Source: Oscillospiraceae bacterium (GTDB lineage Bacteria; Bacillota; Clostridia; Oscillospirales; CAG-382). From it: a DNA stretch of 64,000 bases. The DNA lies in the NCBI GenBank assembly GCA_022508745.1, contig JAFLUP010000001.1, positions 3,912 through 67,911 of the forward strand. Reading direction: 5' to 3'. Below are positions 1 to 64,000 of this stretch, in pieces (position 1 is the stretch's first letter; each line of letters starts with the position of its first letter). The notes beneath the pieces are model-generated. The model was not told the origin of the DNA. It saw nothing but the letters and a program-made list of their open reading frames with translations, and did no database searches. Both the position numbers and the translations under genes were made by a program.

Positions 1-808
1 CGGCGTGCAGGCGAACATCATCGGCGCGTCCACCGACTTTGAGTGGGTGCTGCGCTGCGGTCCGACGCAGGGGACCAGCGGAACCTTCCGCGGGGGCAAC
101 CACGGTGACTACACGCTTTCCGATTGGAACGCGGAGGACACGACCAAGACCAACGATCACTTCATCGACATGACCTTCTACGACGCTTCCACCGGTGAAA
201 AGGTGGAGCCGCAGAGCGGCGTGGAGATGACCGTCAACGGTCTGCGGGTGGTCATGCACGATAACATTTACGACGGGGAATACAACCAGGCGAACGTGAT
301 GATCAACGTGGAGCGGATCTACCTGTTCAACGGCGAGGACGTATTCCTGCAATCCAAGCTCTATATGACGCGGAACACCTACTTCCAGATGTCCTACTCC
401 TGCATGATGCCCATTATGAAGCAATACGGCAACTGGACGAAGTTCTACAACGAGGACGGCACCGAAAAGCTGGTGCAGACGCCGCTGACGGGAACGAGCA
501 ACTACGGGAACAACTTCAGCAACGGCAACAACGCCACCAAGGTGGAAATGTGGGGCGAACAGTATCCGGCTTACCACATGACCATGCAGATCTATAACCC
601 GGAGGATATGTTCTACCGTTCCACCGATTACGTCAAGCTCTGGGACATGAACCCCTCTTCCAATAAGCTGTACTTCTCCTCCTTCGCGCTGGGGACTGCC
701 AAACTCGTCCGCAAGGGCACGGAGTGGGATTTCCGTTCCAGCTGGAGCTTCTCCTATGAGCCGGATTTCGTCTGCCCCACGGAGCCGGATGAAAAACTGG
801 GCTTTTGA
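1..808 (+). CDS. hypothetical protein, C-terminal fragment (5' end outside window)
   Basis: Frame of track ORF 5..808 stays open to the window edge and ends at 808. The next gene starts 7 nt later. No motif recognised. Confidence 0.5.
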   Translation, partial: GVQANIIGASTDFEWVLRCGPTQGTSGTFRGGNHGDYTLSDWNAEDTTKTNDHFIDMTFYDASTGEKVEPQSGVEMTVNGLRVVMHDNIYDGEYNQANVMINVERIYLFNGEDVFLQSKLYMTRNTYFQMSYSCMMPIMKQYGNWTKFYNEDGTEKLVQTPLTGTSNYGNNFSNGNNATKVEMWGEQYPAYHMTMQIYNPEDMFYRSTDYVKLWDMNPSSNKLYFSSFALGTAKLVRKGTEWDFRSSWSFSYEPDFVCPTEPDEKLGF

Positions 809-814
809 CGATCT

Positions 815-1735
815 ATGAACCAAACGGTATCTTCTTCTGATTTTCCGCTGCTCCCTCAAGTCCATGTGGCGCACGGGCCGCTGACGGAGGGGGTGCTGGT
901 GCTAGAAGGCGGTGCCGCCCGCGGGATCTACACGGCGGGCGTCTGCGACGTGCTGATGGAGCAAGGCATCCATATGCAGTGCATCGCGGGGGTATCCGCC
1001 GGGGCGCTCAACGGGTGGAATATCATGTGCAGGCAGGTGGGAAGGTATGCCTCCATCGCCCTGTACCATTGCCGGGACGCGCGCCACACCGGCTGGAAGG
1101 CCATCCTGACGGACGGCGGATACATCGGATTTGATTTCATTTTCGGTGATGTCAACGACGAATTCCCCCTCAATGTTTCTGCTTTGGACGACCCTGCGCG
1201 CCGCTTTGCGGTGGTCGCCACCGATCTGGAGACGGGAAAACCCTTTTTCGGGGAACGCTGCTCCTGCAGCAGCCTCCGCCGCGCCACCATTGCCTCCGCC
1301 AGCTATATCGGTATTTCCCGGGTGGTGGAGCTGGACGGGCACAAGCTGCTGGACGGCTGTCACTCCGCCATCATCCCCTTTGATTGGGCGGTGGAGCAGG
1401 GATACCGCAAGCAGATCGTGGTGCTGACGCGGGAGCGGGAATACCGCAAGGGACCGCTCTCGAAGGAGAATCGGCGGCTGGTGCGCACCCTTTACGGGAG
1501 GTATCCGGCGTTCTGCGACTCCGTGGAACGGACGCAGGAGCGTTACGGATCCCTGCGGGACCGCATCTGTGCGGCGGAGGAAGCGGGGGAGATTTTCGTC
1601 ATCGCTCCCCGCGGACCGGTGGAGGTTAAGCGGGTCGAGCGGGACCATAAAAAGCTGTATGATCTCTATGTGCGGGGCAGAAAGGACGCCGAAGAGGCGC
1701 TGCCCGCCCTGCGCGACTATCTGGCAAAGCCGTGA
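815..1735 (+). CDS. patatin-like phospholipase family protein
   Basis: 306 aa. Oxyanion motif LEGGAARGIY, nucleophile elbow GVSAG and a downstream Asp-Gly (LLDGC) fit the patatin Ser-Asp dyad. Confidence 0.85.
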   Translation: MNQTVSSSDFPLLPQVHVAHGPLTEGVLVLEGGAARGIYTAGVCDVLMEQGIHMQCIAGVSAGALNGWNIMCRQVGRYASIALYHCRDARHTGWKAILTDGGYIGFDFIFGDVNDEFPLNVSALDDPARRFAVVATDLETGKPFFGERCSCSSLRRATIASASYIGISRVVELDGHKLLDGCHSAIIPFDWAVEQGYRKQIVVLTREREYRKGPLSKENRRLVRTLYGRYPAFCDSVERTQERYGSLRDRICAAEEAGEIFVIAPRGPVEVKRVERDHKKLYDLYVRGRKDAEEALPALRDYLAKP

Positions 1736-2505
1736 CGGAAAAAGAGATTCTGGAGATCGCGCTGCGGCAATCGGCGATCGACTGCGGATGCGAGCCGGAG
1801 GATTTCCTGCGGCATGAGCCGGTCGTGGTACGGTCGCGGGCGGACGAGCGGGCACGGAAGTACCTGCCGCTGCCCTTCGAATGTGATCTGGTCTCCTACG
1901 GGAACAACGTGGTGGCGCAGGTCAGCGAACGTCTGCGCGCGCCGGTGGAACATTTTCTGCGCACCTATCCGGTCTCCCATTGCTTTGAAACGCCGCATCT
2001 GCACGTGCTGGAGGAGCTCCTGCGCCCGTTCGGGCTGCGGGTCTGCTTTCAGGCGGAGTATTTCCTGCCGGAACCGGACCTTCTTCATCCGCTTCCGTCG
2101 CCGTATCCGACGCGCCTTCTGACGCCGCCCGCGTTTGACGCGCTGTACACGCCGGAATGGAGCAATGCGCTCTGTAAGGATCGTCGGCAGTTGGATCTGC
2201 TGGCCGTGGGCGCGTATGACGGGGAGACGCTGATCGGTCTGGCGGGCGCTTCCGCCGATTGCGAACAAATGTGGCAGATCGGCGTGGACGTGCTGCCCGC
2301 ATACCGTCGGCGCGGCGTGGCCTCCGCCTTGGTGAGCAGGCTCGCCTGCGAGATACTCGCGCGTGGGATCGTCCCGTTTTATTGCGCGGCGTGGTGCAAT
2401 CTGCCGTCGGTACGCAACGCCATCCGGTGCGGCTTCCGCCCTGCGTGGGTAGAGCTGACTGCGCGGGAAGCCTCCCTTGTGGAGCGCCTGAACGCGGCAA
2501 ATTGA
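1732..2505 (+). CDS. GNAT-family N-acetyltransferase (putative)
   Basis: 257 aa. GTG start overlaps the upstream stop (GTGA). C-terminal acetyl-CoA motif-A-like VLPAYRRRGVASALV. Confidence 0.65.
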   Translation: MTEKEILEIALRQSAIDCGCEPEDFLRHEPVVVRSRADERARKYLPLPFECDLVSYGNNVVAQVSERLRAPVEHFLRTYPVSHCFETPHLHVLEELLRPFGLRVCFQAEYFLPEPDLLHPLPSPYPTRLLTPPAFDALYTPEWSNALCKDRRQLDLLAVGAYDGETLIGLAGASADCEQMWQIGVDVLPAYRRRGVASALVSRLACEILARGIVPFYCAAWCNLPSVRNAIRCGFRPAWVELTAREASLVERLNAAN

Positions 2506-2515
2506 AAACAAAAAG

Positions 2516-2546
2516 GCACGACCGGGAAGAACCTTCCCGGTCGTGC
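2516..2546. terminator. bidirectional intrinsic terminator between convergent genes
   Basis: 14-bp stem GCACGACCGGGAAG / CTTCCCGGTCGTGC, flanked by an A-run on the 5' side and TTTCGTATTT on the 3' side. Confidence 0.8.
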
Positions 2547-2572
2547 TTTCGTATTTCCCCGTGTGGAACGGG

Positions 2573-4906
2573 TTACTTGATCGTGTAGGTGCCCAGCACG
2601 TGGCGCTTGACGTACAGGTAATCGAAGGAGTTGATCTTGCCGTCATGGTTCACGTCCGCGGCTGCCGACTGCTCTGGCGTCAGCGCCGCGGTGCCGAGGC
2701 AGTACCGCTTGAGGTGCAGGTAGTCCAGCGCGTCGATTTTGCCATTTCCGTTGATGTCGCCGAGCTTGTGGGCGTTCTTTTCATTGATGTAGGTATAGGT
2801 GATCGTGACGTCGCCTTTCACGGTCAGCAGCGTCTCCTCCCTGACGGGGATCATGCCGTCGATGGCCTTTGCGGGAACGAACATCTGCGAGCCGACGGCG
2901 GCGGTGAATTGGTAGGACGCCAGTTCCTTTCCGTCCGCGCCCTTGCAGACCACGGAGACGGTGGCGGCGTTTTTCTTATCGTATTTCGCGAACAGGTAGT
3001 CCCGCACGTATTCCGACCAGAGGGTGTGTCCCTTGACGGATTGGTGGATGCCGTCCCCCGGATTCAGGAACTCTCTCATGTTCTCATCCCGGGTTTCCGC
3101 GTAGATGTCGATGATGTCGCAGCCGTAGGCGACGGCAACCTGCCGCATGGCTTCGCAGAAGTCCTTCATGTTGCCGTAGGCGTAGTCCAGCCCGTACGCG
3201 CCGGATGTATAGTAGCCGTCCCCGTTGTATGCGTCATGGGGGCAGATGAAGATCACGTCGGTGCCGATCTTCTGCAGCTCGGTGACAAAGTAAGTCAGGT
3301 TGGCGGTGTAGGTCTCCAGGGAGATATTCGGACGTTTCGAGGAGAGCACCTGCGCCTGATCGTTCATGCCAAAGCAGATGAGGGCGATGTCCGGCTTGTG
3401 GACCAGTACATCCCGCTCAAAGCGATCCCTGCCATTGACGGTGCTGTCCCCGCCGACGCCGGCGTTGATGACCTCGGTGCCCACGTGGGCGCCCAGCATA
3501 TTGACCCAACCGCTGCGGGCGGTCAGGGAATCGCCGAAGGCGAGGACGGTCTTGTTCGCCAGAGAGCTGGTCAGGGATTCTTCGGAGACGCAGAAGAAGC
3601 GCTGATAGACGGGAACGGAGGTGCATTTGCCGTTTGCGCCGTTGGCATAGACGACCACCGTGTAGGCGTTTCCGACCTTCAGCAGGTTGGAGGAAACGGT
3701 GTAGCTGTTCGTGCTGACCTTCGTGGGCTTCACCACCGCCTCATTAAAAGGGTTCGGCGTGGAGCTGATGAGGGCAAAGGTGTAGTCCGTGGCGCCCTCC
3801 ACCGGAGTCCATTGGATGGTGACGTTGGATTTGACGATGCGCTCGTCGGAAGGGGAGGTGATGGTCGGGGTGGCGAGCTGTTCGCTGCCCGCATCTCCCA
3901 GAAGGATACAGGTTTTGCCGCTATCCGGTTGGTTCAGATTGATGATATGCTTGCCTTTGTTGTCCTGGTTTTCGTACAGCCACGCCTTGGTGCCCACGGA
4001 GCAGGCCTGCACGGCAGGGTCCGAGCCGGAGCCGCAGTCCATGATCACAAAGCCGTTGCGGGGCAGGACCGGATACTTCGGGCTGCCGGTGGCACGGTTC
4101 AGGTCGGTCGCGACGCAGACGTAGCAGTTCTGGGTCGCATCCCACGCGAACGCCAGCGAGCTCCACCACTCAAAGTTCCCGCCTCCGCTGACCACCGTAC
4201 CGTTGTCCGGCGTGAACAGGATGCAGTCGCCGTTTGCGTAATGCTTGGAGTTGACGTTCTCCGTGGTTTTGATCTGCATGGCGGCGGCCTGCTCCCAGGA
4301 GGCGACCGGATCATAAGCCGTTTTGCCTGCGTCCGGGGTGCCGATCTTGATGTAGGAATCGCTCACGAAGTCGTCTGCATACCAGAGTTTTCCGTTGGTC
4401 TGAATGGCGCCGCCGTACAGGTGGGTGTTATAGAGGTACGCCTTGGTGCCGATCGCAAGATTTTTCACGTACTCGTAGGAATCCTGGATGCGTTTGGTGA
4501 TGTAGTTGATCCCGCCGCTGGAGCTGTAATCGTTGCCGACGCAGATGCCGTAGGCGAAGCCGTATTTGGGGATCTGCATATCGGATTTATCAACATTCTG
4601 TGCGTTGACGTTCTTTTCTTTCAGGACAAAGCAGTTCTGGGATGCATCCCAATCGAAGATGTAGACGCACCACCATGCGAAGTTGCCCTTGTCCCCCAGC
4701 CTGCTCGTGTTAGAGCCGGAGATGATGATGGCGGAGCCCTCCGTGGAGTTCGAGGTGTTGATGTGGGTGATGATCAGCGTTTGATCGCTCGGCCCGTAGG
4801 CGGAAACGCTCGCCGGGAAGAGAGGCAGCAATGCTGCCGGCAGCATCGCCGCCAGCAGAAGAAGCGGCAGGGCTGCGCGAAGGAACCCTCTGCGTGTTCG
4901 TTGCAT
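2573..4906 (-). CDS. secreted dockerin-containing SGNH/GDSL-family esterase, multi-domain
   Basis: 777 aa with a signal peptide (LLLLAAMLPAALLPLFPASVSA). Two tandem copies of an unassigned domain (GNFAWW..WDASQNC and GNFEWW..WDATQNC) and an FN3-like module. SGNH blocks FGDSLT, GVGGDS, CFGMND, DGIH. C-terminal duplicated dockerin F-hands DINGNGKIDALDY and DVNHDGKINSFDY. Confidence 0.88.
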   Translation of the reverse strand: MQRTRRGFLRAALPLLLLAAMLPAALLPLFPASVSAYGPSDQTLIITHINTSNSTEGSAIIISGSNTSRLGDKGNFAWWCVYIFDWDASQNCFVLKEKNVNAQNVDKSDMQIPKYGFAYGICVGNDYSSSGGINYITKRIQDSYEYVKNLAIGTKAYLYNTHLYGGAIQTNGKLWYADDFVSDSYIKIGTPDAGKTAYDPVASWEQAAAMQIKTTENVNSKHYANGDCILFTPDNGTVVSGGGNFEWWSSLAFAWDATQNCYVCVATDLNRATGSPKYPVLPRNGFVIMDCGSGSDPAVQACSVGTKAWLYENQDNKGKHIINLNQPDSGKTCILLGDAGSEQLATPTITSPSDERIVKSNVTIQWTPVEGATDYTFALISSTPNPFNEAVVKPTKVSTNSYTVSSNLLKVGNAYTVVVYANGANGKCTSVPVYQRFFCVSEESLTSSLANKTVLAFGDSLTARSGWVNMLGAHVGTEVINAGVGGDSTVNGRDRFERDVLVHKPDIALICFGMNDQAQVLSSKRPNISLETYTANLTYFVTELQKIGTDVIFICPHDAYNGDGYYTSGAYGLDYAYGNMKDFCEAMRQVAVAYGCDIIDIYAETRDENMREFLNPGDGIHQSVKGHTLWSEYVRDYLFAKYDKKNAATVSVVCKGADGKELASYQFTAAVGSQMFVPAKAIDGMIPVREETLLTVKGDVTITYTYINEKNAHKLGDINGNGKIDALDYLHLKRYCLGTAALTPEQSAAADVNHDGKINSFDYLYVKRHVLGTYTIK

Positions 4907-4945
4907 GGTTTTGCATCCTTTCTGAAAAAATTCTTTCTGCCTTTC

Positions 4946-4974
4946 ATTTTAACAGATTCCTGTCCGGATTGCAA
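4946..4974 (-). promoter_or_regulatory. sigma-A-type promoter for the dockerin esterase gene
   Basis: Minus strand reads TTGCAA-17 nt-TAAAAT, ~40 nt upstream of ATG 4906. Confidence 0.5.
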
Positions 4975-5005
4975 GATTCCCGCCAAAAAATCCGGGCAAA
5001 TGGGA

Positions 5006-5034
5006 TTGATTTTTTTGTATGATTGGTATATAAT
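5006..5034 (+). promoter_or_regulatory. sigma-A-type promoter for pcrA
   Basis: TTGATT-17 nt-TATAAT, ~35 nt upstream of GTG 5069. Confidence 0.5.
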
Positions 5035-5068
5035 AGTAAAATCAAATTATCATGGGAGGAAAGTTGCC

Positions 5069-7435
5069 GTGGAGCCGAGAGCGTTCAATGAACGGAAGCG
5101 ATCGCTGTTTTCGCAGTATTATCGGTTCCTCAATCCGCCTCAACAGGAAGCGGTGGCGACGGTGCAGGGTCCCTTGCTGGTGCTGGCGGGGGCGGGCTCC
5201 GGGAAGACCACGGTGCTGGTGAACCGCATCGGCAACCTGATCCTGTTCGGCAACGCCTGGAAAGACGAGACGCTCCCCCCGGACGCGGAAGCGCTTTATG
5301 CGGAGATGGCAGCCGTGGACGGCGGCTCCCGCGCACAGATCCGGGCGGTGCTGGAAAAGCTGGCGGTTTCCCCGGCGAGACCCTACCGGGTGCTGTGCAT
5401 CACCTTCACCAACAAGGCGGCAAATGAATTCAAGGAGCGGCTCTCCGCCCTGCTGGGTGAACGCGCCGAGGATATCTGGGCGGGCACCTTCCATTCCGTC
5501 TGCGTGCGCATCCTGCGGCGGCATATCGACCTGCTGGGCTACACGGGGAATTTCACCATCTACGATACGGACGACACCAAAAAGGTGATCACCTCCGTCA
5601 TGAAGCAGCATCAGATCGACGAGCGGCACCTTTCCGTCAAGGCGGTCATGGGGCTGATCTCCAAATACAAGGAAAAGGGCTACCTGCCGGAGGAAGTCGA
5701 GATGGATCCCGACCTGCGCACGGACACTCGTCTGTACGATGCGGCGCGGGTCTATCGGGACTACCAGCGCACCCTGCAAAACGCCAATGCGTTGGATTTT
5801 GACGATCTCATTCTGCTGACCAACCTGCTGTTCCGGGAGTACCCGGAGGTATTGGATCGCTACCGGCAGCAGTTCGATTACATTCTGGTGGACGAGTTTC
5901 AGGACACCAACCCTTCCCAGAACCAGCTGGTCGCGCAGTTGGGGAGCGGGAAGGAGAACGTCTGCGTCGTCGGGGACGACGACCAATCCATTTACAGCTT
6001 CCGCGGGGCGACGGTGGAGAACATTTTGCAGTTCGACCGGCTCTTTCCCGCGGCGAAGACCATCCGTCTGGAGCAGAATTACCGCTCCACCGGGCATATT
6101 CTCTCCGCGGCGAACGCCGTCATCAGCCATAACGAGGGGCGGAAGGGAAAAAACCTCTGGACGGCAGCGGGAGACGGCGAAAAGATCCGCGTGGAGCGTC
6201 CCTTTACCCAAATGGAGGAATCCGCTCTGATCGTTTCGGAGATCAAGCGGCAGGTGGCGAACGGCACACGGCAGTACGGGGATTTCGCCGTGCTGTACCG
6301 GGTGGGAGCCCTTTCCAACAACATCGAACAGGCGCTGGTCAAGGCGCGCATCCCCTACCGGATCTGCGGCGGTTTGCGCTTCAGCGAACGGCGGGAGATC
6401 AAGGATGTGGTGGCGTACCTTTCCGTCATCAACAACCCGTCGGACAATGTACGTCTGAAGCGGATTTTGAACGTTCCCCGCCGCTCCATCGGGGATACCA
6501 CGGCGGATCGGATGGAGGTCATCGCTTCTTCCGAGAACAGCAGCCTTTACAAGGTGGCAAAAAATGCGTCCTTCTACCCGGAGCTTGCCCGGGCGGCAGG
6601 GAAGTTAAAATCCTTCGCTGAACTGATAGATTCCATGCGGGAGTTTTCCGTTTCCTACGGGCTGACGGAAACCGTTTCCCACGTGCTGGAAGAAACCGGA
6701 TATATGCGTTTCCTCGCGGAAGAAGCGGAAGCGGACGGGGACGAGCAGCACGAACGGGAACAGAACGTGCAGGAATTTCTCTCCACCGTGCGCCTGTACG
6801 AGGAAACGTCGGAAAGCCCTACGCTCTCCGCCTTTTTGGAGGAGATGGCGCTGGTCTCCGACGTGGACGCGTTGGAGGAAGGGCAGGACGCGGTCACACT
6901 GATGACCGTGCACGCCGCAAAAGGGCTGGAATTCCCCGCGGTGTTCCTCATCGGCTTTGAGGACGGACTGTTCCCCAGCCAGCAGGCGGTCATGGAGGGG
7001 GGCATCGAGGAGGAACGGCGGCTGGCGTATGTGGCCATCACCCGTGCCAAGCAGTCCCTGTGCCTGACCCACTGCGCTTCCCGGATGCTCTACGGACGGA
7101 CGGACGCGAAGGTGGCGTCCCGCTTTCTCGGGGAGATCCCGGAGCAGGACAGGACAAGCTCCACTCCCGAACCTTCCTATGCGACCCGCCGAAGCGATTT
7201 CGGGTTCCGTCCTTCCACCGGCGGCTTCCGTTCCGCGGAACAACGCGAGGCGCGTCCGCTTGCAGGCGGGCAGACCCGTTTTTCCGCCGGCGACCGGGTG
7301 GTACACGCCTTCTTCGGCGCGGGGGAAGTGCTTTCCGCGCAGGAAATGGGCGGGGATATGCTCTACGGCATCCTGTTTGACGACGGCTCGGAAAAACGCA
7401 TCATGGGCAGTTTTGCGAAATTAAAACCGGAATAA
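5069..7435 (+). CDS. pcrA: ATP-dependent DNA helicase PcrA/UvrD family
   Basis: C-terminal part of track ORF 2543..7435. GTG at 5069 sits 8 nt after GGGAGGA. Walker A AGAGSGKT, VDEFQDTN, QNYRS, and a C-terminal GDRVVHAFFGAGEV domain. The start could alternatively be ATG 5000, but that lies inside the predicted promoter. Confidence 0.9.
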   Translation: MEPRAFNERKRSLFSQYYRFLNPPQQEAVATVQGPLLVLAGAGSGKTTVLVNRIGNLILFGNAWKDETLPPDAEALYAEMAAVDGGSRAQIRAVLEKLAVSPARPYRVLCITFTNKAANEFKERLSALLGERAEDIWAGTFHSVCVRILRRHIDLLGYTGNFTIYDTDDTKKVITSVMKQHQIDERHLSVKAVMGLISKYKEKGYLPEEVEMDPDLRTDTRLYDAARVYRDYQRTLQNANALDFDDLILLTNLLFREYPEVLDRYRQQFDYILVDEFQDTNPSQNQLVAQLGSGKENVCVVGDDDQSIYSFRGATVENILQFDRLFPAAKTIRLEQNYRSTGHILSAANAVISHNEGRKGKNLWTAAGDGEKIRVERPFTQMEESALIVSEIKRQVANGTRQYGDFAVLYRVGALSNNIEQALVKARIPYRICGGLRFSERREIKDVVAYLSVINNPSDNVRLKRILNVPRRSIGDTTADRMEVIASSENSSLYKVAKNASFYPELARAAGKLKSFAELIDSMREFSVSYGLTETVSHVLEETGYMRFLAEEAEADGDEQHEREQNVQEFLSTVRLYEETSESPTLSAFLEEMALVSDVDALEEGQDAVTLMTVHAAKGLEFPAVFLIGFEDGLFPSQQAVMEGGIEEERRLAYVAITRAKQSLCLTHCASRMLYGRTDAKVASRFLGEIPEQDRTSSTPEPSYATRRSDFGFRPSTGGFRSAEQREARPLAGGQTRFSAGDRVVHAFFGAGEVLSAQEMGGDMLYGILFDDGSEKRIMGSFAKLKPE

Positions 7436-7470
7436 AATTTGATGTTTCCCTCACGAAAGGAGTTTCATAA

Positions 7471-8712
7471 ATGGCTGAAATCAAACCCATCCGCGCACTG
7501 CGGTATACGGAAAAGGCGGGGGCGCTGGAGACCTGCGTCTGCCCGCCCTACGACATCGTAAACGAGGCGGAATATGCCGCTTTGTGCGGGGAAAATCCCC
7601 ACAATCTGATCCGTCTGGAGCTTCCCACCGGCGGGGAGGATCGCTATGAAAACGCCGGAAAGTTGCTTACCGAATGGCTGGAAAGCGGCGTGCTGACGCA
7701 GGACGAAACGCCGGGCATTTACCTCTATCGGGAGGCGTTCACGGTGGGAGGAAAGCAGTATGCCTTCGACGGGCTGGTCTGTCTGGTGGGGCTGCGTCCC
7801 TTCTCCGACCGGGTGGTGCTCCCCCACGAGGAGACCCTCTCCAAAGCCAAGGAGGATCGCTTCCGGCTGATGTGCGCTACCGGCTGCAACTTCTCCTCCA
7901 TCTATTCCCTGTATCGGGATGAGAAAGGGGACATCCGGGAGGTCGTCCGCGCATCGCAGGCGCTGCCCGTACTGGCGGAATTCACCGACGGGGAAGGGGT
8001 GACCCATACCCTGCGCAAGATCGAGGACGAAAAAACGGTCGCGTTCCTTGTGAACGCCTTTGCGGACAAGCAGTTGTTCATCGCGGACGGGCATCACCGA
8101 TACGAAACGGCGCTCCGCTACCGGGATACCGTTTGTCCGGACGCGACCCACGTGCTGATGACGCTGGTGGATTTGGAGGACGACGGACTGGTGGTTCTGC
8201 CCACCCACCGTCTCATCACCGGGCTGACCGTGGAAAAGGATGTACTGGCGGAAAAGGCGTCGGCGTTCTTTACCGCCACGGAGTACCCGGACGTGACCAA
8301 GGCAGAGGAAGTGCTGAACGCCCACAAGGACAAGCACGCCTACGCGCTCTACACCGGCGGAGAGGGCTTTACCCTGCTGGTCGGGACAGAAAAGGCAGAT
8401 CAACTCACGGTGGAGGGCAGGAGCGAAGCCTACGCCCGGCTGGACGTCACCGTGCTGCACACCCTGCTGCTGGAACAGGTGCTGGGCATTGATAAAGAGA
8501 ACATGGCAAGGCAGCAGAACCTGCGCTACACCCGCTCTGCGGAGGAAGCCGTCGAGTCTGTGCGGAAGGGCGAAAGTACCGCCGCGTTCCTGCTGAACCC
8601 CACCCGCATCGAGGAGATCCGCGCGGTGGCTGTCGCAGGGGACAAGATGCCCCAGAAGAGTACCTATTTTTACCCCAAGCTCAAGACCGGTCTGGTTATG
8701 AACCGGCTGTAA
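7471..8712 (+). CDS. DUF1015 family protein
   Basis: 413 aa. The N-terminus IKPIRALRY...CPPYDIV and an internal ADGHHRYETA match my recollection of the DUF1015/COG4198 family. Confidence 0.75.
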   Translation: MAEIKPIRALRYTEKAGALETCVCPPYDIVNEAEYAALCGENPHNLIRLELPTGGEDRYENAGKLLTEWLESGVLTQDETPGIYLYREAFTVGGKQYAFDGLVCLVGLRPFSDRVVLPHEETLSKAKEDRFRLMCATGCNFSSIYSLYRDEKGDIREVVRASQALPVLAEFTDGEGVTHTLRKIEDEKTVAFLVNAFADKQLFIADGHHRYETALRYRDTVCPDATHVLMTLVDLEDDGLVVLPTHRLITGLTVEKDVLAEKASAFFTATEYPDVTKAEEVLNAHKDKHAYALYTGGEGFTLLVGTEKADQLTVEGRSEAYARLDVTVLHTLLLEQVLGIDKENMARQQNLRYTRSAEEAVESVRKGESTAAFLLNPTRIEEIRAVAVAGDKMPQKSTYFYPKLKTGLVMNRL

Positions 8713-8731
8713 CGAAAGGACGGATACCGAA

Positions 8732-11368
8732 ATGGCAAAGCAACTGGAAAAGAAATACGATCCCGCCGCGTTCGAGGAACGACTGTACGCGGAATGGAGC
8801 GAAAAAGGATACTTCCGCCCGAACAAACCGGGCGCAAAGCCCTTTTCCATCGTCATGCCGCCCCCCAATATCACCGGGCAGCTGCACATGGGGCACGCGC
8901 TGGACAACACCCTGCAGGATCTGCTGGTGCGCTATAAGAGAATGTGCGGGTACAACACCCTGTGGGTACCCGGTACCGACCACGCCTCCATCGCCACGGA
9001 GGCGAAGATCGTGGAAAAAATGCGGGAAGAGGGCGTCACCAAGGAGGACATCGGTCGCGAGGCGTTCCTTGACCGCGCGTGGGAGTGGAACCGGGTCTAC
9101 GGCGGGCGCATCACCGAGCAGCTGCGGAAGATCGGCTCTTCCTGCGATTGGGAGCGGCAGCGCTTCACCATGGACGAAGGCTGCTCCGAGGCGGTCAAAG
9201 ACGTGTTCGTCCGCCTGTATAAGAAGGGGCTCATCTACCGGGGCAACCGCATCATCAACTGGTGCCCCCACTGCCTGACCTCCATTTCCGACGCGGAGGT
9301 GGAATACGAAGAACAGGCTGGGCATTTCTGGCATCTGCGCTACCCGGTCAAGGACAGCGACGAGTATATCTACCTCGCCACCACCCGTCCGGAGACCCTG
9401 CTGGGCGATACCGCCGTGGCGGTCAACCCCAAGGACGAGCGCTATGCGCATCTGGTGGGCAAGACGCTGATCCTGCCCCTCGTCGGACGGGAAATCCCCG
9501 TGGTCGCGGACGACTACGTGGAGATGGACTTCGGGACGGGCGTGGTCAAGATCACCCCCGCCCACGACCCCAACGACTTTGAAGTGGGTCTGCGGCACAA
9601 TCTGGAAGTCATCAACGTCATGACGCCGGACGCCCATATCAACGAGGATTACCCCGCCTACGCCGGCATGGATCGGTTCGAGGCGCGGAAGGCCATCGTC
9701 AAGGATCTGGAAGCGGGCGGATACCTGGTGCGGGTGGAGAATTACGCCCACAACGTGGGCACCTGCTACCGCTGCGGCACCACCATCGAACCCCGCGTCT
9801 CCCTGCAATGGTTCGTGAAGATGGAGGAGCTGGCAAAACCCGCCATCGAAGCGGTGAAAACCGGCGAGATCCGCTTCATTCCCGACCGTTTCTCCAAAAA
9901 CTACCTGCACTGGATGGAAAACATCCGCGATTGGTGCATCTCCCGTCAGCTCTGGTGGGGGCACCGTATCCCCGCCTTCTACTGCGACGATTGCGGCGAA
10001 CTGGTCGTGACCGCCGACGCGAGTGCGGTCTGCCCCAAGTGCGGTGGCCCCATGCGGCAGGATCCCGATACGCTGGATACCTGGTTCTCCTCCGCTCTCT
10101 GGCCCTTCTCCACGCTGGGCTGGCCGAAGCAGACGGAGGATCTGGCGACCTTCTACCCCACGTCTACCCTCGTCACCGGCTATGACATCATCACCTTCTG
10201 GGTCTCCCGCATGATCTTCTCCGGCTTGGAACATACTGGGGAGAAACCCTTCTCCGACGTGCTGGTGCACGGGCTTGTGCGGGACGCGTTGGGACGGAAG
10301 ATGTCCAAGTCCCTCGGCAACGGCATCGACCCGCTGGAGGTCATCCGCACCTATGGCTGCGACGCCTTGCGCTTCTCGCTGGTCAGCGGCAACAGCCCCG
10401 GCAACGATATGCGCGTCTCCGACGAACGCTTTGAATCCGCCCGCAACTTCGCCAACAAGATCTGGAACGCCGCCCGTTTCGTGCTGATGAATCTGGACGA
10501 AGAGGACGCGGTTTCTCTGGAAGATCTGGACCTCGCGAATCTGCCGGACGAGGATAAATGGATCCTTTCCAACTATAATCGAACCGTGCGCGAAGTGCGG
10601 GACAACCTCGACCGCTACGAACTGGGCGTGGCGCTGGGCAAGCTGTACGATTTCATCTGGGACGTGTTCTGCGACTGGTACATCGAGCTGGTCAAGGCGC
10701 GTCTCGGGGAAAAAGGCACGCAGACCAACCGAAGCGCGCAGAAGGTGCTGATCTATGTGCTGTCCGGCACCATGGCGTTGCTGCACCCGTTCATGCCGTT
10801 TATCACGGAAGAAATCTGGCGCACCCTGCCCCACGCGGGGGATTCCGTCATGGTTTCCGACTATCCGGCGTTCCATACGGAACTGGACTTCCCGCAGGAG
10901 GAGGAAGCCATGCGCAAGGTCATCGACGCCATCCGCGCAGTGCGCAACCTGCGCAGCGAAATGGGCGTCGCCAACTCCCGCCGTGCGCATCTGCGCATCG
11001 TCACGGCGGACCCGACGGCCTTCGGCGGCAAGGAGCGCTTCTTCGAGAAGCTGGCGTACGCTTCCGGCGTGGAAGTCTCCACCGAGGCGGGGAATGAACA
11101 GGGGTGCGTCCGCGCCATCACCGACGCGTGCGAAATTCTCATTCCCATCGCGGACATGATCGACCGCGAGGAGGAACTGGCCCGCCTGAATAAGGAGCTG
11201 GCGAACGCGGAAAACGAGCTTTCCCGCGCCCAAAGCAAGCTGGCGAACGCCGAATTTGTTGCGAAAGCGCCCCAGAAGCTGGTGGACGGCGAGCGCGCCA
11301 AGGAGGAAAACGCCAAATCCAAGCTGGAAAAGATCCGCGCCGCCATTGCAAATCTGGAAAATATGTAA
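8732..11368 (+). CDS. valS: valine--tRNA ligase
   Basis: 878 aa. Class I HIGH-type motif PNITGQLHMGHAL, KMSKS motif and a C-terminal coiled coil. Confidence 0.97.
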   Translation: MAKQLEKKYDPAAFEERLYAEWSEKGYFRPNKPGAKPFSIVMPPPNITGQLHMGHALDNTLQDLLVRYKRMCGYNTLWVPGTDHASIATEAKIVEKMREEGVTKEDIGREAFLDRAWEWNRVYGGRITEQLRKIGSSCDWERQRFTMDEGCSEAVKDVFVRLYKKGLIYRGNRIINWCPHCLTSISDAEVEYEEQAGHFWHLRYPVKDSDEYIYLATTRPETLLGDTAVAVNPKDERYAHLVGKTLILPLVGREIPVVADDYVEMDFGTGVVKITPAHDPNDFEVGLRHNLEVINVMTPDAHINEDYPAYAGMDRFEARKAIVKDLEAGGYLVRVENYAHNVGTCYRCGTTIEPRVSLQWFVKMEELAKPAIEAVKTGEIRFIPDRFSKNYLHWMENIRDWCISRQLWWGHRIPAFYCDDCGELVVTADASAVCPKCGGPMRQDPDTLDTWFSSALWPFSTLGWPKQTEDLATFYPTSTLVTGYDIITFWVSRMIFSGLEHTGEKPFSDVLVHGLVRDALGRKMSKSLGNGIDPLEVIRTYGCDALRFSLVSGNSPGNDMRVSDERFESARNFANKIWNAARFVLMNLDEEDAVSLEDLDLANLPDEDKWILSNYNRTVREVRDNLDRYELGVALGKLYDFIWDVFCDWYIELVKARLGEKGTQTNRSAQKVLIYVLSGTMALLHPFMPFITEEIWRTLPHAGDSVMVSDYPAFHTELDFPQEEEAMRKVIDAIRAVRNLRSEMGVANSRRAHLRIVTADPTAFGGKERFFEKLAYASGVEVSTEAGNEQGCVRAITDACEILIPIADMIDREEELARLNKELANAENELSRAQSKLANAEFVAKAPQKLVDGERAKEENAKSKLEKIRAAIANLENM

Positions 11369-11373
11369 GGTTT

Positions 11374-11395
11374 ACGGGGGCTTTGCCCCCGTTTT
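11374..11395 (+). terminator. intrinsic terminator after valS
   Basis: ACGGGGGC-TTT-GCCCCCGT followed by TTTCCCC. Confidence 0.65.
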
Positions 11396-11427
11396 CCCCA
11401 TGCGTGGAAGGGGGGAGTTGACTGCTG

Positions 11428-11778
11428 ATGAAAAATGAAAAAGTATACGCCATGAGCTTTGCAAAGGTATACCCTCTTCTCGTGAATAAAGCTGTGAAAA
11501 AAGGCCGCACGGCCGAGGAAGTAGATTTGGTCATACGGTGGTTGACGGGGTATGATCCGAATGGGCTGAAAGCCGTTCTGGACGCGGATGTGAGCTATGA
11601 GAAGTTCTTCGCCGAGGCCCCGAACATGAATCCGAACCGAAAAAAGATAACCGGCACAATTTGCGGCGTAAGGGTTGAGCATATCGTAGAACCCCTTATG
11701 CAGGAGATAAGGTATTTGGACAAGCTCATTGATGAGCTGGCCAAGGGGAAGCGTATGGAAAAGATTCTTCGGGAATGA
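11428..11778 (+). CDS. DUF2200-like small protein
   Basis: 116 aa. N-terminus [20 protein letters not shown] resembles DUF2200 as I recall it. Lies in a lower-GC (~47-50%) patch. Confidence 0.6.
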
Positions 11779-12929
11779 TCCCGACTTGGGAGGATAAAAG
11801 CGATATGGATTCCGCATACGCCAAATCAATAGAGTTTCTTCTGGAAAACGCCGGGCCGGTGATCCGGTACCGTTTGCATAAGGAGATTCTCGGAGACTTG
11901 TCCGAGCGCGAAGAAGAAAAACTGCTCGAACAGATTTACGAACTGCCCCTGTTCCGGCTGGTTGCAACCTATGTCAAGCCAAACGGCTACATCGGCAGCG
12001 GGATGCATAGCTGGGACAACTGGCGCGGAACGGTTCTGCATGAAACACCCTTGCAGGACGGGGAATGTGCGGCCAGATTGCTTTCGTACTATCGGATCCC
12101 CAAGACGCACCCCTTTGTGCGGGACTTCGTAGCCGCCATGCGGGACGAGGAAACCCTGCGGAAAGAATTTTCCTACATTCCGCCGGAAATCCCCCGTTAC
12201 GAAAACCGTTTCGTGGGGCTGAATAACGGCAATAGTCTGATGGCTCTGATTTACACGATGCAGGCCATCTTAGGCTTTGGGGATGATTATGAGGATCTCA
12301 AAGACTTCCAGCAGATCTGTCTTAGGGGCTTTCAGCGCGTGAATGAAATTTCCTCGCTGGAGGAGATCACCAAGTTTAACCCCAATGCCAAGCGCAGGGG
12401 GAACTGCCCCTATATCGAAGCGGACGAGTATTTCCCGGACTATTATACGCTCTCCACGCTGGCCCACACGCATAGTTGGCGAACCGACGGGACGGTTCGG
12501 ATGCTGTCCGATGCGTTTAACCATATCAATGCCATTATGAAGCCGGACAACACGATGGCGGTGCGACTCAAGGGCAAATACTACGGCCCCTGTTTTGCGC
12601 TGGCACGTCCCATCCGTGCCTTCCACCCGGATCTGATCGATACGATCACCTATCGCCGTTTGCTCACCGAGATTGCCATGCTGGGCGTGGGGGAAAGCGT
12701 CGGCGTGATCCGCGAATCGGTGGCGAATGTGAAGGAAGCCATCGACAAGGACGGGATCCTTCGGATGAATTTGGCCCAAGTCCATAACAAGCGGTATTCT
12801 CCGATGCATATTCCGTACCCGACGGCCTACGTCGATATGCGGCTGGAAGCGGATTACAAGAACAAAAACGCACTTTTGTGCGACCTCACCTACTGGGCGG
12901 TGGAATTTCTGCATCTCGCGTCTCAATAA
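11775..12929 (+). CDS. hypothetical protein (no recognisable family)
   Basis: 384 aa. ATGA start/stop overlap with the upstream gene. Coding-like frame with no motif recognised. Confidence 0.6.
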
Positions 12930-12960
12930 TAGGATGTAAACATGCAAAGGAATCGCACAA

Positions 12961-13482
12961 ATGCAGCTCAAGCAAGCGCTTACTTCACAAAGGATCACGA
13001 TTCGTGACTATCGGAAGTCCGATCTGCCGTTTGTTACTGCCATGTGGTTCGACGCGGAAAACGGGAAATATATGAGTGACCCGACGGAGGACTACGTTGA
13101 TGACGAATATCAAAAAGCATTGGATGAGCTGGAGGACAACCCGGAAGGATATTACCTGACCGTCGTATCCAATGACACGGGGGACGTGATCGGGACCTGC
13201 TGTATGTTCCCGGACGAGAAAAAAGAGGTCTATGATATCGGATACTGCATCCACAAGCAATACTGGAGGAAGGGATACGGTTCCGAGCTGATCCGTTTCC
13301 TCATCGATTGGGTGCGCGCCCACGGCGGCGTTGCGCTCACCGGGGAAGTGGCAAAGGAGAATCTCGCCTCCAACCGGCTGCTGCAAAAGCACGGCTTTGA
13401 GGTCGTGCGCGAAACTTCCTTCAAAAAGTATCGCATGGGCATTTGTTTTGAAAGCTATATCTATCGTCTGAATTTAACATGA
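12961..13482 (+). CDS. GNAT-family N-acetyltransferase (RimJ/RimL-like)
   Basis: 173 aa. Motif A region HKQYWRKGYGSELI and C-terminal NLASNRLLQKHGFE. Confidence 0.8.
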   Translation: MQLKQALTSQRITIRDYRKSDLPFVTAMWFDAENGKYMSDPTEDYVDDEYQKALDELEDNPEGYYLTVVSNDTGDVIGTCCMFPDEKKEVYDIGYCIHKQYWRKGYGSELIRFLIDWVRAHGGVALTGEVAKENLASNRLLQKHGFEVVRETSFKKYRMGICFESYIYRLNLT

Positions 13483-13502
13483 ATCAAAAGGAGTAACTTA
13501 CG

Positions 13503-14321
13503 ATGTCTGAATGTACCCACGATTGCTCGAGCTGCGGGGAGAACTGCGCTTCCCGTCAGAATCCGGGCAGTATGTTAGAAAAGCCCCACGAGCTATCGGA
13601 GATCCGCCGCGTGATCGGCGTGGTGTCCGGCAAAGGCGGCGTCGGAAAATCCATGGTCACTTCGCTGTTAGCGGTTCTTGCGAACCGCGCGGGGATGAGC
13701 ACGGCGATTCTGGACGCGGATATCACCGGTCCTTCCATCCCGCGTGCGTTCGGTCTGCACGGACAGGCTACTGCGGACGAAATGGGCATGTACCCGCTGC
13801 GTACGAAAACCGGCATCCGGGTGATGTCCGTCAATCTGCTGCTGCAAAACGAGACGGATCCCGTGGTCTGGCGCGGTCCGGTGATCGCCGGCTGCGTCAA
13901 GCAGTTCTGGACGGACGTGATCTGGGGCAAAACGGACCTCATGTTCATCGATATGCCCCCGGGAACCGGCGACGTGCCGCTGACCGTGTTCCAGTCCGTC
14001 CCGCTGGACGGAATCATCATCGTTACGTCCCCGCAGGAGCTGGTCTCCATGGTGGTGGAAAAGGCGGTCAAGATGGCAAAGCTGATGAACATTCCCGTGC
14101 TGGGGCTGGTGGAGAACTTCTCCTACTTCCAGTGCCCGGATTGCGGCGGGCAGCACGCCATCTACGGCGAAAGCCACGTGGAAGAGACGGCAAAACGGCT
14201 GGAGATCCCCACGGTTGCCAAACTTCCCATCGATCCGAAGCTGGCAGCTGCCTGCGACGCGGGTACCATCGAGCTGTTCGAGGGCACATGGCTCAACGGG
14301 CTGTTCGACACGATTCTGTAA
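13503..14321 (+). CDS. Mrp/NBP35-family ATP-binding Fe-S cluster carrier
   Basis: 272 aa. N-terminal Cys cluster CTHDCSSCGENC, deviant Walker A GKGGVGKS and CxxC (FQCPDCGG). Confidence 0.9.
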   Translation: MSECTHDCSSCGENCASRQNPGSMLEKPHELSEIRRVIGVVSGKGGVGKSMVTSLLAVLANRAGMSTAILDADITGPSIPRAFGLHGQATADEMGMYPLRTKTGIRVMSVNLLLQNETDPVVWRGPVIAGCVKQFWTDVIWGKTDLMFIDMPPGTGDVPLTVFQSVPLDGIIIVTSPQELVSMVVEKAVKMAKLMNIPVLGLVENFSYFQCPDCGGQHAIYGESHVEETAKRLEIPTVAKLPIDPKLAAACDAGTIELFEGTWLNGLFDTIL

Positions 14322-14336
14322 ATGGAGAGAAAGACT

Positions 14337-16214
14337 ATGGAATACTGGAAAATACAGGAAAACAAGCGCAAAACCGTCTGGGAGGGACCCTTCGACGGGC
14401 ACACGGACTATCTGGAAATGAGCGGGCTGGGCAGCTCGTTTATCGTAACCTACGGCACGGACGCGGACGGAAACCTGCTCTTGCAGCGGCGGGTGATCTT
14501 CCCGCAGCTCCGCACCCGTCCGAACAATACCCACGCGTCCTTCAGCAGCACCATCCGGGAGGAAGCGATGCCCCGCTTGACGGTCTCCGGCTGTTCGGAA
14601 GAAAAAGCCGTCCGCTTCGAGCTGGACGGCGATCTGCGGGTGGTTTCCGCCCTCGGCGGCGCAGAAGTGGAGCGGGAATTCTTCCCGTCCACGGACAAGC
14701 GCGCCTGCATCGAGCGCATCTGCGTTCGCAATACGGCGAAGGAACCGCTGTGCATCACCCTGACAAACGCCGGAACTACCCGCAACGAAGCCCTGCGTGG
14801 CTGCGCGGGGGTGTTGGTGTCCTATGTCCTTGCGCCGGAGATCAATGTGACGCTTGCGCCGGGGGAGAGCTATACCTTCGGTATCACCTACGCCGGGGAA
14901 ATGCTGCCTACCGTTCCCACTCCCTGTGACGCGGACGCGGAGCTGGCAGCCCGGCGGGAACGGATCGCGCAGCTGCTTGACCCGCTGCGTCTGGACACCG
15001 GTGACGACGTGCTGGACACCATGTTCGAATTTTCCAAGATCCGCGCGGGGGAGAGCATCTTCCGCACCCGCAGCGGCTTGATCCACTGCCCGGGAGGCGA
15101 CTCCTACTATGCCGCTGTCTGGTGCAACGATCAGGCGGAGTATTCCGGCCCGTGGTTCGCCTTTACGGGGGATAAGATCCTGCTGGAAGCGGCGGAGACC
15201 GCCTACCGCTGGTACATCCCCTTCATGGACGAGACTTACGAAGCCATCCCGTCCTCCGTTATCGCGGAGGGGCTGGACTACTGGAACGGCGCGGGGGACC
15301 GCGGCGACGCGGCCATGTACCTCTACGGCGCCAGCAGCTTCTGCCTGACCCGGGGCGATCGGGAGCAGGCAAAAGCCCTGTGGGATTCCATCAAATGGTG
15401 CGCGGAATACTGCAAGCGCAAGGTCAACGAGAATGGCGTGATCGCTTCCGATTCCGACGAGCTGGAGACCCGCTTCCCTGCCGGAGACGCGAACCTCTGC
15501 ACCTCCAGCCTGTGCTGCATGGGTCTGCGCGCCGCCGCCTGCATCGCGGAGGAGTTCGGCGAAACCGAACTGGCTGCCGACTACCGTGCCCGGGCGGAAG
15601 AACTGGCGAAAGCGATCGACAACTTCTTCGGCTGGACGGTCAGCGGCTACGAAACCTACCGCTACTACGAGGGCAATGACGTGCTGCGCTCCTGGATCTG
15701 TATGCCCCTCTGCGCGGACATTTTCACCCGCGCCAAGGGCACCGTGGACGCCCTGACGGGCCCCGAATTGTTTACCGACGACGGTCTGCTCTCCCAAGAG
15801 GGCAGCAGCACCGTCTGGGATCGCTCCACCCTGTACGGTCTGCGGGGCATTTTCCGCGCAGGATACACGGAAAGGGCGTTTGAATTCCTTCGCTACTACT
15901 GCCGCACCCGGCTGTTGGGCGAGCGCGTTCCCTATGCCATCGAGGCGTTCCCGGAGGGGAACAAGCGGCACCTGTCCGCAGAATCCGCGCTGTTTGCCCA
16001 GATCGTGGTGTTCGGTCTGTTGGGCATCACGCCGAAGGGCTTCCGTCGGTTTACCATCGCGCCCACGCTTCCCGCGGAGCTGGATCACCTGACGTTGGAG
16101 AACGTCCATGCCTTCGGAAAGGTGTTCGATATCCATGTCACCCGGGACGGCTGGGAAGTGAAATACGACGGGCAAACCCTTCGCGGCAGCGGAAGCGGGG
16201 AGATCAGCCTGTAA
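14337..16214 (+). CDS. hypothetical protein, possibly (alpha/alpha)6-barrel glycosidase-like
   Basis: Track ORF 14322..16214. ATG 14337 has GGAGAGA 7 nt upstream, whereas ATG 14322 directly abuts the mrp stop (TAAATG). The functional guess rests only on a general resemblance and is weak. Confidence 0.65.
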   Translation: MEYWKIQENKRKTVWEGPFDGHTDYLEMSGLGSSFIVTYGTDADGNLLLQRRVIFPQLRTRPNNTHASFSSTIREEAMPRLTVSGCSEEKAVRFELDGDLRVVSALGGAEVEREFFPSTDKRACIERICVRNTAKEPLCITLTNAGTTRNEALRGCAGVLVSYVLAPEINVTLAPGESYTFGITYAGEMLPTVPTPCDADAELAARRERIAQLLDPLRLDTGDDVLDTMFEFSKIRAGESIFRTRSGLIHCPGGDSYYAAVWCNDQAEYSGPWFAFTGDKILLEAAETAYRWYIPFMDETYEAIPSSVIAEGLDYWNGAGDRGDAAMYLYGASSFCLTRGDREQAKALWDSIKWCAEYCKRKVNENGVIASDSDELETRFPAGDANLCTSSLCCMGLRAAACIAEEFGETELAADYRARAEELAKAIDNFFGWTVSGYETYRYYEGNDVLRSWICMPLCADIFTRAKGTVDALTGPELFTDDGLLSQEGSSTVWDRSTLYGLRGIFRAGYTERAFEFLRYYCRTRLLGERVPYAIEAFPEGNKRHLSAESALFAQIVVFGLLGITPKGFRRFTIAPTLPAELDHLTLENVHAFGKVFDIHVTRDGWEVKYDGQTLRGSGSGEISL

Positions 16215-16228
16215 AAAGCAATCAAAAA

Positions 16229-16252
16229 AGCGAACGGCGTTTGCCGTTCGCT
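16229..16252. terminator. bidirectional intrinsic terminator
   Basis: AGCGAACGGC-GTTT-GCCGTTCGCT, flanked by AAAAAA and TTTTG, between convergent genes. Confidence 0.8.
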
Positions 16253-16268
16253 TTTGCTGTGTATGGCT

Positions 16269-16844
16269 TTATTTGAACGAGAACGTGTCGACCACGGTAT
16301 GGAAGCAGTCGATGACCTTGTCGTAGCTGCCCTCCGGGGCGGTGAGGGTGACGAGATGTACCTCGCCGGAACGGACGCAGATCACCTGTTCGTAGGTGTA
16401 GGTCATGTCGGAGAGCTGCAGGGTGTAGCGGTTCCGGTTGGCGATCACGCCGCCCAACTTACACTCTTCCTTTGTACTCTCGAAAGAGATATGCTCGCCG
16501 TAGAGATCCTCCAGTTGGGAGCGGTAGTCGTCCCAGTAATTGTTCGCGCCCCAATCCTTTTGTCCGCGCCCGAGGGTAAAGCTCATCACGGAGATGCTGG
16601 CGTATGCCTCGCTGGTGGCGCCTGCTACATTGCACTTGATGCCCGCCATGCCGTCGCTGCGGTCCACTTCCCAGTTTTCCGCGTAGCAGAAGGTGTAATT
16701 GAGCGCTTCGTTTTCAAAGCGTACGCTGCCGTCCGGCACGCCGCCTTCCGGCGTATCGCCGTTGCCTTTCCCGGAGCAGGCGCACAGAACCAGTGCGGCG
16801 AGCAGCAGGAGGGGCAGACAGCGGAACAGAACCTGTTTTTTCAT
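16269..16844 (-). CDS. putative lipoprotein
   Basis: Signal peptide with lipobox LVLCAC-SGK. Start taken at MKKQVLF (16844); ATG 16856 is an alternative. Confidence 0.7.
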   Translation of the reverse strand: MKKQVLFRCLPLLLLAALVLCACSGKGNGDTPEGGVPDGSVRFENEALNYTFCYAENWEVDRSDGMAGIKCNVAGATSEAYASISVMSFTLGRGQKDWGANNYWDDYRSQLEDLYGEHISFESTKEECKLGGVIANRNRYTLQLSDMTYTYEQVICVRSGEVHLVTLTAPEGSYDKVIDCFHTVVDTFSFK

Positions 16845-16864
16845 GGATCGGACCATACCTTCCT

Positions 16865-17227
16865 TTATTTCACGGTGTAGATGGTAGTTTTTCCGCAGAC
16901 CACCTTCTTCGTCCCTTCCGGGAGTTCAATTTCGAATTCGGCGACATTCCGACCTGGCTCTTGCGCCAGGGAGGACTGCTTGCCGCCCCGCAGGGTGACG
17001 GTGAGCTTTCCGTTCTCAAGGTCGGAGGTGATCAGCCGGTAGACATATTCCCCCTCCGTTTTGGATTTCACACGGATGGTCAGCCGGTTCCCGTTCTGGG
17101 AGAAACTTTCAAAGCTCAGCTCGTCGTTTGTGAGGACATAGGTTTCGCGGTAGGCGTATACGCCTGCCAGCAGCGCGATGCAGAGAGCGACCGCAAAAGA
17201 AATGTAGCAGATCAACAATCGTTTCAC
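16865..17227 (-). CDS. small membrane-anchored protein
   Basis: Track ORF extends to 17422, but a TTGCCT-17-TATAAT promoter (17259-17287) and AAGGAG lie downstream of that start. GTG 17227 gives VKRLLICYISFAVALCIALLAGV (TM helix) plus a beta-rich domain. Confidence 0.55.
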   Translation of the reverse strand: MKRLLICYISFAVALCIALLAGVYAYRETYVLTNDELSFESFSQNGNRLTIRVKSKTEGEYVYRLITSDLENGKLTVTLRGGKQSSLAQEPGRNVAEFEIELPEGTKKVVCGKTTIYTVK

Positions 17228-17258
17228 GGAAAGAGCCACTCCTTTGTGGATTTTCTTT

Positions 17259-17287
17259 ATTATACACTTCTTTTTCCGAAAAGGCAA
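17259..17287 (-). promoter_or_regulatory. sigma-A-type promoter for the 16865-17227 / 16269-16844 gene pair
   Basis: Minus strand reads TTGCCT-17 nt-TATAAT, followed by AAGGAG and GTG 17227. Confidence 0.55.
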
Positions 17288-17377
17288 GGGGAAAAACACA
17301 AAAAGCGCAAAAAGCGCAGAAAAAGGGGACGGATCGGGAACATACCTCCCCCGGCGGGCGTTTTCCGGTAAAAAAGA

Positions 17378-17406
17378 TTGACTTTTTCTTTCGTGTGTGG
17401 TATACT
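17378..17406 (+). promoter_or_regulatory. sigma-A-type promoter for the zinc-ribbon protein / ABC operon
   Basis: TTGACT-17 nt-TATACT with a TG upstream (TGGTATACT). Confidence 0.6.
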
Positions 17407-17481
17407 TTATTACCGATACCATTCAGATAATATATTGTGCATAGTTTTTGCTGGCTTCAACATCGAAAGGAGAACTTGACC

Positions 17482-19383
17482 ATGGTGTGTCCTCATTGCG
17501 GGAAACCGGTTTACGACGGAAACCTGTTCTGCACCTTCTGCGGCGGAAAGTTGGACGTAGGTGCGGGAAATCCGCCGGCCGGAGGGCAGACGGAGGGTGC
17601 CGAAGATTTTACCCTCGGAAACACGCAGACGTTTTCTGCGCCGGCAACGGAACCGGTAGAACCGGCGTTTGCCGCCCCGGAGTTTGACGCTCCCAAGCCG
17701 AAAAAGAAGAGAAAATTTTCGAAAAAGGCCATCATCGCCATCGTTTCGGGGGCTGTTGCCGCGGCGCTGGTGCTGACGGTCGCGCTGAATTTCCGGAAGA
17801 TCCGCGGCTTCTTTGTCCTCACCTTCGGTTCGGACGAGGATTATTTCGAGTTCGTGGAGGAGCACGAGGCGGAGCGGTATGCCGAAACCATCGCTTCTGC
17901 CTACGCGATGCCGCTGCGTTTGCTCCGGATGGATTCCTCCGGGGAAACCACCCTCTCCTTTACGGGGAATGAGAACCTCCTTTCCGCGTTCCTCAAGGAT
18001 CTGGGGGTTGACTATAACGGCGAGCTTTCGGTTTTGAGAGAACTGCAGCTGGAGACCTCCCACAATCTCACCAAGGACGGGATGTCCGTCGGCGCAGGGC
18101 TGGTCATCTCCGGGCAGCCCATCTTAAGCGCCAATGTGACGATGGATTTCACCACGCAAACCATCTATTATTCCATTCCCGAGCTCAGCGACAAGATCAT
18201 CACCCTGCCGGGCGCCAAATTGATGAGCGGCGGCAGCGAGTTCCAGGAAACACTGGAAGTGATGCGGCAAGTCGGCGGGCTCATCCCCTCCGAGAAGGAG
18301 CTGTCAAAGCTGCTGGAGAGGTACATCGGCGTGGCGCTGGACGCCCTCGATAACGTCACAGTGGACGAAACTACGCTGGAAGTGCTGGGCGTTTCCCAGA
18401 ATTGCAGAAGGATCACCATGCGGATCTCCGAAAGGACGCTTGCCTATATCACAAAGGCGATCCTGCAGGAGGCAAAAACGGATGAGACGATCAAGAATCT
18501 CTTCCGTCAGGTCCAGAATTCCAAACTTGTGCAGTCCGCCGTCGGCGCGGGCGCGCTTCCCCCGGATGCGATCATGGCGCAGTACAATCTGCTCCTCTCG
18601 CGGATCGACGAGCTTTTGGAGGAGCTGGAGCTTGTCACGCCTTCCTCCGAGGAGTTCCTTGTCATCACCGACTATGTGGACAGCTCTCACGATGTCATCG
18701 GCAGAGAGGTCAGGACGGCGGGAGGCACCGTCTTCTCCTATGCTACCGCCAAAAACGGGAAAAACGTCGCCTCCAAAGTGGAGGTCGGTGAAAGGATCTT
18801 CCTGAGAGGGACCGGGACGCAATCGGGCAACAAGGTGACCGGCGAATATGTCCTGACCGTTTCGAACTTCCAAGAGGAGCATGAGGTCGGCCGACTGCTG
18901 CTCACCGATTTCAACGTCAAATCCTTCCGGCAGGGAGAACTGGACGGGAAGATCCGCATCGTTCCTTCCGAGGAGCTCCTTTCGTCCCTGTTCGGCTCCA
19001 GGCTGATGGCTTCCATTCTGCAGCTTTCGGCGGAGTTCGATTTCAAGACGAGCGGAGACAGCTTCGACGTGGACGTCAACCTTCTGATGGGGGACGAAGT
19101 GATGCTGGGCGTCAGCATGAAGAACAGCTTCTCCGACGGCGGTAAAGTGTCTGTTCCCCGCGGCGACCTGTTGGATATTCAGGATCGGGACGCCCCGGAG
19201 AAATTGCTCAATTCCCTGAAGCTCGATCAGCTTCGCAAGTCCCTGCGGCGCACCAAACTGCCCGCCGAGCTTCTGGATTACGTGGATGACGCGATCGAGG
19301 ACATGATCGAAGCGCTGGAAAGAGAAATGCGGTACAGCTCGTACGGCTGGGAAGATGAGGAGTACTACGGATCTTGGAATTGA
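17482..19383 (+). CDS. zinc-ribbon, single-pass membrane protein with large extracytoplasmic domain
   Basis: ATG 17482 follows GAAAGGAGAA. N-terminal CPHCG..CTFCGG zinc ribbon, a TM segment (AIIAIVSGAVAAALVLTVAL) and a ~500-aa C-terminal domain of unknown family. Confidence 0.75.
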   Translation: MVCPHCGKPVYDGNLFCTFCGGKLDVGAGNPPAGGQTEGAEDFTLGNTQTFSAPATEPVEPAFAAPEFDAPKPKKKRKFSKKAIIAIVSGAVAAALVLTVALNFRKIRGFFVLTFGSDEDYFEFVEEHEAERYAETIASAYAMPLRLLRMDSSGETTLSFTGNENLLSAFLKDLGVDYNGELSVLRELQLETSHNLTKDGMSVGAGLVISGQPILSANVTMDFTTQTIYYSIPELSDKIITLPGAKLMSGGSEFQETLEVMRQVGGLIPSEKELSKLLERYIGVALDALDNVTVDETTLEVLGVSQNCRRITMRISERTLAYITKAILQEAKTDETIKNLFRQVQNSKLVQSAVGAGALPPDAIMAQYNLLLSRIDELLEELELVTPSSEEFLVITDYVDSSHDVIGREVRTAGGTVFSYATAKNGKNVASKVEVGERIFLRGTGTQSGNKVTGEYVLTVSNFQEEHEVGRLLLTDFNVKSFRQGELDGKIRIVPSEELLSSLFGSRLMASILQLSAEFDFKTSGDSFDVDVNLLMGDEVMLGVSMKNSFSDGGKVSVPRGDLLDIQDRDAPEKLLNSLKLDQLRKSLRRTKLPAELLDYVDDAIEDMIEALEREMRYSSYGWEDEEYYGSWN

Positions 19384-19413
19384 TCGGGCGGTTTGCCCGC
19401 GGATCGAAAAAGA

Positions 19414-19445
19414 GCAGCGCTGCCCGGTTTTGCGGGCAGTGCTGC
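19414..19445 (+). terminator. stem-loop between the zinc-ribbon gene and the ABC ATPase (weak terminator or processing site)
   Basis: GCAGCGCTGCCCG-GTTTTG-CGGGCAGTGCTGC (12 bp plus one G-T wobble), followed by ATTTCGTG. The U-tract is poor. Confidence 0.35.
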
Positions 19446-19467
19446 ATTTCGTGGGAGGCGGTTTGAG

Positions 19468-20136
19468 ATGAAGATCGAAATCCGAGGGATCGCAAAAACA
19501 TACGGCCGCAAGAGCGTCCTGCGGGATGTGCATTTCACCGCCGAAAGCGGGCAGTGCGTGGGGATCCTGGGCAGCAACGGCTGCGGAAAATCCACCCTGC
19601 TTTCCATCCTTGCGGGGATCCAGAAATGCGACGCCGGCTCCTTTCTCTATGAAGGGAAGGATCTGTTTCGCTATCCCCGTCAGCGCGCCCGTCTGGTGGG
19701 ATATGTCCCGCAGGGGACGCCGCTTTTCGACGAATTGAGCGCAAAGGACAACCTGCTGCTCTGGTATTCCGGGGAGGAGCTGCGAAAGGAGCTGGAAGGC
19801 GGCTTTCTCGCTATGCTCGGGATCGGCGAGTTCCTGAAGGTACCGGTGCATAAAATGTCCGGCGGCATGAAGAAGCGGCTCTCCATCGGCTGTGCCATCG
19901 CCGGGCGACCGCCGATCCTTCTGCTGGACGAGCCCATGGCGGCGCTGGATCTGGTTTGCAAGCAGAGCATCCTCGAATACCTCCGCGCCCACAAGAAGGC
20001 GGGTGGGATCCTCCTGCTGGTGACCCACGATCTGCTGGAGTTGGAGCTTTGCGACAGCTGGTATATCATCAAGGACGGCGTGTCCGTGCCCTTCCGTTAC
20101 GATGGGAACCTGAAAACGGTGGTGGAAAGCCTGTAA
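19468..20136 (+). CDS. ABC transporter ATP-binding protein
   Basis: ATG 19468 follows GGGAGG. Walker A GSNGCGKST, signature MSGGMKKR, Walker B LLLDEP. Confidence 0.9.
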   Translation: MKIEIRGIAKTYGRKSVLRDVHFTAESGQCVGILGSNGCGKSTLLSILAGIQKCDAGSFLYEGKDLFRYPRQRARLVGYVPQGTPLFDELSAKDNLLLWYSGEELRKELEGGFLAMLGIGEFLKVPVHKMSGGMKKRLSIGCAIAGRPPILLLDEPMAALDLVCKQSILEYLRAHKKAGGILLLVTHDLLELELCDSWYIIKDGVSVPFRYDGNLKTVVESL

Positions 20137-20161
20137 GATCCGAAAAGAGGGCGGAGCCGGA

Positions 20162-21391
20162 ATGAAAAAATATCTGATCGTACAATTCAAACGGATGGCG
20201 AAGGCGCTCCCCCTCGCCATGGCGGTGATGCTTCTGCTGTTTTCCGGTCTGCTTGCCGTTCTGCACGGGCTGCTGCAGTCGCGGAGCGAGAGCGAGGAAC
20301 TCAAAAAATACGTCGTCGGCATCGTGGGAGACCCGGATAGCGCCTATATGCATCTGGGCATTTCCGCCATCAGTTCTCTGGACGAGACCCGTTTTTCCAT
20401 CGAACTGAAGCTCTTTGACGACGAGGAGTCCGCCCTGCGGGAGCTGAAGGCGGAGGAGATCTCCTCTTATTTCGTCTTTCCCGCCGGCTTTATCGAGATG
20501 GCCATGCATGGGGAGATCCTGCCCATCCGCGCGGTGGCGCTGCAGGATCCGGGCAGCTTTATCCTGCTGCTCAAAGAGGAGCTGGCGGAGGTCATCACGG
20601 AAGTGGTGGTGGAAACGCAAAAGGGAATCTACGGCGTTTCCGAAGCCCTTGACGCCAACGGGCATCATGCGCTTGCCGCCGAAAATGCCAATCGGTTGAG
20701 CGAGGAATACTTCAGGATGCTTTTCCGCCGTTCCGACCTGTATGAAACGGAGGAGCTGGGCGTTGCGGACGCGCTCCCGCTGCCGACGTATTATTTTTGC
20801 AGTTTTACCGTCTTTTTTCTGCTGCTGATGGGCTTGCCCTTCGCGGCGGTGTTTGTGAAAAAGGATCTTTCCCTGCAACGGATGCTGGCTTCCGCACGGA
20901 TTTCTCCCCTGCGGCAGACGGCCTGTGAGTATGGGATCTATACCGGCATCACGGCGGGGATGTTCCTGCTGCTGTTCCTGCTTCTCGGGCTGTTGAAGAG
21001 CCGCGTGGAGGTGCTTTCCACGCTGGGAATCTTCGATTTGCACGGCCCCCTCGCCCTTGCGCTGCTGTCGCTGCCGCTGGTTCTTCTGGCGGCGTCCTTC
21101 GGGGAGCTGCTTTTCGAGCTTTCGGGGGAACTGGTGAGCGGGATCCTGCTGCACTTCTTTGTCACCTTGGCGCTCTGCTATATCACCGGCTGCTTTTATC
21201 CGCTCTATGCCTTTCCTGCGCCCATTCAGGCGCTGGCGCCTTTCCTTCCCACGGGGGCGGCGAGATCCTATTTTGCGTCCCTGCTTACCGGGGAAAGCCC
21301 GCTTTTGCCGCTCCTGCTGCTGTCGCTTTACGCGGCAGGCTTCTTCGCTTTGACCGCGGCGGTGCGGAAGCGGAAGCTGTGCGCGGCATGA
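20162..21391 (+). CDS. ABC transporter permease (ABC-2-like)
   Basis: 409 aa. N-terminal TM helix, a large loop, then multiple C-terminal TM helices. Directly follows the ATPase. Confidence 0.7.
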   Translation: MKKYLIVQFKRMAKALPLAMAVMLLLFSGLLAVLHGLLQSRSESEELKKYVVGIVGDPDSAYMHLGISAISSLDETRFSIELKLFDDEESALRELKAEEISSYFVFPAGFIEMAMHGEILPIRAVALQDPGSFILLLKEELAEVITEVVVETQKGIYGVSEALDANGHHALAAENANRLSEEYFRMLFRRSDLYETEELGVADALPLPTYYFCSFTVFFLLLMGLPFAAVFVKKDLSLQRMLASARISPLRQTACEYGIYTGITAGMFLLLFLLLGLLKSRVEVLSTLGIFDLHGPLALALLSLPLVLLAASFGELLFELSGELVSGILLHFFVTLALCYITGCFYPLYAFPAPIQALAPFLPTGAARSYFASLLTGESPLLPLLLLSLYAAGFFALTAAVRKRKLCAA

Positions 21392-21441
21392 GCCGGACAG
21401 ACCCGGTTTAAGAGTTTTCCACACCTCCTTTTCACACATCT

Positions 21442-22575
21442 ATGAAACAGTATTTGAAATGGTTCTGGCTTCTCAATAAAAGACTGTATAAAAAGGTCAC
21501 CTTCGTGGCGCTTTTGCTGCTCATCCCCCTGCTGACGCTGTTTTTCAGCCTCTTTGCAAAAGAGAGCGGCGGGTTTGCCCATATCGCGCTGGCGGCGGAC
21601 GGGGACGACGCCGTCGCAGGGGCGGTCATCGAAGAACTGCTGGACAGCAGCGAGTTCATCCGCTTCACCCGATGCGCCTCCGCGGAGGAAGCCGTCCGGA
21701 TGGTGCGGAACGGGGAAGCCGACGGCGCATGGCTGTTCCCTTCCGATTTTGAAGAGCGCCTTGCGGCGTTTTCTAAAGTACATTCCCCCTACCGACCGGC
21801 GCTCACGGTGGTGGAGCGGGAGGCGACAGTCCCGCTGCGCCTTTCCCACGAAAAGTTGAGCTGTGCCCTATACAAATACTGCTCCCGTGCGCTGTATACG
21901 GATTATATCCGCGACGCACTTCCCGTGTTCGACGGGGCGTCGGAGGAGGAACTTCTCGCCTACTACGATGGGTTCCGGGCGGATATTGCGCTGTTTTCCT
22001 TTGAATCGGCAAGCTCTTCCGGGGAATTGGTCAAAACAAACGGATACCTGATGACCCCCATGAGAGGGCTGTTCAGCGTGGTGGTGACGCTTTCCGGTCT
22101 TGCCGCCGCCCTGTTTTTCATGCGGGACGAGCAGAAGGGGAGCTTTTCTTTCCTGCCTGATTCCAAAAAGCCGTTTGCCGCTTTCGCCTGCGGGTTCATC
22201 GCCGTGCTGAATCTGGCGGCGGTGATGCTGATTTCCCTGTACGCCGCGGGGCTGGGCATTTCGCCTCTGCGGGAGGTGGGGGCTTTGCTGCTGTTCGCGG
22301 TGAGCGGATGCCTGTTCGGGATGCTTTTGCAGCAGATCACCGGAAGCATCCGGGTTCTGTGCGCCCTTCTGCCGCTATTTGCGGTGGTGATGATCGCCGT
22401 ATGCCCGGTATTTTTCAACTTTGCAAGTCTGGAGCCGCTGCGGCTGTTCTTTCCGCCCACATACTACATTCGTTCGGTCTATCGGAACGAGTATTTCCTG
22501 TATACGGCGCTTTACTGTCTGGGAATGGCGGCCCTGTACGCCCTTCTGCGCCGGCTGCGTTGGCGGGCAGGATAG
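21442..22575 (+). CDS. ABC transporter permease (ABC-2-like)
   Basis: 377 aa with the same TM-loop-multiTM topology as the preceding gene. No obvious SD upstream. Confidence 0.65.
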   Translation: MKQYLKWFWLLNKRLYKKVTFVALLLLIPLLTLFFSLFAKESGGFAHIALAADGDDAVAGAVIEELLDSSEFIRFTRCASAEEAVRMVRNGEADGAWLFPSDFEERLAAFSKVHSPYRPALTVVEREATVPLRLSHEKLSCALYKYCSRALYTDYIRDALPVFDGASEEELLAYYDGFRADIALFSFESASSSGELVKTNGYLMTPMRGLFSVVVTLSGLAAALFFMRDEQKGSFSFLPDSKKPFAAFACGFIAVLNLAAVMLISLYAAGLGISPLREVGALLLFAVSGCLFGMLLQQITGSIRVLCALLPLFAVVMIAVCPVFFNFASLEPLRLFFPPTYYIRSVYRNEYFLYTALYCLGMAALYALLRRLRWRAG

Positions 22576-22593
22576 AGCTGCGCGTCTTTTGAC

Positions 22594-22622
22594 TTGACAA
22601 ACCGGGGAAAACCGGGTATAAT
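22594..22622 (+). promoter_or_regulatory. consensus sigma-A promoter for hom
   Basis: Exact TTGACA-17 nt-TATAAT, 39 nt upstream of ATG 22661. Confidence 0.7.
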
Positions 22623-22660
22623 ATGCTACGAGAAAAGCGAGGAAAGGTACGAGTACAGGC

Positions 22661-23704
22661 ATGAGAAAGATCGCGATCCTCGGCTTCGGCACGGTCGGCA
22701 GCGGCGTTTATGAGGTGCTGAAAGCGGCGGAGGACATTACCATTCAATATATCGTGGACCTGCGGGAGTTCCCCGGGCATCCGCTGGCAGACCGGGTGAC
22801 GACCTGCTTCGACAAGGTGCTTGCGGACGCGGAAGTCGAAGTGGTCGTGGAGACTATGGGCGGCGTGAAGATCGCCTACGACTACACCAAGCGTGCGCTG
22901 CTTGCGGGGAAGAGTGTCGTCACCTCCAACAAAGCGGTGGTGGACGCCTGCGGCGAGGAATTGGAAGCCATCGCCCGGGAAAAGGGCGTTTCCTACCTGT
23001 ATGAGGCCAGCGTCGGCGGCGGAATTCCCATCATTCGCCCCCTGCGGGACTGCTTCGCGGCGGATCGCATCCTGAAGATTTCCGGCATCCTCAACGGAAC
23101 CACCAACTATATCCTGACCCGCATGGAAGAGGCGGGCTGCACCATGGAGGAAGCGCTGGCGGAAGCGCAGGCGCTGGGCTACGCGGAGCAGGACCCCACT
23201 GCCGATATCGAAGGGCACGATGCGGCGCGCAAGATCTGCATCCTTGCCGGACTTGCCTTCGGGCGGTATATCCCGTACACCGAGGTGCGCTGTCTGACCG
23301 GCATCCGCGACGTCACCGCCGAGGACATCAAGCTGGCGGCGATTCAGGGCTATGCCATCCGTCTGCTGGGCACGGTCGAACGGGTCTGCCTCGACGGGAA
23401 AGAGCATCTCCGCCTGGCGGTGGCGCCTTATCTGGTTTCGCTGGACAGTCTGCTGCACGCGGTGAAGGGGGCGTTCAACGCCATTTCCGTCACCGGTGAA
23501 TCGGTGGGAGAAGTGCTGTTTTACGGGCAGGGCGCGGGTTCCATGCCCACGGCTTCCGCCGTGGCGTGCGACGTCCGGGAGGCGCTGTCCCGCAAACCGA
23601 TCCCATCCCTTCGCACTCCGCTGGAGGATGGCTACGTCCTGCCGGACTGCGCGACGCATCGCACCGTCACGCTTTCCAACGGGAAGACCTATTTCGCGCT
23701 GTAA
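22661..23704 (+). CDS. hom: homoserine dehydrogenase (short form)
   Basis: 347 aa. Rossmann motif ILGFGTVGSG, then LNGTTNYILT and GQGAGSMPTASAV. Consensus promoter upstream. Confidence 0.85.
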   Translation: MRKIAILGFGTVGSGVYEVLKAAEDITIQYIVDLREFPGHPLADRVTTCFDKVLADAEVEVVVETMGGVKIAYDYTKRALLAGKSVVTSNKAVVDACGEELEAIAREKGVSYLYEASVGGGIPIIRPLRDCFAADRILKISGILNGTTNYILTRMEEAGCTMEEALAEAQALGYAEQDPTADIEGHDAARKICILAGLAFGRYIPYTEVRCLTGIRDVTAEDIKLAAIQGYAIRLLGTVERVCLDGKEHLRLAVAPYLVSLDSLLHAVKGAFNAISVTGESVGEVLFYGQGAGSMPTASAVACDVREALSRKPIPSLRTPLEDGYVLPDCATHRTVTLSNGKTYFAL

Positions 23705-23807
23705 TCTTGATTTTTCTTCGGCGCTCGCGGCTTGCGGGCGCCTTTTTGTTTGCATACATTTCCATCCTTCGGGACAAACTACCGAAAAATAGACGAAAAG
23801 GGATGGA

Positions 23808-25991
23808 ATGAGCATGGAACAGGAACGGAACGAACGCCGCATGGAAGCGGTCATTCTTGCGGGAGGAATGGGCAGCCGGTTGGCGCCCATCACGGACGAT
23901 CTGCCAAAGCCGTTGGTGCCGGTCTGCGGCACGCCGGTGCTGACGCGTCTGACCGAGTGCCTGAAGAAAAACGGCTGGGAGGAGGCGCTGATGACCGTTT
24001 GCGCCCTGCCGGAGGCCTTTGACGCCTATCGGGACCCGAATCTGCGTCTGGACACCGTCAAGGGCAGCGTGCCGCTGGGGAGCGCGGGCAGCGTCCGCGC
24101 GGTTCGCGACAGGCTGGCGGATACGTTTCTGGTCATCTCCGGCGATACGGTGACGGATTTTGATCTGCGCCGCGCCTTCGACCGGCACAAAAAGGAACAT
24201 CGGCTGGCGACCATCCTGCTGACCCGCGCGGAGGCGCCGGGAGAGTTCGGCGTGGTGACGCTGGACGGCAGCCGGATCACCGGCTTTTCGGAGAAGCCCT
24301 CCTGGCGGGACACCCTGTCCGATCTGGTTTCCACCGGCATCTATATCCTGGATCGCTCCCTGCTGGAGGAGGTCCCGGAGGGGATCAAGTTTGATTTCGG
24401 GCGGGATCTGTTCCCGCAACTGCTGCGGCGGGGGATCGAGATCTGCGGCGAGCTGATGCCGGGGCATTGGTGGGATATCGGCACGCCGGAAAGCTACTAC
24501 CGCTGCTGTATGGCGCTTTCCGACGGGGAAACCGTCACCGGGCAGGAATGTCTGCTCGCACCGGGAGCGACGGTACGTGCCAGCATCCTGCACGACCGGG
24601 TCTCGGTGGGGAACGGTTCGAAGGTGGAGGGCAGTATCCTCTGTTCCGGCGTGCGCATCGGAGAGGGATGCACGGTGCCGCCCGGCTGCGTCATCGGGGA
24701 AAACACCGTGCTGGAGGACGGTGCGGTGCTGAAGGCCGGGGTGCGCCTGAAGGGCGGTCTGTTGGTGGGCAAAAACGCCTCGGTGGGGGAGCGGTACGTC
24801 TTTGGCTCCCTGACCCGCCGCTGGTTCGGGGATGAGCAGATCAAAGGCGACCGAACGGAGCTGGACAGCACCTTCTGCCTGCGTCTGGGACGCGCCCTCA
24901 AAACGCCGGGCAGAGGGATGAAGGTGGGCATCTTGCACGGCGCGTCCGCCGGAAGCCGCCTGTACGCGGAGCTGCTTTCCCGCGGGGTACAGGATGCGGG
25001 AGGCAAGGTCTGGGAGCTGGGGGACGGATTCCCGGCGGTCATCTCCTTCGCTGTGCGGCAGTACGATCTGGACATGGCGGTGTTCGTAGACCTGCGGGAG
25101 AGCGTGGGTCGGGTGCAGTTCTGGTTCTGCGACCGCAGCGGGCTGCCCCTGACGCGGGAGGTCCAGCGGGACATCGAATCCCGTCTGCGCAGCGAGCTGT
25201 ACGACAGTTGTATCACCCCCATGCCCGCCGTCTTCCCGGACGGAGAGGACCGGGTGCTTTGCCGGTACTGCTCTTGGCTGCAGGAGCAGGTCGGCTCCCT
25301 TTCCGGCGTGAAATTTTCCGTCATGCGGCGGGATGATGCGGGGGAATTCCTTTACTCCAACGCAAAAGAGCTGGGAGCGGAGGTGTCCTACGGGGATACG
25401 GAGGACAATTTCACGGTTTCCCCCGACGGGCGGCGCGCCTGCGCCTACACCCAAAGCGGCAAACCGCTGACCTACTGGCATCTGGTGGCGCTGGCGGCGG
25501 CGGAAAGCGACGAAAGCACCGTCTGTCTGCCTGCGCGTCTCCCGAAAACCGTGGAGGATTACCTGCGCAACATGGGCAAGGAGCTGCGGCTGTATGCCGA
25601 CAACCGCGACGAGGTGCGTGCGGGCATGGAGCATCACGACCTCCCCAACCCCTATGTGAACGACGGCGTGCTGCTTTGCCTGACCGTCGCAAAACGGCTC
25701 CGTCAGCGCGGTGTGACGTTGGACGAAGCACTGGCGGCGCTCCCTGCCTTCTTTGTCTGCCGCAAGGAGCTGCCGGTGGTTCCTGCCACCGAGGCTGCTG
25801 ACCGCCGGGCGTCCCGCATCGCGTCGCTGGCGAGAGGCGGTGCGCCGGATGCCTTCCCGGCGCGGGTGTTCTGGCCCTCCGGCTGCGTGACCTTCTTCCC
25901 CAACGCTTCCGGCGGGTATACCATCCTCGCGGAAGCCTCCGGCTGGGAAGCCGCAGAGGAGCTTTGCGCCGAAGCGGAAAAGTTATTATAA
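23808..25991 (+). CDS. sugar-phosphate nucleotidyltransferase fused to a PGM/PMM-like domain
   Basis: 727 aa. N-terminal ILAGGMGSRLAPIT..LPKPLVPV, hexapeptide-repeat region and a C-terminal ~400 aa with PGM-like layout. Start uncertain (ATG 23808, 23814 or 23841). Confidence 0.8.
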   Translation: MSMEQERNERRMEAVILAGGMGSRLAPITDDLPKPLVPVCGTPVLTRLTECLKKNGWEEALMTVCALPEAFDAYRDPNLRLDTVKGSVPLGSAGSVRAVRDRLADTFLVISGDTVTDFDLRRAFDRHKKEHRLATILLTRAEAPGEFGVVTLDGSRITGFSEKPSWRDTLSDLVSTGIYILDRSLLEEVPEGIKFDFGRDLFPQLLRRGIEICGELMPGHWWDIGTPESYYRCCMALSDGETVTGQECLLAPGATVRASILHDRVSVGNGSKVEGSILCSGVRIGEGCTVPPGCVIGENTVLEDGAVLKAGVRLKGGLLVGKNASVGERYVFGSLTRRWFGDEQIKGDRTELDSTFCLRLGRALKTPGRGMKVGILHGASAGSRLYAELLSRGVQDAGGKVWELGDGFPAVISFAVRQYDLDMAVFVDLRESVGRVQFWFCDRSGLPLTREVQRDIESRLRSELYDSCITPMPAVFPDGEDRVLCRYCSWLQEQVGSLSGVKFSVMRRDDAGEFLYSNAKELGAEVSYGDTEDNFTVSPDGRRACAYTQSGKPLTYWHLVALAAAESDESTVCLPARLPKTVEDYLRNMGKELRLYADNRDEVRAGMEHHDLPNPYVNDGVLLCLTVAKRLRQRGVTLDEALAALPAFFVCRKELPVVPATEAADRRASRIASLARGGAPDAFPARVFWPSGCVTFFPNASGGYTILAEASGWEAAEELCAEAEKLL

Positions 25992-26003
25992 CAACAAGGA
26001 AAA

Positions 26004-26031
26004 GGGGCGCTTTCCGCACGGAAAGTGCCCC
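26004..26031 (-). terminator. intrinsic terminator after gpsA (between convergent genes)
   Basis: 12-bp stem GGGGCGCTTTCC / GGAAAGTGCCCC with a GCAC loop. On the minus strand it is followed by CTTTTCCTTGTTGTT. Confidence 0.6.
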
Positions 26032-26039
26032 GAATCGTT

Positions 26040-27032
26040 TCAAAACTCGCTTTTCAAGCTACGGTTGAACAACTGCTCCAAAATCAGCCGCGGCTGTTTC
26101 CCGCCATACAGAATTTGATAGACGGATTCGCAGATGGGCAGCTCCACGCCGTGGAGTTCCCCCAGCCTTCGCAGCGCTTTTACCGTATGCGCGCCTTCCG
26201 CCAGCTTCTCGTAGGAGTTTCCCGTGACGACGGCCTCCCCGTAGCGGCGGTTCTGGCTGTGTTCGGAGAACAGCGTCGCTTCGTAGTCCCCCAGATGGCA
26301 CAGTCCGTAAGCGGAATGTTCCGCGCCGCCCAGCGCGGCGATCAACCTCCCGATCTCCTTGCTCCCGCGGGACATCAGGGCGCCTTTCAGTGTGGAACAG
26401 TCCAGCCCGTCCAGCATCCCCGCCGCGATGCCGATGACGTTTTTCGCAGCCGCGCCGATCTCGTTCCCCACCGGATCCGTCCCGTAATAGAACCGGATCA
26501 GATCGCCGGAAAAGGCGGAGATCAGCTCCTCCTTTGCGGATTCGCTGCTACTGTCGATCACCATGCAGTTGGGGATCCCCTTGAGGAAATCCTGCACGTG
26601 CCCGGGGCCCAGCCAGACGGCGATCCGGTTGCTGCCGTGAAGCGTTTCCTCCGCCACCTGCGAAAGCCGTTTTCCGGAAGAAACCTCCAGCCCCTTCATG
26701 CACAGGACGACGGTTTTGTTCCGCAGATCCGCTTGTGCAAGCTGTCCGCACACCGTGCGCAGGCTTTGGGAGGAAACGGAAATGACGAGATATTCCGCCG
26801 CTGCGGCTTCCTCCAATGCGGTGGACAGCCGGACGCCCTCCGGCAGGGTGAGGTAGGCGTTTTTCCCCGTTTCGGAAAGCTGTTGCAGATTTGCGGACCC
26901 CTTCCTCCCGTACAGGGAGACCCTATGCCCGATTTGATGCAGATACCATGCCAGGAAGGTCCCCCAGCGTCCGCAGCCGATGACAAAAACGTCCTTCGGC
27001 GCTGCGTTTCCCTCCGTTTTTCTGATGTCCAT
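26040..27032 (-). CDS. gpsA: NAD(P)H-dependent glycerol-3-phosphate dehydrogenase
   Basis: Start re-picked at MDIRK (27032; GGGGGA upstream); track start is 27080. Rossmann motif VIGCGRWGT. Overall GpsA-like sequence (KGLE.., NVIGIAAG, LGDYEAT). Confidence 0.85.
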   Translation of the reverse strand: MDIRKTEGNAAPKDVFVIGCGRWGTFLAWYLHQIGHRVSLYGRKGSANLQQLSETGKNAYLTLPEGVRLSTALEEAAAAEYLVISVSSQSLRTVCGQLAQADLRNKTVVLCMKGLEVSSGKRLSQVAEETLHGSNRIAVWLGPGHVQDFLKGIPNCMVIDSSSESAKEELISAFSGDLIRFYYGTDPVGNEIGAAAKNVIGIAAGMLDGLDCSTLKGALMSRGSKEIGRLIAALGGAEHSAYGLCHLGDYEATLFSEHSQNRRYGEAVVTGNSYEKLAEGAHTVKALRRLGELHGVELPICESVYQILYGGKQPRLILEQLFNRSLKSEF

Positions 27033-27140
27033 ATTGTCCCCCGATCCGTTTTTTCTATAAGGATAGAAAGATCCTATCACATACCGCCTTCGGTTTTTGT
27101 CGAATGACGGCGGCGCGAACGGGTTCTTTCCCGATAAAAA

Positions 27141-27172
27141 GGCAGGGACGCTTCCCGGTGAAGGGCCCTGCC
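27141..27172 (-). terminator. intrinsic terminator after the PfkB kinase gene
   Basis: GGCAGGG...CCCTGCC stem. On the minus strand it is followed by TTTTTAT. Confidence 0.7.
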
Positions 27173-27200
27173 TGTTCGCTATGGGATTTTGACGTGCGCC

Positions 27201-28118
27201 TTACAGCTCCGAACGGCGAGGCAGAGAGCGATAGCCGCCGGGCACGGACGCGGTCTTTGCATAGACGTTGTTGGCAAATTCCGCCCCGGCGCGCAGGTCG
27301 CCGGTGTTCAGGTATTCCCCGATCAGCGCAGCGGTGAACGCCTCGGAAGCGCCGGCGGGATCCACCGGTTCCTCGTCGAAGGCGGAGATGGCGCTGAAAT
27401 ACTTCCCGTCGTACAGGAAGCAGCCGCGCGCCCCCAGCCGCAGCAGGATATACCGCACGTCGAAGCGCTTGCGCAGGGTGTAGCACGCCAGCTTGCGCTG
27501 CTCCTCGTTGATGGGGCTGACACCGGAGAAGGTGTAGGCGTCCTCCTCATCCAACAGCAGGATCTCCGCGCGGGCGAGCTGTTCAAAGGGGAAATCCGCC
27601 GGGACCATGCCCCGCTTGGCGGTGGCGTCCACAAAGAACGGGATCCCACGCTCCGCCGCGAGGGCGGAAACCTGCACGACGGCCTCCGGCTCCGTCTCCA
27701 GAGATGCGACGATGGCGTCCGGCAGACAGGCGAGGGCGTTTTCCGCGTGGGCTTTTCCCAGCCCGCGGTTGGCGCCGGGGAAGAGGATGGTGCGGCACAC
27801 GCCGCTCTGCTCCACCAGTTCCAGTGCAAGACCGGTCTGCAGCGTGCGGTCCACGGTGACGTTGGTGCTGTGAAGCCCTTCCTTTTTGCAGACCTCCCGC
27901 AGGCGGTCGCCGTAGTAATCGTCGCCGACGCGGGCGCAGACGGCCGTGTCGTAGCCCAGCCGTGCCGACGCGATGGCGCCCAGAATACTCCTGCCGCAGG
28001 GGGCGAAGGTGTAGTTCGCTTCCGAACGGATGACTTCTCCGGGAGCGGGCGTGCGGGCCGTGCCGACCGCAAAGCGGATCTGCGCGCCGCCGATGAAAAG
28101 AATTCTCTTCCTTGGCAT
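27201..28118 (-). CDS. PfkB-family carbohydrate kinase
   Basis: 305 aa. N-terminal GG dipeptide region and C-terminal DPAGASEAFTAALI (variant of the DTxGAGDxF signature). Confidence 0.85.
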   Translation of the reverse strand: MPRKRILFIGGAQIRFAVGTARTPAPGEVIRSEANYTFAPCGRSILGAIASARLGYDTAVCARVGDDYYGDRLREVCKKEGLHSTNVTVDRTLQTGLALELVEQSGVCRTILFPGANRGLGKAHAENALACLPDAIVASLETEPEAVVQVSALAAERGIPFFVDATAKRGMVPADFPFEQLARAEILLLDEEDAYTFSGVSPINEEQRKLACYTLRKRFDVRYILLRLGARGCFLYDGKYFSAISAFDEEPVDPAGASEAFTAALIGEYLNTGDLRAGAEFANNVYAKTASVPGGYRSLPRRSEL

Positions 28119-28174
28119 GGTGGTATCCTCACTTTTTCACGGAATCCGGGCGACAAATGTCGTTCTTTTTCTTT

Positions 28175-28203
28175 ATTGTACCTTCTTTTTTGTCATTTGT
28201 CAA
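28175..28203 (-). promoter_or_regulatory. sigma-A-type promoter for the PfkB kinase gene, overlapping the spoIIID stop codon
   Basis: Minus strand reads TTGACA-17 nt-TACAAT. The -35 spans the spoIIID stop (28200-28202). Confidence 0.55.
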
Positions 28204-28457
28204 TGTTTTGCCGCTAAATATTTCAGCCGCGTGGCATTTCCGCCGCGCTTGTGCCGTTCCTCTTTATTGGTCCGCAGAACCTGTTGGACCTCCTCGTAGA
28301 GCGGAGGGTTCTGCTGTTTGAGACGAGCGGTCAGATCCTTGTGCACCGTGCTTTTGCTGACGCCGAACTTTTTTGCGGCGGCGCGGACGGTGGCACCGGT
28401 CTCCGACACGTACTTTCCGATTTCCTCTGCCCGTGTGGGCGCGTCGGAACGAAACAT
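28200..28457 (-). CDS. spoIIID: sporulation transcriptional regulator SpoIIID
   Basis: 85 aa, the C-terminal part of track ORF 28200..28898. EEIGKYVSETGATVRAAAKKFGVSKSTVHKDLTARL...RHKRGGNATRLKY closely matches the SpoIIID HTH and basic tail. Confidence 0.9.
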   Translation of the reverse strand: MFRSDAPTRAEEIGKYVSETGATVRAAAKKFGVSKSTVHKDLTARLKQQNPPLYEEVQQVLRTNKEERHKRGGNATRLKYLAAKH

Positions 28458-28528
28458 GGGATCAATCTTGCCTTTCTTAAAAGAATTTGCAGCATTTTTC
28501 CTTTCAGACCAGTTTCCTTTCGCTGCTA

Positions 28529-28557
28529 TGCGTATGCGCGGGATTGTAAAAATATAC
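28529..28557 (-). promoter_or_regulatory. candidate sigma-E-type (mother-cell) promoter for spoIIID
   Basis: Minus strand reads GTATATT-14 nt-CATACGCA. The B. subtilis sigma-E consensus, as I recall it, is kmATATT-14-CATACAmT. Confidence 0.4.
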
Positions 28558-28566
28558 GTGATCCTC

Positions 28567-28595
28567 TTGACAAAATCGCTTTTGAATGGTATCAT
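28567..28595 (+). promoter_or_regulatory. sigma-A-type promoter for the MinD-like / MGS-like / hisS-aspS transcription unit
   Basis: TTGACA-17 nt-TATCAT. The RBS GGAGGAG and TTG 28630 lie downstream. Confidence 0.6.
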
Positions 28596-28629
28596 AGGCA
28601 TAACTCTATGGTGGAGGAGTGTACCGTTT

Positions 28630-29463
28630 TTGGGCAGAGTGATTTTTGTGACCGCGTTCAAGGGCGGGGTCGGGAAAACGACCGCCGCCGCGGGTATCGC
28701 CGCCGCCCTTGCGTCTCTCGGGAAAAAGGTCTGTATCGTGGATGCGGATTTCGGGATGCGCTGTATGGATCTGGTGTTGGGCATGGAAAGCAGCGTGCTG
28801 TACGATTGCAGCGACGTTTTGAGCGGACGCTGCACGCTGTCGGAAGCCATCGTTCCGGTGGGGGGCAGCGGTTCGCTGTGGTTTTTGCCTGCCCCCATGC
28901 GCTACGACGGGCGAGGGCTTTCCAAGGAAAACGCGGACGCCCTGTTTGCCGAACTGCGCAGAACCTACGATTATTGTCTGGTGGATTCCTCCGCGGAGCT
29001 TTCGGATTACTACCGCCTGTTTGCCGGGGAAGCGGACGAGGCCATCGTCGTCTCCCTGCACCAATCCACTGCGGTGCGCGCGGCGGAGAAAACGGCGGCA
29101 AACCTCGCCTCCTTCGGGCATTGGCGTATCCGGCTGATCGTCAACGGCTACCGCGCAAACCTCGCTTCCGCCGGGAGGCTCCCCACCCTGTTTGAGATGA
29201 TCCGGCGCTCCTCGGTCCCGCTGCTGGGCGCCGTTCCCGCATCGGAAACGCTCCCTGCGGATCAGGAAAAAGGGGAAACGGCCTTCGGCGGGAAGGAGAG
29301 GCGGCGTTTGCGGTCTTACGAGGCGGCGTTTCTGAATATCGCGCTTCGGCTCTGCGGGGTCGGCGTGCCGCTGCTGGAAGGGGTCGCGCCGCCGGGAAGG
29401 AAGGCAGCCCGCCTTGCGGAAGCAAGAAAGCGACTGCCGGAAGAGCGAACCGTTTCCATTTGA
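28630..29463 (+). CDS. MinD/ParA-family ATPase (orphan MinD-like)
   Basis: Within track ORF 28318..29463. TTG 28630 lies 10 nt after GGAGGAG; GTG 28639 is an alternative. Deviant Walker A FKGGVGKTT and a MinD-like DADFGMRCMDLVLG. No minC or minE adjacent. Confidence 0.8.
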   Translation: MGRVIFVTAFKGGVGKTTAAAGIAAALASLGKKVCIVDADFGMRCMDLVLGMESSVLYDCSDVLSGRCTLSEAIVPVGGSGSLWFLPAPMRYDGRGLSKENADALFAELRRTYDYCLVDSSAELSDYYRLFAGEADEAIVVSLHQSTAVRAAEKTAANLASFGHWRIRLIVNGYRANLASAGRLPTLFEMIRRSSVPLLGAVPASETLPADQEKGETAFGGKERRRLRSYEAAFLNIALRLCGVGVPLLEGVAPPGRKAARLAEARKRLPEERTVSI

Positions 29464-29485
29464 CTATGAAAGGTTGTGTTCTGTT

Positions 29486-29899
29486 ATGAATATTGCGATC
29501 ATCGCAAACGATAAAAAGAAAGAACTGATCACGGAGTTCTGCATGGCGTACTGCGGCGTGCTTTCTCGCCATCATCTCTGCGCCACGGCCACCACGGCGA
29601 AGTACATTGCCGAGGCCACCGGGCTGACCATCGAAAAACTGCTTTCTGGCTTCCACGGCGGGTCGAACCAGATCGTTTCCAAAATCGCCTACGGCGAAGT
29701 GGACCTGCTCATCCTGCTGTGCGACACGGGGGATCCCCAGGAGTATCTGGAAACAGAAGTCCCGCTGATCCGGGAATGTGACATTTACAACGTCCCCGCG
29801 GCGACCAACATCGCCACGGCGGAAGCGTTGATCCTCGCCCTCGACCGGGGCGATCTGGACTGGCGCGCCATCGACAAGGGCGCGTCCTTCGCAGGCTGA
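29486..29899 (+). CDS. methylglyoxal synthase-like (MGS-fold) protein, catalytic motifs substituted
   Basis: 137 aa starting at MNIAIIANDKKK. Collinear with MgsA, but AHD is AND, GGDQQ is GGSNQ, and the PHxPD region is PQEYLETE. Confidence 0.8.
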   Translation: MNIAIIANDKKKELITEFCMAYCGVLSRHHLCATATTAKYIAEATGLTIEKLLSGFHGGSNQIVSKIAYGEVDLLILLCDTGDPQEYLETEVPLIRECDIYNVPAATNIATAEALILALDRGDLDWRAIDKGASFAG

Positions 29900-29927
29900 T
29901 ACAGGCAAAGAAAGGCAATCTCGACTT

Positions 29928-31172
29928 ATGAAACTGACACCTACCGAGGGCATGCGGGATTATCTGCCCGGGGAAAATGCCGTCCGCGACCGGCTGCTGG
30001 AACGCATCCGCGAGGTCTACCGTGCCAACGGCTTCCGTTCCATCGAGACGCCGGCGGCGGAAAGTCTGGAGAATCTGGAAAACAGCGACGGCGGGGAGAA
30101 CCTTAAGCTGATCTACCGGCTGGAAAAGCGGGGGGATAAGCTGAAAAAAGCCATCGAGGCGGGGGATTTCGCCCATCTGTGCGATCTGGGTCTGCGCTAT
30201 GACCTGACCCTGCCCCTTTCCCGTTACTACGCGGCACACCGGAACGATCTGGAAACCCCCTTCAAGTGCATCCAGATCGGGCGGGTCTACCGCGCCGAGC
30301 GCCCCCAAAAGGGACGGCTGCGGGAGTTCGTGCAGTGCGACATCGACATCCTCGGCTCGGAGAGCATGGATTGCGAAGTGGAGCTGATCACCGTCACGGC
30401 GGAAGCGCTGCTGGCGGTGGGCATCGACGATTTCCGCGTCCGGGTGAACCACCGCGCGCTGCTGCGGAATCTGATCGTGGGGTGCGGCTTTGCGCCGGAA
30501 TCGGCGGATTCGGTGTGTATCACGGTGGATAAGGCGGATAAGATCGGCTTCGACGGCGTAAAGGCGGAGTTGTTGGATAAGGGGTTTGCCCCGGAAGCGG
30601 CGGAAAAGCTGACGGCGCTCCTGCAGGGAGGGCTGACGCTGGAAACGCTGGCGTCTTTCGGCAGTCAAGCGGAAGCGCAGCAAATTTCCGCGCTGTTGGA
30701 ACAGACCAACGCCCTTGCGGAGGGGAAGTACGAGGTAATCTTCGACGCCACGCTGGTGCGCGGACAGGGCTACTACACCGGAACGGTGTTCGAGATCGAA
30801 TGTCCCTCCTTCGGCGGCACGGTGGCAGGCGGCGGACGGTACGACAACCTGATCGGTAAGTTCAGCGGCGGCATCGTGCCGGCGGTGGGCTTCTCCATCG
30901 GGTTTGAGCGCATCTTTTCCGTGCTTTGGGAGCGGGGCGCGAGCTCGCGCGCGGAAAGCAAGCCGCGGGAGGTCCTGTTCTACGACGAAGGGCAGATCGC
31001 GGAGGCCATCCGCTATGCCCGCACCCTGCACGCCGATTTTGACGTGACATTGGTGCAAAAGAAGAAAAAAGTCGGCAAACAGCTCGCCCAAGCGGAAGCA
31101 CAGGGCTATCGCTATGCCGAATTTCTGGAAACGCGCGGGGAGCGCAAAGAATTGACCGTTACGAAAGATTGA
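29928..31172 (+). CDS. hisS: histidine--tRNA ligase
   Basis: 414 aa. GMRDYLP, YRAERPQKGRLREFVQCDIDILG, GGGRYDNLI, and a C-terminal anticodon-binding domain. Confidence 0.93.
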   Translation: MKLTPTEGMRDYLPGENAVRDRLLERIREVYRANGFRSIETPAAESLENLENSDGGENLKLIYRLEKRGDKLKKAIEAGDFAHLCDLGLRYDLTLPLSRYYAAHRNDLETPFKCIQIGRVYRAERPQKGRLREFVQCDIDILGSESMDCEVELITVTAEALLAVGIDDFRVRVNHRALLRNLIVGCGFAPESADSVCITVDKADKIGFDGVKAELLDKGFAPEAAEKLTALLQGGLTLETLASFGSQAEAQQISALLEQTNALAEGKYEVIFDATLVRGQGYYTGTVFEIECPSFGGTVAGGGRYDNLIGKFSGGIVPAVGFSIGFERIFSVLWERGASSRAESKPREVLFYDEGQIAEAIRYARTLHADFDVTLVQKKKKVGKQLAQAEAQGYRYAEFLETRGERKELTVTKD

Positions 31173-31192
31173 CCATTACGAAAGAAGGAAAT

Positions 31193-31301
31193 GTTTGAAA
31201 CCGACGCAGACTGAAAAGGGATGCGTCAGTCGTTCAAACTACATTTGTGCTTTGCTGCACAGCAAGGTGCAGCATTTTCCTGCGGAAAAACACCACAAAT
31301 G
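31193..31301 (+). ncRNA. candidate structured intercistronic element, copy A (hisS|aspS)
   Basis: Module 1: GTTTGAA(31193-31199)...TTCAAAC(31233-31239) encloses GACGCA/TGCGTC. Module 2: CATTTGTG(31242-31249)...CACAAATG(31294-31301) encloses hairpins TGCTGCAC/GTGCAGCA and TTTTCC/GGAAAA. A second copy lies at 42965-43070. Confidence 0.5.
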
Positions 31302-31325
31302 CCAATGAAAGGAATGACTGTTGTT

Positions 31326-33122
31326 ATGGCGGAATTACTGGGCGGAGAGCGCCGCACGCATCTTTGCGGCGAACTGCGGAATACCCACGTGGGCGAAGAA
31401 GTCTGCGTGATGGGATGGGTGCGCAAACGGAGAGATCTGGGCAACCTGCTGTTTGTTGATCTGCGGGATCGCAGCGGTGTGGTGCAGCTGGCATTTGACG
31501 ACGGCACCGATCCGGCGCTGTTCGAGAAGGCCTCCGGCGTGCGCAGCGAGTTCGTGCTGTCTGCGCGGGGGACCGTGCGGAAGCGCGCTTCCGTCAACGC
31601 GGAGCTTCCCACGGGAGAAGTGGAGATCTTTGTGACCTCGCTGAAGATCCTCGGGGAGAGCGAAACGCCCCCCTTTGAGATCACGGACGATTGCAAGACC
31701 GGGGAAGAACTTCGGCTGAAATACCGCTATCTGGATCTGCGCCGCCCGGTGCTGCAGCGGAATCTGCTGTTCCGCCATCGCGTCGCCAAAGTGACGCGGG
31801 ATTATTTTGACGAAAACGGATTTGTGGAGCTGGAAACGCCCATCCTGATCCGTTCCACGCCGGAGGGAGCGCGGGACTACCTCGTGCCCTCCCGTGTACA
31901 TCCCGGCTCCTTCTACGCGCTGCCCCAGTCCCCGCAGCTGTATAAGCAGCTTTCCATGGTGGCTGGCTTCGACCGGTACTTCCAGCTTGCCCGCTGCTTC
32001 CGTGACGAGGACCTGCGCGCCGACCGGCAGCCGGAATTCACCCAGATCGACTTGGAAATGAGCTTCGTGGACATGGAGGACGTGCTTTCCATCGCGGAAG
32101 GGTACATTCAGCGCCTGTTCCGGGAAACGCTGGGGGTGGAGATCCCCATGCCGCTGCCCCGGTATACTTACCGAGAAGTCATGGACCGGTTCGGTTCGGA
32201 CAAGCCGGATCTCCGCTTCGGCATGGAGATTCAGGATCTGTCCGACGCGGTGCGGGGCTGTTCGTTCGCGGTCTTTTCTCGCGCGTTGGAGGCGGGCGGC
32301 AGCGTGCGCGCCATCGTGCTGAAGGGCGCGGCGGAGAAGTTCACCCGCAAGGATATCGATAAATTGGTGGAATACGCAAAGGGCTGCGGAGCGGCCGGGG
32401 TCGCCTGGGTGCGCCGCGCAGAGCAGATGAGCTCTTCCTTTGCCAAATTCCTCACGGAAGAGGAATTGCAGAAGATCTACGACTGCGCGGACTGCGCGGA
32501 AGGGGATATCCTGCTTGCCATGGCGGATGCGGACACCGACCGTCTGTTGACCCAGTTGGGACAGCTCCGTCTGGAGGCGGCGAACCGTCTGGGCATCGAG
32601 CGCAAGGGCTTCTCCTTCCTCTGGGTGGTGGAATTCCCGTTCTTTGAATATGATCGCGAAAGCGGCGAATGGCTGGCGATGCACCACCCCTTCACGGCGG
32701 TGGTGGACGAGTGCCTGCCGTATCTGGAAACGGATAAAGGACGCGTCCGCGCCAAATGCTACGATCTGGTGCTCAACGGCATTGAACTTTCCTCCGGCTC
32801 CATCCGGATCACGGATCCGGTGCTGCAGGCGAAGATCTTCGAGCTGCTGGGCATTTCGGAAGAGGACGCCAAGGCGAAGTTCGGCTACTTGCTGGACGCC
32901 TTCCGCTACGGCGCACCCCCCCACGGCGGCATGGCGCTGGGACTTGACCGTCTGGTGATGCAGATGCTGGGCGCGGAAAGCCTGCGGGACGTGGTGGCGT
33001 TCCCGAAGGTGCAGAACGCCTCCGAGCTGATGACCGGCTGCCCGGCGGAGGTGCCGGAGCAGGCGCTGCGGGATCTGGGGCTCCTGAAAGAGGAGACGCT
33101 CCTGCAAAAGGAGAAGGAATAA
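31326..33122 (+). CDS. aspS: aspartate--tRNA ligase
   Basis: ATG 31326 (MAELLGGERRTHLCGELR) fits AspS N-termini. FYALPQSPQLYKQ, FRDEDLRADRQPEFTQID, GGMALGLDRLVM. The track start 31221 would read through the structured element. Confidence 0.95.
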   Translation: MAELLGGERRTHLCGELRNTHVGEEVCVMGWVRKRRDLGNLLFVDLRDRSGVVQLAFDDGTDPALFEKASGVRSEFVLSARGTVRKRASVNAELPTGEVEIFVTSLKILGESETPPFEITDDCKTGEELRLKYRYLDLRRPVLQRNLLFRHRVAKVTRDYFDENGFVELETPILIRSTPEGARDYLVPSRVHPGSFYALPQSPQLYKQLSMVAGFDRYFQLARCFRDEDLRADRQPEFTQIDLEMSFVDMEDVLSIAEGYIQRLFRETLGVEIPMPLPRYTYREVMDRFGSDKPDLRFGMEIQDLSDAVRGCSFAVFSRALEAGGSVRAIVLKGAAEKFTRKDIDKLVEYAKGCGAAGVAWVRRAEQMSSSFAKFLTEEELQKIYDCADCAEGDILLAMADADTDRLLTQLGQLRLEAANRLGIERKGFSFLWVVEFPFFEYDRESGEWLAMHHPFTAVVDECLPYLETDKGRVRAKCYDLVLNGIELSSGSIRITDPVLQAKIFELLGISEEDAKAKFGYLLDAFRYGAPPHGGMALGLDRLVMQMLGAESLRDVVAFPKVQNASELMTGCPAEVPEQALRDLGLLKEETLLQKEKE

Positions 33123-33174
33123 ACGCTTTTGCGGGGGAACGCCCCGTATCAATACGGAAAGGAAACGTCACAGT

Positions 33175-34137
33175 ATGATCGAAATCAACAACCTTTGTAA
33201 GGTGTTCGGCGATAAACGGGCAGTGGACGACGTCAGCTTCCGCGTGGAGGAAGGGGAGATCATGGGCTTTCTCGGGCCGAACGGCGCGGGAAAATCCACG
33301 ACGCTCAATATTCTGACCGGCTATCTCTCCGCCACGGCGGGGACCTGCCTCGTGAACGGGGTGGATATCCTCGAACAGCCGTTGGAAGCGAAACGGAACA
33401 TCGGCTTCCTGCCGGAGCAGCCGCCGCTTTATACAGACATGACGGTCAAGGAATACCTGAATTTTATTTACGACCTGAAGGGTTGTACCTTCCCTCGCGC
33501 GCAGCATATCCGGGAGATCTGCGACGTGGTCAAGATCGGCGACGTGTTCGACCGGCTGATCGCCAACCTTTCCAAGGGGTATAAGCAGCGCGTGGGCATC
33601 GCGCAGGCGCTCATCGGGAACCCCCGGGTGCTGATCTTCGACGAACCCACCGTGGGTCTGGATCCCAAGCAGATCATCGACATTCGCAACCTGATCCGTA
33701 TGCTGGGGAAGGAACATACCATCATCCTTTCCACCCATATCCTGCCGGAGGTGCAGGCGGTCTGCGACCGCATCGTGGTCATCAACAAAGGCAAGCTGGT
33801 CGCCAACGAAAAGACGGAGGATCTGGTCACTGCCGTGGATGGCTCCCGCAAGCTGGTGGCGAAGATCGTCGGTCCGCAGGATGAGGTGCTCAAGACCCTC
33901 AAGGGGGTGGCGGGCATCCGCACCGTGGATGTGCTGGGCAAACGGGATACGGACAGCGTCAGCTACCTGATCGAATCCGAGGAACGGGTGGACGCCCGTA
34001 AGCCGCTGTTCTATACGCTTTCCTCCAAAGGCTGGCCTCTGGTGGGTCTGGAGGGCATGGAGCTGAGTCTGGAGGACATCTTCATCCGTCTGGTGAGCGA
34101 TAACCGCAAGAAGAATCAAAAAGGAGGGGACCGCTGA
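33175..34137 (+). CDS. ABC transporter ATP-binding protein (GldA-like)
   Basis: Walker A GPNGAGKST, signature LSKGYKQR, Walker B LIFDEP. Confidence 0.9.
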   Translation: MIEINNLCKVFGDKRAVDDVSFRVEEGEIMGFLGPNGAGKSTTLNILTGYLSATAGTCLVNGVDILEQPLEAKRNIGFLPEQPPLYTDMTVKEYLNFIYDLKGCTFPRAQHIREICDVVKIGDVFDRLIANLSKGYKQRVGIAQALIGNPRVLIFDEPTVGLDPKQIIDIRNLIRMLGKEHTIILSTHILPEVQAVCDRIVVINKGKLVANEKTEDLVTAVDGSRKLVAKIVGPQDEVLKTLKGVAGIRTVDVLGKRDTDSVSYLIESEERVDARKPLFYTLSSKGWPLVGLEGMELSLEDIFIRLVSDNRKKNQKGGDR

Positions 34138-34844
34138 TGTTTGCTATCTATAAGCGCGAGCTGCGCGGCTATTTCATCACGCCCATCGGGTATATCTTCT
34201 GCGGCGTGTTCCTGTTGGTCTCGGGGCTGCTGTTCTATTGGACCACGCTGGCGGCGCAGAGCATGGACAGCCTCAACGAGTACTTCTTGATGATGATCTG
34301 CGTGTTCGCCATCCTCATCCCGCTGCTGACCATGAAGCTGTTGGCGGAGGACAGGCGCACCAAGACGGAGCAGTTGCTGCTGACCGCGCCCGTGTCCCTG
34401 ACGGGGATGATTTTGGGGAAATATTTCGCGGCGCTGACCATTTACGGCTGTACCTTTTTGGTCAACACCTTCAATTTTGTGCTGTTATACCGTTACGGGA
34501 CCCCGAATACCGCCGCCATCTTCGCCAACATTCTGGGCGTATTCCTGATCGGCGCGGCATTCATCGCCATCGGGTTGTTCCTTTCGTCCCTGACCCAGAA
34601 CCAGCTCATCGCGGCGGTTTCCTCCATCGGGACCATCGTCGCCATGCTGCTGCTGTTCCTGCTGGGGGACGCGATCCCTTACGCATGGCTGCGTTCCGTG
34701 CTGCAATGGTTCTCCGTGCTGGACCGCTATGTGCCCTTCACGAATCAGAGCATGAGCATCCCGTCCATCGTGTATTATTTCTCTCTTGCCGCGGTGTTCG
34801 TGTTCCTGACGGTGCGCGTCTATGACAAGCGCCGTTGGTCATAA
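34137..34844 (+). CDS. ABC-2 type transporter permease (GldF-like)
   Basis: 235 aa and polytopic. The start overlaps the ATPase stop by 1 nt (TGATG). Confidence 0.8.
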   Translation: MFAIYKRELRGYFITPIGYIFCGVFLLVSGLLFYWTTLAAQSMDSLNEYFLMMICVFAILIPLLTMKLLAEDRRTKTEQLLLTAPVSLTGMILGKYFAALTIYGCTFLVNTFNFVLLYRYGTPNTAAIFANILGVFLIGAAFIAIGLFLSSLTQNQLIAAVSSIGTIVAMLLLFLLGDAIPYAWLRSVLQWFSVLDRYVPFTNQSMSIPSIVYYFSLAAVFVFLTVRVYDKRRWS

Positions 34845-34865
34845 GCGAAAGGATGGGTATAAGCC

Positions 34866-36410
34866 ATGAATAAAAAAGGACTTTCGGCGGAGCGGGGGAA
34901 CCGCATCAAACGGGGAACCGTTTCCGTCATCTATACCGTGGTGTTCATCGCGCTGGTGATCGCCCTGAACTTGGTGATTTCCTCCATCGCAGGCTCCGTC
35001 AGCCTGACCATCGACCTGACGGCGGAGGAATTTATTTCCATCGGGGATGTCTCCCGCAATGTGCTGGGCTCCCTGGATAAAAGCGGTGATCTGCAGGCCA
35101 CCATCTACCTGCTTGCCGACCGGGACGCGTACGACAACGTGGCGGACGAGACTCGCACGGCGATGCGCGGTCTGAACCCGCTGGCGCTGGTGCGCGACCT
35201 CTGCGAGGAATATGCGCGCACGTACAGCGGCATCAAGGTGGAGTATAAGAATCTGGAGCGCGACCCGGAATGGGCGAAGGAATATAACGAACGCGCCAAT
35301 ACCACGCTGACCACCAGCCACATCGTTGTGGAGGGCACCAAGCACGAGGAGGGGCAGAACCACGCCCGCGTGCTGACGCTGGACGCCTTCTTTACGGTGG
35401 ACAGCGAAACGAGGCAGTACATCGGCTTCAACGGCGAGCTTCGTCTGACCACCGCGCTGCTGCAAAGCTGTATGCCCGAGCCGCAGGTGGTGACGTTCAC
35501 CTCCGGTCACGGGGAGCCTGCCAGCGCGTCCACCCCGCTTGCGAATCTGCTGGGGAAAAACGGATTTGAGGTGCTGGAAGTCGATCTGTCCACCGATGAC
35601 ATCGACGAACGCACGCGGATCCTGATCGTCAACGATCCCCTGACGGATTTTACCGATTCCGAAGTGGAAAAGCTGATGGATTACGTGGGTGCGTACAACA
35701 GCCTGATCGTTCTGGTGGACGATTCCACCCCCGCGCTGCCAAAATTGCAGGACTATCTGCTGGAGGAGTGGGGGATGGACTACCGTCCGTACCATCAGGT
35801 CACGTCCTCGGTGAATTTCAATAACAACCAGTTGAACCTGTCCGCGCAGTACGTCACCGACGTAGCGGAAGCGGAGCGAAGCGCGGGATATGAGATTGTC
35901 AAAAACCTGAACGGAAAGACCATCATGCCCAACAGCGTGGAGCTGTACGGCGCGCCTGTCAAGACCAAGGACCGGTACACGCTGGAGACGGTACTGCGTT
36001 CTGCCGCCGGCTCGACCTCCACCTATATCAAGACCGGCGAGGAGGAAACGGGTGCGTTCCCGCTGATGCTGCTTTCCACCGACGGCGATTACGTGGATCT
36101 GAACGACGAAAACAGCACCAACCAGACCATGAAATTCCAGTACGTGATGCTGGTGGGCTCCACCGACTTTGCCGGACCGGGCTGTCTGGACAGCGCGGCG
36201 TACGTCAACAGCGCCATCGTGCTTTCCGCCGTCCGCACCATGGGCGTGGAGCGGTATTCGCTGAACATTGATTACAAGGCGATCAACGATGTGGCACTGA
36301 CCATCGAGACGGACGCGGCGTTCCGCTTGGGCGTCATCATCTGTGCGGTGCTGCCTGCCGCCATCACCATCGCGGGTTTGGTGGTCTTTGTCCGCCGGAG
36401 ACATCTGTAA
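34866..36410 (+). CDS. GldG-like ABC transport auxiliary protein
   Basis: 514 aa with N- and C-terminal TM anchors flanking a large domain. Position after the A/F-like genes is typical of GldG-family proteins. Confidence 0.7.
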   Translation: MNKKGLSAERGNRIKRGTVSVIYTVVFIALVIALNLVISSIAGSVSLTIDLTAEEFISIGDVSRNVLGSLDKSGDLQATIYLLADRDAYDNVADETRTAMRGLNPLALVRDLCEEYARTYSGIKVEYKNLERDPEWAKEYNERANTTLTTSHIVVEGTKHEEGQNHARVLTLDAFFTVDSETRQYIGFNGELRLTTALLQSCMPEPQVVTFTSGHGEPASASTPLANLLGKNGFEVLEVDLSTDDIDERTRILIVNDPLTDFTDSEVEKLMDYVGAYNSLIVLVDDSTPALPKLQDYLLEEWGMDYRPYHQVTSSVNFNNNQLNLSAQYVTDVAEAERSAGYEIVKNLNGKTIMPNSVELYGAPVKTKDRYTLETVLRSAAGSTSTYIKTGEEETGAFPLMLLSTDGDYVDLNDENSTNQTMKFQYVMLVGSTDFAGPGCLDSAAYVNSAIVLSAVRTMGVERYSLNIDYKAINDVALTIETDAAFRLGVIICAVLPAAITIAGLVVFVRRRHL

Positions 36411-36431
36411 GATGCGGAAAGGAATCACTTC

Positions 36432-39065
36432 ATGAGTATGGAATCAAACGAAAATCGGGATCTGCCGGAGGAGCAGACGACTCCGCCGGCGGAGGAGAAT
36501 AAAGACGGCCTTTCGGAAGCCGAACGGCAGGAGATCCTCTCCGTTTTCGCGGAAACCAACGAGAATAAACGCCGTCGCAGCGGGTTCCGCCTGACGGTCA
36601 AAAACCAGTTGATCCTCATCGGCAGCGTTCTGGTGCTGGCGGGGGTGCTTTTGGGCGTCTATTTCCTGTTCTTGCAGGAATCCGAACCCCTCCCCGCGTT
36701 CTACGAACAGACCGCTTCCACGCAGGAAGTGCTGGATGGGCTGGAGCATCGGGCGGACATCACCTTCTGCAACCGGGCCAAGGGCGAACTGTCCGAGGAA
36801 ACGGATCCGGACGTCTACCGGATTTATGCCTACGCTACGCTGTATGCCGACCGAAGCAGTCGCGTCAAGCTGTCTTTCGCACCGAAGGATACCTTCAACG
36901 GCGTGCGCATCGAGTGTAACGGGCAGACCATGGAGATCCCCTATGGGAACTTCTACCGCACACGCGCCATCGACGGCAAGGTGTGGGGCTTCGACGGCGA
37001 AGCGCTGTTTACCAACGCGCTGCTGACCATGACGGGCAAGGAAGTGCTGGAACTGAAGGTGCGTCCTTTGAACGGATATGACGAAGACGGCTGCGACGTT
37101 CTGGTGTCCGGCGGTGTTGTCATGTTCCCCATGGTGGCGCGGGAAAACATCGATATGTTGACCGTGACCAACGGCGAAGGACAGTATGTCGTCGTTCGGA
37201 ACGGCAAAAACTTCTATTTCTCCAACTATGAGCAGTTGTCCTACAACGCCGACCGGTTTGCCTCCCTGTTGGTGGACTGCCGGTATGTGATCACGGCGGG
37301 CAAGCTGGACGACCAGCTGGACTATGCCGTCTATGGGCTCGACAGCGAAAAGAATCTGACCTGCAAGTACCTGCTGATGACCACGCCGGACAAGGAAGGC
37401 AATCGGTTCTTCCATTATGTCTGGGTCGGGAAGCCGGATTCCGCCGGAACCTACTATTACGCGCGGTATTTCGGCGGGAAGATGGATTCGCATGATAAGG
37501 TCGTGGAAAGCTACTACAACCCGCGGATCTTCCTGATCCCCCGTACCAATGTGGAGGGCAATCTGGTCCAGCCGGTGGAGACTTTCTTCGACGCAAATCT
37601 TGTCACCGGCATTTCCCAGGTGGACGAGATCTACAGCTTCGATCAGGTGCATCTGGATCATTACTATTACGATGAGGAGATGCCGGACTTTTCCGCCACC
37701 ATCCTCAATATGCCCGTCATTGGCTTTTCGGACAATATCACCTCCAACGATTCCAACGTGGCGGAGCTGTTGCGGGATAAGAAACCCTATCTCTCCAGCG
37801 GGCTGACCTATCGGGATTGGACGAAGGGGTCGGACGCGGAATATCTGGTGGGGCTCAACAGCAGCGACGGGGAACCCTTCTCGGTGATCGCTTCCGTGAC
37901 CAATATCGCCGCGGACGGCGTGTACGAATGTAGCTTCGGGCTGCTGCTGGACAGTGAAAACGAAACCTTTGCCGCGCTGCTGCCGGAAAACATCAGCATC
38001 CGTTACAGCACGGACGGGATCAGCTACCGCAAACTCTCCTCCCACGGGCTGGACTTCTCCTCCCATCCGGAAGGAACCGTGCAAAACTACTCCTTCCGCA
38101 TCGAAAGCGAGGAGCCGGTGGTGAAGATCGAGTTGACCTTCACCCTGCCGAAGGTCAAGGGCTATCTGGTCATGGACGACATCCGCATCACCGCCAACGG
38201 CGAGGATGCGGTACCCAATGACGCGCTTTCCGGCGTGTGGCGGATGGTCAAGGGCGGGGATTTCGTCCCGGAAGGGAAGAATTACGCCTATATGGACAGC
38301 ACCAACTTCTCCGATTTCCTTTACAGCATCGCAACGCTGCAAGGGGACAGTGTGGCGAAGGTGGGCATCAGCCATCGCGGCGAAAACAAGGGCGACGACG
38401 TGATTGACATGGAAATGCTGGCGGAATTCGGGCTGGATCGCCCGGCAACGCACGTTTCCTACCTCTATAAAGGACTTGTTACCGACCTGTATATTTCCGC
38501 CCGCGATGAGGAAAACCAGTGCTATTATGCGTATTCCACCATCACCGGGGATGTGTACGAGAACGGAAAAACCGTGACCATCTGCACCGGTCTGGTGGCG
38601 AGGATCTCCGCTTCCACCGCCGCATGGCTGGAATGGGATCCGCTGGAACTGGTGGATCACTCCCTTGTGGGGATGTTCGTCTATGAGATCCAGCAGATGA
38701 CCGTCACGTATGAAGGCACGGACTACGTGTTTAACGTAAAAGCGGACGGCAATACCCTCACCTCCGTCACCTGGGGCAATCAGGAGCTGGACGAGCGGAG
38801 CTTCCGTTACCTGTACCTGTCCATCGTGCAGTTGAATATGCGGGATACCTATACCCCTGCCGATGGCGATACGCCCACGGAATACCTGCGCGTGAAGATC
38901 AAGACCACGTCGGATGAGAAGGAATATGTCTTCTACCGCGTGTCTTCCAGCCGCGCATACTATACCATCAACGGCTCCGGCGGCTATTACTGCCTGTTCA
39001 ATTCCCTGCGCAACGTGACCACCAAGCTCCAGCAGTTCATCAACGGCGAGCAGGTCGGCAAATGA
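36432..39065 (+). CDS. large membrane-anchored protein (DUF4340-like by context)
   Basis: 877 aa. One N-terminal TM (LILIGSVLVLAGVLLGVYFLFL). Follows the GldG-like gene, as DUF4340 proteins commonly do. Family call is by context only. Confidence 0.6.
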   Translation: MSMESNENRDLPEEQTTPPAEENKDGLSEAERQEILSVFAETNENKRRRSGFRLTVKNQLILIGSVLVLAGVLLGVYFLFLQESEPLPAFYEQTASTQEVLDGLEHRADITFCNRAKGELSEETDPDVYRIYAYATLYADRSSRVKLSFAPKDTFNGVRIECNGQTMEIPYGNFYRTRAIDGKVWGFDGEALFTNALLTMTGKEVLELKVRPLNGYDEDGCDVLVSGGVVMFPMVARENIDMLTVTNGEGQYVVVRNGKNFYFSNYEQLSYNADRFASLLVDCRYVITAGKLDDQLDYAVYGLDSEKNLTCKYLLMTTPDKEGNRFFHYVWVGKPDSAGTYYYARYFGGKMDSHDKVVESYYNPRIFLIPRTNVEGNLVQPVETFFDANLVTGISQVDEIYSFDQVHLDHYYYDEEMPDFSATILNMPVIGFSDNITSNDSNVAELLRDKKPYLSSGLTYRDWTKGSDAEYLVGLNSSDGEPFSVIASVTNIAADGVYECSFGLLLDSENETFAALLPENISIRYSTDGISYRKLSSHGLDFSSHPEGTVQNYSFRIESEEPVVKIELTFTLPKVKGYLVMDDIRITANGEDAVPNDALSGVWRMVKGGDFVPEGKNYAYMDSTNFSDFLYSIATLQGDSVAKVGISHRGENKGDDVIDMEMLAEFGLDRPATHVSYLYKGLVTDLYISARDEENQCYYAYSTITGDVYENGKTVTICTGLVARISASTAAWLEWDPLELVDHSLVGMFVYEIQQMTVTYEGTDYVFNVKADGNTLTSVTWGNQELDERSFRYLYLSIVQLNMRDTYTPADGDTPTEYLRVKIKTTSDEKEYVFYRVSSSRAYYTINGSGGYYCLFNSLRNVTTKLQQFINGEQVGK

Positions 39066-39859
39066 TGCGCGGGCGGTCGGCTGCTGCGGTCATTGCCCTG
39101 CTTCTGGCGTCGGTGTTCCTTCTGGCGTCCTGCGGGGCAAAGCCGGATGAGGAAACCTATCAGTTGCTTTCCGGTCTGCAAACGGGGCTGGAAAGCCGGA
39201 CGAGGGCGGAAACAGGCTTCTGGATGGAAGCCTCCTTCCGGGACCCGGACACCGGGAAGAGCGGCGTGCTCTACTCTCTGGACGGGGAGACCCGCTACGA
39301 TACGGCTTCCCAAACCGCATGGCAGCGGTTCACCGTCACGCGGCTGGGGGCAACCGCCGCGGGGGAAGAATACTACGCAGACGGCACGAAAACCCATCTG
39401 GAGGGAGGGCAGGTAAAGCTGCTCCCCACGGAACCGGAGGTCATGTTCGGCGCGTTTCCCTACCGTTTGGCGCCGCTGCCCGCGTTTTCGGAGTTGAAAA
39501 GCACGAAAACGGAGGAGAACGGCAGCGGAATGCTCTACACGCTGGTAACGGCGGCGGGGCAACAGGCGCTGATCGAGGAGATCTGGGGGCTGGATCTGTA
39601 TGCCCTCGCCGGCATCTCTTCGCCGGACCGGGAAAAGGAGTCCTACGGGGACGTGACCTATACCTGGTCTGTGACGGACGGGAAGGTTCAAACGCTGTAT
39701 GTGGAGCTGACCGTCTCCCTGTTCGAAAAGACCGGCTATACCCCCGGCTATTCAGGGGGGAAGGACGACGGTCGGTTGGATCTGACCATCCGTACGCGGC
39801 TCTCCTTCCGGAATACGGGAGACGCCGTGGAGATTCCTACGTATGAGGCGGCGGAATGA
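39062..39859 (+). CDS. putative lipoprotein
   Basis: 265 aa. Lipobox LLASC-GAK. ATGA overlap with the upstream gene. Confidence 0.65.
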   Translation: MMRGRSAAAVIALLLASVFLLASCGAKPDEETYQLLSGLQTGLESRTRAETGFWMEASFRDPDTGKSGVLYSLDGETRYDTASQTAWQRFTVTRLGATAAGEEYYADGTKTHLEGGQVKLLPTEPEVMFGAFPYRLAPLPAFSELKSTKTEENGSGMLYTLVTAAGQQALIEEIWGLDLYALAGISSPDREKESYGDVTYTWSVTDGKVQTLYVELTVSLFEKTGYTPGYSGGKDDGRLDLTIRTRLSFRNTGDAVEIPTYEAAE

Positions 39860-40506
39860 AAGAAGCGATGAACGATCTGCGCGGCGAAGCGCAGGTTTGC
39901 TACGTATTCGGTGCGGGGGACGCCTGCGACGTGCGCGTTCCTCCCGGAAAAGCGGATCTGGTGGTGGCGGCGGACGGCGGTCTGCGGCAGCTGGAAGATT
40001 TGGGCATCCGCCCGGACGTGATCCTCGGCGACTTCGATTCTCTGGGCTTTGTCCCGGAGGGGGAGCAGGTGCGGGTTTTCCCCACGGCAAAGGATGAAAC
40101 CGATCTGATGATCGCCTGCCGCGAAGGGCTTGCGCGGGGATACCGCGTGTTCCGTCTGTACGGCGGACTGGGAGGTGCAAGGGTCAGCCACACGGTGGCG
40201 AACCTGCAACTGCTGCGCTGGCTTGCGGATCAGGGCGCTGCGGGGACCCTCTACGGACCGACCTGCGAGGTGACGCTGCTGCGGGATCGGACGGTGCGGT
40301 TTCCGGCGGGGCAGACCGGCTTCCTTTCGCTGTTTGCGGCGGGGGAGCAGGCGGTTGTCACCGTGCGGGGCGCCGCTTACGAGCTGGAAAAGGGCGTTTT
40401 GACCGGTCGTTTCCCCTTGGGCGTGAGCAATGCCTTTTGCGGGCGGGAGACGGAAGTGACCGTCCACGAAGGGGATCTGCTGGTGATTTTGGAGCCGGAA
40501 GCGTAA
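39856..40506 (+). CDS. thiamine diphosphokinase
   Basis: 216 aa. VVAADGG...ILGDFDS...KDETDL motif order is typical of TPK. ATGA overlap with the upstream gene. Confidence 0.8.
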   Translation: MKEAMNDLRGEAQVCYVFGAGDACDVRVPPGKADLVVAADGGLRQLEDLGIRPDVILGDFDSLGFVPEGEQVRVFPTAKDETDLMIACREGLARGYRVFRLYGGLGGARVSHTVANLQLLRWLADQGAAGTLYGPTCEVTLLRDRTVRFPAGQTGFLSLFAAGEQAVVTVRGAAYELEKGVLTGRFPLGVSNAFCGRETEVTVHEGDLLVILEPEA

Positions 40507-40545
40507 AAAAGACGCCGGAAAAAGCAAAAAAAATAAAAAAAGCCC

Positions 40546-40574
40546 TTGCAATTCTAAAAAAAGTATGGTATAAT
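40546..40574 (+). promoter_or_regulatory. sigma-A-type promoter for rplS
   Basis: TTGCAA-17 nt-TATAAT with extended -10 TG (TGGTATAAT). Confidence 0.65.
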
Positions 40575-40661
40575 AACCCGTCAATTTGTGGAAACGGTCC
40601 TCTGCTGCTCGGCACGAACGTTTCTTGCGGACTATAAAAAATCTTATAGGAGGATGAGCAC
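40575..40661 (+). promoter_or_regulatory. candidate rplS 5' leader (possible L19 autoregulatory leader)
   Basis: ~85-nt leader with small stems (CCGT/ACGG, GTCC/GGAC). Hairpin CTATAA-6 nt-TTATAG (40632-40649) overlaps the SD AGGAGG. I could not verify a match to the known L19 leader. Confidence 0.3.
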
Positions 40662-41003
40662 ATGACAGTACTGGAAGCATTTGCCAGTCAGCAACTGAAG
40701 TCGGAAGTCCCGCAGTTCAACGTGGGTGATACGGTCAAAGTACACCAGCGGATTGTCGAGGGCACCCGTGAGCGTACCCAGCTCTTTGAGGGCACCGTGA
40801 TCGCGAAGAAGAACGGAGGCATCTCCGAGACGTTTACCGTCCGGCGTGTTTCCTTCGGCGTGGGAACGGAAAAGACGTTCCCGTTGCATTCCCCCAACGT
40901 CCAGAAGGTAGAAGTGGTTCGGCACGGTAAGGTTCGCAGAGCCAAGCTTTACTACCTGCGCGACAGAGTGGGCAAGAGCGCAAAGGTAAAGGAAAAAATC
41001 TGA
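40662..41003 (+). CDS. rplS: 50S ribosomal protein L19
   Basis: 113 aa. [29 protein letters not shown]...RRAKLYYLR. Confidence 0.97.
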
Positions 41004-41013
41004 CTTTTGATGC

Positions 41014-41044
41014 AAAGCACCTCTCTGTGAGGTGCTTTTCTTCT
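41014..41044 (+). terminator. intrinsic terminator/attenuating hairpin after rplS
   Basis: AAAGCACCTC-TCTGT-GAGGTGCTTT followed by TCTTCT. Confidence 0.7.
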
Positions 41045-41067
41045 AAAGAGAAAGGAGACGGGCCGGT

Positions 41068-42048
41068 ATGAACGAGGATATGGAACGCGATACAAACGAT
41101 ACAATCGAATACCTCGACTTGACGCCCGACGCGCATACGGAGGAAAAACCGGCGCGAAAGGCGAAACGGCCGACGCCGGAGGAACCGGATCTGGAGCAAC
41201 TGGCAAAGCAGATCCGCGAGGAGCTGGAGCGCGGAAGCGAGCAGGCCCCCCCGACGGAGAAAGCGCCGGAAGACGACGGCACGGCTCCGAAGAAGAACGC
41301 TGAAGAGGAGCAGCCCGAGGCGCAGTCCGAGGAGACGCCCGAGGGGCAGGAAACGCAGGAAGCACCGGAGGATACGCAGGAAGATCAGGCGGAAGCGCCG
41401 GAGGATCAGGCGGAAGAAACGTCGGAAGATAAGCCGGAAGATAAGCCGGAAGAAACGCCGGAGGAAGCCCGGACGCGCAAGTTCCGCGGGGTCTTCGAGT
41501 ATGTGGAGACCTTCTGTGTGGCGCTTGGGGTGATGATCCTGCTGTTCATGTTCGTATTCCGCTATGTTTCGGTGGACGGCGACTCCATGCTGCCCACGCT
41601 GCACGGCGGGAAGGCCTCCGATCACGCGGACCGGCTGATCATCTCCGATTTTCTGTATCATCCGAAGACCGGCGACGTGGTGGTCATCAGCACCGGCACG
41701 GGAGAGAAGCCGTTGATCAAACGGGTGATCGCCGCCGGCGGGCAGACCGTTCGCATCAATTTCAAGACCTGGGAAGTCTCCGTGGACGGCGTTAAGCTGC
41801 AGGAAGACTACATCTGGTACGTGGAAGGAAGACCGATGGAGGTCAGAGACATGGCTGCCATGTACGGGGTGGATGAAAACGGCGTTTGCGAGTTTACGGT
41901 CGGCGAAGACAAGGTCTTCGTCATGGGGGACAACCGCAACGATTCCAAGGACAGCCGCTTCCGGGAGATCGGAGAGCAGGACGTGGAGCACATTCTGGGG
42001 AAGGTGATCCTACGGCTGTTCCCGCTGCCGGAGTTTGGACCGGTATAG
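41068..42048 (+). CDS. lepB: signal peptidase I with long acidic N-terminal extension
   Basis: 326 aa. Catalytic Ser box GDSMLPTL, Lys box LIKRVIAAGG, and GDNRNDSKDSR. A ~140-aa Glu/Pro/Gln/Asp-rich segment precedes the TM helix. Confidence 0.87.
   Translation: MNEDMERDTNDTIEYLDLTPDAHTEEKPARKAKRPTPEEPDLEQLAKQIREELERGSEQAPPTEKAPEDDGTAPKKNAEEEQPEAQSEETPEGQETQEAPEDTQEDQAEAPEDQAEETSEDKPEDKPEETPEEARTRKFRGVFEYVETFCVALGVMILLFMFVFRYVSVDGDSMLPTLHGGKASDHADRLIISDFLYHPKTGDVVVISTGTGEKPLIKRVIAAGGQTVRINFKTWEVSVDGVKLQEDYIWYVEGRPMEVRDMAAMYGVDENGVCEFTVGEDKVFVMGDNRNDSKDSRFREIGEQDVEHILGKVILRLFPLPEFGPV
41411..41458 (+). repeat. in-frame 12-nt tandem repeat (4 units) inside lepB
   Basis: CGGAAGAAACGT CGGAAGATAAGC CGGAAGATAAGC CGGAAGAAACGC, encoding ..EETS EDKP EDKP EETP.. 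Related longer repeats (GATCAGGCGGAAG) lie just upstream. Confidence 0.85.
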
Positions 42049-42118
42049 AACAACCGTCACGCCGTTGTTTTCAGAGCGTTTTACGGCATACGATAGAGAA
42101 AAAGGAGAGGGATCGCGC

Positions 42119-42964
42119 ATGGATCGGGAGATCGTCTGGTACCCCGGACACATGAATCGCGCACGGCGCAAGATCAAGGAAAGTCTGCCGCTGGTGGATC
42201 TGGTGATCGAGCTGCTGGATGCCCGCGCGCCGCTCTCCAGCCGCAATCCCTCCTTTGCGGAGCTGTTCGCCGGAAAGCCCAGCCTGACGCTGCTGACCAA
42301 GTGCAGTCTGGCGGATCGGAACGCGGTCAGCAAGTACGTCAACCTGCTCAAAGGGGAAAACCGCATGGTGCTTCCCATCGACTGCAAAGAAGGCATGGGC
42401 ATCAAGAAAGTCGCCCCTGCCATTCGGGAGCTGATGGCGGAAAAACTGGCAAGATATGAAGCAAAGGGCATGAAAAAGCCTCTCCGCGCCATGGTCGTCG
42501 GCATCACGAACGTGGGGAAATCCACCTTTATCAATACCTTCGCCGGGGCAAAGAAGGCCAAAGCGGAGGATCGTCCGGGCGTGACCCGGAGCAACCAGTG
42601 GATCGCCGTCCCCGCCATGGGGGTGGAGCTGCTGGATACGCCCGGTTTGCTCTGGCATAAGTTTGAGGACCAGACGGTGGCACGCAAGCTGGCCATCCTC
42701 GGTTCCATTCGGGATGAAATTCTCGACCAAATTGAGCTTTCCTGCGCGATGCTGGGGATGCTGCGGGTGAAATACCCTACTTTGTTGACTGCCCGCTACA
42801 AGGTGGAATGGACGGACGAGGATTCGGATTACGACCTGTTTGAAAAGATCGCGCGGAAGCGGGGATGGATCCGCTCCGGCGGCGTGATAGACGAGGATCG
42901 TACCGCCTCCGTGCTGCTGGACGAGTTCCGCGCCGGAACCATCGGGCAGATCACGCTGGATTGA
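42119..42964 (+). CDS. rbgA: ribosome biogenesis GTPase YlqF/RbgA
   Basis: ATG 42119 follows AAAGGAGAGG. WYPGHM N-terminus. Circularly permuted GTPase motifs (LTKCSLAD, GITNVGKST, DTPG). Confidence 0.9.
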   Translation: MDREIVWYPGHMNRARRKIKESLPLVDLVIELLDARAPLSSRNPSFAELFAGKPSLTLLTKCSLADRNAVSKYVNLLKGENRMVLPIDCKEGMGIKKVAPAIRELMAEKLARYEAKGMKKPLRAMVVGITNVGKSTFINTFAGAKKAKAEDRPGVTRSNQWIAVPAMGVELLDTPGLLWHKFEDQTVARKLAILGSIRDEILDQIELSCAMLGMLRVKYPTLLTARYKVEWTDEDSDYDLFEKIARKRGWIRSGGVIDEDRTASVLLDEFRAGTIGQITLD

Positions 42965-43070
42965 TTTGAAAATCACGAAAGCGAAAGTGATTACGATCGT
43001 GTTTTCAAATCCCATTTGTGCCGTGAAGCGCAAGGCGCTTCATTTTCCTGAAGGAAAAACGTCACAAATG
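42965..43070 (+). ncRNA. candidate structured intercistronic element, copy B (rbgA|rnhB)
   Basis: Module 1: TTTGAAAA(42965-42972)...TTTTCAAA(43002-43009) encloses TCAC/GTGA. Module 2: CATTTGTG(43013-43020)...CACAAATG(43063-43070) encloses TGAAGCGC/GCGCTTCA and TTTTCC/GGAAAA. Confidence 0.5.
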
Positions 43071-43093
43071 TAAAGGAGGGGATTGTCATTACC

Positions 43094-43711
43094 ATGGCAA
43101 ACGCATTGGATTGGGTCGTCGAGGACGGCTTCCGCACGGACGCGCTGCAGGTGTTCTGCGGTTGTGACGAGGCGGGGCGCGGCCCTTTGGCGGGGCCCGT
43201 GTACGCCGCGGCGGTGATTCTGCCGCGGGATTTTTTACCGGCAGATCTCAACGATTCCAAAAAACTCTCTCCTGCAAAACGGGAGAAGTTATATGAGGAA
43301 ATCCGCGCCCACGCGCTGGATTTTGCCATCGCTCGCGCCGAAGTGGAGGAGATCGAGCGGATCGATATTCTCAACGCCGCCATGCTTGCCATGCGTCGGG
43401 CGGTCGCCGGTCTGAAGCAGATGCCGGACGGTGCGCTCGTCGACGGACCCATCGCAAGGGAGTTCCCGCTGCCCGCGTTTCCCGTGGTGGGCGGGGACGG
43501 AAAGTGCCCCTCCATCGCGGCGGCGTCCATTTTGGCAAAAGTGGAACGGGACCGGGACTGCATGGAGCTGGATCGGCTCTACCCGCAGTACGGCTTTGCC
43601 TCCCATAAGGGGTACGCCACCAAAGCGCATCGGGAGGCCATTCTGCGCTACGGACCCTGTCCGGCGCACCGGCGCAGCTTTCTGCGCAAGCTGTTGGGAG
43701 AACAGCCGTGA
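43094..43711 (+). CDS. rnhB: ribonuclease HII
   Basis: 205 aa. GCDEAGRGPLAGPV, DSKKLS, and a GDGKCPSIAAASILAK region. Confidence 0.93.
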   Translation: MANALDWVVEDGFRTDALQVFCGCDEAGRGPLAGPVYAAAVILPRDFLPADLNDSKKLSPAKREKLYEEIRAHALDFAIARAEVEEIERIDILNAAMLAMRRAVAGLKQMPDGALVDGPIAREFPLPAFPVVGGDGKCPSIAAASILAKVERDRDCMELDRLYPQYGFASHKGYATKAHREAILRYGPCPAHRRSFLRKLLGEQP

Positions 43712-44142
43712 AGAGCGGGGAAGTCGGGCGGCTGGGAGAGCGCTTGGCGGAAGTGTACCTGGAAAAACAGGGCGTCCGTATTCTGGCGCGGAACTACAGC
43801 GTCCACGGCGGCGAGATCGATCTGATCGGCTTTTGCCGCGGCGGTCTCTTGTATATCGAAGTCAAAACCCGCACCGGGGAAAGCTGGGGAAGCGCGGCGG
43901 AGGCCATCCATCGGGAAAAGCTCCGGCGCATCGAGCGGGCGGCGAAGGAATTCGCCCGCGCGCACGTTTCCGGCGGCAAGGTGCCGGTTTTCTATGGATT
44001 CGGGCTGCGTCTGCTCCGCCGGGTTCGCTACCAGCGGATCGACGGCGTGGAGGTCTACCTGCACGGGGACGGAAGCCTGCAAAAAATCAATCGAATCGAG
44101 GATATGGGTTATGAAATACGTCAGCACGCGCGGGAAGACTGA
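43708..44142 (+). CDS. YraN-family (UPF0102) endonuclease-like protein
   Basis: 144 aa. GTGA overlap with rnhB. GERLAEVYLEKQG..GEIDLIG..IEVKTR. The 3' end overlaps thrC by 32 nt. Confidence 0.8.
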   Translation: MKSGEVGRLGERLAEVYLEKQGVRILARNYSVHGGEIDLIGFCRGGLLYIEVKTRTGESWGSAAEAIHREKLRRIERAAKEFARAHVSGGKVPVFYGFGLRLLRRVRYQRIDGVEVYLHGDGSLQKINRIEDMGYEIRQHARED

Positions 44143-45610
44143 ACAGGCAACGGAATACTCCTCTGCGGAGGTGATCAAGCGAGGGCTTGCGCCGGACGGC
44201 GGTCTGTTTGTGCCTACCTCCATTCCGCAGATCACCCCGGAGCAGCTGGAACAGCTTGCCGATATGACCTATCCGGAGCGTGCGGCTGCCATTTTGGGGA
44301 TGTATCTGACCGACTATACCTCTGGCGAGCTGCTGCACGCCGCAGAGGAAGCCTACGGCAAGGAGCGGTTTTCCTCCGTGGAAACAGCGGGAACGCCCGC
44401 GCCGGTCCGTGCCGTGGGGCAGACGGAGGTGTTGGAGCTTTGGCATGGACCTACCAGTGCGTTCAAGGATATGGCGCTGCAGATCATGCCCCGGTTGCTT
44501 TCCCTGGCGCTGGAAAAGACCGGGGAGACCCGGGACGCTCTGATCCTCGTGGCGACCTCCGGGGATACCGGCAAGGCGGCGCTGGAGGGCTACGCAGATG
44601 TGCCTCGGGTGCGTATCCAGGTGTTCTACCCGGTTGACGGGGTCAGCCGCATCCAAAAGAAGCAAATGGCGACCCAGAGCGGACAAAACGTCAATGTGAC
44701 TGCCATTCGCGGCAATTTTGACGACGCGCAGAACGGCGTCAAGCAGATCTTCTCCGACCCCGAAGTGGCAAAGACGCTGGACGAGCGGGGGATCTTCCTT
44801 TCCTCCGCAAACTCCATCAACTGGGGCAGACTGGTGCCGCAGATCGTGTACTATGTTTCTGCCTACTGCGATTTGCTCCGTGCGGGGCGGATCAAGCAGG
44901 GGGAACTGCTGGACGTGACGGTGCCCACCGGCAACTTCGGCAACATCTTCGCCTGCTGTCTTGCGAAACGGATGGGTCTGCCCATCGGGCGGATGATCTG
45001 CGCTTCCAACCAGAACAACGTATTGACGGATTTCATCAACACCGGCGTGTACGATCGGCGGCGTACCTTCTACCAGACGGTGTCCCCGTCCATGGATATT
45101 CTCATCTCCAGCAATCTGGAGCGGCTCCTGTGGCTGATCGCCGGACCGGAGCGCTGCGCTGCCTATATGGAGCAGCTGAAGGAAAAGGGCTGGTACAGTG
45201 TGGAACCGGAGGTACTTGCTGCGATCCAGCAAGAGTTTTCCGCGCATTTCTGCGACGAAGGGCTGACCTGCTCCACCGTGCGGACCTATTACGAAACCTA
45301 TCACTATCTGTGCGACACCCACACGGCGGTGGCGCTTTCGGCGGCGGAGCAGTACCACGCGAAAGCAGAGTTCACCAACCGGATGCTGGTGGCTTCTACC
45401 GCGTCGCCCTATAAGTTCTCTCCCGCCGTGCTGGAAGCAATCGGCGAGGAAGTTCCTACGGACGGCTTCGAGGCGCTGCGCAGATTACAAAAACGCACCG
45501 GCGTCGCCGCGCCCGAACGGTTGCAGGCGCTGGAGCAGGAAGAGGACCGCTTCACGGAGGTCGTTTCCCCTTCGGAAATGCAGCAAGCCGTGCTGGCGTT
45601 CGGTAAATAA
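44111..45610 (+). CDS. thrC: threonine synthase (long form)
   Basis: Start at MKYVSTRG (44111). PLP-lysine motif GPTSAFKDMALQ. Confidence 0.9.
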   Translation: MKYVSTRGKTEQATEYSSAEVIKRGLAPDGGLFVPTSIPQITPEQLEQLADMTYPERAAAILGMYLTDYTSGELLHAAEEAYGKERFSSVETAGTPAPVRAVGQTEVLELWHGPTSAFKDMALQIMPRLLSLALEKTGETRDALILVATSGDTGKAALEGYADVPRVRIQVFYPVDGVSRIQKKQMATQSGQNVNVTAIRGNFDDAQNGVKQIFSDPEVAKTLDERGIFLSSANSINWGRLVPQIVYYVSAYCDLLRAGRIKQGELLDVTVPTGNFGNIFACCLAKRMGLPIGRMICASNQNNVLTDFINTGVYDRRRTFYQTVSPSMDILISSNLERLLWLIAGPERCAAYMEQLKEKGWYSVEPEVLAAIQQEFSAHFCDEGLTCSTVRTYYETYHYLCDTHTAVALSAAEQYHAKAEFTNRMLVASTASPYKFSPAVLEAIGEEVPTDGFEALRRLQKRTGVAAPERLQALEQEEDRFTEVVSPSEMQQAVLAFGK

Positions 45611-45614
45611 AAAA

Positions 45615-45635
45615 ATCACCGGGTGAACCGGTGAT
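45615..45635 (-). terminator. intrinsic terminator after the DUF1540-like gene
   Basis: ATCACCGG-GTGAA-CCGGTGAT. T-runs flank it on the minus strand only (A-runs on plus), so it is a poor terminator for thrC. Confidence 0.6.
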
Positions 45636-45651
45636 AAAAAACAGCGTTCTG

Positions 45652-45846
45652 TTATTTCTCGGAACGCTTGTTTTCGAAGGTTGCGCAGACGGTATCGCCG
45701 CAGGTGCAGGCGGTGCAGGGACCGACGCTGATGCGGTCAGCGGTGCAGTAGCACTGCCCGTCGTTGTGGACGCAGTTCTTCACGCTGCAAGTGATGCCGC
45801 GAATGTGGTCCGGCACCCGTTTGTCGTCTCTCTCGTAACGGTCCAT
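45652..45846 (-). CDS. DUF1540-like small cysteine-rich protein
   Basis: 64 aa: MDRYERDDKRVPDHIRGITCSVKNCVHNDGQCYCTADRISVGPCTACTCGDTVCATFENKRSEK. This is the tail of spurious track ORF 45652..46710. The duplicated C-x-V-x2-C..C.A..I pattern is as I recall for DUF1540. Confidence 0.72.
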   Translation of the reverse strand: MDRYERDDKRVPDHIRGITCSVKNCVHNDGQCYCTADRISVGPCTACTCGDTVCATFENKRSEK

Positions 45847-45927
45847 GATGATGACCAGTCCTTTCCGTTTCCGTTTAATATTGTCTTTTTGCGGACAAAT
45901 ACAGTATGCCCGGAAGGAGCCGTTTTT

Positions 45928-46641
45928 ATGTCTGTTTTCGCCATTGCGGATCTGCATTTGGCGCACACCATGAATAAGCCGATGGATATTTTCGGTCCGC
46001 GCTGGGAAAACCATACGGAGAAGCTGCGCGAAAATTGGCTGGAAACGGTGTCCGACGGCGACACGGTGGTCATCGCGGGAGATGTTTCCTGGGGCATGCG
46101 CATCGAGGAAGCGGAGGAAGATTTCCGTTTTCTGGAATCCCTGCCGGGGCGCAAGCTGATCTTGAAGGGCAACCACGATTACTGGTGGCAGACCATGAAG
46201 AAGTTGCAGGAATTTCGCGACCGCGTGGGCGCGTTTTCGGTGGATTTCCTGTTCAACAACGCCTACGAGGCGGAGGAGTTCATCCTTTGCGGCACGCGGG
46301 GATGGACGCTGGATACCGTTTACAACGAGGAGGACGCGAAGATCGTCAACCGGGAAACGGAACGGCTGCGCACCTCCATCCGCGCAGGGGAAAGCCTGCG
46401 GGAGAATCATCCGGAGAAGGAGCTGCTGGTGTTCCTGCATTATCCGCCCGCCTACGGGAACCTGCGCTGCCGTCCCATCTGTGATCTGCTGCATGAAAGC
46501 GGCGTCAAGCGGATCTTCTACGGGCATATGCACAATGCCGATCCGTCCCGACTGGTCCGGCAGATCGCCGGCGCGTCCTCGGAGCTGATCGCGGCGGACT
46601 ACTTGCAGTTCCGCCCGCTGAAAATCCAACCGATGAATTGA
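45928..46641 (+). CDS. metallophosphoesterase
   Basis: ATG 45928 lies 8 nt after GGAAGGAG. Motifs ADLHL, GDVSWG, GNHDYWW, LHYPP, GHMH. Confidence 0.85.
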   Translation: MSVFAIADLHLAHTMNKPMDIFGPRWENHTEKLRENWLETVSDGDTVVIAGDVSWGMRIEEAEEDFRFLESLPGRKLILKGNHDYWWQTMKKLQEFRDRVGAFSVDFLFNNAYEAEEFILCGTRGWTLDTVYNEEDAKIVNRETERLRTSIRAGESLRENHPEKELLVFLHYPPAYGNLRCRPICDLLHESGVKRIFYGHMHNADPSRLVRQIAGASSELIAADYLQFRPLKIQPMN

Positions 46642-46658
46642 CACAAACATACAAGAAT

Positions 46659-46733
46659 AGACCGTTTTTCGACCTTTTGCATATACTGCTTTTGAAACAA
46701 AAGCAGGCAAAAGGGAAAGGAACGGTCTTTTTT
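46659..46733 (+). terminator. long terminator-like hairpin + T6 abutting the start codon and containing the SD of the trans-sulfuration gene (candidate attenuator)
   Basis: Stems 46660-46666/46721-46727 (7 bp), 46673-46680/46707-46714 (8 bp) and 46686-46694/46698-46706 (9 bp, AAA loop), then TTTTTT 46728-46733 and ATG 46734. The SD AAGGGAAAGGAA lies in the 3' arm. Confidence 0.65.
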
Positions 46734-47852
46734 ATGCAGCATTTTGAAACTATGGCGGCACACGGGGCGGGAAGCGCCCGGTATGAGGGTGCGGTCAGTG
46801 TGCCGATCTTCCAGACGTCCACCTATTCCGGCAGCGAGCAGTTCTCCTACAGCCGGTGTGACAACCCCACCCGCCGGGAATTGGAGAAAACCGCGGCGCT
46901 GTTAGAGAACGGAGCGCACGGATTTGCCTTTTCTTCCGGACTTGCGGCCATCAGCGCGGTATTTTCGCTGCTGCGGCAGGGAGATCGGGTGCTGGTATCC
47001 GACGACCTGTACGGCGGTACATATCGGTTGATTCAGCAGATCTGGTCCGGCTTCGGGATCACCTTCGCCTTTGCCGACCTGCGGGATCCGGCGGTGGTGG
47101 AGAGAGAACTGCAAATCCCCACGCGGATGGTCTTCGCGGAAACTCCCACCAACCCCATGATGAAGGTGCTGCCCATCCGCGTGTTGGCGGAGCTTGCGAA
47201 GGCACGAGGCGCGATTTTCGCGGTGGATAACACCTTTTTGACCCCGTATTACCAGCGCCCTCTGGCGTTGGGGGCAGATATAGTCATCCATTCCGGCACG
47301 AAATTCCTCTCCGGGCACCATGATACCAGCTGCGGGCTGGTGATCGTAGGGGACCGCCCCGAGCTGGCGGAGCGCATGGCGCTGATCCAGCGGACGCTGG
47401 GGAACGCGCTTTCCCCCTTCGATAGCTGGCTGACTCTGCGGGGGATACAGACCCTTCCGCTCCGCATGGAAAAGCACAGCCGGAACGCGCTTGCGGTGGC
47501 GAAGTATCTGGAATCGCACCCCCGCGTGGAACGGGTGAATTATCCCGGTTTGCCTTCCCACCCGCAGCATGACCTGATGCGGGAGCAGACCACGGGAACG
47601 GGCGGGGTGCTGTCTTTTTCGCTGAAAGACGACCGGGTGGAAAGCGTGCTGCGCGGCGGGAAGCTGATCCGCTTTGCGGAAAGCCTCGGCGGGACGACCT
47701 CGCTGATCACCTATCCCCAGACCCAGACCCACGCCTCCATCCCCGCCGAGCTGCGGGAGAAGATCGGCATCACGCCCCGCCTGCTGCGCCTTTCGGTGGG
47801 GCTGGAACACACGGATGACCTGTTAGGAGATCTGGAGCGGATGTTAAAATGA
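46734..47852 (+). CDS. PLP-dependent trans-sulfuration enzyme (cystathionine beta-lyase/gamma-synthase family)
   Basis: Start at MQHFETMAAHGAG. AVSVPIFQTSTY. PLP lysine in HSGTKFLSGHHD. Confidence 0.88.
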   Translation: MQHFETMAAHGAGSARYEGAVSVPIFQTSTYSGSEQFSYSRCDNPTRRELEKTAALLENGAHGFAFSSGLAAISAVFSLLRQGDRVLVSDDLYGGTYRLIQQIWSGFGITFAFADLRDPAVVERELQIPTRMVFAETPTNPMMKVLPIRVLAELAKARGAIFAVDNTFLTPYYQRPLALGADIVIHSGTKFLSGHHDTSCGLVIVGDRPELAERMALIQRTLGNALSPFDSWLTLRGIQTLPLRMEKHSRNALAVAKYLESHPRVERVNYPGLPSHPQHDLMREQTTGTGGVLSFSLKDDRVESVLRGGKLIRFAESLGGTTSLITYPQTQTHASIPAELREKIGITPRLLRLSVGLEHTDDLLGDLERMLK

Positions 47853-47872
47853 AATTGAAAAAGGGAACGAAA

Positions 47873-47899
47873 CGGGCACCTCCCATAAAGAGGTGCCCG
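47873..47899 (+). terminator. intrinsic terminator after the trans-sulfuration gene
   Basis: CGGGCACCTC-CCATAAA-GAGGTGCCCG followed by TTAAGCTTTGTT. Confidence 0.6.
47887..47898 (+). repeat. 12-nt direct repeat AAAGAGGTGCCC, left copy
   Basis: Exact 12-mer repeated at 49181-49192. The left copy forms the 3' arm of the terminator hairpin. Confidence 0.7.
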
Positions 47900-47940
47900 T
47901 TAAGCTTTGTTACAGACTAGTCGGATCGATACCGAGTCTT

Positions 47941-49047
47941 TTATCGTGCATATTCGTTCAGTGATTCAATAACTTTTATAAATCTTTCGTTGTCACGAAT
48001 CCTATCATATCTTGTGTTTTTTAATCTGTCAAGCATATGATAGCACTGCGAATGTTCCTTCAATTCGTGAAAATCTTTGTTGGGGAAGGGATATACCAAT
48101 TTATCAGTAAATATTGAGCTGTAACCCTTCCCGTGATTTTCATTATAGGAACGGTCATACCCTACAGCGTGAATGCACATCTTCTCAAGCGAATCGAGAG
48201 CATCGTTCGCTTTTCCTTGCGAGATCTGGTACGTTGAAATGAGCCAATAATTAGATGCAAGCCTACAGTGATAAAACATAAGATCATCACCGTATATCAT
48301 CTGATAAAGCTTGTTTGAAGTGATCAACATCTCAATTTTCTTGTCCCATGTCGACGGATCGTTCGGGAGATTTTCCGCTAACGGGTAATTTGAGATTGCT
48401 ATACCTAAACAATCCGTCAGCTTGTCAATCTCGTCTTGAATATAAAATTCATCTTTGCCGTCACCGATCCCCGATGATAGCGCAAACTCACGGCAATACT
48501 TTATGGGAGCGAGCAAATTTATAGCTTTTAAGGCTTTGTCACTCTGTTTCGTGTTCCCATAGATGTTTACCAATAGATTGATTGCGTTATATCGTGTGCC
48601 CTCGTCATTACACTCGTCAATCACAGATAAGCATAAGTTCTCGATCTCGCTCAATAGAGACTTTTCATTCGTGTCTTTCCATAAATGGTATAAACATACC
48701 GCGAGATTTTCCTTGATCGCATGATCCGACGGATATTTTGATATAGCGTTTCTCGCGAAAGCAATACGCTCTTCGATCGTACCGACCTCGCCAAGACGTG
48801 ACATCTCTTTCTTTATGTTGGCAATTTCATTTTCCCGCTCCGAAAGCTTGTATCCGAGGAGCTCATCGGTGCTCACATTAAAAAAGTCAGCAAGCGACGG
48901 CAAAAGCTCAATGTCGGGATATCCGTTTTCTGATTCCCAACGAGATATCGCCTGTGGTGTAACGCCAATCGCCGTAGCAAGAGTATCTTGTGTTACCTTC
49001 TTTTCTATTCTTAATTTCTTTATGTTCATACCGATCTTTACATTCAT
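47941..49047 (-). CDS. XRE-family HTH transcriptional regulator with C-terminal helical-repeat (TPR-like) domain
   Basis: 368 aa. HTH LRIEKKVTQDTLATAIGVTPQAISRWESENGYP. The gene is ~35% GC in a ~60% GC background. Confidence 0.8.
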   Translation of the reverse strand: MNVKIGMNIKKLRIEKKVTQDTLATAIGVTPQAISRWESENGYPDIELLPSLADFFNVSTDELLGYKLSERENEIANIKKEMSRLGEVGTIEERIAFARNAISKYPSDHAIKENLAVCLYHLWKDTNEKSLLSEIENLCLSVIDECNDEGTRYNAINLLVNIYGNTKQSDKALKAINLLAPIKYCREFALSSGIGDGKDEFYIQDEIDKLTDCLGIAISNYPLAENLPNDPSTWDKKIEMLITSNKLYQMIYGDDLMFYHCRLASNYWLISTYQISQGKANDALDSLEKMCIHAVGYDRSYNENHGKGYSSIFTDKLVYPFPNKDFHELKEHSQCYHMLDRLKNTRYDRIRDNERFIKVIESLNEYAR

Positions 49048-49090
49048 TGTTCTATCTCCTAAAAAATGATTTTTGTAAGCTTACGGTTTT

Positions 49091-49118
49091 ATTATACCAT
49101 TTTCTAAAAAAGAATCAA
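49091..49118 (-). promoter_or_regulatory. sigma-A-type promoter for the HTH-TPR regulator
   Basis: Minus strand reads TTGATT-16 nt-TATAAT with an extended -10 (TGGTATAAT). AGGAG lies 8 nt before ATG 49047. Confidence 0.55.
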
Positions 49119-49180
49119 TCATCAATCGCTTGTGAACTTTATAAACGAATGGTTTATAAGCCGTCAAAGAAGAATATGAA

Positions 49181-49192
49181 AAAGAGGTGCCC
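49181..49192 (+). repeat. 12-nt direct repeat AAAGAGGTGCCC, right copy
   Basis: Exact 12-mer identical to 47887-47898. The two copies bracket the low-GC segment. Confidence 0.7.
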
Positions 49193-49300
49193 CTCGGAGA
49201 GCGTAATGCGCTTTTGATGGCCGTAAGGTTGTCAAAAGTGCTTTTGTGTTATTATTGGAAAGAGTAACAGACACCTGATACACATGCAAGGGAACAAAAA

Positions 49301-49327
49301 ACGGCATAGCCGTTATGACTATGCCGT
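49301..49327 (-). terminator. intrinsic terminator of the nifS-thiI-thioesterase operon
   Basis: ACGGCATAG / CTATGCCGT 9-bp stem. On the minus strand it is followed by TTTTTTG. Confidence 0.75.
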
Positions 49328-49370
49328 AATTCCTTATGTGAAGGGAACGAAAAAACGTTCCCTTTTCCTG

Positions 49371-49784
49371 TTACCCTTTGAAAACTTCCGTAAATTTCGC
49401 GTGCAGATCCGGGTAGTTGTGCCGCAAGATGATGGGTTTCATCTCTTTGTCCACAAAACAGTGAGTGGTAAATCCGGTGCTGCAAAGCTCGCCGTCTTTG
49501 AGCACTTCGTACTCGAATTTCATACGCACGCCCGTGTAAAGCGCGGGCTTCACCACTACCAGAAAGCGATCCTCGAAGTGCAGCAGGCGGAGATACTTTG
49601 CGTAGGCGTCCACGTTGGGAATGATGATGCCGATGTTCTCCAACTCCTGCGTGCTGAGGTTCATCTGTCGCATGAGATCCATCCGCGCTTCCTCAAAGTA
49701 CCGCAGATAGTTGGAATGATGGGCGATGCCCATTTGATCGGTCTCGTAATAGTTAACTTGACGTTCGTAGGGTTTGATTTGCAT
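49371..49784 (-). CDS. acyl-CoA thioesterase (4HBT/YbgC-like hotdog fold)
   Basis: Start at MQIKPY (RBS AAGGAAAAGAGG). VNYYETDQMGIAHHSNY motif. Confidence 0.85.
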   Translation of the reverse strand: MQIKPYERQVNYYETDQMGIAHHSNYLRYFEEARMDLMRQMNLSTQELENIGIIIPNVDAYAKYLRLLHFEDRFLVVVKPALYTGVRMKFEYEVLKDGELCSTGFTTHCFVDKEMKPIILRHNYPDLHAKFTEVFKG

Positions 49785-49801
49785 ATTGTACCTCTTTTCC
49801 T

Positions 49802-50977
49802 TTACCAAACCCGCACAATGCGGTCGGTTTCGATGGCGCGGGCGACGAGCCCTTCTACGTCCACTTTTGCTTCCTCCGCGCGGACGGCTTCCACATCCGG
49901 GCGGGTGTTGGGGTGGCGGGGAGTGAACATGGCGCAGCAGTCCTCGTAGGGCAGGGTGGAAATGTCAAAGGTGCCGATCTGCCGGGCACGGACGACGATC
50001 TCCTCCTTATCAAGCCCGATGCACGGGCGGAGAATGGGCATCTGCGCCGCGTCGTCGGTGGAGGCGATGGAAAGCATGGTCTGCGACGCCACCTGCCCGA
50101 TGGATTCCCCGGTCACGAGGGCGACTGCCCCGAATTTCCGGGCGATTTTTTCCGCACAGCGCACCATGAACCGGCGCAGCAGGATGGTAAACAGCCGCTC
50201 GTCGCACACCTTTGCCAGCTCCTCCTGCACTTCCGTCAGGCTGACGCAATGCACGCGGATGGTGCCGGCGTAGTCGGTGAGCTTGCGGGCGAGGGAAAGC
50301 ACCTTCTCCCGAGCCGCCTCGGAGGTGTAGGGAGGCGTTTCAAAGTAGACGGCGTCCAGCTCCGCGCCGCGCTTGGCGGTCATGTGCCCCGCCACGGGGG
50401 AATCAATCCCGCCGGAAAGCAGCAGCATGGCGCGGTCTTCACTGCCGACGGGAATCCCGCCTGCGCCCTTCTCCTGGATCCCGTGGAGCACGGCGACCTG
50501 ATCGCGGATCTCGATGGTGACGACCACGTCGGGGTGATGCACGTCCACCCGCAGATCCGGGCAGACTTCCAGCAGTTCCGCGCCGCAGGCGGTGCAGATT
50601 TCCGGGGATTTCAGCGGGAAGCGCTTGTCGCTGCGGCGGGCGTCGCACTTGAAGGTGCGGGCGTTGCCCAGCAGCTCCCGCGCGTGCTCGCGCAGGACGG
50701 AAAGGATGGTTTCCATGTCCTTCTCGCACTCGACGCCGCGGCAAACGGTGACGACGCCGAACACCTTTTTGAGCAGCGCGAAGGCGGCGTCCATGTCGCT
50801 GCCCTCCTCCCCCCGCACGAACAGGATGGATTGGGCGTACTCGGTATGGAACTCGCCTTCCGCTTTGCGGAGTGTCCGGCGGACGTTTTTCTCCAAAAGC
50901 TGGTTGAACCGGTTTTTATTGAGCCCTTTCAGGACGATCTCGCCGTATTTTAGCAGGATTACTTCGTTTGCAGTCAT
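49802..50977 (-). CDS. thiI: tRNA 4-thiouridine(8) synthase ThiI
   Basis: Start at MTANEVILLKYGEIVLKG. PP-loop LLLSGGIDSPVA. ATGA overlap with the upstream cysteine desulfurase. Confidence 0.92.
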   Translation of the reverse strand: MTANEVILLKYGEIVLKGLNKNRFNQLLEKNVRRTLRKAEGEFHTEYAQSILFVRGEEGSDMDAAFALLKKVFGVVTVCRGVECEKDMETILSVLREHARELLGNARTFKCDARRSDKRFPLKSPEICTACGAELLEVCPDLRVDVHHPDVVVTIEIRDQVAVLHGIQEKGAGGIPVGSEDRAMLLLSGGIDSPVAGHMTAKRGAELDAVYFETPPYTSEAAREKVLSLARKLTDYAGTIRVHCVSLTEVQEELAKVCDERLFTILLRRFMVRCAEKIARKFGAVALVTGESIGQVASQTMLSIASTDDAAQMPILRPCIGLDKEEIVVRARQIGTFDISTLPYEDCCAMFTPRHPNTRPDVEAVRAEEAKVDVEGLVARAIETDRIVRVW

Positions 50978-52107
50978 CGTTTCAGCTTCGCGCAGTCCCG
51001 CAGTGCGTCGCACAGAACCGCACATTCCTCCATGGTATTTTGCTCGCAAAAACTGATGCGGAGCGAGGTTTCGATCTCTTGATCCGGCAGCCCGTAGGCC
51101 TTCAGCACAGGGTTGCCTTTTTTCTTTTCCCGGGCGGAGCAGGCGCTTCCGGCGGAAACGCAGATTCCCCGTTCGGAAAGGAAGTTCAGCGCCCAGGAGC
51201 TGGGCACGCCGGGGATACTGAGGTGCAGGATATTGGGCAGATGCCGCTCCGGCAGATGGAACAGCAGTCCGCTGTCCTGCAGCCGCCGCAGGACTTCCTC
51301 CCGCAGGGACGCCAGATAGGGAAGCCGGTCTTTCCTCCCGCTCGCAGCGGCCGCCGCCGCGCCGAAGGCGGCAATGGCGGCGACGTTCTCCGTGCCGGAA
51401 CGCAGCCCGTTCTCCTGACCGCCGCCCAACAGCAGCGGAGGGAGCGCGTGCGCCCGTTTTCCGATATACAGCGCACCTGCGCCCTTGACGCCGCCGATCT
51501 TATGGGCGGAGAGGGTTACCACGTCGCAGCAGGCGGAGAGGCGGTCCCCCTCTACCTTCAGAAAGCCCTGTACCGCGTCGCAGTGGAGCAGCGCGTCGCT
51601 GCCGGTTTCTTCCAGGATGCGCTTCACCCGGGGCAGGTCGTACACCGCGCCGGTCTCATTATTTGCCTGCATCATGGTGACAAATGCGACGGGGGTTTGT
51701 ACGAGCGCTGTTTTCAGCCCGTCGTAGTCCAAAACGCCGCCCGCCGTGGAGAGACGTTTCACCGTAAAGCCCTGTTCCTCCAGCGCCCGCAAGGGATTTT
51801 CCACCGAAGGATGCTCGCTGTTGGTGGAGATGATCGTCCTCGCCCGTTTGCCACGCAGCTTCGCCAGTCCGAACAACGCCTGATTGTTGGATTCCGTGCC
51901 GGAGGAGGTGAAAATCAGTTCCCTCGGTTCGCAGCGGAAGGCGCGGGCGAGCCCGGCGCGCCCATCCTCCACCAGCCGGCGCGCCTGCATACCGGCGGCG
52001 TGCAGGGAGGAAGGGTTCCCGTAGGCTTCGTATGCGGTTGTCACGGCAGACAATGCCTCCATGCAGGGCGGAGCGGTCGCCGCGGAATCAAAGTAAAGAT
52101 ATGGCAT
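50974..52107 (-). CDS. cysteine desulfurase (NifS/IscS family)
   Basis: 377 aa. YFDSAATAP, PLP lysine in SAHKIGG, catalytic Cys in SAGSACS. Confidence 0.92.
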   Translation of the reverse strand: MPYLYFDSAATAPPCMEALSAVTTAYEAYGNPSSLHAAGMQARRLVEDGRAGLARAFRCEPRELIFTSSGTESNNQALFGLAKLRGKRARTIISTNSEHPSVENPLRALEEQGFTVKRLSTAGGVLDYDGLKTALVQTPVAFVTMMQANNETGAVYDLPRVKRILEETGSDALLHCDAVQGFLKVEGDRLSACCDVVTLSAHKIGGVKGAGALYIGKRAHALPPLLLGGGQENGLRSGTENVAAIAAFGAAAAAASGRKDRLPYLASLREEVLRRLQDSGLLFHLPERHLPNILHLSIPGVPSSWALNFLSERGICVSAGSACSAREKKKGNPVLKAYGLPDQEIETSLRISFCEQNTMEECAVLCDALRDCAKLKR

Positions 52108-52268
52108 GACGTTCGGTTCCGTTTCTTGTGTTCGGATATGCTACATTATACAGCGAATCGATCCGTTCGTCAACCGAAAAAAGAGGATGGGAACCCAAAA
52201 AGAGGGCAAAGAATCTTTAACATTTTGTAAACTTTTCCCTTTTCGGGAAGCCTTTATGAAAATTTCTA

Positions 52269-52297
52269 TTTACAGATGGTAAAAAAAAGAGTATAAT
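52269..52297 (+). promoter_or_regulatory. sigma-A-type promoter for rny
   Basis: TTTACA-17 nt-TATAAT. Predicts a ~155-nt 5' leader. Confidence 0.6.
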
Positions 52298-52460
52298 AGA
52301 TCAGATCGAACGCTTTTTCGATTTTATATAGATTGTATGAAGAAATGTATCCGTGCGGATCCGTTGTATACGGCCGTTATCTGCGCGGAAAAACCAAATA
52401 CAGTTCCATATGGAAATCGGGGAAGCATGGATTTGAAAATATATTGAAGGAGGCAAATCT

Positions 52461-54005
52461 ATGAACCCTATCTTGAGTGCATCGGTTGCGGCCGTCGCCG
52501 CTGCCGTGGTGTTTTTCATTCTTGGGTACATTGTTCGGAAGACTTCTGCAGAAAAGACCATCCGATCCGCTGAAGCGGAAGCGAAACGTCTGCTGGAAGA
52601 GGGCAAAAAAGAGGCTGAAGCCGCGAAAAAAGAGATCCTCGTAGAAGCGAAAGACGAAGCGTTTAAGATCAAGAACGACGCCGAGCGGGAAGCAAAGGAA
52701 CGCCGGGTCGAGGTGCAGCGTCAGGAACGCAGAGTTTCCCAGAAAGAGGAAAATCTGGATCGCAAGCTGGAAAATCTGGAACGGAAAGAGGAACAGCTGA
52801 ACAATAAGATCAAGGCAAACGATGCGGAAAAGGAAAAGATCGAACAGAGCATCGCCCAGCAGAACGAGCTGCTGCAGCAGATCGCGCAGATGACGGTGGA
52901 GGAAGCGCGTGACGTGCTGATGGACCGCGTGGAAACTGAAACGCGGCACGATATGGCGATGCGGATCTCCGCACTGGAAGCGGAATATAAAGACATTGCC
53001 GAGGATAAGGCGAAAAATCTCATCGCGCTGGCCATCCAGCGCTACGCGGCGGACAGCGTTTCCGAGCAGACGGTTTCTGTCGTGGATCTTCCCAATGACG
53101 AAATGAAGGGCCGCATCATCGGCCGCGAGGGGCGCAACATCCGCGCCATCGAGACGCTCACCGGCGTGGATCTGATCATCGACGATACGCCGGAGGCCAT
53201 CGCCATCTCCACCTTCGACCCGGTTCGCCGGGAAGTGGCAAGACTGGCGCTGGAAAAGCTGGTCTCCGACGGGCGGATCCATCCTTCCCGCGTGGAGGAT
53301 ATGGTGGAGAAGTGCCGCAAGGAAGTGGACGCCGCCATCAAGAAGGCGGGGGAACAGGCGACCTTCGAAACCGGTATTCACGGTCTGCATCCGGAACTGA
53401 TCAAGCTTCTGGGACGGCTGAAATACCGCACCAGCTACGGGCAGAACGTGCTGCGCCATTCCATCGAGGTCTCCCTGCTTTCCGGGATGATCGCTTCGGA
53501 GCTGGGCGTGGACGTTGCCATGGCGAAGCGCGCGGGGCTGCTGCATGACATCGGTAAATCCATGACCCATGAGGTGGACGGTTCCCACGTGCAGATCGGT
53601 GTGGACGTGGCGCGTAAATACAAGGAATCCAAGGAAGTGCTCCATGCCATCGAGTCCCATCACGGCGATGTGGAGCCCAATACCTATATCGCCATGATCG
53701 TGCAGGCGGCGGACGCCATCTCTGCGGCGCGTCCCGGCGCACGGCGCGAGAATCTGGAAAACTACATCAAGCGTCTGCAAAAGCTGGAGGAGATCGCAAG
53801 CTCCTTCAAGGGCATCGAAAAGGCGTTTGCCATTCAGGCGGGTCGAGAGATCCGCATCATGGTCAAGCCGGACGAGGTCTCCGACGACGAGATGCTCTTC
53901 CTCGCCCGCGATATTGCGCGGAAGGTGGAATCGGAGCTGGAGTATCCCGGGCAGATCAAGATCAACGTGGTGCGGGAGACGCGCCAGAGCGAATACGCAA
54001 AATAG
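52461..54005 (+). CDS. rny: ribonuclease Y
   Basis: 514 aa. N-terminal TM helix, coiled coil, KH motif [15 protein letters not shown] motif LLHDIGK. Confidence 0.95.
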
Positions 54006-54022
54006 AGTCACTTCGTTCCCGC

Positions 54023-54153
54023 CGCAACTCACTACGTTCGTTGCGCCGAATTGCGGTTCCGTTCGCTCGCGCCTTCGCGCCAAAACGCTTCGCGTTTTGA
54101 CACTCGCGGAACCGTAAGGTATGTTCGGCGCGGCACATGTCCGCACCGAACAT
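54023..54153 (+). promoter_or_regulatory. structured rny-ymdB spacer with mutually exclusive helices
   Basis: GCGCCGAA(54043-50)/TTCGGCGC(54124-31) and CGGTTCCG(54054-61)/CGGAACCG(54107-14) enclose hairpin CAAAACGC-TTC-GCGTTTTG (54081-99). TTCGGCGC is also the 5' arm of the terminator hairpin 54121-54153. Confidence 0.45.
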
Positions 54154-54175
54154 GGAATTTTATTGTATTTGTTCT
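54121..54175 (+). terminator. terminator-like hairpin between rny and ymdB
   Basis: 13-bp stem ATGTTCGGCGCGG / CCGCACCGAACAT (one C-A mismatch) with loop CACATGT, followed by GGAATTTTATTGTATTTG. Confidence 0.55.
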
Positions 54176-54222
54176 CTATCTTTTCTCCCCAAAAGGGGAA
54201 AACGGTCGCAGGAGGGCTTGCT

Positions 54223-54999
54223 TTGAAAATACTGGCGATCGGCGATGTATATGGCAAAGCGGGAGTCGAGTGTATTACGGAACGTCTGCGCAAGCTGCGC
54301 GGGCGGGAAGGCGCCGAGCTGGTGATCGTCAACGGCGAAAACTGTGCGCCGGGCAACGGCATGGATCTGCGGGGCGCGAAAGCGCTGCTGGAAGCCGGAG
54401 CGGACGTCCTCACCGGCGGAAATCACAGCCTGCGCCAAAGCAGCTGCTTCGGTCTTCTGGAGGAAGATCCCTGCGTGCTGCGCCCGCTGAACTTCCCGGA
54501 CATTGCGCCGGGCAAGGGGTACTGCATCCTGCGTGCCTCTCAAGGGCTGCGGGTACTGGTCATCAATGCGCAGGGGCAGGTGTATCTGGACGCCACGGTG
54601 GACAATCCCTTTACCGCCACGGAGCGGCTGCTTGACAAGCTGAAGGGGCAGTATGACTTCGCCGTGTGCGATTTCCACGCGGAAGCGACCAGCGAAAAAG
54701 CCGCGTTTGCATCCTGCTTTGACGGGCGAATCGCCGCCATCTGGGGCACACACACCCATGTGCAGACGGCGGACGAACGGATCCTGCCGAAGGGCAGCGG
54801 GTTCATCAGCGATCTGGGGATGTGCGGCGTAGAGGATTCCATCATCGGCACCCGTGCCGAACAGGTGGTGCAGTATTATCGGACGCATATCCGCACTCGC
54901 TATGAAGCGGCGGAGGGTAAGACGGTGCTTTGCGGCGCGGTCTTTGAGATCTCCCCTTCTGATGGGCGCTGTGTGTCGGTGAAGCGGATTCGGGAGTGA
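54223..54999 (+). CDS. ymdB: YmdB-type (TIGR00282-like) metallophosphoesterase
   Basis: TTG 54223 lies 6 nt after GCAGGAGGG and gives LKILAIGDVYG, matching YmdB N-termini. Also NGEN, GNH, DFHAEATSEK, GTHTHVQTAD. Confidence 0.92.
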   Translation: MKILAIGDVYGKAGVECITERLRKLRGREGAELVIVNGENCAPGNGMDLRGAKALLEAGADVLTGGNHSLRQSSCFGLLEEDPCVLRPLNFPDIAPGKGYCILRASQGLRVLVINAQGQVYLDATVDNPFTATERLLDKLKGQYDFAVCDFHAEATSEKAAFASCFDGRIAAIWGTHTHVQTADERILPKGSGFISDLGMCGVEDSIIGTRAEQVVQYYRTHIRTRYEAAEGKTVLCGAVFEISPSDGRCVSVKRIRE

Positions 55000-55062
55000 C
55001 AGTTGCGCATCGCGCAAAGATAGCGAAAGGTATAGTTGTAACGCAGAAAGAAAGGGTCATTC

Positions 55063-55467
55063 ATGAACAGATTGTATTCGATTTTCAGGCTGTTGGACGA
55101 CGGGGCGGGAGAATCAGCGGGCGCGCTTTCCCTGCTTCCCATGATCGCCATGATCGTGGTATTGGTGGTGGTGTTTTACTTCTTCCTGTACCGTCCGCAG
55201 AAAAAGCAGGAGCGCGAGACGACCGCTATGCGCAACTCCATCGAGCTGGGGGACGTGATCTCCACGGTGGGCGGTCTGATAGGCGTAGTCGTTCGCATCA
55301 AGGATGAGATGCTGCTGATCGAGACCGGCGCGGATCGCACCCGTTTGCAGGTGATGAAATGGGCGGTGCGCGGCATCGAGGAAAAGGCGCATCCGGTAGC
55401 GGAAACGGAGAAGAGCGGCACCAAGGCCGTGGAGAAATCTTCGGAAAAGCCGAAGCTGAAAAAATAG
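55063..55467 (+). CDS. yajC: preprotein translocase subunit YajC
   Basis: 134 aa. TM helix, then YRPQKKQ...LGDVISTVGGLIGVV. Confidence 0.85.
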   Translation: MNRLYSIFRLLDDGAGESAGALSLLPMIAMIVVLVVVFYFFLYRPQKKQERETTAMRNSIELGDVISTVGGLIGVVVRIKDEMLLIETGADRTRLQVMKWAVRGIEEKAHPVAETEKSGTKAVEKSSEKPKLKK

Positions 55468-55482
55468 GAGCTGACGAGGAGT

Positions 55483-55523
55483 AAGCATACAGGGAATCCC
55501 ACATAGGTATTCTTTGTATGCTT
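55483..55523 (+). terminator. stem-loop after yajC (possible terminator)
   Basis: AAGCATACA...TGTATGCTT 9-bp stem with a 23-nt loop, followed by CTTGCTT. Confidence 0.35.
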
Positions 55524-55610
55524 CTTGCTTATCGCGATTGATCGCGAGGGGATCCATCGGTCCTTGCCTCGGGGGCAGGGGCAAACAGGAAGAAAGGAAG
55601 GGACTTTTCC

Positions 55611-56837
55611 ATGAACAAAACTATGCAAAGAAAGTACGCGCGTCTTTTGGTACGCGCGGGGGTCAATATCCAGAAGGGACAGACGTTGATCGTCCGCGCC
55701 CAGACGGAAAGCTACCCGTTCATCGAACTGCTGACGGACGAGGCTTACAAGGCGGGCGCCGGCGACGTACAGATCGAATGGAGCAACCAGACGCTCAGCC
55801 GTCTGCACTATCGTCACCGCAGCGTCACAGCGCTCTCCCGGGTGCATCCGTGGGAGGAAGCGAAGATGAAGGAGGAGTCCGAGCAGCTTCCTGCCGCCAT
55901 CCGCCTGGTATCGGAGGATCCGGACGGACTGCGCGGCATCAATCAGGAAAAACTTAAGAAGGTGCGGCAGAAGCGCTACCCCATCCTGCGCCCCTATCAG
56001 GAGCAAATGGAGAACAAATACCAGTGGCTGGTGGCAGCCATTCCGGGCAAGGCGTGGGCGAAGAAGATGTTCCCCGGTCTGCGCACCTCCGCCGCGGTGG
56101 AGAAGCTCTGGGAAGCTATTTTTGAAGCCTGCCTTGTCACCAAGGACAACGATCCCGTCGCCGCATGGGAGGAAAAGGACCGGCTGATGGAGGAAAAGAG
56201 CCGCGTGCTCAACGCTTGCCGGTTCGATTATCTGGAGTACAAGAACGCCCTCGGCACGGATTTCCGCTGCCATTTGATGCCCCGTTCCCTTTGGTGCGCA
56301 GGCGGCGAAAAGACGTTGGGCGGCGTGTTCTTCAACCCGAATATGCCCACCGAGGAGGTCTTTACCACTCCCATGAAGGGCAAGTGCGAGGGACGGCTGG
56401 TGGCTTCCATGCCGCTTTCCTATCAGGGCGTGCTGATCGAGGGGTTCTATATCGACTACAAGGACGGCAAAGCTGTCGCGTGGGACGCAAAGGTGGGCAA
56501 AGAAGCGCTGGACGGCATCCTGCAATCCGACGAAGGCGCGAAGATGCTGGGCGAACTGGCACTGGTGCCGGTGAACTCTCCCATCAGCCGGCAGGGATTG
56601 CTGTACTACTGCACCCTGTTCGACGAGAACGCCAGCTGTCACGTTGCCATCGGACGGGGATACACCAACTGCGTCGAGGGCTTTGAGGACATGACTCGGG
56701 AGGAGCTGCTTGACATGGGGGTCAACGACTCCCAAGTACACGTGGACTTCATGATCGGAACGCCGGATCTGACCATCACCGGCTGGAAAGACGGAAAAGC
56801 AACGCCGGTCTTTGTGAACGGCGATTGGGCAATATAG
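55611..56837 (+). CDS. M29-family aminopeptidase (AmpS/PepS-like)
   Basis: 408 aa. N-terminus KYARLLVRAGVNIQKGQ, plus EEVFTTP and VHVDFMIG. Confidence 0.87.
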   Translation: MNKTMQRKYARLLVRAGVNIQKGQTLIVRAQTESYPFIELLTDEAYKAGAGDVQIEWSNQTLSRLHYRHRSVTALSRVHPWEEAKMKEESEQLPAAIRLVSEDPDGLRGINQEKLKKVRQKRYPILRPYQEQMENKYQWLVAAIPGKAWAKKMFPGLRTSAAVEKLWEAIFEACLVTKDNDPVAAWEEKDRLMEEKSRVLNACRFDYLEYKNALGTDFRCHLMPRSLWCAGGEKTLGGVFFNPNMPTEEVFTTPMKGKCEGRLVASMPLSYQGVLIEGFYIDYKDGKAVAWDAKVGKEALDGILQSDEGAKMLGELALVPVNSPISRQGLLYYCTLFDENASCHVAIGRGYTNCVEGFEDMTREELLDMGVNDSQVHVDFMIGTPDLTITGWKDGKATPVFVNGDWAI

Positions 56838-56864
56838 GCAATTTGCTTGAAAGGACGGTTTGAA

Positions 56865-57227
56865 ATGGAAGAACTGCGGGAAGAATTGCGGGAACTGACG
56901 GACGCCGCGGCGGTCCTGTTGGATGACAGGCTCTACACCTTCGAAAGCTATCGCGCGTTGGTGCAGGCAGTGGCGTATGCGAAGGTGATGCTCGCCAATG
57001 AAGCGGCGGAAGAAGAAACGCTGCGGGGCGCGTACACGGGGCTTTGCGAGGCAGTGGATGGAATGGAGCTTCGGGAAACCGAGCCGCAAGCGTCCGAACA
57101 AGCCAAAGGGAAGCGGGAAGGACTGAAGAAAAAAGCGTTCCCGTACCTGCTGGGCGGCGCGGCGCTGGGCGGTCTGCTGCTGGGGAAGAAGTTGTTCGGT
57201 AAAAAGAAGAAAGACGAGGATGAGTAA
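56865..57227 (+). CDS. small tail-anchored membrane protein
   Basis: 120 aa from ATG 56865 (AAAGGA upstream). Helical N-terminal domain, C-terminal TM FPYLLGGAALGGLLLG and a Lys-rich tail. Confidence 0.55.
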   Translation: MEELREELRELTDAAAVLLDDRLYTFESYRALVQAVAYAKVMLANEAAEEETLRGAYTGLCEAVDGMELRETEPQASEQAKGKREGLKKKAFPYLLGGAALGGLLLGKKLFGKKKKDEDE

Positions 57228-57229
57228 GC

Positions 57230-58039
57230 ATGAAACTGGGGATTCAACTGTATTCGGTGCGGGACGACGCGGCGCAGGATCTTTCCGGGACGCTGCGGGC
57301 GCTCGCTGCGATGGGATATGACGGCGTGGAGCTGGCAGGGCTGTACGGAAAAACTCCCGAGGAAGTGCGGGATCTGGCGCAGGAGGTCGGGCTGACGGTC
57401 ATCTCTGCCCATGTGGGGCTTGCGGAGTTCCGGCAGGGCGTGGCGGAGACCGTGTCGCGGTACCGCACGGCGGGCTGCCGTTATATCGCCATTCCGCATC
57501 TGGCCGCGGAGGATCGCCCGGACGGGGCAAACTTCCCGCAGGCCGCGAAGGAGATCGCCGCCATCGCGGAGGAATGTGCAAAACAGGGGTTGACCCTGCT
57601 GTACCACAACCATGACTTTGAATTTGCCAAATTGCCGGACGGGCGCACCGAGCTGGAAGCGCTGTACGCCTGCGCGCCGGAAACGCTGCTGCAAACGGAG
57701 ATCGACGTCTGCTGGGTCAACATCGTGGGCGTGGACCCGGCGGCGCTTCTTCGGAAGTATGCCGGCCGTGCGCCGCTGGTGCATCTCAAAGACTCCGTCG
57801 GGGATCGTTCGGCAGAGCATTACGAAAGCCTGGGGATCGACCATCGTCCCGCGCCGGACGCCGCACCTTTCTCCTTCCGCTCGGTGGGAAGCGGGACGGT
57901 CAACGTTCCCGCGGTGATCGACGCGGCGAAGGAAGCGGGTGCTTCTTGGCTGATCGTCGAGCACGACGAGCCCGCGGAGGGGCAGACGGCGATGGAAACC
58001 GCGCGCCTTTCTGCGCAGTACGTTCGTTCTGTTCTGTAA
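57230..58039 (+). CDS. sugar phosphate isomerase/epimerase (xylose isomerase-like TIM barrel)
   Basis: 269 aa. MKLGIQLYSVRD...GYDGVEL...HNHDFEF...EHD pattern. Confidence 0.85.
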   Translation: MKLGIQLYSVRDDAAQDLSGTLRALAAMGYDGVELAGLYGKTPEEVRDLAQEVGLTVISAHVGLAEFRQGVAETVSRYRTAGCRYIAIPHLAAEDRPDGANFPQAAKEIAAIAEECAKQGLTLLYHNHDFEFAKLPDGRTELEALYACAPETLLQTEIDVCWVNIVGVDPAALLRKYAGRAPLVHLKDSVGDRSAEHYESLGIDHRPAPDAAPFSFRSVGSGTVNVPAVIDAAKEAGASWLIVEHDEPAEGQTAMETARLSAQYVRSVL

Positions 58040-58056
58040 TCCGTAGCAAACAAAAG

Positions 58057-58084
58057 CGGCAGGGAAGCTCCCTGCCGTTTTTTT
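58057..58084 (+). terminator. intrinsic terminator after the sugar-phosphate isomerase gene
   Basis: CGGCAGGGA-AGC-TCCCTGCCG followed by TTTTTTT. Confidence 0.85.
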
Positions 58085-58112
58085 GTGTGTGAAGAAACCT
58101 TGCGCTGAAGCG

Positions 58113-59213
58113 CTACGCGTTCTTGTCGGTCTTGCGGTGTTCGCGGCGTTTCCGCATGGCGTTGCCGACGGTGGCGATCAGGAAGATGGACCCGCAGAAC
58201 AGCAGGCAGACATAGAAGGAGATCCCGCGGGAGAGGAACTCCACGCAGGCGGTATCCGGGATCAGCTCCCGGAATCCATCCAGAAACAGCCCGTCCGAAA
58301 CCCCCACTGCGCCGGGAATGGGCACGGCGTTGGCGCCCAGCACCACAAACCCCTGGGTGACAAGCACCTCCCGGATCTGTTCCGGCGAACCGCCGATGGC
58401 AAGAAAAATGCAAAGGGTGACGCCGATGTTGCATAGCCGCTGCATCATGTTCAAAAGAAACACGCGGAACACTACGCCCTTTCCGTTTCGGAAGGTGTGG
58501 ATACATTCCCGGTATTCCTCCGCCATGTGGTGCAGGGATTCCCGCCGCTTTTCCACGTCCTTCAGCAGGTGCAGGCGGTGCAGAAGGGTCAGTCCCGCGC
58601 CTGCCACCCGCAGGATGATCTTTTCCTTCAAAATCAACAGCAGCAGCGCCGCAACGAACAGCGTTTGGATGAGGAATCCCGCCACGATCAGAACGCGGGA
58701 GGGGAAGGAAAAGGAAAAATATGCCGCAGGGCAGAAAAGGAAGCATAGGATCCCCACTACAAGGAGGGAAACGGTGTAGAGCATGACGTTGAGCAGCAGC
58801 ACCATCGTCGTCACCGCGCCGGGGATCTTATCCCCGAGCATGAACACCGCGCTGGCGGGCTGCCCGCCGGTGGCGGAGGGGGTGATGGCGGAGAAGTAGA
58901 TGTCCGCCGAGGAATAGATGGTATTGCGCCAGAAGGAGCGTTTGTGCCCGAGGAAGGTGGTCAAATGCCGCAGGCTCACCGCTTCGAACAGGATGAACCC
59001 GAACATACAAAGAAACGCACAGACGATCCAGAACGGGGATGCGCCCCGCAGCATGGCGCCCAGCTTTTCCTTGGAGAAATCATCGCTTCGGCAGGTGATC
59101 GCGTACAGAGTCAGCCCCACCAGAAGCAGGAAGACGAGGAACCAGATCACCCGATGTGCAGACAAGCGTCGCTTTGGCTGTTCCGTATTCGGTTGACGCG
59201 TCTCGTTTTGCAT
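58113..59213 (-). CDS. polytopic membrane protein, flippase-like / LPG-synthase-TM-like (UPF0104)
   Basis: 366 aa with ~8 TM helices. Family call is from general resemblance only. Confidence 0.6.
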   Translation of the reverse strand: MQNETRQPNTEQPKRRLSAHRVIWFLVFLLLVGLTLYAITCRSDDFSKEKLGAMLRGASPFWIVCAFLCMFGFILFEAVSLRHLTTFLGHKRSFWRNTIYSSADIYFSAITPSATGGQPASAVFMLGDKIPGAVTTMVLLLNVMLYTVSLLVVGILCFLFCPAAYFSFSFPSRVLIVAGFLIQTLFVAALLLLILKEKIILRVAGAGLTLLHRLHLLKDVEKRRESLHHMAEEYRECIHTFRNGKGVVFRVFLLNMMQRLCNIGVTLCIFLAIGGSPEQIREVLVTQGFVVLGANAVPIPGAVGVSDGLFLDGFRELIPDTACVEFLSRGISFYVCLLFCGSIFLIATVGNAMRKRREHRKTDKNA

Positions 59214-59246
59214 CAGAGAGGTTCCTTTCGTTTGTATTGGCAGGTT

Positions 59247-59936
59247 CTACGGCTCCCTGCGTTTGGAGAACAGGCGCCTTTCCAGCGCCGGGAAGATGCG
59301 GTCTGCGCGCAGTTCGCGGGACAGCCGCAACCCCGCTTCCGCCACGGCGACGCCTCCCAGCACATCCAAAAAGACGTGCTGCTTGACCAGCAGGGTGGAG
59401 GCGAACACCGCCAACGCCATGCTGACGCTGAACACCCGCCAAGCCGTCGGATGGTGCAGTTTTTGACAGCGGAACACACCGCGCACCACGATCCAGCTCT
59501 CCATACAATGGATGGAGGGGAACAGGTTATCCGGGGAATCCATATCGTAGACCAGCTGCGTCAGCCGGTCGAACACATTCGTCAGTTCAAAGCCGGAGGG
59601 ACGATCCGCCATTACGGTGGGGAGCAGGAGGAAGAACAGCAGGCAGAGCGCCTTCCCGATCAATTCGCCGGAAAACGCCCCGTAGCAGACCTCTTTTTCG
59701 TCCCGCGCGATGAGGAGGAACCCGATGGCCCAGAAGGCATAGGACCCCACGTAAATGGTGATCGCCCAGGTCTGAAAGGGGATCTTGCCATCCAGAAACG
59801 GGAGCGAAAGGTCGTAATGCGGCCAGCCGGAGGTGATCAGCCGGTTGCCGAAGTAAACGACGATATTAAACAGTACGCTGCAAAGGATAGGCAGGATGCC
59901 GTACAGAGGCAGGATGCGCGTCAGAAATCGCTTCAT
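59247..59936 (-). CDS. PAP2-superfamily phosphatase-like membrane protein
   Basis: Start at MKRFLTRILPLYG (59936). PAP2 C2/C3-like motifs FPSIHC and KQHVFLDVLGG. Confidence 0.72.
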   Translation of the reverse strand: MKRFLTRILPLYGILPILCSVLFNIVVYFGNRLITSGWPHYDLSLPFLDGKIPFQTWAITIYVGSYAFWAIGFLLIARDEKEVCYGAFSGELIGKALCLLFFLLLPTVMADRPSGFELTNVFDRLTQLVYDMDSPDNLFPSIHCMESWIVVRGVFRCQKLHHPTAWRVFSVSMALAVFASTLLVKQHVFLDVLGGVAVAEAGLRLSRELRADRIFPALERRLFSKRREP

Positions 59937-60091
59937 CGCTCGAAATCCCTTTCGGTCGCCCTCAAAAACAAAATATAGTTTATTATATCCCATCGGCAGG
60001 CGCTTGTCAAGAGAAATGGGAAAGCAATTGAACAAAAAAAGGGAAATGCGTGAACATTTCCCTTGCGTATTGTGTTTTTTCAGCGGAAGCT

Positions 60092-61051
60092 TTATAGATC
60101 CAGCAGGAACAGCTCAATCCCGTTCGCCACGGCGCGGGCGAAGGCGTTCTGCCACGCTTCGTTTTGCAGGTTCGCCCGGTCTATCGGGTTGGTGGCATAG
60201 CCGGATTCGATCAGCACCGAGGGCATATCCGGATATTTGTTGACTACGAAGGCTTCCGACCAGTCCCACGCGATCTTGCGACTTACCGTTTGCGGAAACG
60301 CCTGCTGCAACCCCTGTTCCAGCGCGTCCATCAGCAGGCTGGAGCGCCGGGCATAGGGGGTGTCCGTACAGCTGTAAAGCTCAAAGCCGGAGAGGGCGGT
60401 GGAGCTTTCGTTCGCGTTGACATGGATGGATACAAACAAGTCTGCAGGGGCTTTCGCGCCGGCGGAGAGCAGATTCGCGTAATGGGAGCGTTCGTAGATG
60501 CTGAACAGGTCGTCATCATTGATGCCGCTTTGGAAGCTGGCGACGATCTCCTCTTGCCTGGCGGGGTCTGCGCCGCTGTATTGCCCGACCAGCCGGTGGA
60601 GATATGCGTCCGCATCGTAGGAGAGGGAGGAAGCCAGCGCTTGCATCTCCGAACCGCTGGGGAAGCGCTGCCCGTCGTGGGTCTGCAGGACGGTGACGCC
60701 GTCCGCCTCCAGCGCTTCGCGAATCTTGGCGACCAGGATCGGCGTGATGTCCTTTTCCAGCAGGGAGCTGCCCGGAAAGGGACAGCCGGTGTCTCCGAAG
60801 CCGTGCCCCGGATCCAGCACCACGATCTTTCCGCGGAACGCCTCCTGCAGGGAGGAGACTTCCGGCTCCGTGAAGCTGGTTTCGTCGATCAGCGGGTTGT
60901 CAGCGATGGGCTGTCTGCTCACCGTCGGGGCGTCGGAGGGTTGTGCTTCCGGTTTCGGTTCCGTTTTCGGGAGGAGACAGCCGCCTGCGGAGAAGATCAG
61001 CGCGAAGCATAGCATGCCGAGCAGCACGGCTTTGCATAGGTTTTTTCTCAT
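60092..61051 (-). CDS. N-acetylmuramoyl-L-alanine amidase (Amidase_3) lipoprotein
   Basis: Start at MRKNLCK (RBS AAGGAAG). Lipobox FSAGGC. VLDPGHG, FVSIHVNA, VLIESGY. Confidence 0.87.
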   Translation of the reverse strand: MRKNLCKAVLLGMLCFALIFSAGGCLLPKTEPKPEAQPSDAPTVSRQPIADNPLIDETSFTEPEVSSLQEAFRGKIVVLDPGHGFGDTGCPFPGSSLLEKDITPILVAKIREALEADGVTVLQTHDGQRFPSGSEMQALASSLSYDADAYLHRLVGQYSGADPARQEEIVASFQSGINDDDLFSIYERSHYANLLSAGAKAPADLFVSIHVNANESSTALSGFELYSCTDTPYARRSSLLMDALEQGLQQAFPQTVSRKIAWDWSEAFVVNKYPDMPSVLIESGYATNPIDRANLQNEAWQNAFARAVANGIELFLLDL

Positions 61052-61176
61052 GAAGAACACTTCCTTTGGAGTGGTTTGCGTGTTCATTGTAGCACTCCGC
61101 TTTGCAGGAAGTCAGCATCAAGTTGTCAAAAAGTTGTAAAAGGCAGAAAAAACCCGGCTTTCGCCGGGTTTTCCAG

Positions 61177-62019
61177 TTATCGGTCGATTTGGATGCTGAT
61201 GCCGTAAACGGTTTGGTACACAGGGTTGTAAAGCAGGGTGACAACGCCATCCCTGCCTTTGAAGGTGCAATAGACGGCAGGCCCTTTCCGGTTGATCTCG
61301 CATACGCCCGTCTCGTACAGCAGCATGGCGCGGCTGTAGGAATCGTAATCGCTTTCCAGAGCAGCGCAAACGTCCACAAAGCGCCACAGGAAGACGGCGA
61401 AGGGACTTCCGCTGTCCAAATACAGATCCCGTTTCTTCACCCATTCGGTCAGGGCGACCAGTCCCGCTTCCTCGGCGGAGGGGAGGGATTCCTCCCGGGG
61501 CGGTGGCTCCAGACTCATGAAGCAGACCTCCATGCCCTCCTGCGTTTCCTGGAACGCGAAGGAAAAGCGATAGGGCAGGAGACGCCCCGTATCGGCGATG
61601 GCTTCTCCCCGGCCGTCATCCTCCACGATGACGTAGGCGGAAGAACGTACCAGAACCTCCACGTTCCGGAATCCGTGCAGCGTTTGTGTTTCGTCGCAGA
61701 GGAATTCCGCTTCCTCCCAATCCACCGCGTGGAGCGAGAACTGCTCCGGGAGAAGCGGGTCCAGCAGATTGAACAGCACTTTGTCGCTCATGAATTTCTC
61801 GCCGTCGCTCCATGGAGTCGTCATGCGGTCCCATGGGTACAGCTCCGTTGCGGCGCTCTCCTCGGAGGGAAGGTCGGGCGCTGCATAGGAATGGGTTTCT
61901 CCCGTCCGATCCGGCAGGAGCGCCCGCGCGACGATAAAGAGCAGCGTGCTCGTGAGCAGGAGGATCGCGGTCGCCAACAGCGTTACGCCTGCCGTTTGCA
62001 GCGGTTTTTTCATACGCAT
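61177..62019 (-). CDS. hypothetical membrane-anchored protein
   Basis: 280 aa with an N-terminal TM helix. Starts 4 nt after the histidine kinase stop, so it is probably co-transcribed. Confidence 0.6.
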   Translation of the reverse strand: MRMKKPLQTAGVTLLATAILLLTSTLLFIVARALLPDRTGETHSYAAPDLPSEESAATELYPWDRMTTPWSDGEKFMSDKVLFNLLDPLLPEQFSLHAVDWEEAEFLCDETQTLHGFRNVEVLVRSSAYVIVEDDGRGEAIADTGRLLPYRFSFAFQETQEGMEVCFMSLEPPPREESLPSAEEAGLVALTEWVKKRDLYLDSGSPFAVFLWRFVDVCAALESDYDSYSRAMLLYETGVCEINRKGPAVYCTFKGRDGVVTLLYNPVYQTVYGISIQIDR

Positions 62020-62023
62020 TTCG

Positions 62024-63457
62024 TCACACCGGTCCTTTCTCGGTCTTGGGCGCGGGCTCCCGCGCCTTTTGCCGCAAAGGAATGGTCAGTTGCACGGTGG
62101 TTCCCTTGCCGGGCTCGCTGGTGATGGTCATGGCGGCGTCGTGCAGCTTGACGATCTCCTTGCAGAGGGAAAGCCCCAGCCCCGCGCCGCCTTCCTTGCG
62201 GGAACGGGACTTGTCCGCCATCCAGAAGGCTTCCGTTGCGCGGCGGACCTCCTCCTCGCTCATGCCGATGCCCTCGTCCACCACGGCAAGCAGCAGCATA
62301 CCGTCCTGCACCGTGTGGTAGAGCAGAACCTGCTGTCCGTCAGAGGAGGCTTTGGCGGCGTTGTCGATGAGGTTGATGAGCAGCGTTTGGAACAGCTGCC
62401 TGTCCACGGAGAGGGTCACATCCTCCCCGGCGAAGGTTAGACGGATCGCCCGACGTTCCAAAATGGGGGCCATCGCTGCCCGCACTTCCTCCAGCAGCTC
62501 CGTCAGCGCGCAGTCCCGGAAGTCCGGCGCCGTACCGTCCGCGGACGCCAGCGTCAGCAGTTTTGAGGAAAGCGCACGCATCCGTTTGGCTTCCTCCACG
62601 ATCACCCCCGCGTAGTCCCGCCGTTCCGCGTCGGTGACGCTGCGCTTGATGCGCAGCACGTCCGCCATGCAGAGAATGGAGGTCAGCGGCGTTTTCATTT
62701 CGTGCGCCATGCTGTCCGCAAAGCGTTTCCGGCTGTCCGCCGTTTCCTGCAGCAGACGGGTCTGCTCTTCGGTGGCGACCGCCATGGCGTTCACATTTGC
62801 GATCAGAGACCGCAGTTCCTGCCCGCCGCGCTCCGGCAGTTGCAGATCCCGCTCGCCGGAGGACAGCCGCTTCAACGCGCGGTTGACGCGGGAGAGGGGC
62901 AGAAGGAACAGGATGCAAAGCAGGGAAAGCGCCGCCGCGATCAATAGGGAACCCAGCAAAATGGCGCGCAGGGCGCTCATCGCCCGGGAACGATGGTCGG
63001 CGTAAAGGGATGTGACGTCCCGGGCGGACAGGAGCGCGTACCGCTTCCCGCCCCACGTCAGCGAAGAGCCCACCAGCAACAGCGTGCGTCCGTCGTTCGT
63101 TTCCAAACGGGTCAGATAGCCGTCAGAAGCGGCGGCGGAGGCGGCAAAGGCTTGCACGTCCTCATCCGGGAGGGGGAGTTCCCCCGCAACCGCCGTCCCT
63201 TCCTCGTCCCGCAGACCGACGGCGGAAAAACTGCCCGCCTCGGGCAGTCCGTCCTTTATTACCGTGGCGGAAAGGGTGGAGGCGAACAATCCGTGCAGCG
63301 CCACGGCGTTTTCTTCCTCCCGCGTCACGGACGCGGAGAAAGACGCACTTTGCAGCACCAGCGCGGTCACGATGCCGGATAGGAGGCAGAACGCCAGTGC
63401 GCAAAGGAACAACCGCTGCCATAGGTATAACCGTTGCCATCGCTTCTTCGGTCTCAC
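62024..63457 (-). CDS. sensor histidine kinase
   Basis: 477 aa. Two TM helices, H-box SMAHEMKTPLTSI, G-boxes DEGIGM and GGAGLGLSLC. Confidence 0.9.
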   Translation of the reverse strand: MRPKKRWQRLYLWQRLFLCALAFCLLSGIVTALVLQSASFSASVTREEENAVALHGLFASTLSATVIKDGLPEAGSFSAVGLRDEEGTAVAGELPLPDEDVQAFAASAAASDGYLTRLETNDGRTLLLVGSSLTWGGKRYALLSARDVTSLYADHRSRAMSALRAILLGSLLIAAALSLLCILFLLPLSRVNRALKRLSSGERDLQLPERGGQELRSLIANVNAMAVATEEQTRLLQETADSRKRFADSMAHEMKTPLTSILCMADVLRIKRSVTDAERRDYAGVIVEEAKRMRALSSKLLTLASADGTAPDFRDCALTELLEEVRAAMAPILERRAIRLTFAGEDVTLSVDRQLFQTLLINLIDNAAKASSDGQQVLLYHTVQDGMLLLAVVDEGIGMSEEEVRRATEAFWMADKSRSRKEGGAGLGLSLCKEIVKLHDAAMTITSEPGKGTTVQLTIPLRQKAREPAPKTEKGPV

Positions 63458-63493
63458 GTTATCCGGCTCCTTTCGTGAGGATTGGTGGGGAAG

Positions 63494-64000
63494 TTATCGG
63501 GTCTTTTGGCTTTCCAGGCGGTAGCCGAGTTTGGGGATGGTGACAAGCCCGTCCGATAGGTTCAGCTTTTTGCGCAGCTGCCGGATGTGCATATCCACCG
63601 TGCGGCTTTCCCCCATGAAGTTGAAGCCCCAGACATTTTGCAGCAGTTGCTCCCGGGTGACGGCCACGTCCACGTGCTGCATCAGAAAGACCAGCATATC
63701 GAACTCCTTTGGCGTCAATGGGACGGGAACGCCCTTCGCCGTGACCTCGTGTTTTTCCGTGTCCGCCCGCAGGTCGCCGTAGGTCAGCACACCGGACAGC
63801 TTGTGGTACCGCCGCAGGACCACCTCAATGCGGGCGAGCAGCTCCAGCGCCTCAAAGGGCTTGACGATATAGTCCTCCGCCCCCAGACGAAGCCCGGAAA
63901 CCTTGTCCAGCACGTCCTGCCGCGCGGTCAGAAAGATGACCGGCGTGTCGCAGCCCTGCAGCTTTTCCATCAGCGTAAAGCCGTCCTCCCCCGGCAGCAT
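63494..64000 (-). CDS. OmpR/PhoB-type response regulator, partial (N-terminus outside window)
   Basis: 168 aa visible: the end of the receiver domain (LTAR..D) plus a winged helix (LTPKEFDMLVFLM...RTVDMHIRQLRKKL...GYRL). Confidence 0.92.
   Translation of the reverse strand: MLPGEDGFTLMEKLQGCDTPVIFLTARQDVLDKVSGLRLGAEDYIVKPFEALELLARIEVVLRRYHKLSGVLTYGDLRADTEKHEVTAKGVPVPLTPKEFDMLVFLMQHVDVAVTREQLLQNVWGFNFMGESRTVDMHIRQLRKKLNLSDGLVTIPKLGYRLESQKTR

Follow-up and report, generated by a model that had tools for sequence, protein, structure and literature searches.

A Small Family of Palindromic, Probably Mobile Elements at Stop-Codon/Shine-Dalgarno Junctions of Oscillospiraceae Operons

Introduction

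Correia elements of Neisseria, the enterobacterial ERIC/IRU sequences and the pneumococcal BOX and RUP elements are co-transcribed MITEs of pathogens, structured repeats of about 100-150 nt that lie beside genes, are transcribed and fold in the mRNA. Their designs differ. BOX elements are modular and have variable internal modules, Correia elements carry 26-bp terminal inverted repeats (TIRs) and a TA duplication, and ERIC is one long imperfect palindrome that occurs in either orientation. To our knowledge, none of the Correia, ERIC/IRU, BOX or RUP elements homes to the junction between a stop codon and a Shine-Dalgarno (SD) sequence, or supplies a stop codon.

REPs are single hairpins of 20-40 nt with a GTAG/CGTC tag, typically arranged as inverted pairs and present in tens to thousands of copies (PMC3733652). 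The palindromes of the REP/BIME and REPIN-RAYT systems are extragenic, co-transcribed and lineage-specific, with alternative complementary residues in their stems (PMC3733652, PMC3116915). Firmicutes are not mentioned in PMC3733652. The IS200/IS605 ends-only elements (PATEs) and IS608 have neither TIRs nor target-site duplications (TSDs); they have a hairpin at each end and are short and non-coding (PMC7290912).

Here, we analyzed a 64-kb stretch of DNA from a gut Oscillospiraceae genome (the window, to which all coordinates refer unless another sequence is named), in which a first-pass annotation had described a multi-hairpin element before aspS and a second copy before rnhB. The GC content of the window is ~59%, and a variable island of low GC was observed as well. 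Sequence comparison with relatives indicates that the aspS and rnhB copies are members of a small family of non-coding elements of ~92-111 nt, which have spread by copying to four or more unrelated loci. The explanation we regard as probable is a lineage-restricted, non-autonomous mobile element that is mobilized in trans and inserts at stop-codon/SD junctions.

Results and Discussion

Two Unrelated Intercistronic Gaps Carry the Same Architecture

The first-pass annotation had assigned one two-copy architecture to the hisS/aspS and rbgA/rnhB gaps, and the sequences that it quoted were correct to the base. Copy A is flanked by hisS and aspS. Copy B lies in the gene order rplS-lepB-rbgA/rnhB, in which rbgA corresponds to MMR_HSR1. 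Repeat-length variation was observed in lepB. A pattern search with CATTTGTG-N(30-60)-CACAAATG gave exactly two matches in the 64-kb window, at 31242-31301 and 43013-43070 and both on the + strand, and 0 matches in 100 shuffles. The features of the two copies are as follows.

31192..31301, + strand: copy A, whole element, TG...CACAAATG, 110 nt, between hisS and aspS; 96 bits with covariance model R1
31193..31239, + strand: copy A, module 1, foot GTTTGAA...TTCAAAC around a variable stem
31242..31301, + strand: copy A, module 2, 8-bp closing helix CATTTGTG/CACAAATG around hairpins 1 and 2
31253..31274, + strand: copy A, hairpin 1, TGCTGCAC-AGCAAG-GTGCAGCA, variable and paired throughout
31275..31289, + strand: copy A, hairpin 2, TTTTCC-TGC-GGAAAA
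31302..31325, + strand: spacer between copy A and aspS, containing the aspS SD (AAAGGAA); aspS ATG at 31326
42962..43070, + strand: copy B, whole element, TGA...CACAAATG, 109 nt, between rbgA and rnhB; 129 bits with R1
42964..43010, + strand: copy B, module 1, ATTTGAAAA...TTTTCAAAT
43013..43070, + strand: copy B, module 2, from the pattern search and the fold
43024..43042, + strand: copy B, hairpin 1, TGAAGCGC-AAG-GCGCTTCA
43043..43058, + strand: copy B, hairpin 2, TTTTCC-TGAA-GGAAAA
43071..43093, + strand: spacer between copy B and rnhB, TAAAGGAGGGGATTGTCATTACC, holding the rnhB SD; rnhB ATG at 43094

Modules 1 and 2 have an ATTTG...CAAAT foot in common. Module 1 is the inverted repeat TTTGAA(A)...TTCAAA that had been reported to precede each core, and it was found at both places (31193-31239 and 42964-43010). 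Across copies, its foot TTTGAAA/TTCAAA is kept while the inner stem has diverged. In module 2, the foot CATTTGTG/CACAAATG and hairpin 2 are invariant, the hairpin 2 stems TTTTCC/GGAAAA being the same in copies A, B, B' and C, and hairpin 1 is optional and variable. Between copies A and B, the closing helix and the hairpin 2 stems are identical, and three base pairs of hairpin 1 are exchanged, each with compensation (3/3), as had been claimed. TTTGAAA and CATTTGTG are 41 nt apart in each of copies A, B and C. At its 5' end the element reads TG(A) and at its 3' end ...ATG across copies. The reported distance from core to ATG also held, with 24 nt in copy A and 23 nt in copy B and the SD in between.

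The rbgA stop codon is formed by the first three bases of copy B, and the spacer that follows this copy starts with TAAAGGA, which is the stop codon and SD of the empty alleles in the relatives L019 and L020. The sequence of copy B is identical in L002 and L003. Since the same element is thus found in three independent assemblies of the window's strain, it is not an assembly artifact.

Close Relatives Have Empty Sites at the Orthologous Junctions

To place the two copies, the orthologous regions were compared in relatives that span a range of identity to the window. The element had been called conserved. This description did not survive the comparison: the orthologous junctions of close relatives are only 4-26 nt long and lack the element.

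hisS/aspS gap, L069: 4 nt, copy A absent (HisS 93% identical to the window)
hisS/aspS gap, L020: 10 nt, copy A absent
hisS/aspS gap, L021: 26 nt, copy A absent
rbgA/rnhB gap, L019: 11 nt, copy B absent (RnhB 90%)
rbgA/rnhB gap, L020: 12 nt, copy B absent
rbgA/rnhB gap, L023 and L024: 12 nt, copy B absent (RnhB 96%)
rbgA/rnhB gap, L026: 20 nt, copy B absent (RnhB 91%)

When the relatives were aligned to the window with blastn, collinear identity of 80-92% was broken exactly at copies A and B. On this comparison, copies A and B are insertions relative to close relatives.

Site B is polymorphic among strains that are otherwise nearly the same. L025, in which the site is filled, encodes the same RnhB protein (P0001) as L023 and L024, in which it is empty. 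Over 800 nt of flanking sequence, L025 departs from L023 at 6 positions (99.3% identity) and from the window at 49. Read as a conserved cis-regulatory RNA of the two operons, the element lacks support, since it is absent in the nearest relatives and polymorphic in near-identical strains. Because essential junctions of the nearest relatives, and of a strain with 99.3% identity, do without a copy, the element is dispensable there. Subtracting the element from the L025 allele does not give exactly the spacer of the empty allele in L023, TAGAAGGGGTAAGCG, and the gain or loss that separates L025 from L023 at site B was therefore not a clean event.

Copies C and D Extend the Family

Two further members were located, one of which has an empty site in the window and the other a remnant.

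34842..34865, + strand: empty site of copy C, from the TAA stop codon (34842-34844) through the spacer; ATG at 34866
28483..28506, - strand: stub of copy D, upstream of spoIIID; its reverse complement, GAAAGGAAAAATGCTGCAAATTC, is the 3' arm of hairpin 2 plus the 3' foot

Copy C occupies positions 2811-2902 of L019 (92 nt), between an ABC permease gene and its auxiliary gene. It is composed of module 1, the closing helix and hairpin 2, and hairpin 1 is absent. The window, L023 and L020 carry the empty allele. Copy C is inserted exactly between TCA, the last sense codon, and the ancestral TAA, and both of its flanks match the empty alleles; a comparison of these flanks with the empty alleles revealed no target duplication. 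The upstream gene at this site is now ended by copy C's own TGA. The geometry of site B is the same, with GAT/TGA...CACAAATG/TAAAGGA where L019 and L020 read GAT TAA AGGA.

In L069, copy D retains its full length in degenerate form (nhmmer E = 1.5e-24), and in L020 decay has gone further (nhmmer E = 1.4e-07, R1 E = 0.054). It lies on the DNA strand opposite to copies A-C, yet it runs in the same direction as the downstream spoIIID. These alignments show that the family is old in the clade, with old copies eroding by deletion and newer ones polymorphic. Searches of the window with R1, nhmmer and mismatch-tolerant patterns returned no copies beyond A, B and the D stub. Over ~81 kb of the source contig, the count is two intact copies and one remnant, at which density a high copy number is unproven. 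As expected of a mobile repeat in the generic sense, copies are found at four unrelated loci, and empty alleles are found for A, B and C.

Two other structured features were observed on the side. One is a hairpin-rich insert elsewhere on the contig, unrelated to copies A-D, and the other is a conserved long hairpin with a U-run that abuts the ATG of a Cys/Met PLP-enzyme gene.

Insertions Occupy a Narrow Niche Upstream of the SD

In all four copies, the 3' end lies 2-7 nt upstream of an SD, and the copy is oriented like the downstream gene. The right flanks of the four insertions are ^TAAAGGAGG, ^TAAAGAAAGG, ^CAAAGAAAGG and ^CCAATGAAAGG. Co-oriented junctions of ≤30 nt account for 7% of the intergenic DNA and took three of the three intercistronic insertions (p ~4e-4, assuming uniform intergenic insertion over the ~81 kb annotated contig). 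Within ~217 kb of DNA from the clade, each of the four loci is either extragenic or at the last codons of a gene, and each runs with the downstream gene. By chance, four out of four copies would be co-oriented with a probability of 0.06-0.13, and the agreement with the downstream genes is suggestive only.

On the sense strand the left flanks read GGAAA, TGGAT, GGTCA and GTCTA, with no consensus and no common tetranucleotide, and on the antisense strand the flanks TTTA, TTTA, TTTG and TTGG are only loosely alike. At sites A, B and D, the right-hand boundary can be placed only to within ~20 nt, because the L023 spacer does not equal L025 minus the element. The SD-bearing tails of copies B, C and D resemble one another.

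At the 3' end of hisS, a 17-nt tandem duplication was observed (TTGACCRTTACGAAAGA twice, 31152..31185, + strand), and its junction creates the hisS stop codon at 31170-31172. Without this duplication, hisS would enter copy A and stop at the TGA inside TTTGAAA.

Folding and Covariation Are Compatible with a Regulatory RNA and with a Mobile Hairpin

The sense strand folds better than shuffled sequence, with z = -3.0 for the copy A region and z = -4.1 for the copy B region, and the antisense strands of both copies fold about as well as the sense strands. The SD is unpaired in the predicted folds of copies A and B. In an alignment of four sequences, standard pairs fill 95% of the pair cells, and pairing falls to 35-50% once the partner columns are slid. 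The covariation noted in the first-pass annotation is real as an observation: five pairs change on both sides, and the observed score was reached by 3 of 500 shuffles, with four sequences only. Hairpin 1 contributes three covarying pairs out of seven and 0 broken ones. Counted by strand, the non-standard pairs are two G-U on the sense strand vs one C-A, so that neither folding nor these counts single out one strand as the selected one.

The L025 allele of copy B allows rates of change to be compared. Its hairpin 1, TGATGCAC-GAA-GTGCATCA, differs from that of the window at 6 of 19 positions; two base pairs are fully compensated and the loop is changed. The rest of the element and its spacer differ at 3 of 113 nt, while 14.4% of the four-fold degenerate sites of rnhB differ between the same two strains (P = 3e-5 for 3/113 changes). 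The invariant parts may be constrained in sequence and hairpin 1 in structure only. Alternatively, the L025 copy B may be younger than its flanks, judging from an element and spacer that are window-like within coding flanks that are L023-like.

These data bear on the alternative that survives best, an exapted or primary cis-acting RNA module at operon junctions that is kept by selection at these loci, which we consider rather unlikely. Such a module could uncouple translation of the downstream gene, serve as an RNase processing or stabilizer site, or act as a weak attenuator in which hairpin 1 is followed by UUUUCC. As the hairpin begins at the stop codon, it could also stall or slow termination of the upstream cistron. 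Selection of this kind would explain why change outside hairpin 1 is well below the neutral rate in the two strains (3/113 vs 14.4%), and why hairpin 1 changes at or above that rate (6/19 nt) yet remains perfectly paired, which is the signature of structure-only constraint. A passive mobile insert should have drifted faster than 3/113, unless the L025 copy is younger than its flanks. The two sense-strand G-U pairs, the constant placement relative to the SD and the unpaired state of the SD in the predicted folds would also fit a function in RNA. In copy A, hairpin 1 plus TTTTCCTG scored as terminator-like with only four U residues after the stem, but the same type of scan made no terminator-like call for copy B. 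A scan of copies A and B for sigma-70-like promoters returned none.

Several observations speak against a cis-acting RNA. The same essential junctions lack the element in the nearest relatives and in the 99.3%-identical strain, and the downstream genes (aspS, rnhB, the ABC auxiliary protein gene and spoIIID) have no regulon in common. Copy C has no hairpin 1 at all, copy D is decaying, the two strands fold equally well and Rfam offers no match. Covariation alone does not discriminate between a regulatory RNA and a mobile element with hairpins that are required as single-stranded DNA or corrected as palindromes. Selection on ssDNA or RNA hairpins for mobility would be expected to leave compensatory changes, and template-switch correction of palindromes would be expected to do so equally.

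The Family Is Known from One Narrow Clade

The first-pass statement that no known riboswitch or T-box signature is visible agrees with a search of Rfam 15, which produced no credible match. The whole window had no match at the gathering threshold. With E raised to 10, both loci gave chance-level matches only, the best being CRISPR-DR33 at 24 bits vs a gathering score of 39. This match was rejected, as there is no repeat array.

Across GTDB representative genomes, CATTTGTG-N15-40-GGAAAA-N2-6-CACAAATG gave 14 matches, all attributable to chance and 0 with the TTTTCC arm; this pattern would miss C-type copies, which are without hairpin 1. JGI metagenomes and IMG/VR were screened with two patterns and then, at 35 loci, with R1, and no family member was recovered. 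A blastn search of plasmids and phages returned no match. Among the gene calls and Pfam matches between window positions -9185 and 72019 (~81 kb), no transposase domain was present, and no full-length parent element was found in the ~81 kb of contig examined. So far, the element appears to be confined to one narrow clade of uncultured gut Oscillospiraceae, as judged from these searches.

A Mobile Element Moved in Trans Would Account for the Insertions

We are fairly confident that the element is mobile and was inserted at these sites. An enzyme encoded elsewhere in the genome would move it in trans. Terminal hairpin modules together with the lack of TIRs and TSDs would favor a single-strand mechanism (HUH/Y1, IS200/IS605- or RAYT-like) over a DDE transposase, and an HUH-type mechanism specifically is a tentative suggestion that we hold as doubtful. 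The preferred target would be a purine-rich stretch, ^YAAAGRA, at stop-codon/SD junctions. Recognition would depend on hairpin 2 and the invariant feet, and of hairpin 1 and the top of module 1 pairing alone may be needed. A need for pairing only would give rise to compensatory changes, through selection on the ssDNA or RNA fold or through palindrome-templated correction. Within essential operons, the element would be co-transcribed and tolerated because it folds on itself, brings a stop codon and leaves the SD free.

A stronger form of this proposal can be stated, to which we give only limited credence. The element would then be an undescribed structured mobile element that homes to the stop-codon/SD junction of tight operons, inserting in sense orientation with its own in-frame stop codon, leaving the SD intact and causing no polar damage. 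Its feet and hairpin 2 would be under selection while hairpin 1 covaries freely, either as the substrate of a hairpin-recognizing recombinase or by retuning translational coupling or attenuation.

A classical cut-and-paste MITE, moved by a DDE transposase that recognizes terminal inverted repeats, is improbable. The element shares with MITEs its short length, lack of coding capacity, occurrence at several loci and presence/absence polymorphism, and its termini contain the inverted ATTTG...CAAAT. These inverted termini span only 5-6 bp, where ~10 bp or more is the criterion, and the symmetry is mostly internal to two separate palindromic modules rather than end-to-end. Site C, which is cleanly resolved, shows no target-site duplication, and the same holds for B provided that TAAAGGA is native, with A and D ambiguous. 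A long target-site duplication was also considered and rejected, since the flanking similarities at site C are already present in the empty alleles and a duplication at B implies an ancestral junction without an SD.

Spread without any transposition, in which a leader-like hairpin is carried to new sites by recombination, gene conversion or template switching, is very improbable. The hairpin at 46642-46733 is a candidate for this source, with an apex like module 1: copy C module 1 and the leader hairpin at 46690-46730 both have TTTGAAAC.AA.GCAGGCAAAAGG. The nhmmer match to this leader is not significant (E = 0.13), and the four loci have no common flanking homology that could guide recombination. 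The mosaic state of L025, window-like in element and spacer and L023-like in the coding flanks, would fit an import, but this import needs breakpoints ≤6 nt upstream and ~45 nt downstream. Other candidates were dismissed on inspection: an integron attC site, as the core sites do not fit GTTRRRY/RYYYAAC; a hammerhead or other small ribozyme, for lack of core motifs and an Rfam match; and the operator of a dimeric repressor, as the palindrome shows covariation rather than conservation.

Implications

If the mobile reading is true, compensatory changes between two copies in one genome are not enough to call a riboregulator, and orthologous empty sites can overturn such a call. It would also mean that filled and empty alleles form natural pairs for the effect of a 110-nt structure on translational coupling and operon polarity. 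The apparent preference for the short gap that separates a stop codon from the following ribosome-binding site in essential operons would hint at a hairpin-recognizing mobilization system in uncultured Oscillospiraceae. The element is new and its insertion niche is unusual and precise, while its class is that of familiar genomic passengers. The finding does not bear on any long-standing open question.

Comparison with Described Elements

Among the roles listed in the first-pass annotation, a REP/MITE-like repeat is the one that we favor, in modified form; the REP tag is missing, as are the TIRs and TSD that a DDE element should have. Among small palindromic mobile repeats, a broad class, we file the element as novel, and it fits no named family.

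Intercistronic RNA structures, such as RNA thermosensors and translational-coupling hairpins, resemble the element in their location between stop codon and SD and in their stable fold. They are conserved at their own locus and locus-specific, whereas the element is a repeated, polymorphic insert at unrelated junctions.

With REPs and REPINs, the element shares its extragenic palindromic nature, its presumed co-transcription, the alternative complementary stem residues between copies and its lineage specificity. It differs in having no conserved tag. CTAC, the complement of GTAG, stands before module 2 only in copy A, and copies B and C have TCCC and CCCC there. It further differs in combining two different modules in direct order over ~110 nt, at a low observed density.

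PATEs and IS608 are similar in that the element has no TIR or TSD, carries a hairpin structure at each end, is short and non-coding and is presumably mobilized in trans. Its end structures are unlike each other except for the ATTTG/CAAAT foot, one of them being a two-hairpin junction, and its left flanks show no clear tetra- or pentanucleotide consensus, being loosely alike on the antisense strand only. No parental IS or tnpA is present among the gene calls over ~81 kb. In contrast to IS608-type elements, its orientation follows the downstream gene, and with copy D on the other strand it has no consistent replication-strand bias.

Sequence Context of the Hairpin Element

The 3' end of hisS, directly beside copy A (the ~110-nt hairpin element between hisS and aspS), carries TTGACCRTTACGAAAGA twice in tandem, a 17-nt duplication at window 31152-31185. 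The present hisS stop, TGA at 31170-31172, is made by the junction of the two TTGACCRTTACGAAAGA copies. Lacking this duplication, hisS would run on into copy A and end at the TGA within TTTGAAA, the foot of the element's 5' inverted-repeat module. The HisS C-terminus reads ...ELTVTKD* in the window versus ...ELTTTKEGI* in the relative L069.

An insert of ~200 nt that is rich in GC hairpins was also observed on the same contig, ~4 kb ahead of the window start (L029:5181-5375), flanked by the convergent genes fumarase_C and yqfD. Strain L030 is without this insert, and the two genes overlap there. Its sequence is unrelated to the ~110-nt element (copies A-D), a hint that hairpin inserts of more than one type occur in this lineage.

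Gene Calls and Variable Loci

The DNA of spoIIID, the gene downstream of the decaying copy D, is present at window 28200-28457 on the minus strand, yet no spoIIID gene is called on the contig. Called over it is a 381-aa ORF with a TTG start (28318-29463, plus strand). This ORF is probably an over-extended call of the parA-like gene of the locus, because that gene encodes 277-293 aa in relatives.

Within lepB (window 41068-42048), the stretch 41364-41465 carries GAAGATAAGCCG-like repeats that keep the reading frame and have a period of 12 nt; the length of this signal peptidase runs from 293 to 390 aa across closely related strains. In a more distant relative, GCA_964549435.1 (L021:16766-22646 and L022), synteny stops past the thiamine pyrophosphokinase gene, and rplS-lepB-rbgA-rnhB gives way to a block resembling a prophage, with terminase, portal and capsid, and to a glucosaminidase that bears a dockerin.

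A 1.5-kb island at window 47872-49341 has 44% GC, against 59% for the genome, and contains the following gene:

47941-49047, minus strand, HTH-XRE protein, 368 aa

This island is missing from L019; L026 instead carries a methyltransferase gene plus a NUDIX gene there.

Hairpin Before the Cys_Met_Meta_PP Gene

At window 46642-46733, a TTGACA box precedes a long hairpin of three tiers, after which a T6 run adjoins the ATG of a Cys_Met_Meta_PP gene; the SD of this gene sits within the 3' arm of the hairpin. The hairpin matched nothing in Rfam and is kept in two relatives (L019:14495-14610 and L026:5087-5205). Its apex (TTTGAAACAAAAGCAGGCAAAAGG) is similar to the 5' module of copy C, the 92-nt copy in L019, at a level that is not significant (nhmmer E = 0.13). 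This structure could represent an attenuator or a riboswitch-like leader that has so far escaped recognition; alternatively, it may serve the gene upstream as its terminator.

Follow-up and report, generated by a model that had tools for sequence, protein, structure and literature searches.

Structured intercistronic repeats, probably mobile, that end at start codons and carry a Shine-Dalgarno sequence in Oscillospiraceae-like bacteria

Two spacers in the 64,000-nucleotide stretch of Oscillospiraceae DNA analyzed here (hereafter, the window) each contain one copy of a short structured repeat. Together with the copies found in other genomes, 7 independent loci are known, in two groups of uncultured Oscillospiraceae-like bacteria of gut or rumen type. 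The copies share a common anatomy, show covariation in their stems, are present in some genomes and absent from the same site in others, carry their own Shine-Dalgarno (SD) sequence, lie in sense with the downstream gene and end exactly at its ATG. On balance, they probably constitute a previously undescribed family of short non-coding structured insertion elements. The explanation that we favor, and consider rather probable, is that they are non-autonomous structured repeats acting as portable ribosome-binding-site (RBS) cassettes.

One of the window copies, copy B, is located between rbgA and rnhB. As the earlier note on this DNA had described, its first inverted repeat (TTTGAAAA) begins at 42965, right behind the rbgA TGA (42962-42964), and the 3′ arm of its closing helix, CACAAATG (43063-43070), is followed by a single T, by AAAGGAGGGG (43072-43081) and then by the ATG at 43094. 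The spacer is wholly occupied: copy B and its tail account for all 129 nt. Its parts are as follows.

42962..42964, + strand: rbgA stop codon TGA, directly adjoining copy B
42964..43010, + strand: module 1 of copy B, a long imperfect hairpin; the outer stem (A/G)TTTGAAAA...TTTTCAAA(T/C) is conserved, the interior variable yet paired
43013..43070, + strand: module 2 of copy B, a three-way junction
43013-43020 with 43063-43070, + strand: P1 of copy B, CATTTGTG with CACAAATG
43024-43042, + strand: P2 of copy B, TGAAGCGC-AAG-GCGCTTCA
43043-43058, + strand: P3 of copy B, TTTTCC-TGAA-GGAAAA
43059-43062, + strand: J3/1 of copy B, ACGT
43071..43093, + strand: element-borne tail of copy B, TAAAGGAGGGGATTGTCATTACC, containing the SD (43072-43081) in front of rnhB
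43094..43711, + strand: rnhB (RNase HII), its ATG at 43094 being the 3′ junction of the element

The other, copy A, spans 31193-31325 between hisS and aspS and has the same layout. Here also the earlier description holds: module 1 starts at 31193, with 20 nt between it and the hisS TGA (31170-31172), and the distance from the CACAAATG arm (31294-31301) to the aspS ATG at 31326 is 24 nt, close to the 23 nt of copy B.

31180..31192, + strand: relic of the native aspS SD, GAAAGAAGGAAAT, upstream of copy A; compare the empty alleles, which read GGAAGGAAGTTGCATAT and ...GGGAAAGGAAGCATAGAAAAT directly before the ATG
31193..31239, + strand: module 1 hairpin of copy A, GTTTGAAAC...GTTCAAAC
31242..31301, + strand: three-way junction of copy A, with P1 formed by 31242-31249 and 31294-31301
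31253-31274, + strand: P2 of copy A, TGCTGCAC-AGCAAG-GTGCAGCA
31275-31289, + strand: P3 of copy A, TTTTCC-TGC-GGAAAA
31302..31325, + strand: tail of copy A, CCAATGAAAGGAATGACTGTTGTT, with the SD GAAAGG, followed by the aspS ATG at 31326

The four flanking genes were assigned as YlqF/RbgA, RNase HII, HisS and AspS above the curated NCBIfam cut-offs, and the same start codons appear in independent gene calls on identical ENA contigs.

When copy B was searched against the window by blastn, copy A was the sole match (76% over 70 nt, E 3e-7). With a covariance model, copies B and A scored 137.5 and 128.7 bits, respectively, and the next best score in the 64 kb was 19 bits; the weak matches at 46640-46736 and 55483-55613 (18-19 bits) were judged non-homologous. 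The model also found copy C (72.7 bits) in L029, a relative with 90% RnhB identity, where it lies between an ABC-2 membrane gene and an ABC auxiliary gene and lacks P2 entirely. An unbiased pattern scan covering one genome per species gave copies D and E, which are carried by two contigs of the MAG Oscillospiraceae bacterium SIG617 and are 94% identical over 137 nt; the other 12 of its 14 loci have no 5′ arm and were rejected as chance matches. Copies F and G, located ahead of the genes for a LysM protein and an unknown protein, were reached by a protein-database search with translations of the element, through proteins that carry spurious N-terminal extensions. A pattern scan of the JGI/ENA metagenomes returned 8 loci, among them no true copy; one (L021) is a small junction of loose similarity.

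The genes located 3′ of the copies are unrelated to one another: aspS, rnhB, the ABC auxiliary gene, and the genes for a TM1266 hydrogenase regulator, a small membrane protein, the LysM protein and the unknown protein. At all 7 loci, the element is co-oriented with the downstream gene and its 3′ end is at the ATG; for 5 of them, this orientation comes from an orientation-unbiased search, while the other 2 were found in a way that forces the sense orientation. Gene orientation is inseparable here from replication orientation: both window copies are on the + strand, which is G-rich throughout the window and was taken as the leading strand.

The elements are about 115-137 nt long and AT-rich (38-45% GC versus 58.9% GC for the genome), a foreign-looking composition. 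Each is composed, in this order, of a hairpin module, a three-way junction (P1/P2/P3) and an SD tail. Module 1 is an imperfect hairpin of about 47 nt with a conserved outer stem, (G/A)TTTGAAA(A)...(T)TTTCAAA(C/T), and an interior that differs among the copies with its pairing kept. Module 2 starts 2 nt past module 1. It is built from P1 (CATTTGTG/CACAAATG), P3 (TTTTCC-N3-4-GGAAAA), a 4-nt J3/1 (ACNN) and a variable P2, which is TGCTGCAC/GTGCAGCA in A, TGAAGCGC/GCGCTTCA in B and TGATGCAC/GTGCATCA in the allele of B on contig L028. The tail is 23-26 nt long with the consensus YAAAGAAAGGMATGGTYATWAYY; it includes the SD and terminates at the ATG.

Three kinds of evidence support this structure. 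One is the folding energy, by which the structured nature first proposed for the window copies was borne out: the z values are − 5.3 for B and − 4.9 for A, and none of 200 shuffles folded as well. Another is the alignment of 8 sequences, in which 93.4% of the cells are paired, as compared with 30-51% in slid controls. The last is covariation: double (compensatory) changes occur at 5 pairs, 3 of which are in P2, and the covariation score lies above those of all 500 shuffles (500/500). P1 and P3 show no covariation, since their sequences do not vary; the exceptions are two G-U wobbles and a single mismatch in P1, together with a C·A mismatch at the P3 closing pair of F and G. The window-type copies fold as drawn, with predicted helix probabilities of about 0.6-1.0; in A, B and C the junction is the minimum free energy (MFE) structure, with a P1 probability of 0.89-1.0. 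In the window-type copies (A, B, B′ and C), both modules are predicted to be self-contained and the SD largely free. This prediction of a junction and a free SD is not uniform: for E, F and G, three of the four SIG617-type copies, the MFE structure of the full length is an alternative fold with a paired tail, 3-10 kcal/mol more stable than the junction.

The earlier note had argued from the fixed position of the element that it is not a random insertion. The placement is indeed non-random, since every copy lies in sense with its gene and has its 3′ end at an ATG; nevertheless, the element is an insertion. This was clarified by locating RnhB and AspS homologues of graded identity on public contigs and comparing the spacers, which revealed element-free spacers for each of the insertions A, B and C (sites A, B and C). 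Such spacers are the sequence half of the outcome that the earlier note had named as refuting its view.

Site B (rbgA-rnhB): filled (129 nt) in the window with its identical contigs and in L028; empty (11-16 nt) in L026/L027, L029, L030, L031, L034, L042 and L043
Site A (hisS-aspS): filled (153 nt) in the window; empty in two relatives (4 contigs), L034/L035 (17 nt) and L036/L037 (26 nt)
Site C (ABC-2 membrane gene-auxiliary gene): filled (115 nt) in L029 only; empty (16-45 nt) in the window, L026, L031, L034, L036, L042 and L043
34845..34865, + strand: empty site C of the window, 21 nt

Between the filled L028 and the empty L026, rnhB has just 5 changes in 618 bases, all of them synonymous (99.2% nucleotide identity), so that the presence or absence of the element is a polymorphism inside a species-level cluster. 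Because close relatives have no element at rbgA-rnhB, it is dispensable there, and some relatives lack it at each of the three loci open to comparison. Thus, mobile DNA is probably what the element represents, rather than a conserved regulator of these genes.

Of the two junctions of the element, the 3′ one coincides with the ATG in every copy and the 5′ one varies. In A, D, E, F and G, the native SD and a further 2-6 nt remain upstream of GTTTGAAA; these flanks are GAAGGAAAT, GGAGGATATA, GAAGGAGAA, GAAAGGATACAA and GAGGTATGAA, and that of copy A resembles the SD of the empty site-A alleles. In B and C, the element lies against the upstream stop codon and the native SD is missing. The native spacer was replaced at sites B and C, not merely interrupted, and plain cut-and-paste insertion is insufficient as an explanation. 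The rbgA stop codon may itself be partly derived from the element, since TGA is the stop in both filled alleles and the closest empty ones have TAG or TAA there.

No target-site duplication was found in the filled/empty comparison at the three sites; models with a duplication of ATG or ATGA fit A and C but fail for B, D, E, F and G. Terminal inverted repeats are also absent: the 5′ end (GTTTGAAA...) pairs inside module 1 and the 3′ end is the unpaired SD tail. There is no fixed target motif among the 5′ flanks, which end in AAAT, ATTG, TGAG, TATA, AGAA, ACAA and TGAA, and no guide-like complementarity between the element and its flanks beyond that of shuffles. The junctions are plausibly explained by insertion at the start codon and a later loss of the redundant native spacer; alternatively, the spacer may have been replaced in one step.

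The earlier note had also regarded the register between the element and the SD as fixed. This register is real and general, the tail being 23-26 nt long at all 7 loci, but it does not reflect an alignment of the element to an SD of the host: it is fixed because the SD-bearing tail is a part of the repeated unit. A GAAAGG-type SD occurs 13 nt upstream of the ATG in 7 of the 8 sequences. The 23-nt tails of D-G stand ahead of four unrelated genes, and that of E is identical to that of F, while those of D and G differ at one base. Since near-identical tails precede different genes, the tail, and hence the SD and the register, belong to the element. The tail of copy B is homologous to them (15 of 23 positions match that of copy E). 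A pairing between the AUUUUCC arm and the SD, suggested earlier as a weak possibility, finds no support: its predicted probability is ≤0.0002 in both window copies, where this arm is engaged in P3. When the SD accessibility was calculated in 310-nt contexts, there was no systematic difference between filled alleles (0.13-0.75) and empty alleles (0.01-0.98), and the two ranges overlap completely.

Based on these features, the cassette explanation would work as follows. On insertion, the native SD would be displaced upstream (A, D, E, F and G) or removed (B and C). With its native SD displaced or lost, the downstream gene would have to be translated from the SD of the element, and this supply of an SD would account for the survival of the element inside operons and ahead of the essential aspS. 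The spacing of 13 nt between the SD and the ATG is long, so that an efficient translation driven by the tail is only a presumption. The element would thus be a structurally insulated intercistronic spacer combined with an RBS, not a sensor; its effect on expression may be neutral to mildly modulatory, and it would be moved in trans by an enzyme recognizing the invariant stems. Neither a mobilizing enzyme nor a longer parent element was seen in the 64 kb and the short pieces of the relatives.

A more specific model, which we offer only tentatively, is that of a mobile unit that targets translation-initiation regions by an unconventional integration, bears a stop-structured spacer-SD cassette and possibly contains an operator in P1/P3. 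The combination of a precise 3′ junction, a variable 5′ junction and a target deletion would suggest such an unconventional route, for example an RNA or single-stranded DNA intermediate primed or annealed at the ATG, or a site-directed recombinase. The native stretch replaced in this way would extend over the native SD and as far as the upstream stop codon, a part of which would be exchanged as well; by means of the invariant P1/P3 junction, the invaded genes could come under a common post-transcriptional control.

That control is the core of another explanation, in which the element is a mobile cis-regulatory operator: the surface formed by P1, P3 and J3/1 would bind an RNA-binding protein or a small RNA, and the unrelated genes would form one regulon. 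P1 and P3 are in fact invariant across genomes of 59% and about 45% GC, whose copies show compensated changes in P2 and within module 1, and the junction is always located 1-4 nt from the SD region. The comparison of the window copy with the L028 copy points in the same direction. They differ at 9 of 129 positions. The 17-nt core of P2 accounts for 7 of these, with two compensatory pairs among them; outside this core, only 2 of 112 positions differ, as compared with 14.4% at the 4-fold sites of rnhB. From the sequences, this low divergence of the scaffold points to either purifying selection, and hence a function relevant to the host that goes beyond selfish persistence, or a recent transfer or gene conversion; P2 is hypervariable whichever way the similarity arose. 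However, recognition by a transposase or recombinase predicts invariant stems equally well, there is no candidate trans-acting factor, the element is dispensable at all three comparable loci, and the downstream genes are functionally incoherent. We therefore regard the operator as unlikely.

The element might instead serve as a site of intercistronic processing and stabilization. In this case, the module 1 hairpin of about 20 bp would be a substrate of RNase III or a comparable enzyme, whose cut would uncouple the cistrons; the upstream mRNA would end in a 3′ hairpin, and the three-way junction near the 5′ end of the downstream mRNA would block 5′-exonucleases. There are precedents for such a model. 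Phage T7 has intercistronic RNase III sites. Processing by RNase E and RNase III has been described for ERIC and Correia elements (reviewed in PMC3049150). The intercistronic position, the long imperfect hairpin and the stable junction directly 5′ of the SD would suit it. But copies D and F each stand ahead of a gene that opens its transcription unit and leaves nothing to uncouple, and no cleavage site is identifiable from the sequence; this explanation appears improbable.

The tail-paired folds of the SIG617-type copies could mean a bistable translational switch, such as a thermosensor or a kinetic timer, in which the junction, with its SD free, would arise on the nascent RNA and the full-length RNA could then refold, its tail (AAGGCAUGG) pairing with the 5′ strand of P1 and J1/2 (GUGCCUU) so that the SD becomes hidden. 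For D, E and F, the folding models give the junction when the transcript stops at the 3′ arm of P1, and the full SIG617-type element has an SD-paired alternative as its MFE structure, 2-10 kcal/mol more stable; a CYUU motif is present in J1/2 of 6 of the 8 copies. This behavior is not conserved, however: A, B and C keep the junction as their MFE structure, and thus the bistability counts as a subfamily-specific prediction only. Furthermore, near-identical copies have SD accessibilities anywhere between 0.13 and 0.75, and the AUUUUCC-SD pairing is negligible (≤0.0002). We consider such a switch very improbable. A weak intrinsic terminator or attenuator, composed of the P2 hairpin and UUUUCC or of the inner hairpin of module 1 and UGUUUUC, is also a very improbable explanation. 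A consensus scan that flags P2 with TTTTCC in A and the module 1 inner hairpin in F leaves copy B unflagged, the U-runs are just 4 nt long and lie inside conserved helices, copy C is without P2, and the element stands ahead of the essential aspS within an operon.

Several other identities were rejected. A riboswitch or gene-specific leader was rejected on account of the unrelated downstream genes and the empty orthologous sites; secondary structure supported by covariation, as expected of a leader, was found, with the double changes mostly in P2. With Rfam 15, nothing reached the gathering threshold in the whole window, and E-value scans of A, B and E gave sub-threshold noise, including a CRISPR-DR33 match in B (24.3 bits against a threshold of 39) that was not reproduced in A or E. 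ARAGORN found no tRNA-like element. There was no blastn match in the phage and plasmid collections, and pattern scans of IMG/VR gave nothing or chance matches only. A small ORF or leader peptide was rejected because the frames are inconsistent between the copies, and for the same reason the element is taken to be non-coding. A conserved promoter in module 1 was also rejected: TTGAAA-N18-TAAGAT is present in D and E only, and promoter scans were silent in A, B and F.

Among the known repeats of bacteria, ERIC and the Correia elements (CREE) alter the mRNA processing, stability or expression of neighboring genes. The element resembles them as an intergenic, transcribed hairpin repeat with insertion polymorphism among strains. 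However, ERIC and Correia elements are long, near-perfect palindromes with terminal inverted repeats that are inserted in either orientation in Proteobacteria, with a TA duplication in the case of Correia, while the present element has neither terminal inverted repeats nor target-site duplications, is strictly in sense and consists of a three-way junction and an SD tail. The element also shares with the PATEs derived from IS200/IS605 the sub-terminal hairpins, the lack of terminal inverted repeats and target-site duplications, and strand specificity, the window copies being on the G-rich strand. PATEs are inserted 3′ of a fixed tetra- or pentanucleotide without loss of the target; in contrast, the element has variable 5′ flanks and the spacer was lost at two sites. 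As with MITEs, it is short, non-coding, multi-copy and polymorphic for presence and absence (3 of the 7 loci), but it has no terminal inverted repeats or target-site duplications.

By description, the element is like the pneumococcal BOX, RUP and SPRITE repeats in size, AT-richness, folding, restricted range and co-transcription with neighboring genes; these repeats are non-coding, shorter than 200 bp and richer in AT than their host, fold strongly as transcripts and are confined to few related species (PMC3049150). The boxB part of BOX is comparable to P2 of the element as a dispensable middle part. Unlike the element, BOX and RUP have terminal inverted repeats or target-site duplications (PMC3049150). 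The BOX, RUP and SPRITE repeats occur preferentially 3′ of genes and between convergent ones, with a weak orientation bias, in contrast to the sense orientation and start-codon location of the element, and none of them has been reported to adjoin a start codon or to provide an SD (PMC3049150).

REP/REPIN sequences mobilized by RAYT (PMC3116915) are, like the element, short extragenic hairpin repeats that are non-autonomous, have conserved stems presumably recognized by an enzyme and occur within operons. The element differs from them in having no REP palindrome (about 20-40 nt) with a GTAG-type head and no inverted doublets; in addition, REPs are usually located 3′ of genes. The PeSL cassettes of T4-type phages (PMC2839356) are also short intergenic stem-loop units that carry expression signals before many unrelated genes and differ between close relatives by insertion, deletion and replacement. 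They are phage promoter and terminator units that serve as recombination substrates, whereas the element is chromosomal and has a three-way junction and an SD without a consensus promoter or terminator.

The putative mobile promoters (PMC3575422; Matus-Garcia et al. NAR 2012) were defined on positions − 150 to − 50 with promoters assumed, and most of these regions have no Rfam match (PMC3575422). The element is like them in that a single genome has highly similar sequences directly ahead of genes that are not homologous (D and E). By their operational measure (at least 80% identity over at least 50 nt in one genome), the D/E pair is included, while the A/B pair has 76% over 70 nt; of the known classes, this is the only one whose definition the element passes. 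It is unlike the putative mobile promoters in that the repeat reaches the ATG, carries an SD, is often inside operons and shows no conserved promoter or sigma-70 consensus. What sets the element apart from the known repeats is its strict sense orientation, its 3′ end at the start codon, its own SD and its three-way junction with invariant stems.

The element also affects gene annotation. Its reading frame is open through some copies, which leads to spurious N-terminal extensions: gene callers placed the starts of P0241 and P0242 at a TTG within the element, which lengthened these proteins by 39 and 44 residues, and aspS in the program-made ORF list of the window is likewise extended (633 aa).

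Small interspersed repeats of bacteria are usually tolerated downstream of genes. A repeat family that dwells at start codons, always in sense, and supplies the RBS even of essential genes such as aspS would represent an unusual way for selfish DNA to persist in compact operons, and the element would be a natural portable and insulated RBS part. The alleles of L028 (filled) and L026 (empty) constitute a ready natural experiment. If the invariant junction binds a factor, the family would be an example of the growth of a regulon by mobile RNA operators.

Copy B of the folded element (a module 1 hairpin, a three-way junction P1/P2/P3 and an SD tail, ending at the ATG), which occupies the rbgA-rnhB spacer, was compared with its orthologous counterpart in the relative L028. 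The features considered here are as follows:

Window 43022–43042 (L028 164–184): P2 of copy B, compared as an orthologous pair.
Window 41364–41465: 12-nt periodic repeat (GCCGGAAGA...-type) in six overlapping copies, within the S26 signal-peptidase gene.
Window about 48000–49600: AT-rich island, 38–47% GC versus 59% for the window.
Window 55440–55610: region of ~160 nt with several hairpins, 5′ of the ORF starting at 55611.
L001 about 3110–3150, minus strand: canonical intrinsic terminator (GCGTTCCTTCGGCGAAGGAACGC + TTTTTT), upstream of copy D.

Of the nine positions at which the two orthologous copies disagree, seven are located inside P2, and two compensatory pairs are found among them; only 2 positions differ over the remaining 112 nt, while the 4-fold sites of rnhB show 14.4% divergence. 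Judged from this alignment, the scaffold of copy B is strongly conserved, and the P2 hairpin within it is hypervariable, or converted. Over its first 111 nt (L028 850–963 versus window 43708–43818), the gene 3′ of rnhB is 99.1% identical between L028 and the window, as against 92.9% for rnhB itself, and this disparity indicates mosaic recombination between the two lineages. A sub-threshold match to the Rfam family CRISPR-DR33 at 43002–43038 (24.3 bits, where the gathering score is 39) did not recur in copies A or E and was judged to be due to chance.

Some copies do not interrupt the reading frame, so that ORFs read straight through them (window 31221–31325, P0241 and P0242). In the first of these regions, the ORF listing of the window lengthened aspS to 633 aa. 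The public gene calls of P0241 and P0242 (L038 5672 and L039 2890) begin at a TTG within GTTTGAAAAC and use the displaced native SD, which adds 39 and 44 spurious residues to their N-termini.

The minus strand of the AT-rich island encodes a 367-aa HTH_3 (Cro/C1-type) protein; this gene is absent at the orthologous position in the relatives L029, L030 and L031, and thus is probably a separate insertion. The predicted length of the S26 signal peptidase ranges widely among the relatives (233–388 aa). The hairpins in 55440–55610 include AAGCATACA...TGTATGCTT and ATCGCGATTGATCGCGA; despite a weak match to the element model (18 bits), this region is not homologous to the element and may be another structured leader.

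At site C, the spacer between the ABC-2 membrane gene and the ABC auxiliary gene, L042 carries a different, unrelated 45-nt sequence (1667–1711) with its own hairpin and T-run (AATCCGGGTCGTGAAACGCTTCGGATTTT), by which this intercistronic spacer is seen to take other small structured inserts as well. The TM1266-hydE-hydG operon has its native SD only ~16 nt 3′ of the L001 terminator, and this proximity suggests an attenuator or riboswitch-type leader 5′ of the operon.
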